Source: Gracilinanus agilis (taxonomy: Eukaryota). Taken from it: a stretch of DNA of 64,000 bases. This document shows positions 1 to 64,000 of the stretch, piece by piece (within the stretch, counting starts at the first letter, position 1; every line of letters starts with the position of its first letter). Made by a program: the position numbers and the translations under genes. Under the pieces are notes generated by a model. That model was not told the DNA's origin and ran no database searches. It saw nothing but the letters and a program-made list of their open reading frames with translations. The stretch covers positions 576,279,257-576,343,256 of the forward strand of contig NC_058131.1 in assembly GCF_016433145.1 (NCBI RefSeq), read 5' to 3'.

Positions 1-60
1 TCCTGAAAAGTTTTCATCTAGACTCTGCTTAAAGGCCTTTAAGGGCTAGGGAACAGACTA

Positions 61-245
61 TTTTTTTTTAAACCCTTGTACTTTGGTGTATTGTTTCATA
101 GGTGGAAGAGTGGTAAGGGTGGGCAATGGAGGTCAAGTGACTTGCCCAGGGTCACACAGCTGGGAAGTGGCTGAGGCCAGGTTTGAACCTAGGACCTTCT
201 GTCTCTAGGCCTGACTCTCACTCCACTGAGCTACCCAGCTGCCCC
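61..245 (-). mobile_element. SINE1_Mdo-like SINE, near full length
   Basis: Poly-T then aaacccttgtac...aagtgacttgcccagggtcacacagctggg...ctacccagctgcccc; TSD ggaacagacta at 50-60 and 247-257. Confidence 0.9.
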
Positions 246-422
246 AGGAACAGACTATTTTTTAAGGTTATCTATTCCACTTGACCATCGAGCTAAAATC
301 TGACTCTTAGCAAATTTTACCCATTCCTCCTAGTTCTGTTTGAGTTGAACAGAACATGCACAATCTCTTCTCCACATGATAGCCATTTAAACTTATAAAA
401 TAATGATGAGGTCACCCTAAAT

Positions 423-520
423 AAGGGGTTCTTAACTTTTTGTGTGTGTATACCATAGATACTTTGGCCATCTGGTAAAGTCTATGGAGCCCTTCTCAAA
501 ATAATGCTTTTAAATGTGAT
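423..520. mobile_element. hAT-Charlie (Charlie4-like) fragment
   Basis: aaggggttcttaactttttg...ctatggagcccttctcaaaataatgcttttaaatg resembles the Charlie4 terminal consensus; related pieces at ~9950-10090, ~21870-21990 and ~24155-24545. Confidence 0.6.
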
Positions 521-574
521 TTCATTCCATCCCTTTTTCTCCAGCAAATTGCCCTCTTTAGTTACTTATTTTAA

Positions 575-745
575 AAATCCTTACTTTCTGTCTTAGAATC
601 ACTACTGTGTATTGGTTCCAAAGCAAAAGAGTGACAAGAACTAGGCAGTGGGGATTAAGTGACTTGCCCAGGGTCTGAGGTCACATTTGAACCCAGGACT
701 TCCTGTCTCTGTGCCTAGCTCTCAATCCACTGAGCCACTAGGTGC
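575..745 (-). mobile_element. SINE1_Mdo-like SINE (diverged)
   Basis: aaaaatccttactttctgtcttagaatc...aagtgacttgcccaggg...gaacccaggac. Confidence 0.8.
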
Positions 746-789
746 TCTCCACTTCCCCTCCTTCCCCCCTTACCCTCTTTATTATTCCA

Positions 790-1980
790 CTCTCATTCAT
801 CTTCATATTCTCCTTTCTATTGTCTGCTTCACTACTACAACACACACTCTCATGTCTCTTCCATCCTCAAAAGCCTTACACTTGACCTGTCTGTTTTCCA
901 CCAGCTATCATTCCATCTCTCTCCTCCCTTTTACACTTAAATTCCTAGAGAAAGCCTTCTATAAATTGTGCCTTCACTTCCTCTCTTCTAGTTCTTTTCT
1001 CAACTCTTTTTAGTCTCACTTTTGACCTCATCACTCAACTGAAACCATTCTCTCCAGAGTTGACGGTCATTGCTTCACTGCCAAGTCTCATGGTCTTTTC
1101 AAAATCCTCTACCTTCTTGACTTCTCCTTGACACTGTCACTCTTTTCTCCTTCTCATTCCAGCCCTTCTTCCATTCAATAAGCTTCAGTGGCTCTCTTGT
1201 ACTTCCAGGATAAAATATGAAACGTTCTGTTTGACTTTTAAAACCCTTCATAACCTGCCTTCTTTCTTCCTTTCCAGCCCTCTTTCACCTTACATTCTGT
1301 GACACTGTCCTCAAAGGACCGCCTCCCATCACCATGCAGTTTCTCTAGCTGTCCCCCATTGCTTGGAATTCTCTCCCTCCTCATCTCTTCCTCATGGCTT
1401 CTCTGCTAAAATCTCGATATCTGCAAGAAGTCTTTCCTCCTTCCTCTTTAGTGTAGACTAGCATGAAAGAGAAAGTACTACTTCCCTCTGAAACTACCTC
1501 CAAGTTAAATTTAAAAAAATATATTATATGTATATATATATATATACATACACACATACAAGATTACCACATATCTATATATAGTTTATATAGATCTTCT
1601 CCAAGTTATCAATATGCACATGTATATACATATAACTCCATATCTATAGTTTTTATTGTCTACCTTCAAGTTATTATATATATTTATATATATAAGATAA
1701 CTATGTACCTATATATGGTTTATATAAACTACCTCCAAGTTATTATATATACATACAAGATAACTCCATATATATAGTTTATGTAGGCTAACTCTCTATA
1801 TCTGTATATACAAGATAACTACATAGCTACATAGAGTTTCTATAGACCAACTGCAAGTTATTATATATATTTATATATACAAGATGAATACATATCTATG
1901 TATGGTTTGTGTGTGTATATATATATATGTATATATATATATAAAGTTTTATACATAGTTGTTTGCATGTTCTCTCCCCT
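790..1980 (+). mobile_element. L2 LINE relic (RT fragment plus 3' end)
   Basis: ~1010-1140 matches the L2 RT pattern (PHHSTET..L..V; LLDLS..FDTV); L2 tail gttgtttgcatgttctctcccc at ~1958-1980. Confidence 0.7.
1494..1945. repeat. Degenerate TA-rich minisatellite, ~6 units of ~60-100 bp
   Basis: Recurrent ctacctccaagtt...tacaagataact.catat.tatatagttt units. Confidence 0.8.
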
Positions 1981-1995
1981 ACATATTTATTTATT

Positions 1996-2451
1996 ATGTC
2001 CTGGTCTATTATCCCTGAGTCAGGTAAATGACATCATTGTCCCCCTAAAGGGTTTAAATTTACTTTAAGGGATTGAGGCATTTCTCATCTCTACTGCTAG
2101 CAGCTATGATCCTCTCATTGTCTTGTTCTGCCAACTAATATCTTGAGACAAAAGGGAAGAGGTGATCTATAGAGATAGGTCATTCACCTAAGGGATCCTG
2201 ATAAAATGGTGGTGTAAGATCCAGACATCCTATGTCTTAGCTTTGTGCTAAATCTATAGGAACCACATAGCACAGGAGTTGTTCATGCGGTACCCAAATA
2301 GGCAAAGAAAGTGACACTCATGTGTAGTTAGAATGGTCTACCCCAAGACTACGTTCCCCAGAATTCCTTTAGTATTTTATTACCCAGCATTCCTTTCCCT
2401 TCATCTACAGTAGCATCCTTGCCTGTTTGTATATAGTTGTGGGTAACTTGG

Positions 2452-2493
<42 letters not shown>

Positions 2494-2570
2494 CCCATGT
2501 GTGTGGCTGGGAAAAGTTGAGTTTCTTTACTGAGGCTTTTCTTCCCTTGCTTCAAGTTATTATAAGTAAC
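1996..2570 (+). mobile_element. Probable ERV solo LTR containing a (TC)n tract (2452-2490)
   Basis: LTR-like layout; 2208-2315 is roughly 80% identical to the reverse complement of 13981-14090. Confidence 0.5.
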
Positions 2571-2914
2571 TTATTTTAAATTAAATTAAATCAATTTTTA
2601 AAAATTAATTTATGTTATTTATATATGTATGCTAATTATGTTGCACATAATTTTATGTGCATATATATATATAAATATATGAAATAAAATAATTAAACTT
2701 TTAAATTAAATTAAAAAATTAAATTTAATACTTAGAGTATTTGGATATTAATTTTTAATGTTATACTCATAAGCTGAGTTAATTATGATGAATGATTCCA
2801 AACATTTTCTGGATATAGGAAAAGCTCAGGAGTCTGTAGAAGAGCCCCTCAGTAAATGACTGATGAAGTAGCAACCAAAACAAACATGTGAAGATTATTA
2901 TTAAAAGAAAATCT

Positions 2915-3455
2915 CCAGATAACACCAAAAGCTTTCATAGTGGCACTTTTTGTAGTAGCAAAGAAATAGAAACAAATAGAAGCTCATTAATTAGAGAATG
3001 GCTAAACTTATAGTGGTATGTGAATGTAATGAAATTGCTGTACGAAACAATGAATATGATACTAGAGAGAAACATAAAAAGACTTACATAACCTAATGCA
3101 GAGGGAGAAAAGCAGAGCAAAATAAACAATACAATGACTACAATAATGTAAATGGATAGAACCACAAAACAAGAAAAAGTGAATGTTGCAGAATTTCAAA
3201 GAACAAGCATAGCCCCAAAGAAAAGATATGAGAAGACATCTTCCTCCCTACTGCTTTGCAGAGGTGGAAGTCCACAGGTATGGAACACTTCATATTTTCT
3301 CTCTCTCTTTCTCTTGATATATTAATCAATTTCACTAATTTTTTCTCTTTTTCCTAATTTTCCTTTATAATTTTTTTTTGTTATGTAGAGAAGTGAAAAG
3401 AGGGATTTAGGGAGAAATTTAAAGAATATAAAAGCAAATTACATCAATAAACATA
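2915..3455 (+). mobile_element. Old L1 ORF2 C-terminus/3'UTR fragment
   Basis: gcactttttgtagtagcaaagaa...gaatggctaaac...atgtaatgaa L1 motif; related copy in opposite orientation at 13315-13880. Confidence 0.75.
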
Positions 3456-5109
3456 TAAAAAACCCCAAATGGACGCCCTTCTTTTCCTTCATCATCTCAT
3501 CACACATAAGAAATGCCCTTAAAAAAGCATGTCCTTTAAACTAGATGGTTAAATTAACTGCACAGTTAAATTACCCTAACATGACACAGTAGACAAAGTA
3601 CTAGTTTTAGAAGCAGAAGCTATAGGTTCAGCTTCCAGCTTTCTCAAATACTTTCTATTTGGCCTCAAGCAAGTCATTTAACCTCCCAGGCCTCAATTTC
3701 CTTATCTGAAAAATTAGGGGGTTGGACTGGAAGATGTCTAAGTTTCTTTACAGTTCTAAATCTATGGTCTTATGAGTCTTTGATGATATTTTGTGAGCTA
3801 AGCTGGGATAGGTAAGGATGCTCTTTGAATGATCAGTGTTCCCTTTATGACAGAGCAGAAAATAAAATATCTTTGAATAAAGGGGGAAAAAAAGTTCTCT
3901 CAGAAGCAAATGAGGGAAAGGGCTGGAGCTCACAGGCTTTTTTGAAAACCTTTATAATTAGTCAAAGATATTTTCCTTTACCATGCTTAGCCAACCAGAA
4001 CCAGTCACAGAATGTCCACACATGTTTAACAGTCTCTTCAAGGTACTTCCATTTGTGGCGGGTGAAAGAGGAAATGACTGAGGAAATAAAGGTCTGATCT
4101 TCTCAGCAGATTGATTTATTCAGCAATGTATGCTAGTTGCCTAACAAATCAGAACCAGGCCCCTTCCTTAGCTAAGGATTGGACTCCAAATAAAGGGGGA
4201 GACAGGCTTTTTATACATGAAAAACAATTAATCAAATAAGGCCAATTAATTAAAAGGAAACAATACCACATTAGGTGATCTGATTTCCAACTGGAAGGAA
4301 TATTAGAGAATTTACAAGTTGGGAGGGGAAGAGTGAATAGCTGCAATTCCCTGAATTCAGAATAAAAGAGGTATCCCACTGCCTTTCAGTGTCTGTAAAC
4401 AATCAAAGGAACATGGAAACAATAACTGAATCATCAGTATGGGGCCAGTTTTCAGATAAAACATATGGGTTCCTTGAGATATACAATTGTGAGAAAACTT
4501 CTTGAATCAGTCTTTGTGGTCTATGTTGTATTTTTATTTAAAAAAGAACCTTTTTACATTTTAATTTTAATCTAGGTTCAGCTGCACTGGACCTGGTCAC
4601 TGGTGGCCAATGAGTTTGACATCTCTGTTATAGGCAACAGAGAAGATGCTGAAGTATTGTATTGGTAAAGAGCTTCCTCATCTGGGAATGATCTATAAAA
4701 TCACAGATCTAGTACATTATCCTCTAGGTGCACGGTATAGAGGCAGTGTGTTATAATAGATAAAATGCTAGGTTTAAAGTTAGGAAGACCAGGGTTCAAT
4801 TCCTCCCACCTCTGACATTTATTAGCCACATAACTTATCCTCAGTATGCCCCAACCAACTTCCTAAAATTCATCCCTGAAAGATGAAGGAATTGGACTGG
4901 ATGACCTCGAAACTCAAAATTTATGATTCTAAGACTTACTAAGTTGAGGTTGCATTGGTAGAAGTTTCTATATTAGAAACTATCTAGGCTGAAGCAATCA
5001 AGGTTTCCTTTATATTTTTCTATATCAATGCCAGGCACTGGGGATACAAACACCAAAAATGGAAATGAAGGCTATTCTTCACAAATGGACATTCAACAGG
5101 AACCACAAA

Positions 5110-5238
5110 NNNNNNNNNNNNNNNNNNNNNNNNNNNNNNNNNNNNNNNNNNNNNNNNNNNNNNNNNNNNNNNNNNNNNNNNNNNNNNNNNNNNNNNNNNN
5201 NNNNNNNNNNNNNNNNNNNNNNNNNNNNNNNNNNNNNN
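5110..5238. other. Assembly gap (129 N)
   Basis: N run. Confidence 1.
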
Positions 5239-6501
5239 GACTCTGGATCTATGTTCCTATGATACCTTGAAAAATGGAAGAAGAATGCTTGGATTTGATG
5301 GGACTTAAGAATTGTTTATTCTTCTGGGAAAATTTAGTCTGGAGTGAGTCATCTGTAGCCATTGGTAGTTGCTGGAATTTTTTCTCCCCAGGAAGAGTAA
5401 GAGAAGTCAGTCTAGGATCCTGAGTCATATCCCCTACAGGAGAACAAACAGCCAGAACAAAAATGGTATGTTACACTCCCAAGTTCATTTTGGGTAAAAC
5501 ATACTAGGTCCTTATTACAGTATATTTTTTTGGGGAAAACACATAAAAAATATATATATGTATATGTATATATATACATATGAAAAACAGATTTAGAAGG
5601 CTCCATAAAATCCACAAGAGAGGGGAAGTTTCCAGATGGGAAATAAACTTTTTATTTAACCAGCAGTTTCAAAGGATTCTCTATAGCCACAGCTTTGGTC
5701 TAGGCTGGCGTGGGGTTAGGGGGTGGTGTTTGACTTGGTTTGCTGAGCCTAAGAGGGCCTGAATGGCAACAGGAAACTAAGCACCGAACTCCTAATTGCC
5801 ATACTCCTCACACAAAAGAACTATCTAGAGGCTAACTCTAGGCTGGAAAATATGGTGGGGGTGAGGGGTGTCTTAGGTGGCTACATGAACTTTCCTGGTA
5901 ACATCTACAAAAGGGAATTCAAAGCCCAGCTACCAAAGATGGTCCTGAGAAGATGAAATAATGGGGAAAATAGATCTCTCAGTTCCTCGTCTCTCAAACT
6001 TCTGAATGAATTGAAAGCTTGACATTTGGATGGGAGTAGCCGGAACAAACCAGGTGTTGCAACTCAGAGAACTGAGTCTCCCTAAGACCAAGCATGCTGG
6101 TTCAGTAAAATTTCAAGTATTTTGAAATTTTGGTTGCATAAAACTACAGATTAAGGGATTTTTGGAGTCAACTAGACCCACATATTCACGTTAAACAGAT
6201 AGAAAAACAGAAGCTGTGAGGGGTTAAATGATTAGCTTGAGGTCACAGAAATAGTAAATGGAAGAGCTGAGACATGAAGCGATCTGTCTAGCTGAGGTTT
6301 CTGGTTTCTGAAAGGTAGAAGGACAACAAACAAATATTAAGCATTTTATATGAATCTTTCTAAAATATATTACACACTTAGACATATATCATCTTAGACA
6401 TTACTGTGCTTTTTTTCCCCACTCAAGGATATCATCATGAACATGAAAAATCATAGTGTGTTGTCATAGTCATATCTTTAGGACCTATAGACCTATAGTC
6501 A

Positions 6502-6606
6502 GTCTGATTCACTCTATTCCCAAACCCACAGAACGCGCACCTCTGCTTCTTAGGGTGGTTAGAGAAACCTGGTGATCTTTACAACTACGCATGAGAGGGG
6601 CCCTTG

Positions 6607-6650
<44 letters not shown>
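6502..6650. mobile_element. LTR fragment plus (GA)n, inverted relative to the 8760-9213 LTR
   Basis: 6502-6608 is roughly 88% identical to the reverse complement of 9015-9119. Confidence 0.6.
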
Positions 6651-7849
6651 ATGTGCCCCACTGAAATGAATTTGTGTATATCTACTCTTCCATTCACCAG
6701 CTGCTCTGCATCAGCTCAAATTAGAATTCCTGCCCAGGAAGAGTTTTGAAATCCTGATCCATTTCTATGAAAGATTTTGCAGGTGCTCCAGACTAAGGCC
6801 TCATGGGTGGAAGGAGACCTGGGCATGCACTAGGGGAATACAAAGGGGTCCCACTGAAATTGTCACTGCCCTGTTCCTGTCAAACTTTGGTGTCAATCAC
6901 ACTTCCTAGCACTTGTCAAGCTGTCACCACTCTACCTCTCTTGAGCCAGGAGGGCAAGCGGCAATGTGGAGGGGGCAAGGCAGAGTACATCAACAAGGCC
7001 TGTTATATGAAAAGAAGAGTTGCATTTGTAAATGCCACTTTTTATAAGAAACATATTCCCCTCTTTGGGTTGGAGGAATTGGGGTATGCCCACTCCCAGT
7101 TCCTGCCTTGGAGCACACAGACTCTGCTTAGACAACAGGTGGAAACTGAACCGCCCTTTTCTTCTAATGTAGAACAGGTGGAGGTTTGCTGGAGGGAGGA
7201 GCGGGGCGGTGGGAGGGAGTCCTGAGGCATGGGCTGCCTGCCTTTGCCACAGACTCCAAGCAGCATGGAAAAACAGAAAATGCTGGTGAAAAAGCCAACG
7301 GCCTTCACTTAGACTGTAATAATTTTAGGTAAAAAAATCATGAAGACCTCTTCAATGCCACAGAGATTCTGTATCTCCTGTGCTTCCCTTCTGTGCTACT
7401 CCCCCTCTCACTGCCTCCATCTTATCATCACCTTCTGAAGCCCCTATGCAGGAACTCATTGTAAGATGAACTATAAAAAGGCACCTGGCAGGGGCTCCTC
7501 TCCTCCCAGTCAGGCTTCAAAGGAACTCTGGACCCAAGGCAATTGCTAGGAATTTGAGCTCCTATGTTGGAAAAAAAAATGGGCTTCAGCCTGAATGCAC
7601 AGGTGGGGAGGTGGCGATAAGGTCCATCCATGACTGTGAGCAGCTGGTTTTGAGGTGGAGTGAGAGGAGTGAGTGTGTAGGAGGGGAAGACTCAATCCTG
7701 GTCTTCTGGACGGTTTGATTGAACTCTTCTCTTTTTAATGCCGTCTTCTCCTTTCAATTCCATCCTTCCCTTTTCTCCTTACATAGAATTACCCTTAAAC
7801 AAACTAAAGAGGTAAGGCAAAGTTTTCACACCTTTTAAAATTAAATTAA

Positions 7850-8095
7850 ATTATTTAAATTTTATTAATTGATTTAGACTATTTTCCCATGGTTACATGA
7901 TTCATGTTCTTTCCCTCCCCTCCTCCCACCCCTCTCCCCTAGCCAACAAGCAATTCCACTGGGTTTTACATGTGTTATTGCTCAAGATCTAGTTCCATAT
8001 TATTAATATTTGCATTAGGGTGATCATTTAGTGTCTACATCCCCAATCATATCCCCATCAACTCATGTGATCAAGCAGTTGTTTTTCTTCTGTTT
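7850..8095 (-). mobile_element. L1 3'UTR tail (Monodelphis-type)
   Basis: ttttcccatggttacatgattcatgttctttccctcccctcc...tcaagcagttgtttttcttctg. Confidence 0.9.
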
Positions 8096-8759
8096 CACAA
8101 CTTTTTATCCCCTAAATCTTTTTTGAATCTCTAGCCTTTCTCTCTAACCCTGCCATATGCCATGTTCCTTCCTTTTGGGGTGTGTTCCTACTCTTCTATC
8201 TGCCACTATCCTCAGTCCTCACAGCACAGAGTGGAAGAGTCGAAATTACAGATGTTATTTCTCTTAGGAATATTTGCATTTTAACACACATTATAGTATT
8301 GCCGAGAGTAGCATGGAAGGGAAGCATAAAAGATACAGTATCTCTGTGGCATTCAAGGGGTCCTCATGGTTTTTTACCTAGGACTTATTACAATCTAAAT
8401 GAAGGCCATTGGCTTTTTCATCAGGATTTTCTGTTTTTCCATGTTGGCTGGGGGCTGTGGCAAAGGCCACAGAAAAAAGAAGAAAAAAAGAAGAAAGGGG
8501 CATTTCAGGTTCCACCTGTCATCTAAAGTCTGTGATCATAGTTGATCATTCCACAATATTGCTGTTATTGTATACAATGTTCTCCTGATTCTCCTCATTT
8601 CACTTTGCATCAGTTCATGTAGGTCTTTCCAGTTCTTTCTGAAATAATTTCTTACAGCATAATAGATATTCAATATCCATCAATTCTGACTTTATTTCCT
8701 GGCTAATATGTCTCAGGGCAGGTCAGAACTTCAGTATCCTTATCAAGTTTTAGATAGAT

Positions 8760-9213
8760 TGTGGCCTGTGTATAGAGGGAGAGGAAATCATAGCTCTTCC
8801 CATGTTCTATGAAATGAAAGTCTCTCTGTCTCTCTCTGTCTCTCTGTCTCTCTTCTCTCTCTCCCTCTCCCTCTCCCTCTCTTTCTTCCTTCCCCCTCCC
8901 TCTCCCTGTTTCCCTCTCCCCTTCTCTCCTAGTAAAGAAAATTAAGAAGGCAAGGGAGATTTGGAGAGACAGATGTGTTAGGGTAGACTTTCCCCAGAGT
9001 TCTTTTAATCATACCACAAGGGTCCCTCTCATGTGTAGTTTTAAAGATCACCAGGTTTCTAACCACCCTAAGAAGCAGAGATGTGTGTTCTGTGGGTTTG
9101 AGAATAGAGTGAACCAGATGGACCATTCAATCTCAAACCCTAGAGCAGAGTACAATTTCAAAAACTCTCCTAAAGATATCTCTAGCTTATTCTCAAATAG
9201 AAAGCTATCCACA
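8760..9213. mobile_element. Probable solo LTR with an internal pyrimidine microsatellite
   Basis: TGTGG...CCACA termini; homologous fragment at 6502-6608; no clean TSD. Confidence 0.55.
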
Positions 9214-10385
9214 TAGGAGGAACTCGGATACAAACTCTGAAGTCCACCCAGCCCAACCAAATCATTTATGTAGTATAAAAGACTCTACTTATTAAAAGAA
9301 CAAAACAAAACCTCAAAATTGCTCAAATTATTTTTAAAGTCAGTACTGGTACCAAAATGTTCTGGCATGGCTGAGTCTAAGCCACACCAAACTCGAAATT
9401 GCCTGCATCTGGACAGCTGTTGTGTCCATGGAATAAGAGTACCAAATTATATATTTTGCTTTGGAGTTATCCAACAATAACTCATATTCCTCCTCCCAGT
9501 TTTTCTTTCCACAATCAAAACTATCACTCCGGAGTCCCAAGCAGAGCCAAATCATAAGAAAATCAGAGGGACAGAATGGGGCTATGGAGGGAGCTGCTGG
9601 CATTACTTGCTTTTGGCATCTACTTGGAGGGACTGCAAATACAAATCTGAAATCATTGAGGGAAGCTGGTGATCACAACAAAGCTTCTAGAGGATTTGAA
9701 CAGATGGGTGTCAATAGGTGTCCTTCTCTCTGCCAATTCAGCACCATACTTACCACCTCTTCTCTCACCCAATTCATTTGGTGTAGTAGTGTAGGTGTAG
9801 GCAGCTCTGGAGCTATCCAAACTCCCACTAACCCTCCTACATGTGTGCAGGTGCATGCTTACCCAGAGAGAGACACCTACTTACCCTTCCTCCCTTCCAG
9901 ATTCTCACCATTAGGAGACATTTTGTCGCAATGACTATTAAAGCATCATTTTTAAACACAATGCTTCAAAAACATTTTTTTGTGTGTCCCTTTGGCATTC
10001 TGGTGAAGCCTACAGGTTTGTACTCAGAGGTTTTTAAATCCACAAAATAAAATAAATAGGACTATAAGGGAAATCAAAGATACTGAAAATAAAGATAATT
10101 TTTCCTAGCCCAAGTTTATTGCTCCCCTGAAGCCTATCTACATCTGTGAAACCCAGATTAATCCCTGATCAAGGAGAAGAGACATTACCTAATCCATATT
10201 AGCACCAGTTGCCACCTAATAGAGATTAACACTTTGAGGAAATGAGATATAGCGTTGGCCTGTGTGACTACTTTTTAGCTGTAACTGAAATACATTCAAA
10301 CCTTGAGTTAAATTCCTGGTGTGGCCCACATGAAATGATGAAAAGTGAAATGAAGAGAACTGAGAGACGTTATACAGATGTTATA

Positions 10386-10834
10386 CAGGTATATTCCACA
10401 TTGTGACTTTCCCATATTGTGGTTGGCATAAGAAATTAAGTGGGAATTTTTTGGGAGTTTTGTGGAAGCCCCAGACAACACACAAAGGCCAGCAGATGAC
10501 ACAGAAAAAGTTTAGCAACTTAGAAGTGCATAAAATGTATGTACAGTATTATACAATATCAACATATTTTATCTTTTAATACCACAAATATGTACAATTT
10601 CTTTTTTAAAGGTAAAATTGCAAAAAGAGCCTGAAAACCAGCAGACACACGAGGCTAGAAATGTAGAGATTTCTTAAAAAGATAAGTAACTCATAAAAGC
10701 ATATTTATGCCAACCACAAAAAAGAAAAAATTCAGACTTGTCTGGTATGAAGAAAGGGCCAAAAAATTTTACATGGATTTTCCAAATGGGGGGGGGGTCA
10801 TACCCCTAACCCCATGATGTGGAAAGGATGCCTG
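10386..10834. mobile_element. Tc1/mariner (Tigger-type) non-autonomous DNA transposon
   Basis: TA TSDs at 10384-85 and 10835-36; degenerate TIRs caggtatattccacattgtg / catgatgtggaaaggatgcctg. Confidence 0.8.
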
Positions 10835-12721
10835 TATTTAAGCAACAGAAATATTGTTTGAAGATGTATGTCTTATGTATGTTCACTTGCAGAGAAATAA
10901 TTGATAAATAGAAATAAGGAAGGTATCATTTTATATATACATATATCTTTTTGTCAGTGATGCCTTCACTAGCGCGGAGAGGGGGAGGGAACAAGGGAGG
11001 AAGTCAACAGGGGATTTTAATGTAATAAATAAACATTAATTAATTTTTTAAATTCCTGGTATACATTAAGCAACAGATCCACCTCAAGTGCATGCTGATG
11101 AACTTGGAGATGCTTGGTATTCACAATCTAATTCTGTGCTTGCTTCTGTGAATTTGCAAATGAAAGATTTTGATCCTGAAAGAAAAAGAATTACCATAAT
11201 CAGTCTTAGTCCTGGAAAAAGTATGAGGAGGTACCTCCATTTTTCCATAGAAAGTTAGAGGGGCATACATGATATGAATCATATGTCGATTAGTTTCCTT
11301 CAAGTAATTTTCTTTGTTAAAATGACTTTCTTTTTTGTGTGGTGGGGTGAGTTGAGTGGGTTTATATCCAGAGAGATAAATGTAATGTAAAAACAAAAGA
11401 TATCAATAAAACATTTTAATTAAAAAAAATGAAAGGCTCGTTCCTTTCCTACATTCCTCTTGTCACTAGGAAGCTAGGGGTATCCAGAAAGAGATGGAGG
11501 ACAATGGTACAGCATGAAGGACAGGCATGTTAGAGAAGGAATTTCCTAGATGTTCAAGATTCCTAGATGTTCCTACCTAACCCTCAATTTTATTTAGGCA
11601 ACTGAGTGACTCTTCTTTCTGCTTGCTTTTACAGACCTGAACACTCTAGCCAGGACTGACAATGCTTTTGTTATTGTTTTTCAGTCAATCAGGAAGCATG
11701 CTCTCTCAAGAAGGAAATCATTGGTCTCTTATTTCTATTGTGCAGGAGGTAACCTACCTAGTCAATACATAGGGTTGGTTTTGATTATGTGATTTAGAAT
11801 ATTTTATGTTAGGATATAGCATGAGACTGATTACCTTATAGAAATAGGAAATATTTGGAATAGGTGTCCTGGGGTAAAATCAGATTCATTCCACAACATT
11901 TATGATTTTTTGCATGGGATCCTTGGAAGGACAAAAGACCCCATTTGGCCCCCTTGACCATGCTACAAATTCCTGGCCACATGGATGAATCTCCAAGTTT
12001 TGAAGAAATAGCAAGTTTCCCTTTAAGTGAATCTGACATGAGAAAACATGTGAGAAAAGTCAGAGGGATAAATCTATTTTCCATACTTGTTTCTTAAATA
12101 TGTGTGCAATTTAAAAAAAAAAATCAAAGGAAGCAACAACCCCCAAATATTGAGATGTGTAAACCACAGGATTTAGCATCCAGTGACATCCTGTCTTGAA
12201 TTGTTCTCTTCCACTTTCACGTGAGTCTCATTTGCTCATCTATATTAAAAGCCCCTTGGCATCAGACCTAGCTTCTGCTAGGCATCCTCCACAATGCACA
12301 GTGAGCTTCTGGTTACGTAGTAAGTACCTGATAAATGTTTATTGATCGCACATCAGCTTAGAAATGAACACTTTGAGAAAAAACTGCCAGAGAAAATGAA
12401 TGCTGTCTAGAGAAAGACTGACCCCAAAGGCAAAGTAGAACCATCACTAAATATTTATTTTGGGGCAAATTCAGTCTGAAAGAGTCCTATCCTCACTTAT
12501 TTCAGGGCTGGGAAGAGGGTGGTCTTTAGTGAAATGGGCCCTGTCAATGGGGCTCAGAAGGTGAGAGACTCCAGAAGTTCTAAGGATTTGGGGACTTTAG
12601 CCCTAGTGGTCATGGGACAGCAGTTTCTGTTGGGGGAAATGGACTCCTGAGGAGAATGCATACTGTGGCATGTTGTTGCTCTGAGGCGAAGCCCCTGTTG
12701 GCCCTGACTAGTTAGTGGCCA

Positions 12722-12962
12722 GGGGAGCTGGGTGGCATAGTGGATAGAGAGCAAGGTCTGGAGTCAGGAAGACCTGGGTTCAAATCTGACCTCAGATACC
12801 AGCTATATGACCCTGAACAACTATTTGTTGTTAAACTCTATTTGCCTCAGTTTCCTCAGGTATCAAATGAACTGGAGAAGGAAATGGCAAACCACTCCAG
12901 TATCTTTGCCAAGACAACCCCAAATGAGATCGTGAAGAGTCAGACATGACTAAACAACAACA
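12722..12962 (+). mobile_element. MAR1/MIR-core SINE
   Basis: ggggagctgggtggcatagtggatagagagc...ggaaatggcaaaccactccagtatctttgccaag...aaacaacaacaa. Confidence 0.85.
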
Positions 12963-13314
12963 ATGTTTCTGCTCTGTAATAAGGGGAAAACTGATCAAAG
13001 CCTGGCCTTATCTATCCCAGCTTAGCTCACAGAATGTGATCAGAGATTCATAAGACCATAGATTTAGAGCTGTAAGTGACCTTAGACATCTCCCAGTCCA
13101 ACCCCCTAATTTTTCAGATGAGGAATTGAGATCTAGAGAGGTTAAGAGATTTGTCTAAGTCCATGCAGGTAGTAAGTATTTGACAGAGCTGGGTTTTGAA
13201 CCTATAGCTTCTGCCTCTAAAACCAGTACTTTTCCCACTGTCATATTAAGATAATTTAACTGGCCAATTTAAAGGACATACTTATTTAGAGGGCACTTCA
13301 TATATGTGATGAGA

Positions 13315-13880
13315 TTTTAAAAATATTTTTATTGATGCAATTTGCTTTTACATTCTTTAAATTTCTCCCTATCTCTCTCTCTTCCCTAATCTATATAATA
13401 AAAAAAGTTATAAAGGAAAATTAGGAAAAAGAGAAAAAAAAGTCAGTGAAACTGATCAATACATCCAGAGAAAGAGAGAGAGGAAACTATGCAATGCTCC
13501 ATGCCTGTGGATTTCCACCTCTGCAAGGAGTAGGGAAGATGTCTTCTCAAATCTCTTCTTTGGGCCATCCTTGTTCTTTGAAATTCTGCAACATTCACTT
13601 TTTGTTTTGTGGTTATTATTCTTTCAATTTACATTATTGTAGTCATTGTATTGTTTACTTAGCTCTGCTTACTTCCTTTTGCATCAGGTTTTGTAAGTCT
13701 TTTTATGTTTCTCTCTAGACATCATTTTCATTGTTTCTTATAGCACAGTAATATTTCATTTTATTCCCATACCACAATAAGTTTAGCCATCTGCTTTGTT
13801 TCTCGTTCTTTGCTACTACAAAAAGTGTATGAAAGATTTTGGTGTATTTGGAGATTTTCTTTTAATAATAACCTCCCTAT
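13315..13880 (-). mobile_element. Old L1 3' fragment
   Basis: Reverse-orientation relative of 2915-3455 (tggatttccacctctgcaagg; tttgctactacaaaaagtg). Confidence 0.75.
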
Positions 13881-13929
13881 ATTTGTTTTTGATTGCTACC
13901 TCATTGATCATTTCCTGAACTTTCTCTAA

Positions 13930-14135
13930 ATCTAGAAAATGTTTGGAATCATTAATCATAATTAAGCCAGCTTATGAATGTCACTTTACTTGCCTATTTG
14001 GTTGACCATTGCATGAACGACACCTGTGCTGCGTGGTTCCTAGAGATTTAGCACAAGGTTAAGACATAGGATGCCTAAATCTTACACAACCAGGATCCCT
14101 TATGTGACTGACCTGGGGCATAGGACCTATCTATT
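13930..14135 (-). mobile_element. LTR fragment, same family as 1996-2570
   Basis: Reverse-complement match to 2208-2315. Confidence 0.5.
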
Positions 14136-14619
14136 TCCCATTTGTCTCAGATTCTCTTTCAATTTAAAAAAAAAAAAGAAAGAAAGATTTTAACCCTAGA
14201 CAAGGATGTACTGATAAGAGCAGTGATCTGGGAGCCTGGAAACCTAATTAGCTGTGGTGTGATTTTACTAATTTTATACAAACAAGGTCCCAGAAATTGC
14301 TTTGAAGCACACAAAATCATTCAAGTCTCTTGCGGTTCAGGGAGAGAGTTGTACCTGGGTCTGGGCATCTCTGACAGGTGAATATTGGACCTGGGGTAAG
14401 TCTTTTTACCTCTTGGAGTTTGTGTCTTCATCTGTAAAATAAAGGAGTTGATCTCTGAGGTTCCTTCCAGCTGACATTTTTCTGATTCTAAGGATAAAAA
14501 TTAAAAACCTTCCATTGTAATTTAGTCAGACTCCAGGCTTGCTCAAGTGTAGTGATAGAAGAGTTCTTGATAGACAAAAGTTCTTGAAAAATAGGGGGAA
14601 ATGGAAGGGAGAAGCCTAG

Positions 14620-15052
14620 GGGACATTTTTATCTCATTGTATCAAGACAAAGTTGCTCAAGAATGTTTAAAATCACGGAGGAGGGATGCTCAGGGATGAA
14701 CCTGCAGGGAGTGGAGAAAGGAGGAACAATTCTCCCAGGCTTCACTGGATCAAATGTTATTGATAGAATGGGGCCTGATATCAGACAATCTGTAGCTATT
14801 AAAGACCAAAGCCCTGGGGGCTGCCTTCTTATGTGAGCAGCAAGCACCAAGGCCACTTGTATACACCTGGACCCTGTGAACCTGGCAAAAGATAAGATTT
14901 TAGAGAGAGGGCTAATTTTGGGCAAAAGCCTGAAGTAGGCAAAGTTTGTCATGGGGCTCCTCCTCTCCATTCCCCTTCCTTTTTGTGTCTTCCTGCCCTT
15001 CGATTTCCCTCAGACACCTAATATTGCCCAAGTGTCTCCCCTTACCAATTGC

Positions 15053-15109
<57 letters not shown>

Positions 15110-15200
15110 CCCCTCCATTAAAACTTCCTCAATGTTGCTCATTCTTTATTCTTTGGTTGTGGTAGTTAGCTAATCTCATAAATTAATGAGTACCAAATTG
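14620..15200. mobile_element. Possible LTR with a (TC)n tract (~15055-15105)
   Basis: LTR-like composition only (TC tract, ATTAAA at ~15118); termini not established. Confidence 0.3.
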
Positions 15201-15677
15201 TTTCTGAGTTTCCAGGCGCCTCAAAGGGACCCTTATTAATATACATTAATAACACTTAGGCTACATATGGGATTGGGTCTGATCATACAATTTAGAATAG
15301 ATTATGTCAGTATTCCAGATGGAGCCAGAGGCTGGCAATTTTACCCAAACATAAAATATTAGAGCTGGAGCAGACCTTGGAGGTCTTCTTTCCCTTTCCC
15401 TTCCTCTCCTTTCTCCTTTCTCCCCCTCCTCAATTTTGCCAATATGAAAACAAATTTGCTAATTTCATAGAATCATAGATTCAGGTCTCAATATCATCTA
15501 TTCTATTAGCCCTCATTTTACATTTGGGAAAACAGGTCTATGAAAGTGAAGGGACTTGCCCAAGAGCACTACTAGCAGCTAAGTGAGTTGACTGGTCAAG
15601 TAAAATTTCCCATATCCCTTCGTCTCTGTTTCCCTTCTCTCTATTTCTATTGGGTAACAGGAGCTTCTATCAACCTC

Positions 15678-15880
15678 TTTTTTTTTAAACCCTTACCTTC
15701 TGACTTAGAATCAGTACTGTGTATTGGTTCCAAGGCAGAAGAGTGGTAAGGGCTAGGCAATGGGGGTTAAGTGACTTTCCTAGGGTCACACAGCTAGGAA
15801 GTATCTGAGGTCAGATTGAACCCAGGACCACCTGTCCCTGGTCCTGGATTTTCATCCACTGGGCCATGCAGCTGCCCCCC
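15678..15880 (-). mobile_element. SINE1_Mdo-like SINE
   Basis: Consensus match; tcaacctctttt duplicated on both sides. Confidence 0.9.
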
Positions 15881-17104
15881 TCAACCTCTTTTTGACATGA
15901 TAGACCCAGAGAGAATGTGATGGAGGTGGTCCAGGTCAGGTGTACACCTTCACAGCAGTGATGAGAACTCTGGTTCTACATTTAAAACATCCCTCTCCCT
16001 AACCCCTGTCACCCACCAGTGCCTAGATGAAATGATCACTGTATTTTGGCCTTCTGAACCTGACATCTGCGCCATGGCCCCACGGGGCACTTTTTGGACA
16101 GTGGAAGAAGGCTACACTTCTGATACCCTCAGTCAAGTACATGTCTCCTTCCTTCCCCACGATGCTTATTAGAGGTGGGATGCACTCATTCAGTTAGCTA
16201 ACGTATTAGTTCCTTATCTCAAAATTATTTTTTATGAACTTGATAATCATAAACAAAAAAAGATCATCAAAGGAACATGCAAGAAAAAAAGGAACAAAAT
16301 CATTCATAAAAATCCCTAACAGAGCATGATTGACATTTTGACAAGTAGAAACCTGGATTTAAAATCAGTGGTGGTGGGTTTGAATCCATTCACTAAGCTA
16401 TGTGACCTTGGGCAAGACCCTTCACTTTTCTAGACCTGTTTTCCCATGTGTAAAATGAAGGCTAATAGACTTATTGCTATCCAGAGCTGATTCTATGAAT
16501 TTAACAAATAGCAATATGTTTGCTTTGTTTCCCTTTTGATACCTGCCTTTGACTTTGTTTTGTCTTTTGGTAGTTATAGTTGGTGTATATATTGTTCTGT
16601 CTCTCCTGGTCTTGCTTTGCAACTTTCCATATTTTCTTGTGTAATATCTTCTTTAGTCTGTTCCCCAACTCATGCCTCAGGGGAGGCTCACAGAGAATCA
16701 CTGCTGTCTCACCTTCTAGTAGAGGTGACTCTGCAAGTGGTCAGTCCTACTACTATAACTCAAAAGTCCCCACAGGTGTGTTATGTTCATAACCAGTACA
16801 CAATGAACTTTTAGCAAAGACATTGCCTAAGAAAGTATAATAATAAGAGTTAGGGAAAACTTGATACCCCTTCCTACCTGGAGTGTTCCCTCACAGAAAT
16901 ATGGCATTCTTTGAAAGACTGAGCCCAAAGATCCTGAAACACATGGTTAGGTGTGACAAGGTGGCACAATTCCTGCACTGTAGGATCTAGAAATCTATTT
17001 CTCTGCTTAGAATCTCTCTAGGGTACCATATCTCTCCTGGACTGGTCACTCACCTAAGCCCCTAGGATTTGCTTCTTGCTTGAGTTTAGAGCTGTCTGCT
17101 TTCT

Positions 17105-17395
17105 CTATTGTGAGGCATTCTTTTTTTTTTTTTAACATTCATTAAAAAAATTTCAGTTCCAAATTTTCTCCCTTCCCTATCCATTGAGAAGACTAGCAAT
17201 ATGATACCCATTATACATGTGAAGTCATGCAAAACATATTTCCATATTAGCCATGTTGCCGAAAAAAGCAAGAAAAATAAAAAGTGAAAAAATATGCTTC
17301 GTTTTGCACTCAAGAGTTCATTAGTTCTCTCTCTGGAGACAAATAGCATTTTTTGTCATGAGTCCTCTGGAATTATTGTATTGAACAGAGTAACA
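17105..17395 (-). mobile_element. L1 3'UTR tail
   Basis: aaaatttcagttccaaattttctcccttcc...ttagttctctctctggagacaaatagc. Confidence 0.8.
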
Positions 17396-18114
17396 AAGTC
17401 TTATGAGGCTTTTTTGAGGCTGCTTCCTGAGGGATCAGGTAATTATTTTTCTTTATCTACATCTGTATAAAGTGTATTTCTGCTCTCTCCTGGATGCAAC
17501 ATCCCCTATTGGTCCAGTGGCTCTAATGTCAAGGCCAAGCGGGGAAGAAAGGAAAGAAAAATCCTCTTTTTCAATTCGTTGTCCCCCAGTATAAGTGTAG
17601 AGGTTTCCTTTTGCAATTGCCTCCAACTCTCAGATTTGAATTTATACTCCTCAAAGGCTGGATGACTTACTTGTTTTACACTTAGACCCAAGAGTTATGA
17701 TTGATTCTCCAAATTGGTCAAAGATATGTTTGCCGTTTCTTTCATCTAGTACTCAAGGTCCCAAATGCCTCTGAAATTGATTAAATACTCTTTCATCAAA
17801 GAGCTCAGATTTATAAATCAAATTTAATCCTTATCACAACTTTCTGACTAAGTAAACAATTACTATCAACATCATCTTAATGTCTTCAGATTGATTTTAT
17901 TTTCCATAAACAAGTACAAATATTCAAATACCTAAACAAACATTCCCATTTTATCCATCAGAAAATGAAGGCTCAAACATGTGAGAGGCTACATTGCATA
18001 ATAAACAGAATTCAAGACTGGGAATCAGAAGACTTATCTTGGTCTGAGTTTATAGGATACTTTATTTAGAATCAAAAGGAACCTTAGAATCAATTGCCTG
18101 ATTTTTTTTATTCA

Positions 18115-18560
18115 CAGATATTTTATTTTCCCATTTAAATGCAATAATTTTAACATGTATTTTCTATAGTTATAAGATCCAAATTGTCTCCCTCCCTCTT
18201 TTCCTTCCCCCCTCCTCAAGATGGTAAGTCATTTGATCTGGGTTACACATGTGTTATGATGCAAATCATACTTCTATATTGGTCATTGTTGCAAGGAAAT
18301 ATTCATATAAAACTAGAACCCTAAAATAAAACCACAGATAAACTGTAAAAGATAGTATGCTTTGATCTGTATCTGATTCCAACAGTTCTTTCTCTGGAGG
18401 TGGATGGCATTCTTTGTCATAAGTCCTGCAGAATTGTCCCAGATAACTATATCACTGAGAGTAGCTAGATCATCGACCAATATTGGTGTTATTATGCACA
18501 ATGTTCTCCCAGTTCTGCTTATTTTGTTCTGCATCAGTTCAGTAGATCTTTCCAAACTGC
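18115..18560 (-). mobile_element. L1 3' fragment
   Basis: ctttgatctgtatctgattccaacagttctttctctggaggtggatggcattc...tctgcatcagttca. Confidence 0.85.
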
Positions 18561-19251
18561 CTGATTTTACTGATGAAAAACTGAAACCAAAAGAGGTGAT
18601 TAGCCCAGGGTGATACATTTAGTATTAAAGGCAAAGACTGGACCCAGATTTTCCATTAACTAGCTAAAGGATTTTTTTTTTTGCAAACTCACACAAAATA
18701 TGTATTCCAAGTTAGTTATTTTTGATGCAGTAGTTTTCTCCTTATAGACTCATGTGATATCCACTTTTCAAAATCTGTAAATAATGTTATCAAGACAATA
18801 TTAATCTTTGAAACCTCACAAAAATTTTATCTATCAAGGCTTCAAAAAAACATAAAAATATTTTACAGACGTGCCCAAAATACTTACTCTGAAAGCTGCC
18901 AGAGCTGCCACATTTGTTTTCATCTTATCCTTAGACTATGAGTCCCTTGAAAGCAGGCATTGTCTTTTGCTCTTCTTTGTATCCCCAGAGCTTACACATT
19001 GGCTGGCATACAGTGGGCACCTAATAAGTGATTACTGAATGACTTGAATAAGACTATTCACTTCTTTGAGGGCCATTTAAAATGAGAGATTGAATCCATA
19101 ATGCCTCTTTTAGCTTTACCAATTTATAGCTCTGTGATTTGCTGAATGAGTGATGAAGTTTATTAACACAAGACACATTCACTTATTACATGGTATTTGA
19201 ATGCTAGGCATATAATTGTTATCCAATAAACACCCTCAGTACTTTCTAGGA

Positions 19252-19495
19252 TAGCTAGGTGGCACAGTGGATAGAGCTCAGGGTCTGGAATCAGGAAGAG
19301 CTGAGTTCAAATCTTACTTCAGACATTTCCTAGCTGTGCTACCCTGGGCAAATCACTTAACCCAGTATGCCCCAGTTTCCTCATCTGTAAAACAAGCTGG
19401 AGAAAGAAATGGCAAACTACTTCAGTATCTTTGCTAAGAGAACCCTAATTGGAGTTACAAAGAGTTGAACATGATTGAAATGAATGAACAAAGAC
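19252..19495 (+). mobile_element. MAR1/MIR-core SINE
   Basis: gatagctaggtggcacagtggatagagc...gaaatggcaaactacttcagtatctttgc. Confidence 0.85.
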
Positions 19496-20419
19496 AAGAA
19501 ATGATTTTTTTTCAACCTTGCATTCAGAGAAACTTAGAATATTAGAGTTAGATGGAACCTTAGAAATAATTGCATTTAACCCTATTATTTTATAAGTACA
19601 TAAACTGAGGTCCAAAGGGATGAATTATTGAGGTCTAAAGTTACCCAGCATTAGTAGCAGAGTTAGGATGTTATAGAACTTGGGTCTCCTGAGTCTTAGC
19701 CTAATCCTCTTGCTATAATACAAGGTCAATGAGATCTGACTGTACAAAATTGCCCATTTTCTTTTTAATAAAACTCTCAACCAAGTTAGTTGTCCATCTG
19801 AATATCAAGAAGTGAGCCACCCTTGAATGGTACAAGAGAACATAAAAATTATTAAATGTTAAAAAATAAAATAAAATTATAATGATAATATTAGGTAGAT
19901 GTAAGCACATTATTATCATTATAATTTTATTTTATTTTTTTAACATTTAATAATTTTTAATTTTTTTAGAAAAGTTAACATGGTTACATGATTCATGCTC
20001 TTACTTTCCCCTTCACCCCCCTTTACCCCGCTCCCCCCATAGCCGATGCGCATTTCCACTGGATGTGTCATTGATCAAGACCTATTTCCAAATTTATCAT
20101 TATCATTTTAGTCAAGACTCAATTTCCCTGAGAATGAACAACTCTCAATGTGGAAGCTTCCTCCTCTAATGTAGCATTGCATGTCGATTTGAGTGATTTG
20201 AGCAAGGTCCCACAGTTGGCAGGACTTGAATTCAGGCTTTCTAGATTCCCAGGGACTTGTCCTCTTCTCACTACCATGTTGCCTTTCATTCATGGTCCCA
20301 TTCATGAAAAATGGAAATTGTGTGCTATTTTTCCTTCCTCCATTGGCTACAAATAATATTGGCTCATTTCTCCCCTCACCTTCTGAAATTTGAAGACAAT
20401 ATTTTCTTTCTTCCTTTTT

Positions 20420-20830
20420 TTACTGTCTTTATTGATTAATTAAGAATATTTTCCCATGGTTACATGATTCATGCTCTTTCCCTCCCCTCCTCTCAACCCC
20501 CTCCCGTAGCCGACACGCAATTCCACTGGGTTTTACATGTATCATTTGATCAAGACCTATTTCCATATTTTTGATATTTGTATTAGGATGATCGCTTAGA
20601 GTCTACATCCCCAATCATGTCCCCATTGAACCTTGAGATCAAGCAGTTGTTTTTCTTCTGTGTTTCTGCTCCCACAGTTCTTTCTCTGGATGTGAATAGT
20701 GTTCTTTCTCATTAGTCCTTCATTATTGTCCTGGGTCATTGCATTGCTATTAGTAGAGAAGTCCACCACATTCAATTGCACCACAGTGTATGTCTCTGTG
20801 TATAAAGTTCTCTTGCTTCTGCTCCTTTCG
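20420..20830 (-). mobile_element. L1 3' end (a shorter tail also lies at ~19930-20090)
   Basis: Monodelphis L1 3'UTR pattern; reverse relative of 51800-52210. Confidence 0.9.
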
Positions 20831-22494
20831 CTAAGATGATACTTTCAGTAGCCATTGGTTGCTCTACTTTCCCAAGACACTGGTCCCTCTCTACGTACGA
20901 TGACTTTGACCTCATGTCAGGGTATGGCAATGCCCATTTCAATGTGTTGTCCATAATTTGGAAACCACTTTGGAGTCATATATCCTTTGGGTGCCTCGAG
21001 ACAGATGAAACCTTCTGTCTAAGCTCTTTCCTGAGTCCAGTCATAGGTTTGGTTCTCACTGCCCCAGCAGGAACCTTCACCTAAAAGAACCGAGATTCCA
21101 TGGAGAGCCATGCTGATCTGCTAACGCCATAAGAAAAGAGAGCATCTCGCACATGCTAACATATTAAATAAAACACAGCGCACCAAGCAGTACTTGCCCT
21201 GGAGCCAAACACAATAAAAACTGCCAGTGTTCAATCAAAGTGTTCATCCAGATGGCCTGCGAATAGAGCATGACAGAAGCACAGGTGTACTGCATGGATA
21301 ATGAAGCTCTTGGCAGCATGTTTCAGTAACATGGTTAATGCATGAAATGATATTCTATCATCTCACACATTATATATTCTGGCCATGGGAGTTGCCACAG
21401 TGGTCCAGTCAAAAGCCAGTTGGAAGTAAAAATGGAGTAAAATGGTTTCCCTGAGCTCACTATTGTTTCCAGTTGGTGAACAGGAACAAATGACCAGACT
21501 GGGAGCACTCATGGGCACGCTGGCTGGGGAGACTGTGGCAATGTGCATTCTTCTGGCAGGTTGGGGGAGCATGGCAACAGCCAAGAGCTTCACTCTGAAC
21601 TTAGCCTCTCCCCCGGGTAATAGTGTATAGGGCACAAACAATCTCAGGAAGCCACCCCCCCTTTCAGAAGTCCAACTGCTAGAAGCCAAACCCAGTGGCA
21701 TGAGGAGAATTTGTCCTGTAGAGAAGAGGTTATTTTATTCTATGCCTTATGATTAAAGAATAAAAAGGACAGCATGAATCCAATCCCTCGTGAATGGATA
21801 GAATAGTTCTGCTTTCTATAAATTGATTTGAATTTTTTTGAGGTTCTGTCCTTATATTTCACCCTTAAATAGGGGTTCTTCATCTTTTTTTGTATCCTGG
21901 CCTCTGGAGAAGGGGTTTATGGATCCCTTTCCAGAATAATGTTTCTCAATGCATAAAGTAAAATGCATTGGATTGCAAATGGTAGCCGGGTTCCAAATAC
22001 CTTTATAAGCACTCATAGATTAACAAATGAGTGAATGAATGAAAAAGTATTTACTAAGTTCCAGGTACTCTGCTAAGCTCATGGTAACAGTGCATTTATT
22101 AAGTATAGGGAGGGAATTTGTTACAAGCACAGAAAATAAGCAAATGCAAAGGACTCAAAAGAACCCATAGACAACAGGAAATAAATATGTATATATAATA
22201 ATATATGTACAACCTATATCATATTAACTGCCTTCTTAGGGGAGGGGAAGGGCGGGAAGTATGGAAAGAACTTGGATTATAAAATGTTAGAAAATGAAAA
22301 TTAAAGACTGTCATGTCATTAATGGACAAGTAATTTGGACAAAAAATTTAAATAGAATCCATAGACATTACAGATAATCTAAAAGGACTCCCCAAATTCC
22401 ATAAACTATGATTACAATTTTCCTTTCTCTCAAATCAGTTTCCTACTTTCCACCAAGAATCTATTCTTATTTTAAATTCTTATTGGTACCATAT

Positions 22495-22671
22495 GTTTTT
22501 TTTCAACCCCTACTTTTTGTCCTAGTAACAACTCTAAGACAGAAGGATAAGGGCTAGGCAAAAGTGACTTGCCCAGGGTCATACAGCTAGAAGTATCTGA
22601 AGCCAGATTTGAACCCAAGTCCTCCCACTTTCAGGCCTGGCATTCTAACCACTATGTTACCTAGGTGATCC
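22495..22671 (-). mobile_element. SINE1_Mdo-like SINE
   Basis: Consensus match. Confidence 0.85.
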
Positions 22672-23212
22672 TTTACCGTGTGGTTTTTACTGCCCTCAGA
22701 AGAGGGATGAACATCCAGTTGTTTATGTTGCAACCCCTGACATTTTGGTGAGCCTTTTTTTTTTGTCCCTCAGAGCCCCATGTAGACATTTTGCTTCATG
22801 GCTTCGACTTCTCTGGAAGAGGAATGCTCTTAGATGGGCAACCTCTCTTCCTATATTGGATTCATAGTATCTAAATAACTCAAAAGGAATAGTAGAAGTC
22901 CAGATGCCTTATTGTGGCTCCCCCTTGTTTGATGCTTCTTCTAACACCAGATGTGTGTTATACTCTTCTTTAAGAGACACACTATTCAGGAAGTTCTCCA
23001 TCAGTGCCAATAAAAGAGTAGAGCAAAAGTTTCTTTAAAATGGGATTTCTAGCAAGGCAACCCTCAGGAATTTAATTATCTCTTAGCCTGGCTTATGGTT
23101 TAGGCCTTAAAATCAGGGAAGGGAAAAGGAATTAGAAAACCAAAAGGTAGTCAGGAATTTGGGGACTAGGAATTTTCTTATGTGTACTTCTGTCATGTAC
23201 CTTTCTAAGATC

Positions 23213-23428
23213 CCTCTCTCTAAATCTCTCTTTCAACCCTTACTTTCTGTCTTGGAATCCATACTGTATTTTGGTTCTAAGGCTGAAGAGTGGCATGAGC
23301 TAGGTTATAGACATTAAGTGACTTGCCCAAGGCCATACAGCTAAGGAAGTGTCTGAGACCACATTCAAACCCAGGAACTCTTGTCTCTAGGCCTGCCTCT
23401 TAATCTCCTGAACCATCTAACTGCCCCA
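23213..23428 (-). mobile_element. SINE1_Mdo-like SINE
   Basis: Consensus match; TSD ctttctaagatc at 23201-12 and 23429-40. Confidence 0.85.
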
Positions 23429-24177
23429 CTTTCTAAGATCTCTGGATATTCTTACCACTGGCTTGACTGCTGTTATCACTTAGCTTAAGAGGCTACCATC
23501 TCCCACAGCTGGAAATGAAAGTTGATTGGTCCCTGCAGTCTAGGAACTCTCTTCTTGAGTCATTGGCTCAAGCACATGAAGCTTATCATATATTTCTAGT
23601 GCAAAGCAGCCACAAGTATCTCCTGGGGTGAAAGCATAACTTTCTCTACTGCCACTTGTGCTCTGGGGATTTTCCTGGAAAACAGGTAGAAAAGGGGCAA
23701 AGGGATAAACAAGTCTTTCTGCCTTTTGTAGGCCAGCACAAAGGAGCGACTCCTTCAACAAGAATCTACCCTCCCAAGATGATGAACCAACCTTTTTATC
23801 TTCAAGTAAGTCTCCCTGTCAGTGAAACCTATCTTACAGGAGGTAGCAAGGTGTGTACCCACACTTTCCTTCAGAAGATGCAATCAAAAGCCCTTCAAGA
23901 AGCCTTACCTCCTCTTGGTAAGTGCATCCAATCAACGAGGGATCAATGCCTTCTGGGTGAAAGAAGCACTGGACCCTGTGGTTCCTAAGATCTCTTCTAA
24001 CTCTCAATCCTATGACGGCATTACCTGCAGTTAGAAACTGTACAAATCTTCTTCACAACTGCTGTTATTGGTCTAACACCATGCTAGAGGATGTTGAAGT
24101 AGAAGAGAACATAGAAGGTAAAGTCTCTGCCCCCAAGGAAATTATGATCCAGTGTGAGGGTTCTTAAACCTTTTGAT

Positions 24178-24365
24178 GAGGGAGCTCAGTGGATAGAGAG
24201 CCAGACTTAGAGATGGGAGGTCTTAGATTCAAATCCAGCCTCAGATACTTCCTAGCTTTATGATGTTGGACAAGTCACTTAATCCCCATTGCTTAGTCCT
24301 TCCCACTCTACTGTCTTGGAACCAATACACAGTATTGATTCTAAGATGAAGGGTAAGAGTTAAAA
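24178..24365 (+). mobile_element. SINE1_Mdo-like SINE inserted in a Charlie-like fragment
   Basis: gggagctcagtggatagagagccagac...gaagggtaagagttaaaaa; aaaccttttg duplicated on either side. Confidence 0.85.
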
Positions 24366-27300
24366 AACAAAACAAAACCCCCAAACCTTTTGGTGTCGTA
24401 GACAAACATCTAGGACCCCTTATTAGAATAATGTTTTTAATGTATAATATAAAATATTAACAAAAGGAAAATTATTATTGACATAAAAATGTATTTTTAA
24501 AATCTTCCATGAAGTCTTTCTATTACACTCACTGACCCTTGATTAAGATCTCCTTGGTAGAAATACCATGGTAGAAATGATAGAAATACCAGGGGACTTG
24601 ACTATATTATCTCAGTGATATGTGATTACACTTGTGTAGGTCTTCCCTTCACTACATGTCGATCATGATTCCTCCATGATTCAACAGGCAATTTTTGAGA
24701 CTATGCATAAAAAATTCCTCACCATAGTGACGAGTCTTTTCAGTCCTAGCAAGGATGGACTTTGGACAAAAGATGAACAGCTTTTTCCTTGGTCTTTTCT
24801 CAAAGTCTTTTATGCTTGGAAGAGTTTGCTTTCTGCTGGCGTAGCTTTCAAATAACCCATGTCACTCCACGCCATAGCAGAACTCTATCATAATATGCTT
24901 GTTATTACATGGGTTTGAACATAATGTGGGTCAGACTGTGTTCTCTGAAATAGCAGAAGCCTGGTCCATCCATAGAACTGTAGGATCATAGATTGGAGCT
25001 AGAAGAAACCATAGGACCATTGAATTCAAACCCCTCATTTTATAGATGAGAAAACTGAGGCATCAAGAAGCTAAAAGAGTCCTCATATCTTTCTGACTTC
25101 AAATCCATTCTACCATATTCTCTAAAAACAATATTATACAGGGATTCTCCCATGATTTGCATCTCAAGTCGATGTCAGCCATTTTCCCCACTGCTTTCTC
25201 TGTGAAAAATTTACAGTCACTTTGAGAAGATATTATATATATTTCTTTGAAAATGTCTCCTTAATCTGTCTACATTTTAGGAGATTCCCAGGGAGGCCCC
25301 CTAGACTCTGACACCCTGGCACCCATCTGGAAAGATTTCCATGCAGAGCTTCTGAATTGTAGTTCTTTCTCCTCTTCATTTTTCTGATCCAACTTGGGGA
25401 GATTGCACTAGACAAAGACTGGATAGAGACACTTTATCACCAGGACTATGTGGGCCTGTGCTTATCTGCTTGAAAATAGTAACTCCAAAATTATCAGCCA
25501 TAGCAGAACTCCATCATAATATGTTTGTTGTTACATGGGTTTGGACATAAACGGGGGTCAGAGTGTGCTCTTTGCATAATCTATAAAAACTCCCCCTTAT
25601 TATCTTCACCAAATTCAGTGAATAGCATTTATGAGTTTTTTAGATCTCTCTATTAAAATCAAAACTTCACTTAAAATATTCTTTGGGAAAGAGGACCCAG
25701 TTTTATATATATATATGGAAAGGCAAGAGAAAACTTGATGAAGTCAGGTCATACTAGGTAGATTATAAGATGCTTTCTGCCAGGAAAGTTGAGATTAGAA
25801 GAAGGGGAGGAAATAAAGGCCTGCCAAGTTCTAAGGTCAAGGAACATATGGGAAGCTGTGCTCATTAAAACAATTTATTAGGACAATTAGTCTGGAGCTA
25901 TAGAATGCAAAACTTAACCTTTCATTGCTTTTCTCATTCTGTCTTCCACTCCTTTTCCTACTTAATATCCCAACCCTTTCACCCTACATTTTTCCAGCTT
26001 AAGCCCTAAATTTGTGTTTTGTTACAAGAAGAGGCACCTTAGAGAAGAATGACTTGGGTATCAAGTCGTAAGGAAGAGTGACTCCACTTCAGAACCTTGA
26101 TACTTCAAGAGATCTGTCATTACATCAATTGTAGGTATTCTTGCCACGCAGGAAGGTTCCCTTCCTCCAGTAAATTCACCAAGTGCACTGGAGCCCTTTT
26201 TCCTCCTTCATTACATGTCTTACATACCAGTGCAACAGGGAGGAGAACAGAGGGAAATAATTACTGAGTTAAATCAAATTAAAAACATTTTCTGTATGTG
26301 CTCATTATCTACTGGATTCATAATTCAATGGTGCCCTTGTGACATATAGAAAAAAAGAAATACTAGTCCTTAATTAAGAGTTTTGGTTAGGTTTTAGTTC
26401 AAGCTGTTCCATGAGTTATCCCTATAGCCTTTGCTATGTGGGTATGTCACATCTCATCTTTCTGCCTCATTTTCCACATCTGTGAAATGGGGAATAATAT
26501 TTATAGTATTTGTCTCTCAGGGCTATTCTAAGTAATACAATAAGTCAAAGCATGTGAGTTAATTTACAAGTTTTAAAAGGATACATAAAAACCAGCTATG
26601 GTTTGTTTGTTTCTTTTTTTTTTTGTTGTTTTTTAAACACAAATTTCCTTTTTAATCATACTATAATGTGACGATAGTATCCCGGAGCCAGGCTCTAAAC
26701 TTAATCCCGAAGGAGGAGTTAGGGATGTTTTTTGCCCCTGAAGATCTCTCCACCCAGGAAGTAGGGAAACGTCAGTGTTGCGATAGGAGGGAAGCACAGA
26801 AATCACTTCTATGGGATGCTATCACTTTGGGGCAATCATTAGCATGCTAGTATGAATAAGGCAATACAGCAAGTGCTAACAGACAAAAAATATGGAATGC
26901 TTCACAAATTTGCATGTCATTGTTTTTTTCTTATTAATTTGAATAATGAATAATAAATAATGAATCCCCTGAAATAGTCACATTTTAAAAATTCATACTG
27001 TATACTTCCATTGGACAGAGCCAATAACCATATTCTACATCAGAGATATTAAACAAACAGCTTGGGACACCTTCATAACACTCCTTACTATGGCCCCAAC
27101 CAGATTAAAATATAATTGGGATATATTTAACAAAAATAAAATACAGATAATGTTTATATGTGGTTTTCTACACCAATATGTACCCATGGGTATCCTTATG
27201 TATAGTTTAGCATTTGGGTTAAACATCATCCTTCTATGCAAAGATAGATTCAGATAGTGAGAATCTGAACACACGCTATCCCTTCAGGGGATTTGTTATC

Positions 27301-27837
27301 CTCACAAGTAAGGACTTAGTTGTATTATTGTTAGAGAGATAGAAAGGCAGCTTGGTATAGCCAGTAGAGAGCTGACCTTGAGACTAGACAGACTTTGAAT
27401 CATGCCAATGGATTGGCTGGTTGATTCTAGACAAGTGACTCAATCTCTCAGTTCTCTAGGCTACTCACTAAGTCTACACATTGGAGAAGTGATGACTTCC
27501 ACTGAAATATTCTCACGTGGCAATCCCCTATCTCAAATGAAATCACAGGTCCCATCCCTCTCCCTATCATGGTTATTGTTAAGTCATTTTCAGTCATGTC
27601 CAACTCTTGGTGTCGCCATTTGGGGTTTTCTTGTGTGTAATTAGGATTTTGTACCCCAGGACTCTATTTCCCAGAATCTCACTTTTGTCCTTACGTGACA
27701 TCCTTACATTTTAGAAATAAAGTTTCAGCAACCCTGCCCTCTCTCTCTTTTCTCCTGTTAACGCAGTTGGGAAAATATAATACTTGGAGTTATTGGATAT
27801 TAATTTAAATCTTACATTTCACAAAGATATTAGAGAG

Positions 27838-28368
27838 GTTTGCCATGTTCTTCTCTAGTTCATTTTACAGGTGAGGAAACTGAGGCAAACAGGGTTAAAT
27901 GACTAGCCCAGAGTCACCCAACTAGTAAGTATCTGAGACTAGATTTGAATTCAGGAAGATGAATCTTCCTGACTCCAGATCCAGAACTCTATCCACTGTG
28001 CCACCTAGCTGCCTCCTCCTTATTATTGTTATTATCTGTAAAATGTGCTAATGGGACCAAAGGCAGCATTGGGTTGAACTAAACCAGACTAAAATACATT
28101 CCTTCTGACTCAGAGCCTCAGATTCTTTGATTATCTGCCACAGGAATTGTTGTTCAATTGCTTCTGACTCTTCGTGACCCCATTTGGGGTTTTCTTAGCA
28201 AAGATACTGGAGTGCTTTGCCATTTCTTTCTCCAGTCCATTTTATAAATGAGGAACTGAGGTAAAATGTTAAGAGACTGGCCTAGTCTGAGTCCAGATTT
28301 GAACTCACGAAGATGAGTCTTTCTGATTCCAACCTTAGTGCTCTATCTACTAGACCACTTGGCTGCTC
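27838..28368 (-). mobile_element. Two MAR1/MIR-core SINEs (~27838-28012 and ~28140-28368)
   Basis: cattttacaggtgaggaaactgaggcaaacagggttaa cores. Confidence 0.8.
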
Positions 28369-28747
28369 CTGGGGTAGAAAGGGCAGGTACCATCCCAGTT
28401 TTACAGATGAGTAAACTGAGGTTTGGAGAGGTTAGACTTGCCTATGATCATATAACTAGATAGTATCTAGAGGAAGGATAGGAACTGAATTTCCAGCCTC
28501 CAGTGCTGAATTCTTTACCCCACAGTGCCTCTGAGAAGTCATAGTATCATAGTATCAGGTCAGAAATTGAGTTCCAGTGGCAAAGGCTTTAGAAATCCAG
28601 TCCTTCCCTCTCCTCCCCACTTCCCACAACAATGCAGAGCCTGCTTCATTTTTCCTCTCCATCCCTAGCAACTAGCACAGGGCTTGGCATATATTAGCCC
28701 CTTAATAAATGCTTGTTGGCATTGGAATGAAGCTAGAGCACGACTTT

Positions 28748-28998
28748 TGTTGTTCAGTCATTTTAGTTGTATCGGACTCTCCGTGGCCCCATTTGGGGTT
28801 TTCTTGGCAAAAATACAGGAGCGATTTGCCATTTGCTTCTCCAGCTCATTTTACAGGTGAGAAAACTGAGGCAAACAGGGTTAAGTGACTTGTCAGAGTC
28901 ACAAAGTAAGTATCTGAGGCTGGATTTGAACTCACAAAGATGAGGCTTACCTGACTCCAGGACCAATGCTCTATCTACTATTATCCCGCCTAGCTGCC
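28748..28998 (-). mobile_element. MAR1 SINE
   Basis: gttgttcagtcatttt...ccccatttggggttttcttggcaaaaatac...ctagctgcc. Confidence 0.85.
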
Positions 28999-29844
28999 TG
29001 AGAAGCACTGGGGTAGATGATGTTACTCTTGATATTTTGAACTGGACCTGTTTTTTTCCCATTGGCATAGGAGGCTCCTGATAAGGAAGCCTTCTCTTAC
29101 CAGTACAGGCCATCCCTTATTCTGTAGTTATCATCTTAGAGATTTCCCTGGGACATGGAGTAGTTAAAGTGACTTGTCCATTGCCAGACAGTCAGTAGGT
29201 ATCAGAGGCTGAGCCTAAGTCTTCCTGACTCCAAAGCAAGCCCTCAATCCTCTGCCATACTGCCTCTCAGTGGATTATTATTATTATTATTAGCAATAAT
29301 AACATATGCTTTTAAGGTTTACTAAATGCTTTCCTAATAGTGACCCAATGGGGTTGGTAGTATAGCATCTTTATGCTCATTTTACAGATGAGAAAATTGA
29401 GACTTATCACATAGCTAGTAAGTCTCTAAGGAGATATTTGAGCCTAGGAGGCCTGATTCTAAGTCCAGAGATACTACAGTAGCTCTAGCAAGTAGGACCT
29501 ACTAGAAATTGTTTTCTAATGACATGGCTTTCAAGAGCCCTAGAAACCCCATGAGCAAAATTGGGATTTTGACCTAAGGTCTCCTGACTTCCAAATTATA
29601 TACCCTGTTGTCTCTCATTGCCCCCATTTTATAGGTGAGGAAACAGAGACTCCAGGGGGTTTAAATGACGTTTCAGAGAACACATTGGACTTGAACCCAG
29701 GCCTTCAAACTCCTCAACTAGATCTTTCTATCCTTACCACAAATCACCTGTGCTTACAACATGAGTGAGACTATCTGGGCTACCCCCAAGAGGTTTATGA
29801 TCCTTACTAAGTCTCGAGAGAATTCAACAAATGAGACAAACTGG

Positions 29845-30676
29845 AGAGACAGACAGACAGACAGACAGAGACAGGGACAGAGACAGAGACAGGAACAGAG
29901 AGACAAGGAAAGAAATAGAGACAGAGAAAGGGACAGAGAGATAAAAGACAGAGATTGAGAGAGAGAGGAACAGAGAGCGACAGAGAGACAGACAGACACA
30001 GAGACAGAAAGACAGAGATAGAGACTGACATAGAGAGGGACAGAGATAGAGACAGAAAGAGGGANNNNNNNNNNNNNNNNNNNNNNNNNNNNNNNNNNNN
30101 NNNNNNNNNNNNNNNNNNNNNNNNNNNNNNNNNNNNNNNNNNNNNNNNNNNNNNNNNNNNNNNNNNNNNNNNNNNNNNNNNNNNNNNNNNNNNNNNNNNN
30201 NNNNNNNNNNNNNNNNNNNNNNNNNNNNNNNNNNNNNNNNNNNNNNNNNGGACAGAGACAGAGAGAGGGACAGAGAAGGACAGGAACAAAGAAAGAGAGA
30301 AAGAGTCANNNNNNNNNNNNNNNNNNNNNNNNNNNNNNNNNNNNNNNNNNNNNNNNNNNNNNNNNNNNNNNNNNNNNNNNNNNNNNNNNNNNNNNNNNNN
30401 NNNNNNNNNNNNNNNNNNNNNNNNNNNNNNNNNNNNNNNNNNNNNNNNNNNNNNNNNNNNNNNNNNNNNNNNNNNNNNNNNNNNNNNNNNNNNNNNNNNN
30501 NNNNNNNNNNNNNNNNNNNNNNNNNNNNNNNNNNNNNNNNNNNNNNNNNNNNNNNNNNNNNNNNNNNNNNNNNNNNNNNNNNNNNNNNNNNNNNNNNNNN
30601 NNNNNNNNNNNNNNNNNNNNNNNNNNNNNNNNNNNNNNNNNNNNNNNNNNNNNNNNNNNNNNNNNNNNNNNNNNNN
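29845..30676. repeat. Compound (GA)/(GACA) microsatellite with two assembly gaps (30065-30249, 30309-30676)
   Basis: gacagacagagagacagggacagag... repeats and N runs. Confidence 0.95.
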
Positions 30677-31749
30677 TGAGTCTTGCCTAAGGTTACATCA
30701 TGCTGATCAAACACTGGAGTCTATTTCCATTGTCTGCCTCAGCACTCTAGATAAGTGTACAATGATACTTGACATTTCTGTGCTGTATCACGTTTGTCGC
30801 CCCTATCACCTTTCATCCAAAGTGCTTTACCAATATTATAACCAATAAATGAGGCGCATCCACGACAAGCCTCCTGGTCCCTAGGCCAGTACAGTGGGCC
30901 TTCACAACTACAATTTAGTATTCGTTGGGAGCCAACACACTGCATTCTTCTAAAATATCTCTGCAGGATTGTGCTTCAGAAAGTGCCGACTTGGGGACAA
31001 AGCCCAGGAAGTAGGGACTCAGTAAGGAGGGTTAAGGGACTATTTAAAAAATCTTTCTAGGTACTCTTATGTGGTTAAGACAGAACTGTAGACTTGCATC
31101 ACAAACTACAACAAAGTTGATGTGACACAAAGTGAAATCCCAGGGTTTCCCCCCTTTCTTGGTAAAATCAACAAGCTCTTCCCCAACCCCCACCCCTGAC
31201 TCCCACCCTGGAGCTACCAGAGAATCAAACTTTCCTTCCACATCCCAGCACTGTTCCCAGTATACTTTGCAGGCTAGACATATGGCTCTTACTTCCCACG
31301 GTCTGTGGTCTGTTTCCTTATAAATATTCCAAGGTGGAGGAGCCAGTGGGTGATTGATTTACAAGGAGGTATCACTTCATCCAGTTGTCCAAGCGGTGGC
31401 TGACACCACTCTCTTTAACTTCGTTTGCATTTTCTATTTTGGATTAGGATAGGATGATTTACCAAACTCTGGAAAGTTTCAGCTTAAACTTGGATAAAAA
31501 TGCTGCTGCTGCTTTTTTTTTTTTTTAAGTTCAGAGTGAACAGATTTTTTTACGACCCATTTTAAATTGGCAGAGTAAGTTATTATGACGACTAAAACAA
31601 ACTCAACCACTGTCCTGGGAAAGTGGTAAATGTGTAAAGCCTTCCATGTATACAAACACACATGATGTAGGAGCTTCCTAAACACGGATGAGTTTGTTTT
31701 CCACTCCGAACCCTGCTTTAGCATGGAGAGAGAGCTAAAAAAGAAGGAA

Positions 31750-33400
31750 AATCTGTTTTGCCTACCACTGCCAAATTCATCTTCCTAAAGCACAATTTTA
31801 ATCATGCCATTTCCCTGCTAAAAAGCCTTCAGTCATTCACTATTATCTATATGTTAGTCTGGCATTCAAGGCCTTCTACCATACAGACTGAACTTACTTC
31901 AGGCTTACCATCATATGCTAAGCTTTTACTCCAGAAAAGTGGTCTGTTGTAAATAAATAAAATTAAATTTAAAAAACCATAGCAAATTTCATTCCTTTAT
32001 TCCTACCATTCATGAAACCTAATTAGAATATCTTTACTACCCTTATCTTAATTTGACTTGTCCTTGAAGGTCCAACCTTCTTCTTCATGCCTTCCCCAAA
32101 TACCCCAGCTAAAAGAGATTGCTCCCCTTCTTTGAATTGCCTCTACCATGCACTTGGCACTTAGCATCTACAACCATGTGCTGTTGGTTATCTTTTTAGA
32201 GTTCATTCATTCAACAAAATATTTATGTGCAAAGTGGAGATTTCGGATGAGTAATCTGTCTACAATGTGTAGGATGGATCACTGGGGAGAAAGACAGGAA
32301 GGGGTAAGGAGAAGAGGTGAGGACCTGGACTAGGAGGCACGGAAGACAATAAGTAGGGGAGAGAAGCAGTAAGAAGGGAAAACGTGGTGGGACTTGGAAA
32401 CTTGGAAAAGCTTTATTGGGGACAGGGGAAGAATGAAGGTTAAAGTTGCCTCAGGTTTCAAGCATGGAAATATGAGTATTACTCAGTTCAACAAACATTT
32501 ATTAAACATCTGCTATGTGAAATAACTGGAAAGACTAGTGAATTTGGAGTCAGAGAACCTAGGTTTAAATCAAAGTTTTGCTACTTGTTACTACCTGTGT
32601 GGCCTAGAATTAATCACTTAACCTCTCTGAATCTCAGTTTCTTTTTCTGTAAAATGAGGGAGCTGGACCAAATGACTAGTAAAGTCCCTTCTATCATGCA
32701 ATGGGCAAGGCATTGTGCTAGATGCTCAGAATACAAGGTTAATGTGCACATAAGTAACTTACATACTATTGGGAGGCATAACATAGAGACAGATAAATGT
32801 CTAGTAAAGTCATTTGAGAGGGGCTTGGGGTAATATTCATGAAGGGAATGACACTTAGACAGAGGCTTAAAGAAAGCAAATTATTTAAGGCAAAGATGGG
32901 GAAGAATGCATTCTAGTCATGGGGGGCCAGCCTACATGAAGGCATAAAGATAAGAGATGAAGTGGTAAATTTAGCAACTGACAAAAATTGGGAAGGCTGA
33001 CTGGTAAACTGAATTTTGGGGGAAAGATAATGAAGTTTAGCTTAAACACGTTAAATTTGGGGTGGCATTAGGGCACCCAGGGAGAAAGCTAGTAGGTAGT
33101 TGGAGGTGAGGTAGGGAATTAGGAGATACAGATTTTAGAGTTGGATGTTTAACCACTAGGGGGAACTTCTGGCCACTTAGTTGATCTTGTTCAATAATAA
33201 GGACCAGGCATTGGAAATTCCCAATGGTTATACACTTCACTCCACACTAGAGGGCATTTAGAAGGAAATGCCAAGCTCTCTGTAATGTCACATGCATCTA
33301 TTGTTTTTGTTCCAGACTCATTCTTCCCACTTCCATCTCTCCAATAATTCCTAAATAATTCCAGAGCCAAGGCTAGCATGCTAAATTAGTTTTGTGCATT
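31750..33400. mobile_element. Fragmented L2 relics with a MIR insertion (~32520-32690)
   Basis: L2 3'-end motifs (attcattcaacaaaatatttatg; ttcaacaaacatttattaaacatctgctatgtg). Confidence 0.6.
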
Positions 33401-34026
33401 ACAGAGGCTGAATTTTAAGAGAAAGAAGTGAACAAACAAAACACATTCTCAATGGAGAAGAAATTATCAGCATAGGCAATGGAAATATAGAAGCCAATAA
33501 TTTTCTGTCCAAAGAAAGCATAAAGGGGTATTCTTGGTTAGATATTAGAAAGAGGAAAATTAATCAGGACCTTCTGATTTGGCTCTGAAGCAGGCTGTTT
33601 CACCCCAGCAAACCACTTTGGCCATACCTCACAATATTGGTTGTTCTTGTCTTTCTTGATATAAATGCTGAAGAGGAAATAAATTGGAGATTTTAACGGT
33701 ACTTCATGCTTGTCTGTCTCTCAGTTGAGAGCACATCTGCTATTCTTGAACCCTCTTTCTCTCCCTCATCTTTCACTTCTGTTTTCTAGAACTTTCTTAG
33801 AATCACTTCTTATCAATACAAATAAAGCTTCTCTCTAACACATCTAATGCTGATCATTCTATGAATTCTTTTGCCTGCAAAGCAGGACTACATGGAATTG
33901 TACTTTGATGCCTTTTCATTGGTAGTAGAGTAATGGACTAGATTAGACAAGGTGCAGCAAGGTGGTACAATGGATAGAATGCTGGGCCTAGAGTCAAGAA
34001 GAACTGAATTAAAATTTGGCCTCAGA

Positions 34027-34228
34027 GTGGGTAGCTAGATGGCTCAATGGATTGAGAGCCTGGCCTTGAGACAAGAGGTCCTAGATTCAAATCTGGCCTC
34101 CCACCTTTCCTAGCTGTGGGACCCTGGGCAAGTCACTTAACCTTTATTGCCTACCCTTACCACTCCTCTGCCTTGGAATGAATACACAGTCTTGATTCTA
34201 AGGAAGGTAAGGGTTATAAAAAAATTTT
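34027..34228 (+). mobile_element. SINE1_Mdo-like SINE nested in a MIR-like SINE (33955-34730)
   Basis: Consensus match; tttggcct(c/t)aga duplicated on either side. Confidence 0.85.
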
Positions 34229-34244
34229 TTTTGGCCTTAGATAC

Positions 34245-34553
34245 TATTAATATGAAAAATGATAAAGGCTGGTATAAATATATATATTAGTATTTTAATT
34301 AAAGCCATGCTGATAGATAAAATCATTAGACCACGCGCTTGTAAGCATTCAAAACTGCCGCCACCTCCATTACTCTCTCCACCACCTAGCCAAGCCCCTA
34401 CCGGCAAAAAAAGACCACTTCCTCCTAACCCAGGAGATTTAAACCCTTCCCTGCGTCAAGACGTAAGCCTTCCCAAGCCCCAAAACCGGAAACGGAAACC
34501 CGTTGGACCACGGGAAATGTAGTTTGATACATTTCCCAAATTTCACTTTTACA
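34245..34553 (-). mobile_element. Short CpG-rich solo LTR (309 bp)
   Basis: Reverse complement starts TGTAAAAGTG; 4-bp TSD ATAC at 34241-44 and 34554-57; homologous to 38466-38781. Confidence 0.9.
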
Positions 34554-35854
34554 ATACTTCTAGCTATGGGCAAGTCACTTATCCTATGTTTGCCTCAATT
34601 TCCCCCTCTGTAAAATAGACATGATAATAATAATACCTACCTTCTAGGGTTGTGAGAATCAAATGAGATAATATTTGTAAAGCACCCAGCTCAGTGCCTG
34701 GCATATAGTAAGAGCTTCACAAATGTTAATTATCATTAACTATTATTATTCAAGCTTAGGCCCAGGCACAGACTTATTCTTCCTCTGCCTACCATTTTTC
34801 CTTCTTGTCCTTGAGCTTGTTGTCTCTTCTTTACCCTGACCATTGTGTTCTAGTTCAGTGTGAGCCCCAAGTCAATCTCTCTCTCCCAATTTCCCCTCTC
34901 CTCTCATGTCTTTTAGTATTAGAAGTTTTGAACATAAGATTAAATCTAAAGTTTCATGAATGGGACAGACCCTGCCCACAACTTATTCCCTTCTCTTCTC
35001 ACCCCATTTGGAGCTGAGGAGGGAACTATTTTTTGCTTTATTTTCATAAATATACATTTGAGATGAAAAGTTGTGGCGACTTTTTTGCAACCCCCACAAT
35101 GGCTAGGATAGAGTAAGGGCTTGATAGTTACTAAATGACTGAGGAGACAGAAAAAAAATCAATGCTACCATTTTCTGGAATCATTCATTTCCTGAACCAT
35201 CTCCGATTACATTGTTAAGTACAGAGATGTCTTATAGAGCTGGAAGTTAACCTTCAGATGAAAATATATAAAGAGAAAAGAAAATCAAAGGAAAGGAAAG
35301 GAGAAGCCAGTTATGAGGGAGATTGATAGAGGTTCTGGTGCTCATGAAAAATTGTGAGATAGAACAAAAGAGACAGCAAAACTAAAAAGTTGAATTATAC
35401 AAGCATTTGTCCTTATTGCATTTCTGTCCTCTGACACCCTCATCTCTAGATTTCAACCATGACCAGATAATTTCTAAAAGGTAAAATGGGTCATCAGAGG
35501 CAGAGCTTCTAGGGGGTGGCATCAAAACCTCCGCAGAAAATACCAAAAAATATATATTCCATGTGAAATCTCTAGAGACAAGGTCATTAAGGGCAATGTG
35601 GTATAGTGGAAAGAGAATAGTATCTGGGGTCAGGAGAGAGCTGGGTTCACAATTAGCCTTTGTTTTTTCCTGTGTAACTATGGGTTGTTCTCTTAACCTC
35701 TCTTGGCCTTATTTCCTTTGTCTATAGAAATAAGGATAGTAATTCCTGTAATAGAAAGCTAGGTTGATACAGTGGATAGAGCACAGGCCTTGGAAACAGA
35801 GATACTCATCTTCATGAGTTCAAATCTGGTCTCAGACACTTACTCGCTGGGTGA

Positions 35855-36586
35855 TGTAAAAGGGCAAAATTATGGTTTTGGCTGGATATTAATATTTAAA
35901 TGAGTGGTCATCATAGAATTGAATACATATCAATTCTAAAATGATTTTTAGTAATTTATTTGTAAAATATAGGAGAGAGTGAAAGTAGAGAAATGAGAAG
36001 AGAACAGACTAAGAGATTTAGCTTAATGAGCTAGACTATGTGCTCAATACCTGGCTTTACTCTGGTAGGGCTCCAGAGGTCCCAGCCTGAGAGCCTAAAA
36101 GTCAATTAACAAGGGTTTTAGCCACGAGGGTTCCTTCCAATCAAGGGAGCCTCTAGAGGCTGGTACCTCCAGAGAAGCTAAGAGAGTCAGCCTCTTTCAC
36201 TTACCACATGTAGTTCTAAGGGAGAGATTTAAGAACAGTCCCACCAAGTCCAAGGTCCCAGCCAGAGCTCCTCCAGGTCCAGTTCCAGGCCAAAGAGAAG
36301 AATACCCACTTGAGCTTCAGCTCCAGAAACCAAACAAGAACTGTCTTACAGGAAGTTGTTGCTCTCTTTTTAAGGTGCTTCTTTTGCATCACTTCCTGTG
36401 CCTTCCTCTTAGTTTACGTGTCCAATCACAACAAATACTTTGCTTAGGACTGCCTAGGGGGAAGTCAGTCAATTCTGATTTGTCACCCACTTTTGCACAG
36501 TCCCACTTGTGAATTAAGTGGTATTGTTTAGACCTTTGGTGATTAAATCTAAAAATGGGCAGGGTAGGTTTAATCTCATTATCATA
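35855..36586 (-). mobile_element. ERV1-type solo LTR (732 bp) splitting a MAR1 SINE (35757-36745)
   Basis: tgtaaaag...attatcata termini; 4-bp TSD GTGA at 35851-54 and 36587-90; AATAAA and GGTAAG donor on the minus strand. Confidence 0.85.
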
Positions 36587-38465
36587 GTGACCAAAAACAG
36601 GGCAAATCGTTTAACCCTATTTGCCTCAGTTTCTCATCTGTAAAATAAACTGAAGAGGGAAATGACAAATCACTCCAATATCTTTGCCAAGAAATCCTCC
36701 AAATGGGGTCACATGGAATCAGACACAACTGAACAACAACAACAATGCCTGTCACACCTCACAGAGTTGTTCTGAGAATCAACCACACCAATGTGTCTAA
36801 AGTAGCAATTTTTAAACCTTTAAGTATTATACAAGAGTCGACTTAAAAAATTTTTTTTAATTTTTCACTAACCGTACATTAATTTTCTTTCCCCAGCACT
36901 CCACAGTTTCAAAGAACAACAAAATCCTCTTAACAAATAGCAGTATTGTTACTCTAAAATGCCAAAATACATCTTTGCATGGTTCACTTGAGTGTAAACT
37001 TGCAGAGCAAGGGCACCATGTATAGAAATTCCATTCCATCCCATTCAATAGATTATTCTTTTGAAAGGTGATATGTGTGTGTGTGTGTTACAAAGAATAA
37101 ATCAATGGAACAGCCAGATAGCACATTGGATAGGGAATCAGACCTGAAGTTAGAAGGACCTGATTTTGACATATAATTGATCACATGGCTCAATGGGGAC
37201 ATGATTGGGGATGTTGACTTTAATTGATCACTCTATTACAAATATTAATAATATGGAAATAAGTTTTGAACAATGATATATATAAAATCCAGTGAAATTG
37301 CTTGTTGGTTCTGGGAGTAAGGAGGAGGGGAGGGAAAGAATATGAATCATGTAACCATGGGAAAATATTCTAAACTAATTAATTAAATAAAAATGAAAAG
37401 ATGGGGGGAAAAGGACCTAATTTTAAATCTGGCCTGAGACACTTCCTATCTGTGTGACCCTGAACAAGTCACTTAACTCTGATTGCCTAGCCCTTGCTAC
37501 TCTTCTGTGTGAATCAATATTAAGAGAGAAGGTAAGAGTAAAAAAAAAGAATAAATCATGATCCCTCTTCTTATGGAGCTTGTAATCCAGTAATATTCTA
37601 GTGGCCTTGCAAGGTATTTGAGAACAGCATGTCCAAACATATTACACTTTATTTAGAGATAGTGTAAGTAGCACTTGAGTATCCTTATCATCAGCATGAT
37701 GAAAATGGCTATAAATTTTCTAGCTGGTTTAGCAGGAGTAAATTGGGGCTGAAAGTTCTCTAGTTAGCAGTATAGTATAATGGAAAATACATAGCCCTGG
37801 GAATCAGGAACCCTGTGTACTAGATCCAGCTTTGCTACTTCTTAATTGTATTGCCTTGGATAAGTTATCTAGTATCTCTGGATTTAAGCTTCCTTATCTA
37901 TAAAGTGAAGAGTTCCAGACTAAACTATCCCTAGGGGTACTTCCATTTTTAACGCTCCATTCTAAATTCCTTTCTATTCTAATTCTATCCTGAGTTCATC
38001 AGCAATGTTCCCACTATATTAGTCCAGTGTGGTTGGACATGACCAAATGATAACAACTAGAAAAGAATAATAAAAATTATGTAACATTTATTTAAAAATT
38101 GTAAAATGCTTTTATTTAAAAAAATTTCCCAAATTTTACAAAACCAAATAAAACAAGTATTTCCATAATCAAAGAAAAAGATTATACATCAATGAAATCA
38201 CAAAACTCTAATATGTTTAGTTTGCTTTTTTCATAACTACACAATAAATCCCACATGAGACTTTTAAATCTTTTTTGCTTATCTATGTTTCCTTCTGGAT
38301 ATCCCATTCTCTTCTTTCTTTGAAAAAACTTATTGGGACAGCTGGCTGCTTCAACAGTTTGAGAGCCAGACCTAGAGACGGGAGGCCTTGGGGTTCAAAT
38401 CTAGTCTCAGACATTTCCTAACTGGGTGACCCTGGGCAAGTCACTTAACTTCCTTTGCCTAGCCC

Positions 38466-38781
38466 TGTAAAAGTGAAAATTGGGAAAAAGCCATCTAAAA
38501 GTGTATATATATTTCTATGGACAAGGGAAATGTATCAAAACTACATTTCCCGTGATCCAACATGGTCCAACTGATTTCCGTTTCCGACGTCTTGACGCAG
38601 GGGAGAGCTTAAATCTCCTCGGTTAGGAGGGAGTGGGCTCTTTGGCGAGTAGGCGCTTCTGGAGGCGGCAGGTTTGAATGCTTACAAGCGCGTGGTCTAA
38701 TGATTTTATCTATCAGCATGGCTTTAATTAAAATACTAATTTATATATTTATACAAGCATCTATCATTTTTCATATTTACA
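38466..38781 (+). mobile_element. Short CpG-rich solo LTR (316 bp) inside a SINE1 (38335-38850)
   Basis: TGTAAAAG...TTTACA termini; 4-bp TSD GCCC at 38462-65 and 38782-85. Confidence 0.9.
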
Positions 38782-38864
38782 GCCCTTACCAGTTTTCTAC
38801 CTTGGAACCAATACACACTATTGATTCTAAGATGAAAGGTAAGGGTTTAAAATTTTTTAAAATT

Positions 38865-39600
38865 TATTAATAGACTTTATTCACAAGCATCCCATTCCTT
38901 TCCCACTCTCCCTGCATTGCAGAAGGTATCATCATACAGAGACAGATATGTTCATACAAATTAAGTCTTTCGTGTTTCCACCTCAGTTCACTCTCTGGAG
39001 GCAACATTCACAATTGATTCTTCGATGATTAATTCTGTAGTTGTGTGTGATGTTCTCTTAGTCCTATTCTTTTCACTGTTCATTATCCTGTATAATTCTT
39101 TCCAAGTAAAAAAAAATTTTTGCTTCATCATCATTTATTATGGCATAGAAATATTCCATCACAAGCATATACCACGATTTGTCTAGCCATTCTACACATG
39201 ATTAGTATGCCTCAATGTCCAGTTCTTTGTCACCACAAAAGAAGCTGCTATAAATATTTTGGAACACATGGGATCTTCTCCTTCTTCCAGGATCTCATTG
39301 GAAAATAGAGTACACACAGTTCTATAACTCCAGGTAGAATTCCAAATTGCTCTCCACAATGATTGGATCACCAACAGTATATCAGTGACTCCATTTTTCC
39401 AGTCTCCTCCAACATTTGTCATTTTGCCCTTTTATCATTTTGGCCCATCTGATATGTGTGAGATGGTATTTCAGAGCTATTTTGGTTTGCATTTCTCTAA
39501 TCATAGTGATTCAGAGCATTTTTTCATATACCTCTATATGACTGATTTCTTCAACTGAAAATTGTCTGTTCATACCTTTTGTCTGTTTATCGATTGAGGG
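38865..39600 (-). mobile_element. Old L1 ORF2 C-terminus/3'UTR
   Basis: ccagttctttgtcaccacaaaaagaagctgctataaatattttggaacac; ttgcatttctctaatcatagtgattcagagcatttttt. Confidence 0.85.
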
Positions 39601-39604
39601 GTGT

Positions 39605-40025
39605 GAAGTGCTTTTAGAAATAATATCCCATTTGATCCTTACAACAATCCTGCAGGGTAGGTACTATTATTATCCTCATTTTACAGATGAGGAAACTGAG
39701 GCTGAGAAAGGCTAAATGACTTGCCCACAATCATGCAAGTTAGTATATCTGTGGCAGGATTTTAAAGTTAGGTCTTGTTATTCAGTTGTTTCAGTTACGT
39801 CCACCTCTCTGTGATCCCGTTTGGGGTTTTCTTGGCAAAAATACTGGAGTAATTTTCCATTTCCTTCTCTAGCTCATTTTATAGATGAAGAAACTGAGGC
39901 AATAAGTTAAGTGACTTTCCCAGGGTCACCCTGTAAGTGTCTGAGGCCAGATTTGAACTCATGAAAATGAGTTTTCCTGACTCCCGTCTGAGCACTCTAT
40001 CCACTATGCCTCCTAGCTACTCTGC
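39605..40025 (-). mobile_element. MIR followed by a nested MAR1 SINE
   Basis: Two cattttacagatgaggaaactgagg cores. Confidence 0.8.
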
Positions 40026-40944
40026 TCTTAGGTCTTACAAATTCCAAGTTCAATACTATTCAACTTTGCCTCTGGTTTTCTAGAAAAGGCAGTATATAGA
40101 CCCAGGATGGGACAGTGGACATGTCCACAAGTATTTTCAGTGGTAGCAAGGTCCTAGGTAACTTTGGCCTCTCTGCTACAGAAACGCAAGTCTAGAAAAT
40201 CTCCTCTTGGTCACATTTTGTTTTCTCAAATAGTTTAGCTCACAGATAAAAATAGCTGTCCTCTTAGTCACCGCTTTGCACTGGGTGCTGTGAAAAGAGT
40301 ATATTAATTTATGGGGATATTAATTTCTAAGCATAAATGAGAAGGGCAAGAGACTGCAAATTAGTGAAATGTGAGAATGACCCCATTTGACTTAGAGAAA
40401 AATTCCCTATTTGAGGTAGGAAGAGAATAACTTGTAGAAGGCAGCCAAGGGAGGCCTCTGACAAGGTTATGGTAAGATTAGCTCCTCTATTTGGATGAGA
40501 CGGTTCTTACCTCAACAGCCTTGGAAATGATGGGAAATAGACCCTAAGGAAAGAGGATTTACAAGCCACAATGCTTGAGACACTCTCCACAGTATCTCAG
40601 AGCCCCTCCAAGTATTTCCTTGGAACGTAGTTTTATGTACATGAATTCCACATATCATATATTGCATTGAGTAGTAGAGAGGCGGCATGATGTAGAGAAC
40701 AGAGAGCCAATCTCAAAGCCAGGAAGACCAGGGTTCTAGTCCACTTCTGACATATGTTGAGTGCTTGACCTGGGAAAGTCACTTAGACACCTTTCTGCTC
40801 CAACGTAAATCTCAAAGACTCTTCAATTGTAGAAAATGTGGTGACCTGCATTAGAAGAAAGTATTTTCTCATCTAGGAATTCTCTATACTAATGAAATTA
40901 TAGGTCTGCTGATGAATATTTAGATCCACTTGCTATAGTCCTTT

Positions 40945-41500
40945 TTGACTGGTGGTTGTCCTTCATATTTGAAGAGGACCAAGATGGCAGCACTGGTGAT
41001 GTCTTTTGATGAGCATGAATTGGATTTAAGTGAGGCAACAAAATCATAGGCCTCCCTCTCTCTTCCAGAGTCATTGAAGTTTGGTGTCAGGACAAAAGCC
41101 AAGGTGACAGGGGATGGCCTGGAATACAGTGGATGGCCTTACTTTCTTTGATGTCTAACCAAGCTTTAAGCACTCTGTAGCACCCGCTTTGGCCACCTTC
41201 ATGGCCATTGGAACAAATCATTCTCATCTGCTCCTGCTGCCAGGGAAAGTCTTTGGATGGCTGGGGTTGACACCCCTCTAAATCACCAATCAGTTCAAGG
41301 CCTGTTGGCTACTCTTAGTCTGGTTTAGCTGGCCTGCCGAGCTGGTTTTCTATGGTGTGGCCACTGGGCATACTACAATTTCTTGGAGTCGTGGGTGAGA
41401 GCTGGGTGGCAGATGGTCACCAAAGAAGGAGGGCAGCCCTGGAAAGGGCTTTGCAAGCCCTTACACCAGAGAAATTCCCTGAACATCTTCTACATCCCTA
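40945..41500 (-). mobile_element. RTE-related SINE (WALLSI/RTESINE-like)
   Basis: ggttgtccttcatatttgaagaggacca...gaattggatttaagtgaggc...aaagggctttgcaagcccttacaccaga. Confidence 0.75.
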
Positions 41501-41511
41501 GTCTTCTAGAG

Positions 41512-41878
41512 ACAGGTAGATGACTCACTGGATAGAGGTCTGGGCATGGAATCAGAAAGACCTGGGTTCAAATCTGGCCTCAGACACTCACAATTTGTGT
41601 GACCCTGGGCAAGCCATTTAACCTCTGTTTGTCTTAATCCAATGGAGAAGGCAATGGTAAATAACTCATTATCTTTGCCAAGAACACTCCATGGATAGTA
41701 TTGGCATGCTATGGTTCATGGGGTCAGGAAAAATGAGACACAACTGAACAACAAAAACAAGTCTTTTTTTTTAAACCCTTACTTTCCATCTTAAAATCGA
41801 CACTGAGATCATATTTGAACCCAGGACCTCTTGTCTCTAAGCCTGGCCCTCAATCCACTGAGCCACCCAGCTCCCCGC
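41512..41878. mobile_element. MAR1 (+) followed by an internally deleted SINE1 (-)
   Basis: Consensus matches at 41512-41760 and 41768-41878. Confidence 0.75.
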
Positions 41879-43234
41879 AACAGTGGTCCTAATATCTTCC
41901 TGTACATTTTGCCTAAAGGATTAACATTTATTCTCTTTATACTTTGCCATTTTTGCCCAAATGCCTTGTAAACCAACCTATCAGAAGTTCTTTCTTATCT
42001 AAGAAGATGCTCCAAAGTGCCACTTGGGCTCTGAGGATTAAGAACTGGAAGGGATCTCAGAAATCATTCAGTCCATCTCCTTCATTTTGCAGATAAAGGA
42101 ATTGAAACCTAGAGAGGTGAAGGGACTTGTCTAAAGTCATGTAGGTAGAACAGTTGGGATTTGAACACAAATCCTCTGACTCCATATCCAGCAAGTTCAT
42201 TCCATGACTATCTGCTGCTATGAAGCAGTTTAATTTGAAACAAGAACTAAAATCCTGCAATGCCAAGAGTTGGTGAAATATTCTCGAAGAGAATCAAGTT
42301 CTTCCATGTATATAGTCCAGACTAGGAGAAGAGGAGAGATCAAAGAGGAAAAACTGTCTGAGAAACTAAGTCAGACATTTCACCTTGTAAGCAAGATCAA
42401 AGCTCTTGGAAAAACTTAAGGGGAATTTTTAAAAAAATTTTTTAAATGAACAGTTTCTACACGAAGACACTCTCCAAGCCAAAGTCAGTACCTTTGTGTA
42501 GCTGCGAGGCCAATGGCATTTCCTGATTGGCTCAGAGCTTTGCCACTACTGGGAGCATTTTAAGGGCACTCTATTCTCAATATTTTTTCTGGCAGGGAGG
42601 CTCTAACACCAGGTCTAACCTTCCTGAATGGCTTTAATGGTTCTGCTTACCAGATACCAAAATCTGAAGGTGATTTACTCAAACACCCATGATTTAGGCC
42701 ATAAGATTGTTCTCCCTTGTGGTGGTGCCAAAGACTAAGTGGCCAGAAACATAGATAGTCACTTGGGCCATCAAGAAAAGCCCCCACTACCTCCTTAGGA
42801 AATAATAATCATAACTAACATTTACATAGTGGTTACTATGTGCCAGGCACTGTACTAGGTCCTTTACAATATCTTCATAAAAACAATGAGGGTTATAGAT
42901 GCCATTTATTAGGTCCATTTTACAGATGAGGAAACTGAGGCAAATAGCAGGTAAGTGACTGGCCCAGGATCATATAGCTAGGAAACATCTGAGACTTGAA
43001 TTTGAACTCAGGTCTTCTTGACTCAAGCTGAGAACTCTATCTACTAAACCATCCAGTTGCCTACCTTTTATCCCCAGAGACTTCCAAATCCACATTAGCA
43101 CTACTGACAAGAGGCAGTTTCTCAGTCCATGGCGAATGGGAGACCTGACTCACGTGCTCCCAAGTTCAGACCTCTAGGTCTGGTTCTGAGACCTGCTATT
43201 CCTGGTATTTAGACCTGGTCTCAAGCACTGAATG

Positions 43235-43725
43235 GCTGAACAAATTGTGGCATCCGATTATAATGGGATATTATTGTGCCATAAGAAATGGCAAACAAAA
43301 AACCTGGAAAGACTTCTATGAAATGATGCAAAGTGAAGGGATTAGAACCAGGACAACATTGTACAAAATAATTGTGGATGACAACTATTATCAACAAGGC
43401 AAGGATCCAAGACAACTCCGAGGGACTCATGACAGAAACAATCATCCACTACCACAGAAGGAACTAATCGAGTCTGAGTGCAGATTGAAGCATACCATTC
43501 TTTATTTTCTCCATAAATTTTTATCTAGTGTAAGCGATATGTATCCTCTTTTAAAACATGACAAATATGGAAATATGTATTGTATGATAACACATGTACA
43601 GTCTATATCATGTTACCTGCTGTCCTGGGGAGGTGGGAGAGATTGGAAGAAGGGAGAGAACATGGATTGCAAAATGTTGGAAAATAATTTTATAAAATTG
43701 TATTGATGTATAATCTGAAAAAAAA
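43235..43725 (+). mobile_element. L1 ORF2 C-terminus/3'UTR fragment
   Basis: gaatggctgaacaaattgtgg...taatgggatattattgtgccataagaaatg; accounts for ORF 43245-43706. Confidence 0.85.
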
Positions 43726-46700
43726 GCAAAAAAAATTAAAAACAGTGTGAAGTTGGAGGAAATAAGAATACTTTTCAATTGGTGGTCATCAAGAAAAACT
43801 CTGTCAAAAGGGTGACCCTAGACCTTGGTCTTCAGGGATGGATGAGATTTCAAAATACACAGAATGGAACGTTCTAGACTGGATCCAAACTACAGAGGTG
43901 AGAAAGTGCTAGACCCAAACAGGGGACAGAAAGTAATGCAGTTTGGCTGAAGAACACTGAAGAGCATGAAATGTCATGAAAGACTGGGAAGTGCCAGGTT
44001 GAAGAGAGTCTCAAATGCCAGTCTCAAATGCCACTCTGAACTTTATCATATGCAACAGGGAGCTCCTGAAAGGTTTTTCTTTATTTTTTAACAGGGAAAT
44101 GGCATGACTGAATCTGTGAGGTCTGCATTTTTTTCTTATGATCACCCTCAGCAAGGGTTTGATTGGCGATAAAATCCCCACAAGTCTCTGTGATCTCTCT
44201 CATGGATGCCTCTATCTTTGAAAAGTCCTATTACACTGTGAATCTATGATTTCATCAGTGAAGGGAGCTCTCAGTGTAGCAGCTCCCTCTCCCTATGCTG
44301 ATCTATCACTCTGTGATTTTTAGTTTTAGAGGATTTCCTGAGGCAGAGAGAAGTTAAGACACTTGAGCATCATTACACAGATAGTGTATATCAGAGGCTG
44401 GACATGAACCCAGTTTTTCTTGACTCAGAGATCAGTTGTTTATACATGTTGACTCTTCTGACCACAGTTATACATTTTGAGCTCTTGCAACTCCCTAGTT
44501 CTTGGCAAAAGTCTAATTTCAAAACCCTTTGACATCAGCACCAGCCCTTTCTTGCCTTGATTCAAAGTTGGAGGGAAAAGGACCCTTTTCTTTGCTAAGC
44601 AAGACTAAGCCCTCTCCTCGTGTCCTTGGCAGTGTAATGTCATAGTGATAGACATAGACTCTAAGGAAACTTGGGCTTTTATTAACTGTGTGATAACGAG
44701 CAAGACGCTTAACTTCTCTCCATTTGAAAAATTGATATGATATTACCTATAGTACCTACTTTATTGGGATGTCGTGAAGATCTTCAGTACGTCAACTGAT
44801 GTATTATTACGTTGCTGTTGTTAAGAGTAAAAGAATGGAATGGCAAAATTTGTATCTAACAAATAATTAGCTGGTGAGTTCTGCAAAACCATTGTCCTGA
44901 GTATTAAGTCCAATTCTTTATAGAGAAATGGTCATCCTATGTGGCCAGTGGTGGGATAAAGATACTCAAAGAATCTTTATACATCATTTCCTTACCCTGA
45001 GGACTTTGCTATCCTGTGGAATGCCTATTCCCAAAGTGTCTGGCTACCTCAAGAAGGCACTTAAAAAATGTTTTTCCAAGCATCAAAGATGGAAGGGAAC
45101 GTAGAGACCATTGAATTCCAACCCACTCATTTTATAGTTGAGGAAACTGAGGTTCAGACAAGTTAAGTGTTGAAAAATGCCAAGGTAGCAACTGAATAAT
45201 TCAGGACTTTAATCTGGGTCATTTGACTCCCCCAGGACACTCTCCATCTCTTGCTGTATTGTTCTCTCAAGAGGCAGTGGTATTTTTCTTCTTGTTGATC
45301 TTTAGGATATCTTTTATCTTCTCTACCCATCCCCTTTTCCCTACTCTGAGACTTTCCTTGCTGTGAGACTCCTGACATGACTGTGAACTTGTAGACCACG
45401 CCAAAGAGGAACTACTGCAACTAGAGATAGTTGGTGGAGGTCTGAGGCACTAGATTGTTCTCATTTTGGTACAATAGCACCAGTCAGTCTTCTTCCAGGT
45501 CACAGATACTCTCTTGTTTAGCCAGCTTCTCTTGTGACCTAGGAAAGCACAAAGAACCTGACCCTGAGGGACTGAGGGAGATAGTAATAGCTTTCTCCAC
45601 TCCTACTCTGCTGGTAGTGTTCTAATTCCAACTAGGCTCTCACTGCTGCATAGCAATCCTTTCATTCATTACATTTAATTAGCTTCCCATTGCACTTATG
45701 GACTATTCCAAACCCTCTTATCTCTTCTTCAGTCCTACTGCCAACCCAGTTTCTCAGAGCCAATGACATTATATCCAATTGACTATGATATTCAATCATT
45801 CATTGTGAGCTTCCTCATATTCCTCCTTTCAGAATTTCATCACCAGTCCTTTCTCTTCTTTACAGGTAGCCTTTTTCTTTGCCAACGAGGCACAACCCTC
45901 TACTTGTATCCTTGGCAGTGTAGTATAATGAAGAGAGTGATAGAAATGGAATTTCTGTTTGAAATCTATTGCTGAAAACGATTAACTGTATAACAATGGG
46001 CAAGTTACTTAAGTGCTCTGAGTTCTAGGTTCTTAATTTGAAAAATGGCACCTCGAGATATACTAGAGTATCTCTAGTACTTACTCTGTTGGGTTTTGTG
46101 AAGATCTCTGATACTTGTTAGCCAATCATGTCCAACTCTATGCTACCTCATAGACTTCCATGGGGTTTTCCTGGCAAAGAAAATATCTGATACTATATTA
46201 AAGCTGATATTACATTGATGTAGATACTCCAGTGTGCAGATCACAATCCATTCATACCCTCTCATCCCAGGCAGCTCTTGTCCACGTCTTCTCAAAAGTC
46301 CTCCCCAGAGGGTATACCCAATATTCTGGGTGGGAGCCTTCTGTGTCTCAACATCGCATAAGCAGAAGTGGATCGCATGGGCTTTCCATTGGTTATCTTT
46401 TTTTTGCTTTCATTACAAGACAAACCCACCTCTTTTTCTGGCCATATATTTCTGATTTTTCAAATGTTATTCTTCCTGTTCAATCTTGCATTGTTAACAT
46501 GCCACACTCTATTCCAACCACCAGCTCTTTTGGGTCAATTCCAACTTAAATTCTTTATTTAAATATCATCATATTCTATATTAGGTAGATAACAAGCATA
46601 AGATGAGTGCTTAATAAGTTCCAGAGACTATGCTAAATGCTGGGGATACAACCAAAGCAAAAAGAAATACAATACTTGTCCTCAAAAAGTGTATATTCTA

Positions 46701-47379
46701 AGGGGAGAAGACAACATTTAAAAATGGAGGAGGAAAAGGGATACTTAGATTGGAAGATGGTAGTAAAATTCTTCCAATCAGAAGCCCAACTGAGAGAGGA
46801 AAGAAGCAGGACTGGCCTAGAGACAACCCCAAATTGGAGGCCCCAAAAGGAACTCACTCACAAGTGAATGTTTCTTAGGTATATGGTATCCCCCAAAATA
46901 TATTGATGCTAAAAAAGATTTGCCTTTGTTTCAGGAATCTCAAGGTTGTTAAAAATATAATTTTCCAAACACAATCCAGATCATTCTCCTCCTCTTATTC
47001 AATTGTGGTCTTAGTTAATCCATCTAATGCATGCCATAATAGTGGCAATAATCTTTTTTTTTTTTTTTTAGTTTCATTTTATTTTCAGGTCTGTATTCTC
47101 TTTCCTTAACTTTTCTCCTCCCTGTCCTCCTTCACCACTGAGAAAGCAAGAAAAATAAAACCCCTGTTACAGGCATGTATAGTCAAGAAAACCAAATTCT
47201 TACAATGGCTGTGTCTTTATCCCTCCCCCCAGAAAATTGTCTCAATCTGTACTAAGTCCATCATTTCGTTATCAGGATGAGGCTAACATGTTTCATCATG
47301 ACTCCTCTGGAATTTTTGTTGGTCATTGTGTGGAACACTTATAGAAGGAGTCACACTGTCTTACTGAAGACTCTCTGTC

Positions 47380-48370
47380 TCCATTGATTCACCACCCACT
47401 CGCTTCTCAGCCCTTTGCAGTCTGCCTTCTAACAACATCATTCTGCTGAAACTATCCTCTTAAAGGTTATCGATGGTCTCTGAATCATTAAACCAAATGT
47501 CATTTTTCTCTGACTTCATTCTTCTTGTTCTTTTTGAAGTTGTTTTTTTATGTTGTTAGCTTCCCTTTGTACTAGATACTATCTTTCAAAGAGTTTCATG
47601 ACTCCTGGTTCTCCTCCTAACTCTCTGAGCATTCCTTCTCAGTGTCTTTCCTGTTTCATCATTCATCTTTCAACCTCTGAAGTATGGGGATCCCTGAAGA
47701 CTCTGCCCTTGGCACATCTTTCTTCTTTCTCTATATTCTGCTGGTGATTGCATCTGCTCCAATGAGTTCAATTGTCATCTGTATGTATTTGTCCAATCCT
47801 AATCTCTTTATTGTACTCCAAACTTGAATTACTAACTACCTCTTAGATATCTTTCCATTGGTACCACAAATTCACATCTAAAATGTAACTTATTATCTTC
47901 CCTCTATATTTACTCTTCTTGCATACTTCCCTATATTGGATGAGGATATCACCAGCCTCCTAGTTGTCACTATTTGTACACGCAGAATCATCTTTTACTC
48001 TTCCCTTTCCCATGTTTCCTATATCCAATCAATTATCAAATACGACTGATTTGGTCTTTGAATCCTTCCATATACCATCACCCTCTCTAGACTTAAATGG
48101 TCATTAGCTTAATTTATGCCCTCCTCACCTTTCACTTGGTCTAAGGTAATATTCCTCAAATTGAACCCCCATTACCATTTTCACTCTTTTCCAACCCATT
48201 TTTCACATAGCTATAAAAATGGTTTAAGGTCAAAGCACCTCACTCCCATGCTGAAAAAACTCCAATGATTCCCATTTGCTTCTAAAATAAAGTACAAACT
48301 CTTTGATTTGAAACCCTTAGTCTTCTACATTTTAGGTTCAATGTACCTTAATAGATTTCATTTTACATTG
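47380..48370 (+). mobile_element. L2 ORF2 relic
   Basis: ctttgcagtctgccttc...ctgaaactatcctcttaaaggttatcgatgg (QSGF..HHS.ET.L.KV) RT pattern. Confidence 0.7.
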
Positions 48371-48373
48371 CTC

Positions 48374-48969
48374 CTGTAATCCCAGTCTTGAAACTCTTTG
48401 GCATGGGACTCATTCTTCAATGGTGGATCTCAATGCCACATAGCTCTTATGAAAGGTAGGACAGAGTTGGTGATACCAGGAGAAAGGAGAGCTCTTGTCA
48501 ATTCAAGTCTCTTCAGGTTCTGTAGTCACTCTGGGCATTTTTAGCTTCCAATTTAAAGGGAGGTGATGGAAGATGCCAAACCCCGTTCAGGTTGCTTAAG
48601 GAAAAGACTCTGGGAAGAAGCCAATTTGAGAGAAGCTGGCAGTCTCCAGCTTGCTCCATTAGAAACTTTGGGGAATTTCCTCTTGGGTGAGATCTCTCTT
48701 GATTCAGCTGAATTACCTTCCTCCCAATGGGAGAGTTCCTTCACTTTTGTCCGGTATATATTCTTCTATGTCTACGTTCTCTGATTCTGTTTTGCTATTG
48801 GCTTGAATAAATGGATTTCTTTGCTACTTCTTAACGTGTGTTCATTGTGGAACTGGGGTTTGGTGGGAACAGAATCAAGTCTTGACTTGAATATAGAGTG
48901 TGGGGTCCTGTTTCCTCCCTTCCCAATTAATCAATAGTGATCAGAAGTTAGCTTGGACCTGAATTTCAC
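48374..48969 (+). mobile_element. Probable solo LTR
   Basis: TGTAATCCC...TTTCACA termini; AATAAA at ~48806; imperfect TSD (ctcc/atcc). Confidence 0.6.
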
Positions 48970-49151
48970 AATCCCTAAACTAAAAATATTTAAGGGAATG
49001 GATAAATATAATTCTAGCTCAGTATCCTCTCTCTCTGAGGAAGGCAAAGTGATCAAATTTGCGGTCTCTACCTCCTGCTTTCTCTCTTGGAAAGAATTAA
49101 ATTTTCCCTTGGAGATGAGTGATGGGAGAAAAGGCTAAAGATGTATATTCT

Positions 49152-49350
49152 GGGGGCAGTGGGGGTGGCTCAGTGAATTGAGAACCAGGTCTAGAGATGG
49201 GAGGTCCAAGGTTCAAATCTGGCCTCAGACATCTTCCTAGCTTTGTGTTCCTGGGCAAATCACTTAATCCCCATTGCCTAGCCCTTACCACTCTTCTGCC
49301 TTAGAACCAATACTTAGTATTGATTCTAAGATGGAAGGTAAGGGTTAAAA
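49152..49350 (+). mobile_element. SINE1_Mdo-like SINE
   Basis: gggggcagtgggggtggctcagtg...ggaaggtaagggttaaaaaa. Confidence 0.9.
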
Positions 49351-49863
49351 AAAAAAAAGATATATGTTCTGCCTTGCTTCAAACCACACAATGTTATCCT
49401 CATGTTAAATGAGAGGGATTCCCCTCACTATACGCCCTTTGTTGTGGTTTTTCAATTGTTTTAGTGACCCCATTTGGGATTTTCTTAGCCTAGATACTGG
49501 AGTGGTTTACCATTTCCTTCTCCAGCTCATTTTACAGATGAGGAAACTGAGGCAAACAAGGTTAAATTATTTCCCCAGGGTCCCGTAGCTTGTAAATGTT
49601 AGAGGCTAAATTTGAACTCAAGTCTTCCTGACTCCAGGCCCAATGGTCCTTTACCCGTTTTCTGTTCCAGTAAAACTGAACTACTTACTTTTCATGAAAC
49701 ATGCCATTATCTTTCCTTTTTGAATTCACATTGGTCATCCCCAGCATTTCTACTTCTAACCTCTCATAATCTTTATCTCCTTTTCATTAAGACTTCATTA
49801 AAAAAAAAAAAAGACTTCATTCAGAGACTACATCCTCCATGAAACTGTTTCTGATCTCTTCTT

Positions 49864-49999
49864 TTTTTTTGAAAAATGTTATTTAATTTATTGATTTAGA
49901 ATATTTTTCCATGGTTACATGATTCATGTTCTTTCCTTCCCCTCCTCTCACCCCCCTCCCATAGCCAATGAGCAATTCCACTGGGTTTTACATGTATCA
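49864..49999 (-). mobile_element. 5'-truncated L1 tail (136 bp)
   Basis: Perfect 16-bp TSD tttctgatctcttctt at 49848-63 and 50000-15. Confidence 0.9.
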
Positions 50000-50034
50000 T
50001 TTCTGATCTCTTCTTCTTAAGATATTAATGCTTA

Positions 50035-50188
50035 TGATAATACATGTATAACCCAGATTGAATTGCTTGTCGGCTCCAGGAAGGGGGAGGGAAGGAAGGG
50101 AGGGAGACAATTTGGATCATGTAACTTTGGAAAACACGTGGAGATTTGTTATTACATATAATTGATAAATTAAAATATCTTTACGAAA
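50035..50188 (+). mobile_element. 5'-truncated L1 tail (154 bp)
   Basis: TSD aagat(a/g)ttaatgctta at 50019-34 and 50189-204. Confidence 0.85.
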
Positions 50189-50474
50189 AAGATGTTAATG
50201 CTTAATAACTAATATCATATACTATGCAATATATCACATATAATATATAAGTTGATATAAATAATTATAAGATAGATAAATTATATGTAATATAATAATA
50301 GAACTTAATATTAAGGGTTAATAATCTTTTAAAAATATCAATGCTTAATAATCTTAATACTCTCTTCTTCTTAAGATATTCCTAGATTTTCCTAGAATTT
50401 GTTCACTATCTCCCCCTTTTTCCTCCTTCATTCTCTATCCCATATTATACTTATCTTTACATGTATATTTCCTT

Positions 50475-50658
50475 TTTTTTTTTACCTTTACTTTTTGTCT
50501 CAGTGACAACTCTCAGACAGTGTGTCAAGGGTTAGGCAAATGGGATTAAATGGCTTGTCCTGGGTTACACAGCTAGGAAGTATTTGTGGCTAGATTTGAA
50601 CCCAGATCCTCCTAACTCCAAGGCTGGCACTCTATTCGTTGTGCCACCTAGCTACCCC
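50475..50658 (-). mobile_element. SINE1_Mdo-like SINE
   Basis: Consensus match. Confidence 0.8.
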
Positions 50659-51077
50659 AATAGATGTATTTCTTAGTAGAATATCAAATATTTGAGACCA
50701 GATACGATTTTATATTTGTCTTTATATCCTTAGAAACCTGGTACGTAGGAAACACTCATTATATTAAATTTGAATACTAAGTGTTGACTCAGAAGGGTAG
50801 ACTGCAGGTATGAGGGTACTTGTCCTTGGAAAGTAGGCTTAAAGTAATTGGCTATCCGAAGTAGATAGGAGTGGGTAGGAGCATCTAGACCCAGTCAGAG
50901 AGGATAAAAGATAAGTAGAGGGAAACAAAAGTTAACTTTGCTTCATAGCTTTACCAATGACTGATTTGATATAGTGTATTCTGCCTGAATATAAACACCC
51001 CATTTTCAGCTCCACACCTACAAGGATGTTAAGCTTATGCTATTTTAAATTTGGAGTGGGGAGCAGATATAATGAAG

Positions 51078-51142
51078 AAAGAAGGAAGGAAGGAAGGAAG
51101 GAAGGAAGGAAAGAAGGAAAGAAGGAAAGAAGGAAGCAAGGA
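51078..51142. repeat. (GAAG)n microsatellite
   Basis: aagaaggaaggaaggaagg... Confidence 0.95.
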
Positions 51143-51497
51143 AAAAAGATATATTATTTCTTAACAATAGCTTTTCCCATCCCTAATAATTCAAGTGTGA
51201 ATATTTAGGAAGTGAGTTCCTTTGAACTGCCTTTTTAACCGGGGTATGGTGGTGTCTGAAGCTTTGTCCCAGGACACTAAAATTTAAGGGATAAAATACC
51301 AAATACCATTGTCCCTCAGGGACCAAACTCCCTTGGTTCCCTCATCCATGATCCCTAGCATGTGTCAGTCTTCAGTGATTCAGAGACCTTAAAGGCTTCC
51401 TGGAATATTTTCTTCTTCTGGCTTTAATATCCCTACCCACACTTGTCTACCCTTCCCATTTTCTCAGACACAAAAAATTCCTACTCAGGAACTTATC

Positions 51498-52215
51498 CAA
51501 AGAGATTGCTATAATTTGGAACTATGCCCAAAGGGCTTTAAAAGATTGTCTGCCTTTTGATCCAGCCATACCACTGCTGGGTTTATACCCCAAAGAGATC
51601 ATAAGGAAAAAGACTTGTACAAAAATATTTATAGCCATGCTCTTTGTGGTGACAAAAAATTGGAAATGAGAGAATGTCCTTCGATTGGGGAATGGCTAAA
51701 CAAACTGTGGTATCTGTTGGTGATGGAATACTATTGTGCTAAAAGGAATAAAGAACTGGAGGAATTCCATGTGAACTGGAAAGACCTCCGGAACTGATGC
51801 AGAGTGAAAGGAGCAGATCCAGGAGAACATTGTACACAGAGACTCTTACACTGTGGTACAATTGAACATAACGGACTTCTCTACTAGCAGCAATGCAATG
51901 ACCCAGGACAATCCCAAAGGACTTATGAGAAAGAGCACTATCTGCATCCAGCGAAAAAACTGTGGGAGCAGAAACACAGAAGAAAAACAACATCTTGATC
52001 ACATGGCCGATGGGGATATGATTGGGGATGTAGACTCTAAATGACCACTCTAGTGCAAATATCAATAATATGGAAATAGGTCTTGATCAATGACATATGT
52101 AAAATCCAATAGAATTGCTCATTTGGCTACTGTAGGGGGGTGGGAGGAAGGGAGGAAAAGAACATGAATCATGTAACCATGGAAAAATATTCTAAATCAA
52201 TTAATTAAATAATTT
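51498..52215 (+). mobile_element. Relatively young L1 3' end (ORF2 C-terminus plus 3'UTR)
   Basis: atttggaactatgcccaaagggc...gatccagccataccactgctgggtttataccccaaagag...catggaaaaatattctaaatcaattaattaa. Confidence 0.92.
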
Positions 52216-53699
52216 TTTGAAGTCACACGCACACAACCCCCCCACCCCCCAAAAAAACAACCAACCAAAGTGATTGCTATAACGTCTCCTTCTAATGGAG
52301 GCCAGGGCTCTTCTCTGAGGAGCGTTTGGGGACAGAAGATGAGTCACAAATATGGTTGGAGGTTCCAGAATCATTGGTTTGGCTCTGGGTGAAATGATAA
52401 AGCTGGTGCTATTTGTTATCTTCACTAATACTCCAACCATTCCTCTATTCTCCTTTCCCCAACCTTCACAGCAAGGGACCACATGGAGAAGATAATACTT
52501 AATCCTGAAAGTAGAGTTAGAGCCCTGGTGGTAGGGGTTGGTGGAGGGCAATTAAGTGCTTTGGGGGCTATCATGGGGAGATTTAGAGCTCAATTACAGC
52601 TCTTTGTTTCAGTCTTCGAGGGAAATCCAGTTGGTGGGTCATGGAATTCTTTCTGAGGTCATTATACCCCCAAACATATTTCCCATTGAAATTTCAGGAC
52701 TCTCCTTCATTTCCCCCTTCCTCTGATAATTAAAATGTTTAACAAGATCATAGAACTCTAGTGAGAAAGGACATCTCCCTAGTCTAACTCCCTCAGTTTA
52801 CAGATGAGAAACAGGCCTTAGAGAGAGGTTGAGTGATTTTTCCAGTAGTGCACAACAGAGCTGGGATTCATACTCAGGACCCCGCCATACAAATTCCATA
52901 TTCTTTATCACCTAGCATGTTGCCTCCTGTAGGATAAGCAGGATGTATCCTGGGATACAGTAGTGTGTGCTGAATGGTATAAATGTTAGCCTTGTGAAAT
53001 AACATCTGGTTTTACAATCCTATGTAACCTTTGATAAAGAAAAACAGATCCTCTCTCACCTCCACTAGTGGATCAGACTCCACCAATGACCAGGACTGAA
53101 CATGTCTAGGGATATTTTCTAGGCTGAGGCCTTGACATGTCTACTTAGATAGTGGTACGGTGGGAAATTGCAAACACAGAAGCAGCTGGCTGACAGGCTA
53201 GTGATTAAATGACTATGCAATTTAAAGTCTTCAGTCTCCTACAGGGCCATCTGTGGCTAGAACATTTGGGGAAATGGGTTTCTTTTTAAGCCAATTTCTG
53301 GTATGGGAATGTCACTATGGGCATTTCAAGTGGTGATGAATTACACAAGACTTCCACAGGATTTATGATTCCTTGAAGAAGATCCAGTATCAGGGCCATT
53401 GAACTCAGATGCCTTTGAGATGATGACGGCTTGACTCCCGTACCAGGGCCCTTAGGGAGAAAAGATAAGGAACTGAGAGGACAAGAGGTTAGATGGCTTT
53501 TGTGTGTCACAGAACGGGAGTGTGGTATAGTGGTTGGGGCAGAAACTATCTTGCTTCAGATGTCTTGAATCTCCTATGTCTTGGGATTTGGGGGAAGGGC
53601 AGGGGAAAACATAACAAAACTGAAATGTCCAGAAAAAGACCTATAAGAATCACAGAGATAAGAAGGGCTCCTTATGAGACAGACAGAAATTTATACTCT

Positions 53700-54330
53700 G
53701 CTCCAGAAAGATGGCATGCCAACTATAATCATAGTTTACAAAAAGCTAAATAGAAGTGAATGTGAAATATTTAATCAAATTACAGAATGCTAAAATTAGG
53801 GGACATTTCTTGAAGCTTAAAATCCAAAATTAGAGGACAAGGTAAAGGAAGTGTTGGTTTATACAGAATCATAGGAATTCAGAGCAGGCAGGGACCTTAA
53901 GGATGATTTCTTTCAGATACTTACATTTGACATATGAAGAAATGAAACCGCAAGAGATAAAGTGACTTATCCAAGGTCACACAATGAGTAAATGATACAG
54001 ACAAGACTGACTTTTAAATCCATGAATTTATTTTTAAGTTGTATAATAAATTGTACACATAACAATTTTAAGAAAGAAAAGCTAAATTTCTAGATTAAAA
54101 AGCTATAATGGATTGGATAGGGGAGCCTTAGGCATTTGGAAGAATATTCCAAATCTTTTCACAGATATCTATTGATCAAAGATATATGACAAATTTTTCA
54201 GATAACCATTTTAAGAAGGAAAAACTGAATTCCTAGATTAAGGAGCCATAATGGATTGGATAGGGGAGCCTTAGGCATTTAGGAGACTATTCCAAATCTA
54301 TCCACAGATCTTTATTGATCATTTTCTATG
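53700..54330 (+). mobile_element. Ancient CR1/L3 3' relic interrupted by a MIR, ending in a ~143-bp tandem duplication
   Basis: ATT AGG GGA CAT TTC TTG AAG CTT (IRGHFLKL, similar to CR1 TRGHSLKL) at 53795; duplicated units at 54063-54177 and 54206-54321. Confidence 0.45.
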
Positions 54331-54734
54331 GGCAAGGAACCGGAAAGGGGCAATTTTGAATAGAATTTACTACTAGTGGATAGAGAGCTGACAGAATCAG
54401 GAAGACCTGAGTCTGAATCTTGCCTTTAACACATCCTGATTTTGTGACCTTGGGCAAACTGTAATAAACTTCTCATGATCCTCAGGCAACTCTCTAAAAT
54501 GATAAGTTGCAGGGTAGCTGCCAGTTTACATTGGTAGAAGTTTCTTCATTAGAAATTCCCTTTATCAATGAAATCTCAGGTCATATTTAACAAACAACCC
54601 CAAAGACTTCACAACTCCAGCTTGCCTGAAAAATACTTCCACTGGCTCCAAAACCTCATTAGAAAAAAATTAAAAATTAGGGAAAGGGGGAGATGAAGAA
54701 AGAAATAAGTATTTATTAAGCATCTACTATGTGC

Positions 54735-55600
54735 CTATACCAGAGTGGTGGCAGTGTCAGAGGACAGAAAGGGAAAATTTTTAAAGGAAAAAATGATGTC
54801 AGGACTCAAAAATTCATTGGGTCTTAGGGTCAGATAGAGTAAGGAGTTGAGTATAGAAACACCTAGGTTTTTAGCCTGGGTACCTGGGAGGATGATAATA
54901 TCCTCAACGACAATAGGAAATTTAGGAAGGGGGTAGGGCTTGGAGAAAAAGAGAATGAATTCATTTGTGGAGTTTTTCTGATTCAAGTTGTCCAAGAAAC
55001 AGTTGAAGATACTATAGGTTAGGGATGAGGTTGATTTGATAAGTAGATTTGATAGCCGTCTGCATAGAGATTATAATTGAATCCATGTTCATTGATGAGA
55101 TCATTAAGGGAAATAGAGGGAGAAAAACAATGAGCTTTGGCCACTAAGAGATCTTCAGTAGTTTTGAAACAAGCTGTTTTGGTTGAATGAGATGGTTAAT
55201 GGTAGAGAGTTAAGAAGGAAGAGAGAGGAAATAAATGTTCTTCTCAGAAGCTTAGCCACAAAAAAGATAAGAGATGGAATGATAGCTAGAAGGAATGGAT
55301 GGATGAAGTGAGGGGTTTTTGAGGCTTGGGACAACATGGGCATTAGGGAAGCAGGCAACAGAAAGGGAGAAACTGCAGATTAGTGAGAGAGGTGAGAAGA
55401 TGGAAGTGACAGTTTCCTGGAGAAGACAGGCTGGAATGCAATCATTCGTGCATAAAAAAGGGTTTGCCTTGGCAAGGAGAAGGACCACTTCTTTATGTAA
55501 AAGGAAAAGACTGAAGCTAAGGAACAGCCATGAACCTAACTGTTTCATAGTTATTCGGTCTAGAGCTAGACCCAGTTCTTTTTGCTTTTCTAAAGAAAAA
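54735..55600 (-). mobile_element. L2 relic
   Basis: Purine-rich antisense L2 pattern (ctggagaagacaggctggaatgc; ttagtgagagaggtgagaag). Confidence 0.6.
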
Positions 55601-55673
55601 TAATTCATTTAGTTTTGTGTACCTGAATAGGAATCCATAACCTTGTAGGATTTAGAGAGGATCTTAGAGATGA

Positions 55674-55957
55674 NNNNNNNNNNNNNNNNNNNNNNNNNNN
55701 NNNNNNNNNNNNNNNNNNNNNNNNNNNNNNNNNNNNNNNNNNNNNNNNNNNNNNNNNNNNNNNNNNNNNNNNNNNNNNNNNNNNNNNNNNNNNNNNNNNN
55801 NNNNNNNNNNNNNNNNNNNNNNNNNNNNNNNNNNNNNNNNNNNNNNNNNNNNNNNNNNNNNNNNNNNNNNNNNNNNNNNNNNNNNNNNNNNNNNNNNNNN
55901 NNNNNNNNNNNNNNNNNNNNNNNNNNNNNNNNNNNNNNNNNNNNNNNNNNNNNNNNN
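55674..55957. other. Assembly gap (284 N)
   Basis: N run followed by the remainder of a SINE1 (55958-56115, minus strand). Confidence 1.
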
Positions 55958-56238
55958 TACATTGATTCCAAGGTAGAAGAGCAGTAAGGGCTAGGCAATG
56001 GGGGTTAAGTGACTTGTCCAGGGTCACACAGCTAGGAAGTGTCTGAGACAAATTTGAACGCAGGACCTCCTGTCTCTAGACCTGGCTTTCAGTCCACTGA
56101 GCCACCTAGCTGCCACCACAAGAGTGATTTTCCTAAGACCTCGTTACAAGTAGTAAGGAGATCTAGGATTAAACTCAGGTTTTCTAATTTAGACTGAGTA
56201 TGGTTTCTATTGAACTAATAAGTTTATTAGCACACGAG

Positions 56239-56242
<4 letters not shown>

Positions 56243-56281
<39 letters not shown>
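56243..56281. repeat. (CA)n microsatellite
   Basis: cacacaca run. Confidence 0.95.
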
Positions 56282-56283
<2 letters not shown>

Positions 56284-57013
56284 CTGTTGATGGTAGCACA
56301 AAAGAAATATTTTTCATCCATTCCAGAAACTGGACAGTGTGAAATAGGAGCTTTATGTGCAAGTTTAGGGGAATATTTTGATGTTTTCAAGTTCAGGGTA
56401 GAAAGACAGGATCTCTCCCTCAGGAAATCAAACTGGTGCCAAGGAAAAGGAAAAAGTATTCCATCTGAACTAAAAACCTTTTAAAAAAATGTCCCATTAT
56501 CCAGCAAGAGGGCAAAATGTGGTTTCTGTTCCATCCTCTGCCCTGGTATTTCTTCATTTAGAAACATAAAAACAAACGGGGGGTAGAGTGAAGGGGGGGG
56601 GGTGAGGTGAAGGAGGTAGAGGAAGAAAGAAAAAAGAAGAAGAAGGAAGAAAGAAAAAAATATTTAAAAAAAATAAAAAAAGAGAACATTTATCAAATTG
56701 GAAATGAATTCACCAGCAAACACTGTGGCTTTTGTGAGGCTGAAAGGGTTAGGAAATGAGACCAGAATACTTCCTGCCCCCACCACTGGCCTTTCCTGTA
56801 CTGATCCTCCCATCTTATGAGCTTCTTCTTTTTTGTTGAGTCGAACTTTGAAGAAAGGAAGGAGAAAGGAAGAGAAGAAGTGGGGGGAGGACCAGGAAAG
56901 CAGGAGGCAAGGGACAGTGGAAGAATGGGAGAAGAGAGAAGGTACAGGGAAATTTATATGGTTTGCACTGACTTAGGAGTTGGAGGATTTAAAGCTGTTA
57001 AAAGAAATGTTGT

Positions 57014-57240
57014 GGGGGCAGCTAGTTGGCTCTGTGGATAGAGAGCCAGAGTCAGGTCCAGAAATGGGAGGTCTTAGGTTCAAATCTGGCTTCAGACACT
57101 TCCCAGCTGTGTGACCCTGGGCAAGTCACTTAACCCCCATTGCCTAGCCCTTATCTCTCAACTGCCTTAGAACCAATACTTAATATTGATTCTAAGAAAG
57201 AAGGCAAGTGCTTAAAAAACAAACAAACAAATAAATAAAT
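57014..57240 (+). mobile_element. SINE1_Mdo-like SINE
   Basis: gggggcagctagttggctctgtggatagagagccag...cttaaaaaacaaacaaac. Confidence 0.9.
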
Positions 57241-59699
57241 GAAAATAAAAGAAAGGCTGGCCACTTATCAACTCATTTCCTTTTCTTAGAGACAAGATCA
57301 CCTGAGCTACACTCGGGCTTAGTGGCAGTGCTATTCCTACTAATAGTTCTAATAGGTGGTCACCAATATGCTGTGATTTAAGTGGAAAGGTTCCTCACAT
57401 ACGAGACTTAACCATCTCACCCAAAATGTATTCTAGAGAACAGAAGCCCAATCATTAGATTAATTTGCCCTAAGTTTTGCCCTCTCTCAACTTTTTTCTT
57501 TACTGAAAATATCTGTAATTTCTTTCTATGGTAGTGGGTACTAATGAATTTTTATCCAAGCTTGAGGCACTGTTCCAGAGAGACTGCCCTGTGGCCAAAG
57601 CCTGGGATATTTATGGGGAATGTGATTCCTGAGTAAGAGAATGTTGATTCCAGAAAATAAAACCTAGTGAATGAAGAAGGGACTTCACTTTGTCAGATGC
57701 ACATACAACTTGAGAAAGTTTAGTAGAGGGAGAGTTGAGGAGCAGAATTTTGAATGTCGGGCTGGAGCCCTGGTGATGTTTTCTTGGTAGAGACACAGGA
57801 GTGATTTGCCATTTCCTTTTCTAGCACACTTTACAGATGTGGAAACTGAGGCAAACAAGGTTAAGTGACTTACCTATTTGAACTCAGGAAGATGAGTCTT
57901 CCTGACTCCAGTTCTAGCAGACCTGCTGCATTCATAGCATTTGACTTTCAAGGGTATAATTAATTTTAAGGGTATATTTGAATTTGTAGAATTTTTCTGA
58001 TTTCTATTTTGTACTTTCTTTGATGAAGAAATTTACTATTCTTGAACATTTTATGTGTAACTAGTTTGGTAGAAAAGGTTAATTTAAGCTGGTGAGTGTA
58101 AACCAGGGGCTATTCTCCCCTTGAAAGAACTAAGGAAGTGATTTTCATTCTGAACCCAGACTTGTATATTTAGAGGAGAAATATTTGAGGGGTAGCAGAG
58201 AAATATAATTACATCTTGATGTCCCTCTTGGAGACCTAAAGAGAGATCTCTCAGCCTTGGAGCTCTAGATCTTGCCTGCTCCTTCCCCTAGATAGGTAGC
58301 TGGAAATGTTACCCTGGACTTTTTTTACTTTGGAAACGAATGCTACTGATTATTCAGGATGGAAAATTGGGTCAACTTTTTTTTTCCATCAAAGATATAA
58401 ACTCTTAGAGGAAGGATCAATGAGAATGAGGTCTCACACTGTGCAGGGGTAGCTGGCCTATAATTTATTCACATCCCAATCACTCTTGGGTAGAAATTCA
58501 GTACAAAAGGAATTTAATAAAAAAAAGATAAATAATAAATATGCATAATGCAAAGAGCAAGAGGGTAGCAGAAATAAAATGGACTGATTGTTTCAGAGAA
58601 CCAAATGTCAGAATAATGGCTTTTGTAATGTCTCAAAGTTCAGGAGTGGGGGCAGGAAGCAGGAAGGGAGGATGATCCTGAACTCTAATAGAAAATATCC
58701 CAGTGGAAACAGTTAAAGAGGCACAGAAAGCCTTTTGTTGAGGTGCTCTATCAGGCAGAGATCAGGCCCAAAATGCTGCCAGTTTCTTACAGTCCCTTGT
58801 TTATGTCACTCAAAGGTGAGAGCAGAGGAAGAAAGTGAAGAAGAGGAGGAGAGAGAATTGTCAATGAACAGAAGAGATGAAAAACATGTCACAGCAGTAT
58901 TCTGGCAACAATCCAAATTTTGCTTAGCCAGGCAGTCCCAGGGCTTTCTGTGAGCCCTCTATATCTGATATGATTAGAAAGAACTAGAAGCAACTGAATA
59001 ATAGAATCATAGATTTCACAATGGAAGAGATCTTGGAAGTCATTTAATCCAACCTCTTCATTTTACATATGAAGACCCTGATGCCCAGAGAGGGGAATTG
59101 ATTTGCCCAAAGACATAATGGTAAAAAGCAGATGATCTAGGGTTCAAATTTGGGTTGACTGACTCCAAAGCCAGTATTCGCCCCATGACATTGTGCTGCC
59201 ATCATAGGGTTGTTGAGGAGAAGGAGCTTTTATAAATGCCAAAACACTATATACATATGAAGTATTATTAACAATATCCAGAGGAGTCTTAGTGATGTAG
59301 ACCTATTCTACCCATATGGCTATCTCCCAATACTATGTGATAATCAGCCTTTGCTACAACCAGTCCAACTTTACTATACATTCAAGGAGTGTTGGAACTG
59401 GAAGAGACTTTAGACATCATCTAATCTGGTGATTCTCAAGGTCTGTCACTCTATCCATTGCACCACTTAGCCATAACCCTCTCATTTTACAAATGAAAGA
59501 ATTATGGGATGCCTTTGTTTTTGATAATTCAGCCAAAAAAAAATTTCTTGTCATCTATGGCCCCTGAAAATGTCTTTATTGCCTGGATATTTTGAAGGGG
59601 GCATGAATGGAGTAAAGACTTGAGGTTGAGATGAATGGAATGGAATGAGTCCAAATGGTAGTAGAATAGTCCAGGAAGAAATAGGGTAGAATGGCTGAG

Positions 59700-60326
59700 G
59701 AGGAGAAGGAATGAGTGGAGGAAATGACATGGAGAAGGGGAGAATTTAGAGGTCTGGTAGTACTAGATACCTACTGTCGTCAGACCTAGGATAAAGAGAG
59801 AACAACATATACAACTAGAAGGATAAAATTTTCTTAAGGTACAGAGAAACAAGAAGGAAGGGAGATGGAATTAGGGATGGACTGGGGAAGGGAATACCTA
59901 TTGAAAGGTTGAGGGGGTAAGGTGAGGAGATAGAAAGAGAGTCTTGGGTCAAGATGGGAAGGGATTTTTAGAATTGAAGTCATATTAAAAAGTAGGAGGG
60001 TATAGTCAAGGGGATAAGGAAGGGATTGATGGAAAGATGGAGAGAATGAGAATTAAAAGGTAAGGGGAAAGGGACAAGGGAGGAACTTTTGGAAAGGCAG
60101 GCCAATTTGGAACTAGGAAGGCAAAGGGAGAGGATAAAGGAGAATTTGGGGGAAGGAGTGTGAATAGGAGAGATATTGGTCAAGGGAAATTGGATATCTG
60201 AGGAGGGATATGGTAGAAAGAAAGTAAGGAGACAAACAGTGAGGAGGAACAGAGTAGAAGGACATACACATCCAGTAACCATGACAATGAGTATAATGGG
60301 ATGGCATTATAATGGATAGCAAAAAG
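59700..60326 (+). mobile_element. Old L1, inter-ORF spacer and ORF2 start (left of the ERV insertion)
   Basis: Purine-rich spacer ending accatgacaatgagtataatgggatg...ggatagc, which joins the L1 endonuclease sequence at 62019. Confidence 0.6.
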
Positions 60327-60504
60327 TATGGGAAGCCAATAAGAGAATAGATAAAAATCTGAGACTCCTCTTTTGACCCCTTTTGTGATCCTTGTGATTT
60401 CTTGTTGAAAAGTATTGTGGTCTTATTGAAAAGCTTTAAGTTCCTAGCAAACCTGAATTTAAAGGGTTAACACTGTTCCCCTTTGACCAGGAATGCTGCT
60501 GCCT
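60327..60504 (+). repeat. Inverted partial LTR (first 178 nt of U3)
   Basis: Reverse complement of 61835-62012; starts TATGGGAAGCC where the intact LTR starts TGTGGGAAGCC. Confidence 0.92.
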
Positions 60505-61309
60505 TCTGTTTTGCCAATTCATCAAATTCTGATTTCCAAAAAAGGTAGTCCCCTGCAGAAAGGGAATATCTTGAGGTCTGAATCCAATCAAAGGGGGTCA
60601 TCCAAATTGCCCCCAAAGTTTCCACCAAAGTTAAAGTGTATGGAGAAGCAGGACCATATGAAGCACAAGCTGTCTTAATTTCTTTTAATACTTTGTAGGG
60701 AAGAGGCTCCCATGTAGGGGCTACTTCTTCATCATCTTCCAATTCATCTGCTCTAAAAATAACTGGGAAACAGAAAGATGTGTCTCCGTCCTTCTGAGCA
60801 TTTTTTGTTATTGCTCCTTTAAACCCTATATTCCAAGGCTGGGGCTGCAGAATTGGAGCTCCAAGAGACAGAACCTCATCTGTTTTTATCTCTCTTTCCT
60901 CTTTTGAAGAGAGGTTTTTAGGTGGGGGAAGGTCCGCTGCTAATGACTTTTTCATTCGAATTTTAAAGCTCCATTTTGATTTACTATGAACCTTTTCCTC
61001 CTCCTCTGATTCTAACACTGAAACCTTAAAGATTTCATTCTCTGCATTCTGACCAGATAACAAAGTTGTTTTTTCAGCAGCCGATGAAATTTTTTCTGGC
61101 ACTTGTTCTGATCCATGCTCAGTATAATAATTTTTCAAATCATTGCCAACTTTTTTCCAGAATTCTAAGGGAATTCATGGGCTACAATTTTGAATAAGAT
61201 CAAGAAATTTAGTGAGCTGTTCTTTACTAATTTTTACTCCCCATTTTCTGAGGATATGCTTAGTTATATCAATAAAAAGAGTTCTTTCCTTTGATTCACT
61301 GTGTCCCAT
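60467..61309 (-). pseudogene. gag: Betaretroviral gag fragment (MA, central region, N-terminal CA), truncated
   Basis: ATG at 61309 reads MGHSESKERTLFIDITKHILRKWGVKISKEQLTKFLDLIQNCSP*IPLEFWKKVGNDLKNYYTEHGSEQV (MA, TGA at 61175-77); then CFPV and WEPLPYKVLKEIKTACASYGPASPYT...DW...LSAGDYLFWKSEF (CA N-terminal domain, JSRV/MPMV-like). The last ~12 codons come from the inverted U3. Confidence 0.93.
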
Positions 61310-61447
61310 CCTGTTAATCTATTCTTTTACTTCTAGTGTCTTCCCTTAAGGAGAGAGTTCTGGAAACTCTAGATTTCTTGGCCTTCTTTGGGCAGAAACT
61401 AAACTGTCATAATTTGGGAGTTGTCTGAGGGGGAGGGCAAATATTTA

Positions 61448-61449
61448 CC
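61448..61449 (-). promoter_or_regulatory. Retroviral major splice donor
   Basis: Minus strand CAG|GTAAAT in the leader between the PBS and gag. Confidence 0.6.
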
Positions 61450-61467
61450 TGAATTCAACGATGCAAG

Positions 61468-61485
61468 GTCCCTGTTCCGGCACCA
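61468..61485 (-). promoter_or_regulatory. Primer binding site, tRNA-Lys3 type
   Basis: TGGTGCCGGAACAGGGAC versus the Lys3 PBS TGGCGCCCGAACAGGGAC (16/18), 2 nt after the LTR-terminal CA. Confidence 0.9.
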
Positions 61486-61487
61486 AA

Positions 61488-62012
61488 TGTTGAGATCTCT
61501 TTATCATCTCTGATAATCTGATAAGGACAGTTTAGTTGATAAGGAAATAACAGGATACGGAAGATCTTTTCCTCAGCTCATGCTTCCAGCTCTGGCTCCC
61601 GGAGCATGGAGTTTATTATATATGTTTCATTTCACACAAAAGAACCTCCCAAAACTTTGCAGATGTGCAGAAGTTACAAATTATGTCATATCAAAACTCA
61701 AAAAGTCTCATTGGCTTCATAACAGACCAAGGCCAAGGCTGAATTTTGACTGGGTTCTTATCAGGAAACCAAGTTGGGGAGTATCCCTCTCAGGGTTGAA
61801 TTGCCCCTGCTAAGATTTTGGCCTTGGCTATACCAGGCAGCAGCATTCCTGGTCAAAGGGGAACAGTGTTAACCCTTTAAATTCAGGTTTGCTAGGAACT
61901 TAAAATTTTTCAGTAAGACCACAATACTTTTCAACAAGAAATCACAAGGATCACAAAAGGGGTCAAAAGAGGAGTCTCAGATTTTTATCTATTCTCTTAT
62001 TGGCTTCCCACA
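61488..62012 (-). mobile_element. 5' LTR (525 bp)
   Basis: TGTGGG...CAACA termini; overlapping TATATAA/AATAAA at ~61612-61624 on the minus strand. Confidence 0.88.
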
Positions 62013-62018
62013 AAAAAG

Positions 62019-62310
62019 GACTAAAAAATCAGGACCTCACAATTTGTTGTTTACCAGAAACACACTGAAAATGAGAGACACACATAAAATGAAGGTGAGG
62101 GGCTGGAGCAAAATATACTACACCTCAGTTGATCTAGAGAAGGCAGGAATAGCAGTCATGATCTCTGACAGAGTAGAGGCTAAAGTGGATATAATTGGAA
62201 GGGATGAACAGGGTAGCTATATTATATTGTGGGGAGGTTGCTATGGATAATGAAGCATTATCATTACTGTACCTGTATGTGCCAAGTATTTTAGCACACA
62301 GATTTTTTAA
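62019..62310 (+). mobile_element. L1 ORF2 endonuclease fragment (right of the ERV insertion)
   Basis: KNQDLTICCLPETH...DTHKMKVRGWSKIYY...KAGIAVMISD...RDEQGSYIIL. Confidence 0.9.
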
Positions 62311-62880
62311 ACAAAAATAATTTTTCCTCTTCCCCAAATTCCATAGAACTTTACATGTATTTACATGGTATACATACCAGATATTTTAGTGCTTGAATGC
62401 ATTTGTTTTTGTTTTTTATAATATACATTCATACTCAATCTAGTTTCCAGGAAAAAATAGGTGAAATAACATTTTTGGGGAAAATTAATTCTATGAGAAC
62501 ACTCTTATGGATGGATGATTAGATAACTGATGTTACAATGGAATTTTGCTATTTTCAAATAAGATTTGGTTACTATGTATAACTACACGTGGAATGTGAT
62601 AGGAAAAGACATTTTCTAGAATTCTGTGGGCCAAATTCAGTAGAAAACAGTAAGTAAAGGTAAAGAGGGAAAATAATCATGATGGAGGAGAATGATAGAG
62701 GGAAGCTTCACAGGAGAATGATTACAATCAGTGTTGATCTCTGAGGCAAAGACAGAAGATCTAAAGCTAAACTGTGATCTTCAGGAAACAGACAAGAATC
62801 AATCAATCAGTCAGTCAATATTGGTTAAATGCTTACATTTCAAGGATTGTGCCAAATTTCGGGGATTCACTTGCTGGAGT

Positions 62881-63226
62881 CTTTTTCCTAGTATTTTATT
62901 TAAGATTTTTGCATCTATGTTCATTAAGGAGATTGGTCTGTGGTTTTCTTTCTCTGTTTTTGATCTACCTGGCTTTGGGATCAGTACCATATTTGTATCA
63001 TAAAAGGAGTTTGGTAGAACTCCTTCTGTGCTTATTATGTCAAATAGTTTGTATAGTATTGGGATTAGATGTTCTTTGAATGTTTGATATAATTCACTTG
63101 TGAATCAATCTGGTCCTGGGGATTATTTCTTAGGGAGTTCTTTGATGGTTTGTTCAATTTCTTTTTCTGATATGGGATTATTCAAGTATTCTAATTTCTT
63201 CTGCTATTAATCTAGGCAATTTATAT
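62881..63226 (-). mobile_element. L1 ORF2 RT-proximal fragment
   Basis: Minus strand [25 protein letters not shown]...[16 protein letters not shown]...[19 protein letters not shown]. Confidence 0.92.
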
Positions 63227-64000
63227 TGAGCTGAGTTTTGAATGAAAACCAGGATTATGAAAGGCAAAAGTGAGTAGGAAGTGCCTTCCAGATATGGGGA
63301 TAGCCAGTGCATAGGCGTGAAGATGGGATTCATGATGCATCCTGTATGCAGAACCTTGAATAGACTGGTATAATTTGATTAAGAATGTGTGAAGGGGACA
63401 TATGTAAAGAGATGTGGGAATTAAAAGTGGGAAGGTTTTCCAACTGATGATAAATGTATAGAAGAATCCTAAAGATTTAGATCTTGTGCTTGCTCCTAGA
63501 CTTGCCTGTCCTGCAATGCCCCCGTGTTCTGGGGACTTCTATTGGACTTTCCCAATTGGTGTTGTAAATCTTTAGCTGTGACTGAGACAGAATTATTCTG
63601 GGAAGGAAAGGAGAAAAAAAGGTCGGAAATAGCTATTTCCTAAATTCATTTCGCTAAGGGGGCTGGGATATTTGCTAATTCCTTCTCAATTCATTATAAT
63701 CCCAGAAATTCTGTGTTTGAAAGCTGAATGAAAGCCTTGGTTGCTTATAAATGAACTGATTTGAATACTCTTAAAAATGAGCCAAATTCAATTTTTCTCA
63801 AGTATGTCTGGGCAGAGGAAAAGCTTTTGCCAAACAAAGATGTTGTTACTGATAAGTTTCCAAGGAAAAACCTGGTATGACTGCCAAGAGTAGGGCCCTT
63901 TACACTCAGGTTACAAATATATGTGAAGCTATTGTGAAGTAATACTATTGGTTGGATGCAAATTTCTGCAGGTCCTACTTGTACTGTCTTGTCTTGTACT

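Follow-up and report, generated by a model that had tools for sequence, protein, structure and literature searches.

How does a retroviral element come to be joined to host DNA by a U3 end on both sides? The question is raised by an ERV at positions 60327–62012 of the window, which is the whole 64,000-nucleotide stretch of Gracilinanus agilis DNA that was analysed. Read on the minus strand from 62012 to 60327, the element comprises a complete 525-bp LTR (U3-R-U5, with TG...CA ends; 61488–62012), a primer-binding site (PBS; 61468–61485) that adjoins the U5 side of the LTR and that we take to be of the tRNA-Lys3 type, a leader that is colinear with family copies (61310–61467) and 812 nt of gag (60498–61309). 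The last part is an antisense copy of the first 178 nt of U3 (plus strand, 60327–60504), which is inverted relative to the provirus and runs to the U3 attachment end, where the terminal TG reads TA. Both host junctions are U3 ends in inverted orientation, in place of the direct-repeat LTR pair of a canonical provirus. The element retains a PBS and lacks pol (including RT), dUTPase, env, a PPT, a 3′ LTR and 3′ R-U5. This anatomy, with its coordinates, bears out a sequence-only reading that had described the locus as an inverted-LTR ERV made of these parts. In all 11 other family loci gag runs on past the junction point, which shows that antisense U3 does not normally belong to the structure of the family.

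The gag segment encodes the matrix to the capsid N-terminal domain and is cut at the junction. It opens with an ATG at 61309, carries an in-frame stop at 61177–61175 and matches the Pfam domains Gag_p24 and Gag_p10 (PF00607, E = 3.7e-23; PF02337), and the closest solved structures are capsid p27 (E = 4e-20) and HERV-K Gag (E = 1e-5). These matches indicate a capsid of the betaretroviral type. The element resembles ERVs of the betaretrovirus type (the MMTV, M-PMV and HERV-K group) in its Gag capsid, in its TG...CA ends and in a 6-bp target-site duplication, the length described for MMTV (PMC12789967, PMC9410886). A provirus of that type has one U3 and one U5 end in direct repeat, whereas the window element has two inverted U3 ends and is without pol, env, PPT and 3′ LTR.

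The element interrupts an L1. Copies of AAAAAG lie directly to its left (60321–60326) and right (62013–62018), flanked by the start of the L1 ORF2 region (plus strand, 60150–60320; 66–81% identity to L1 paralogues) and, continuous with it, by the ORF2 endonuclease region (plus strand, 62019–62290; 81–84% identity to 39 paralogues). A Pfam scan of this right flank gave no result. Counting one copy of the 6-mer, the spacer between two L1 anchors is 17 nt in the window against 15–16 nt in the 6 of 11 paralogues in which both anchors were found. The sequence-only reading was therefore right that AAAAAG stands on both sides and that the L1 becomes continuous when the element is removed, and the interrupted L1 is otherwise intact across the site. 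A second L1 ORF2 fragment, assigned by eye to the RT region, lies just to the right of the interrupted L1 (minus strand, 62811–63104).

Six base pairs is also the commonest duplication of this family, being found at 19 of 29 canonical proviruses and 16 of 26 short-LTR loci (solo LTRs); each set contains two duplications of 5 bp and eight unmatched loci. Processed ends, a direct repeat of family length and an intact target together identify the window element, as judged from its sequence, as a concerted insertion made by integrase. Known one-ended integrations of ASLV and HIV likewise involve truncated viral DNA, sometimes with viral DNA added in either orientation (PMC5041404). Their second end is made by the host, usually with large duplications or deletions (PMC5041404, PMC2857682), whereas the window element has two attachment sites. 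It also shows none of the marks of a one-ended aberrant event (a host-made end or a long duplication, deletion or inversion), having instead a direct 6-bp duplication within an intact L1.

The same one-ended events lend some colour to an origin in more than one step, in which two insertions in opposite orientation, or an ordinary provirus later altered by inversion, deletion or copy-back repair, came to show an A-rich duplication by coincidence. The duplication of the window is indeed A-rich. We nevertheless regard such an origin as very improbable. The L1 here, and the repeat around a second such element described below (L050), are continuous across their sites; copy-back repair would run into an inverted copy of the left flank rather than a direct 6-bp repeat; and the aberrant proviruses described in PMC5041404 usually carry much longer duplications or deletions.

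The two inverted arms speak to the same issue. They differ at 4 of 178 nt, and through one of these differences the short arm has TA where its terminal TG would stand, which is unusual in that 114 of 115 U3 copies have TG. Both arms carry a rare letter at U3 position 95 that is found in 2 of 115 other copies, and hence they are likely to come from one viral template, which again argues against two separate events. The four differences, together with the continuous L1 flanks, make it most improbable that an LTR was folded back on itself during assembly. One sequencing run, possibly of the source sample, contains a contig that matches exactly across the left flank and into the arm for 24 nt, its private TA end included, an overlap below the bridging limit; none of the contigs listed for that run bridges the inner junction between gag and antisense U3, which would be in keeping with an artefact. 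Against an artefact, elements built in the same way and flanked by exact duplications are present on five chromosome-scale contigs (C1, C2, C4, C6 and C7).

The family to which the LTR belongs is abundant. The 22-nt U3 terminus of the window LTR has 2060 exact copies in the genome (a reversed control has 0), and ordinary LTR-internal-LTR kin of the window element are present in the same genome. In a longer LTR subtype, of which there are 213 starts, the LTR extends 148 nt further upstream than the short one. This subtype is preceded by a PPT of its own, contains the PPT of the short LTR within its U3 and makes ordinary solo LTRs. A virus with the long LTR thus has two nearby plus-strand primers. 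A further upstream-PPT variant of the LTR is seen at L157 and L019. At two loci that have the same left flank (L058, C1:265524070; L062, C1:473413634), the long LTR stops after 137 nt at the internal PPT and gives way to unrelated sequence, and no second element end was found within 1.5 kb.

The two-U3 arrangement recurs. At least eight further insertions of this kind have a 6-bp duplication, which is perfect in seven, as in the window (L016, L052, L050, L008, L121, L125 and L155), and contains one mismatch in the eighth (L203, 5/6); two more (L134 and L150) have an antisense U3 end and no matching duplication. The seven further perfect duplications are of varied sequence, which counts against coincidence, whereas L134 and L150 may themselves be products of more than one event. 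The smallest elements consist of U3 against U3 (L016, 246 bp) or of a 215-bp two-U3 element whose junction is covered by a CA/TA microsatellite of about 90 nt (L052, 1499–1713). L050 and L008 each consist of a long LTR, gag and an antisense short U3, L121 and L125 were found among the long-LTR starts, and L155 was found among loci with an LTR followed by gag.

A different arrangement is present at L199 (C1:476346215, minus strand), where 95 nt of long U3 and 134 nt of antisense long U3 enclose about 4 kb of other DNA, and where the flanks are inverted over 4 nt, with no direct repeat. This locus is ambiguous and may reflect an inversion or copy-back repair; having no duplication, it too could have a multistep origin. 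Upstream of the L008 element (L013:9400–10000, L008:1–500) is a fragment of an unrelated retroelement that has an AT-rich low-complexity stretch and, by eye, a protease-like reading frame. Two other interpretations of L008 were rejected: it is not the tail of a tandem provirus, as no LTR occurs in the 21 kb upstream, and it does not have an end extended by 51 nt, as that end is the long-LTR start.

Frequencies were estimated from two sets of loci. From 100 listed of the 213 long-LTR starts, 94 were examined (six on small contigs were left out) and the two that had supplied the pattern, L008 and L050, were excluded. The remaining 92, of which 16 were viewed with only 1.5 kb of flank, include 3 two-U3 elements, 53 solo LTRs with a duplication, 2 3′ LTRs and 34 undecided cases (L199 among them). 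The second set comprised 39 other LTR-gag loci, of which all 29 on chromosome-scale contigs were followed, 28 for about 9–10 kb and L008 to its end; of the 29, 4 terminate with antisense U3, 20 reach a U5 end and 5 are truncated. In addition, one convergent U3 pair occurs among the first 100 short-U3 termini listed, and searches by spacing found two loci at gaps of 181–241 nt and none at gaps of 411–471 nt. Since the spacing searches covered only these two ranges, the census of two-U3 elements is partial. When the U3 arm or the L016 element served as a DNA query, the ranked matches were solo LTRs, with no further inverted copies among them.

The junctions and arm ends indicate how these elements may have formed. 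In the window, gag and the antisense U3 have in common the 7-nt sequence AGGCAGC (minus strand, 60498–60504). A switch at a short AGGC had been proposed from the sequence; the microhomology is indeed there, and its length is 7 nt rather than 4. An exact overlap of 6–9 nt is present at all nine readable junctions: 7 nt in the window, L050 and L121; 6 nt in L008, L155, L150 and L016, mostly longer if a mismatch is allowed; and 9 nt in L134 and L203. The junctions of L052 and L125 are not exactly readable and stand outside this count. An overlap of at least 7 nt has a chance of about 0.0008 per junction.

The shorter arm is 39–424 nt long and stops inside U3 in 11 of 11 elements, which fits a growing plus strong-stop DNA. 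Moreover, L008, L050, L121 and L203 begin on the left at the long-LTR start and finish on the right at the boundary of the internal PPT, a position inside each element's own LTR that becomes an end only by plus-strand priming. The internal PPT is also where the left arm of L203 and that of L125 terminate. The longer arms of the gag-bearing elements reach about 0.9–2.8 kb past the PBS and none extends into the 3′ half, although the sample favoured 5′ sequence. The possession of two PPTs was considered as a requirement and rejected, as a single PPT is all that the canonical kin of L155, L134 and L150 possess. A hot spot predicted at the longest inner inverted match of the LTR, which would give elements near 470 bp, produced 0 matches.

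The two U3 termini, the direct 6-bp duplication, the junction microhomology, the origin of the arms in one viral template and the recurrence at independent sites point to a model in which reverse transcription yields two plus strands, each primed at a PPT, that become joined through an inverted microhomology to give a DNA that integrase then inserts. We give this model a probability of about 0.7. One plus strand, after the second jump, would have copied U3-R-U5, the PBS and then leader and gag for about 1 kb. A second plus strand, also primed at a PPT but short, with 178 nt of U3, would pair over 7 nt with the 3′ end of the first, and each paired strand would be copied to the 5′ end of the other. 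The expected product is a blunt linear DNA with a U3 attachment site at both ends, which integrase would process and insert with its normal stagger. Alternatively, the short strand could switch onto genomic RNA and then undergo a normal second jump, a route that would yield the same product and is indistinguishable from the first here. In Ty3, a single PPT has been described as priming plus strands repeatedly (PMC5371799). The model is drawn from integrated copies, with no intermediate observed. Also to be set against it are the empty hot spot near 470 bp, the fact that a second PPT is not required, the antisense U3 ends of L134 and L150, which have no matching duplication, and the chance that short arms were left when the host deleted parts of long inverted repeats. 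Two suggestions of the sequence-only reading thus gain support, namely that integrase used two U3 ends, on the strength of the termini, the direct duplication and the independent sites, and that a template switch in reverse transcription is the most likely origin.

The same ends, duplication and microhomology would also result if one U3 end from each of two separate viral DNAs were inserted by a single intasome, leaving two free molecules for the host to trim and join by microhomology-mediated repair. In support of such pairing, MMTV strand-transfer complexes have been assembled in vitro on paired viral ends, their activity being assayed with U5-end mimics (PMC9410886). This alternative does not account readily for a shorter arm that never leaves U3 in 11 of 11 elements, nor for the four elements that pair a long-LTR end with an internal-PPT end, or the two junctions that fall in that PPT. 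The lack of two-U5 forms among 23 resolved mirror loci also counts against it and fits the plus-strand model. These loci come from 27 other 3′-LTR loci on chromosome-scale contigs, a set that omits 12 on small contigs: a sense 5′ LTR is present at 22, 1 is truncated and 4 run into N gaps. Antisense U5 ends therefore number 0 in 23 resolved 3′-LTR loci, against 4 antisense U3 ends in 24 resolved 5′-LTR loci, an asymmetry that is not significant (p = 0.06). Two-U5 searches by spacing likewise gave 0 loci at gaps of 181–241 nt and 0 at gaps of 501–561 nt, and the matched search found two U3-U3 loci versus no U5-U5 locus. Laxer integrase action at U3 could account for the asymmetry, and RSV integrase is described as less strict at U3 (PMC12789967). 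Such laxity would favour U3-U3 products under two-molecule integration too, and could hide two-U5 forms. On balance, we consider the use of two viral DNAs unlikely.

Joining of two plus strands during reverse transcription would make each element a separate accident, whereas a mobile family would consist of copies that descend from one another. Allowing up to two mismatches, the window junction occurs at two places genome-wide, the window and L050, which have different duplications. The sequence-only reading had proposed that independent loci with the same junction and different duplications would reveal a mobile family, and L050 satisfies the letter of that proposal. It is better explained by reuse of one microhomology, because L050 has no rare gag letters in common with the window, ranks only 41 of 50 in identity to it and has the other LTR type (a long LTR, with arms 92% alike). 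In a gag tree of 51 rows the two are not sisters, although the data do not reject a tree constrained to unite them (p-AU = 0.098). The other two-U3 junctions seen are all different, and the elements sit on more than one LTR subtype. The junction of L016 had no second occurrence in the 40 that were scored out of 999 candidates.

A self-propagating or helper-dependent family would nevertheless have a conceivable route, in which RNA of a two-U3 element captures the plus strong-stop DNA of a helper through its antisense U3 and passes the junction on, like a copy-back defective genome. The second occurrence of the window junction, beside another duplication, would suit this idea, as would the fact that all seven gag-bearing two-U3 elements fall, with four label changes, in one weakly supported group of 13 rows, and that the clade of the window and L050 is formally tenable. 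The divergent gag sequences of these two loci and the diversity of junctions make it very unlikely. Scarcely more probable is a wider version, in which some two-U3 integrants propagate as copy-back-like defectives, the product is a general and overlooked one that converts an LTR element into one with terminal inverted repeats, and the window element and L050 form one lineage with gag reshuffled by recombination. Capture of the helper's plus strong-stop DNA, just as doubtful, would then let the junction be inherited while both ends are renewed. One gag lineage contains two-U3 elements at 4 of 8 LTR-gag loci versus 0 of 21 others (p = 0.003; an 85/85 branch). This enrichment was noticed after the tree was made and may reflect age, and we excluded it from the evidence.

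Thus, the earlier suggestion of an undescribed non-autonomous class is not supported, given the different junctions and several LTR subtypes, and the sequences do not show the shared descent expected of a MITE-like or LARD/TRIM-like family. Among the cis elements for retrotransposition (PBS, PPT and 3′ R), the window element has the PBS only. Because it has neither PPT nor 3′ R-U5, ordinary retrotransposition is not expected under the standard scheme outlined in PMC12789967, and because pol is missing as well, the element is predicted to be a dead end. It is also predicted to escape collapse to a solo LTR because it lacks direct repeats, and this persistence may explain why 4 of 29 LTR-gag loci are two-U3.

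Several known systems resemble the window element in part. TIR DNA transposons, MITEs and DIRS elements have inverted terminal repeats, and MITEs combine these with a duplication around a short or defective core. The repeats of the window element are instead retroviral U3, there is no transposase or tyrosine recombinase, and nothing indicates that one element was amplified. Autointegration circles of Moloney MLV reportedly carry an inverted viral segment, and their breakpoints lie at LTR termini, whereas the element described here is chromosomal and its inner junction, which shows microhomology, falls in the middle of U3. Misalignment in reverse transcription, as we propose here, has been held responsible for defective HIV-1 proviruses that have asymmetric LTRs or inversions, and an exchange of plus strong-stop DNA between genomes has been proposed for the asymmetric LTRs (PMC9278108). 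Those proviruses keep direct-repeat LTRs with deletions, and the relevant portions of that paper describe no inverted terminal U3. We found no description of two-U3 proviruses in the open literature, a scope outside which most older and subscription papers lie. These elements represent a real, recurrent and apparently undescribed variant of the retroviral integration product.

The two-U3 set can be read as a fossil record of a side reaction of reverse transcription, amounting to about 3% of insertions in one LTR subtype, and it shows that an integrase can complete concerted germ-line integration with two U3 ends and no U5 end. It also makes the handling of plus strands testable, including the number of strands primed, their stall sites (such as the internal PPT) and their pairing partners. 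Annotation tools that expect direct repeats would miss two-U3 elements or might label them as MITEs. Assays that use LTR primers would misread such proviruses if two-U3 products also arise from HIV or from the retroviral vectors of today.

Other loci of the family show structures of their own. L131, L132 and L138 are ordinary proviruses with matching duplications in which the 3′ LTR is longer than, or different from, the 5′ LTR, and the internal region of L132 also contains an antisense LTR fragment. L069 (C1:785705011) and L070 (C1:785730777) are near-identical 3′ ends of long-LTR proviruses with the same flank, 25 kb apart and inverted, and are probably a segmental inverted duplication. Finally, L146 (C2:183318654, minus strand) consists of an LTR and 0.9 kb of leader and gag that stops within gag at a 7-mer resembling a U5 end, directly before a matching 6-bp duplication, possibly through a deletion into U5 or the use of a gag-internal end.
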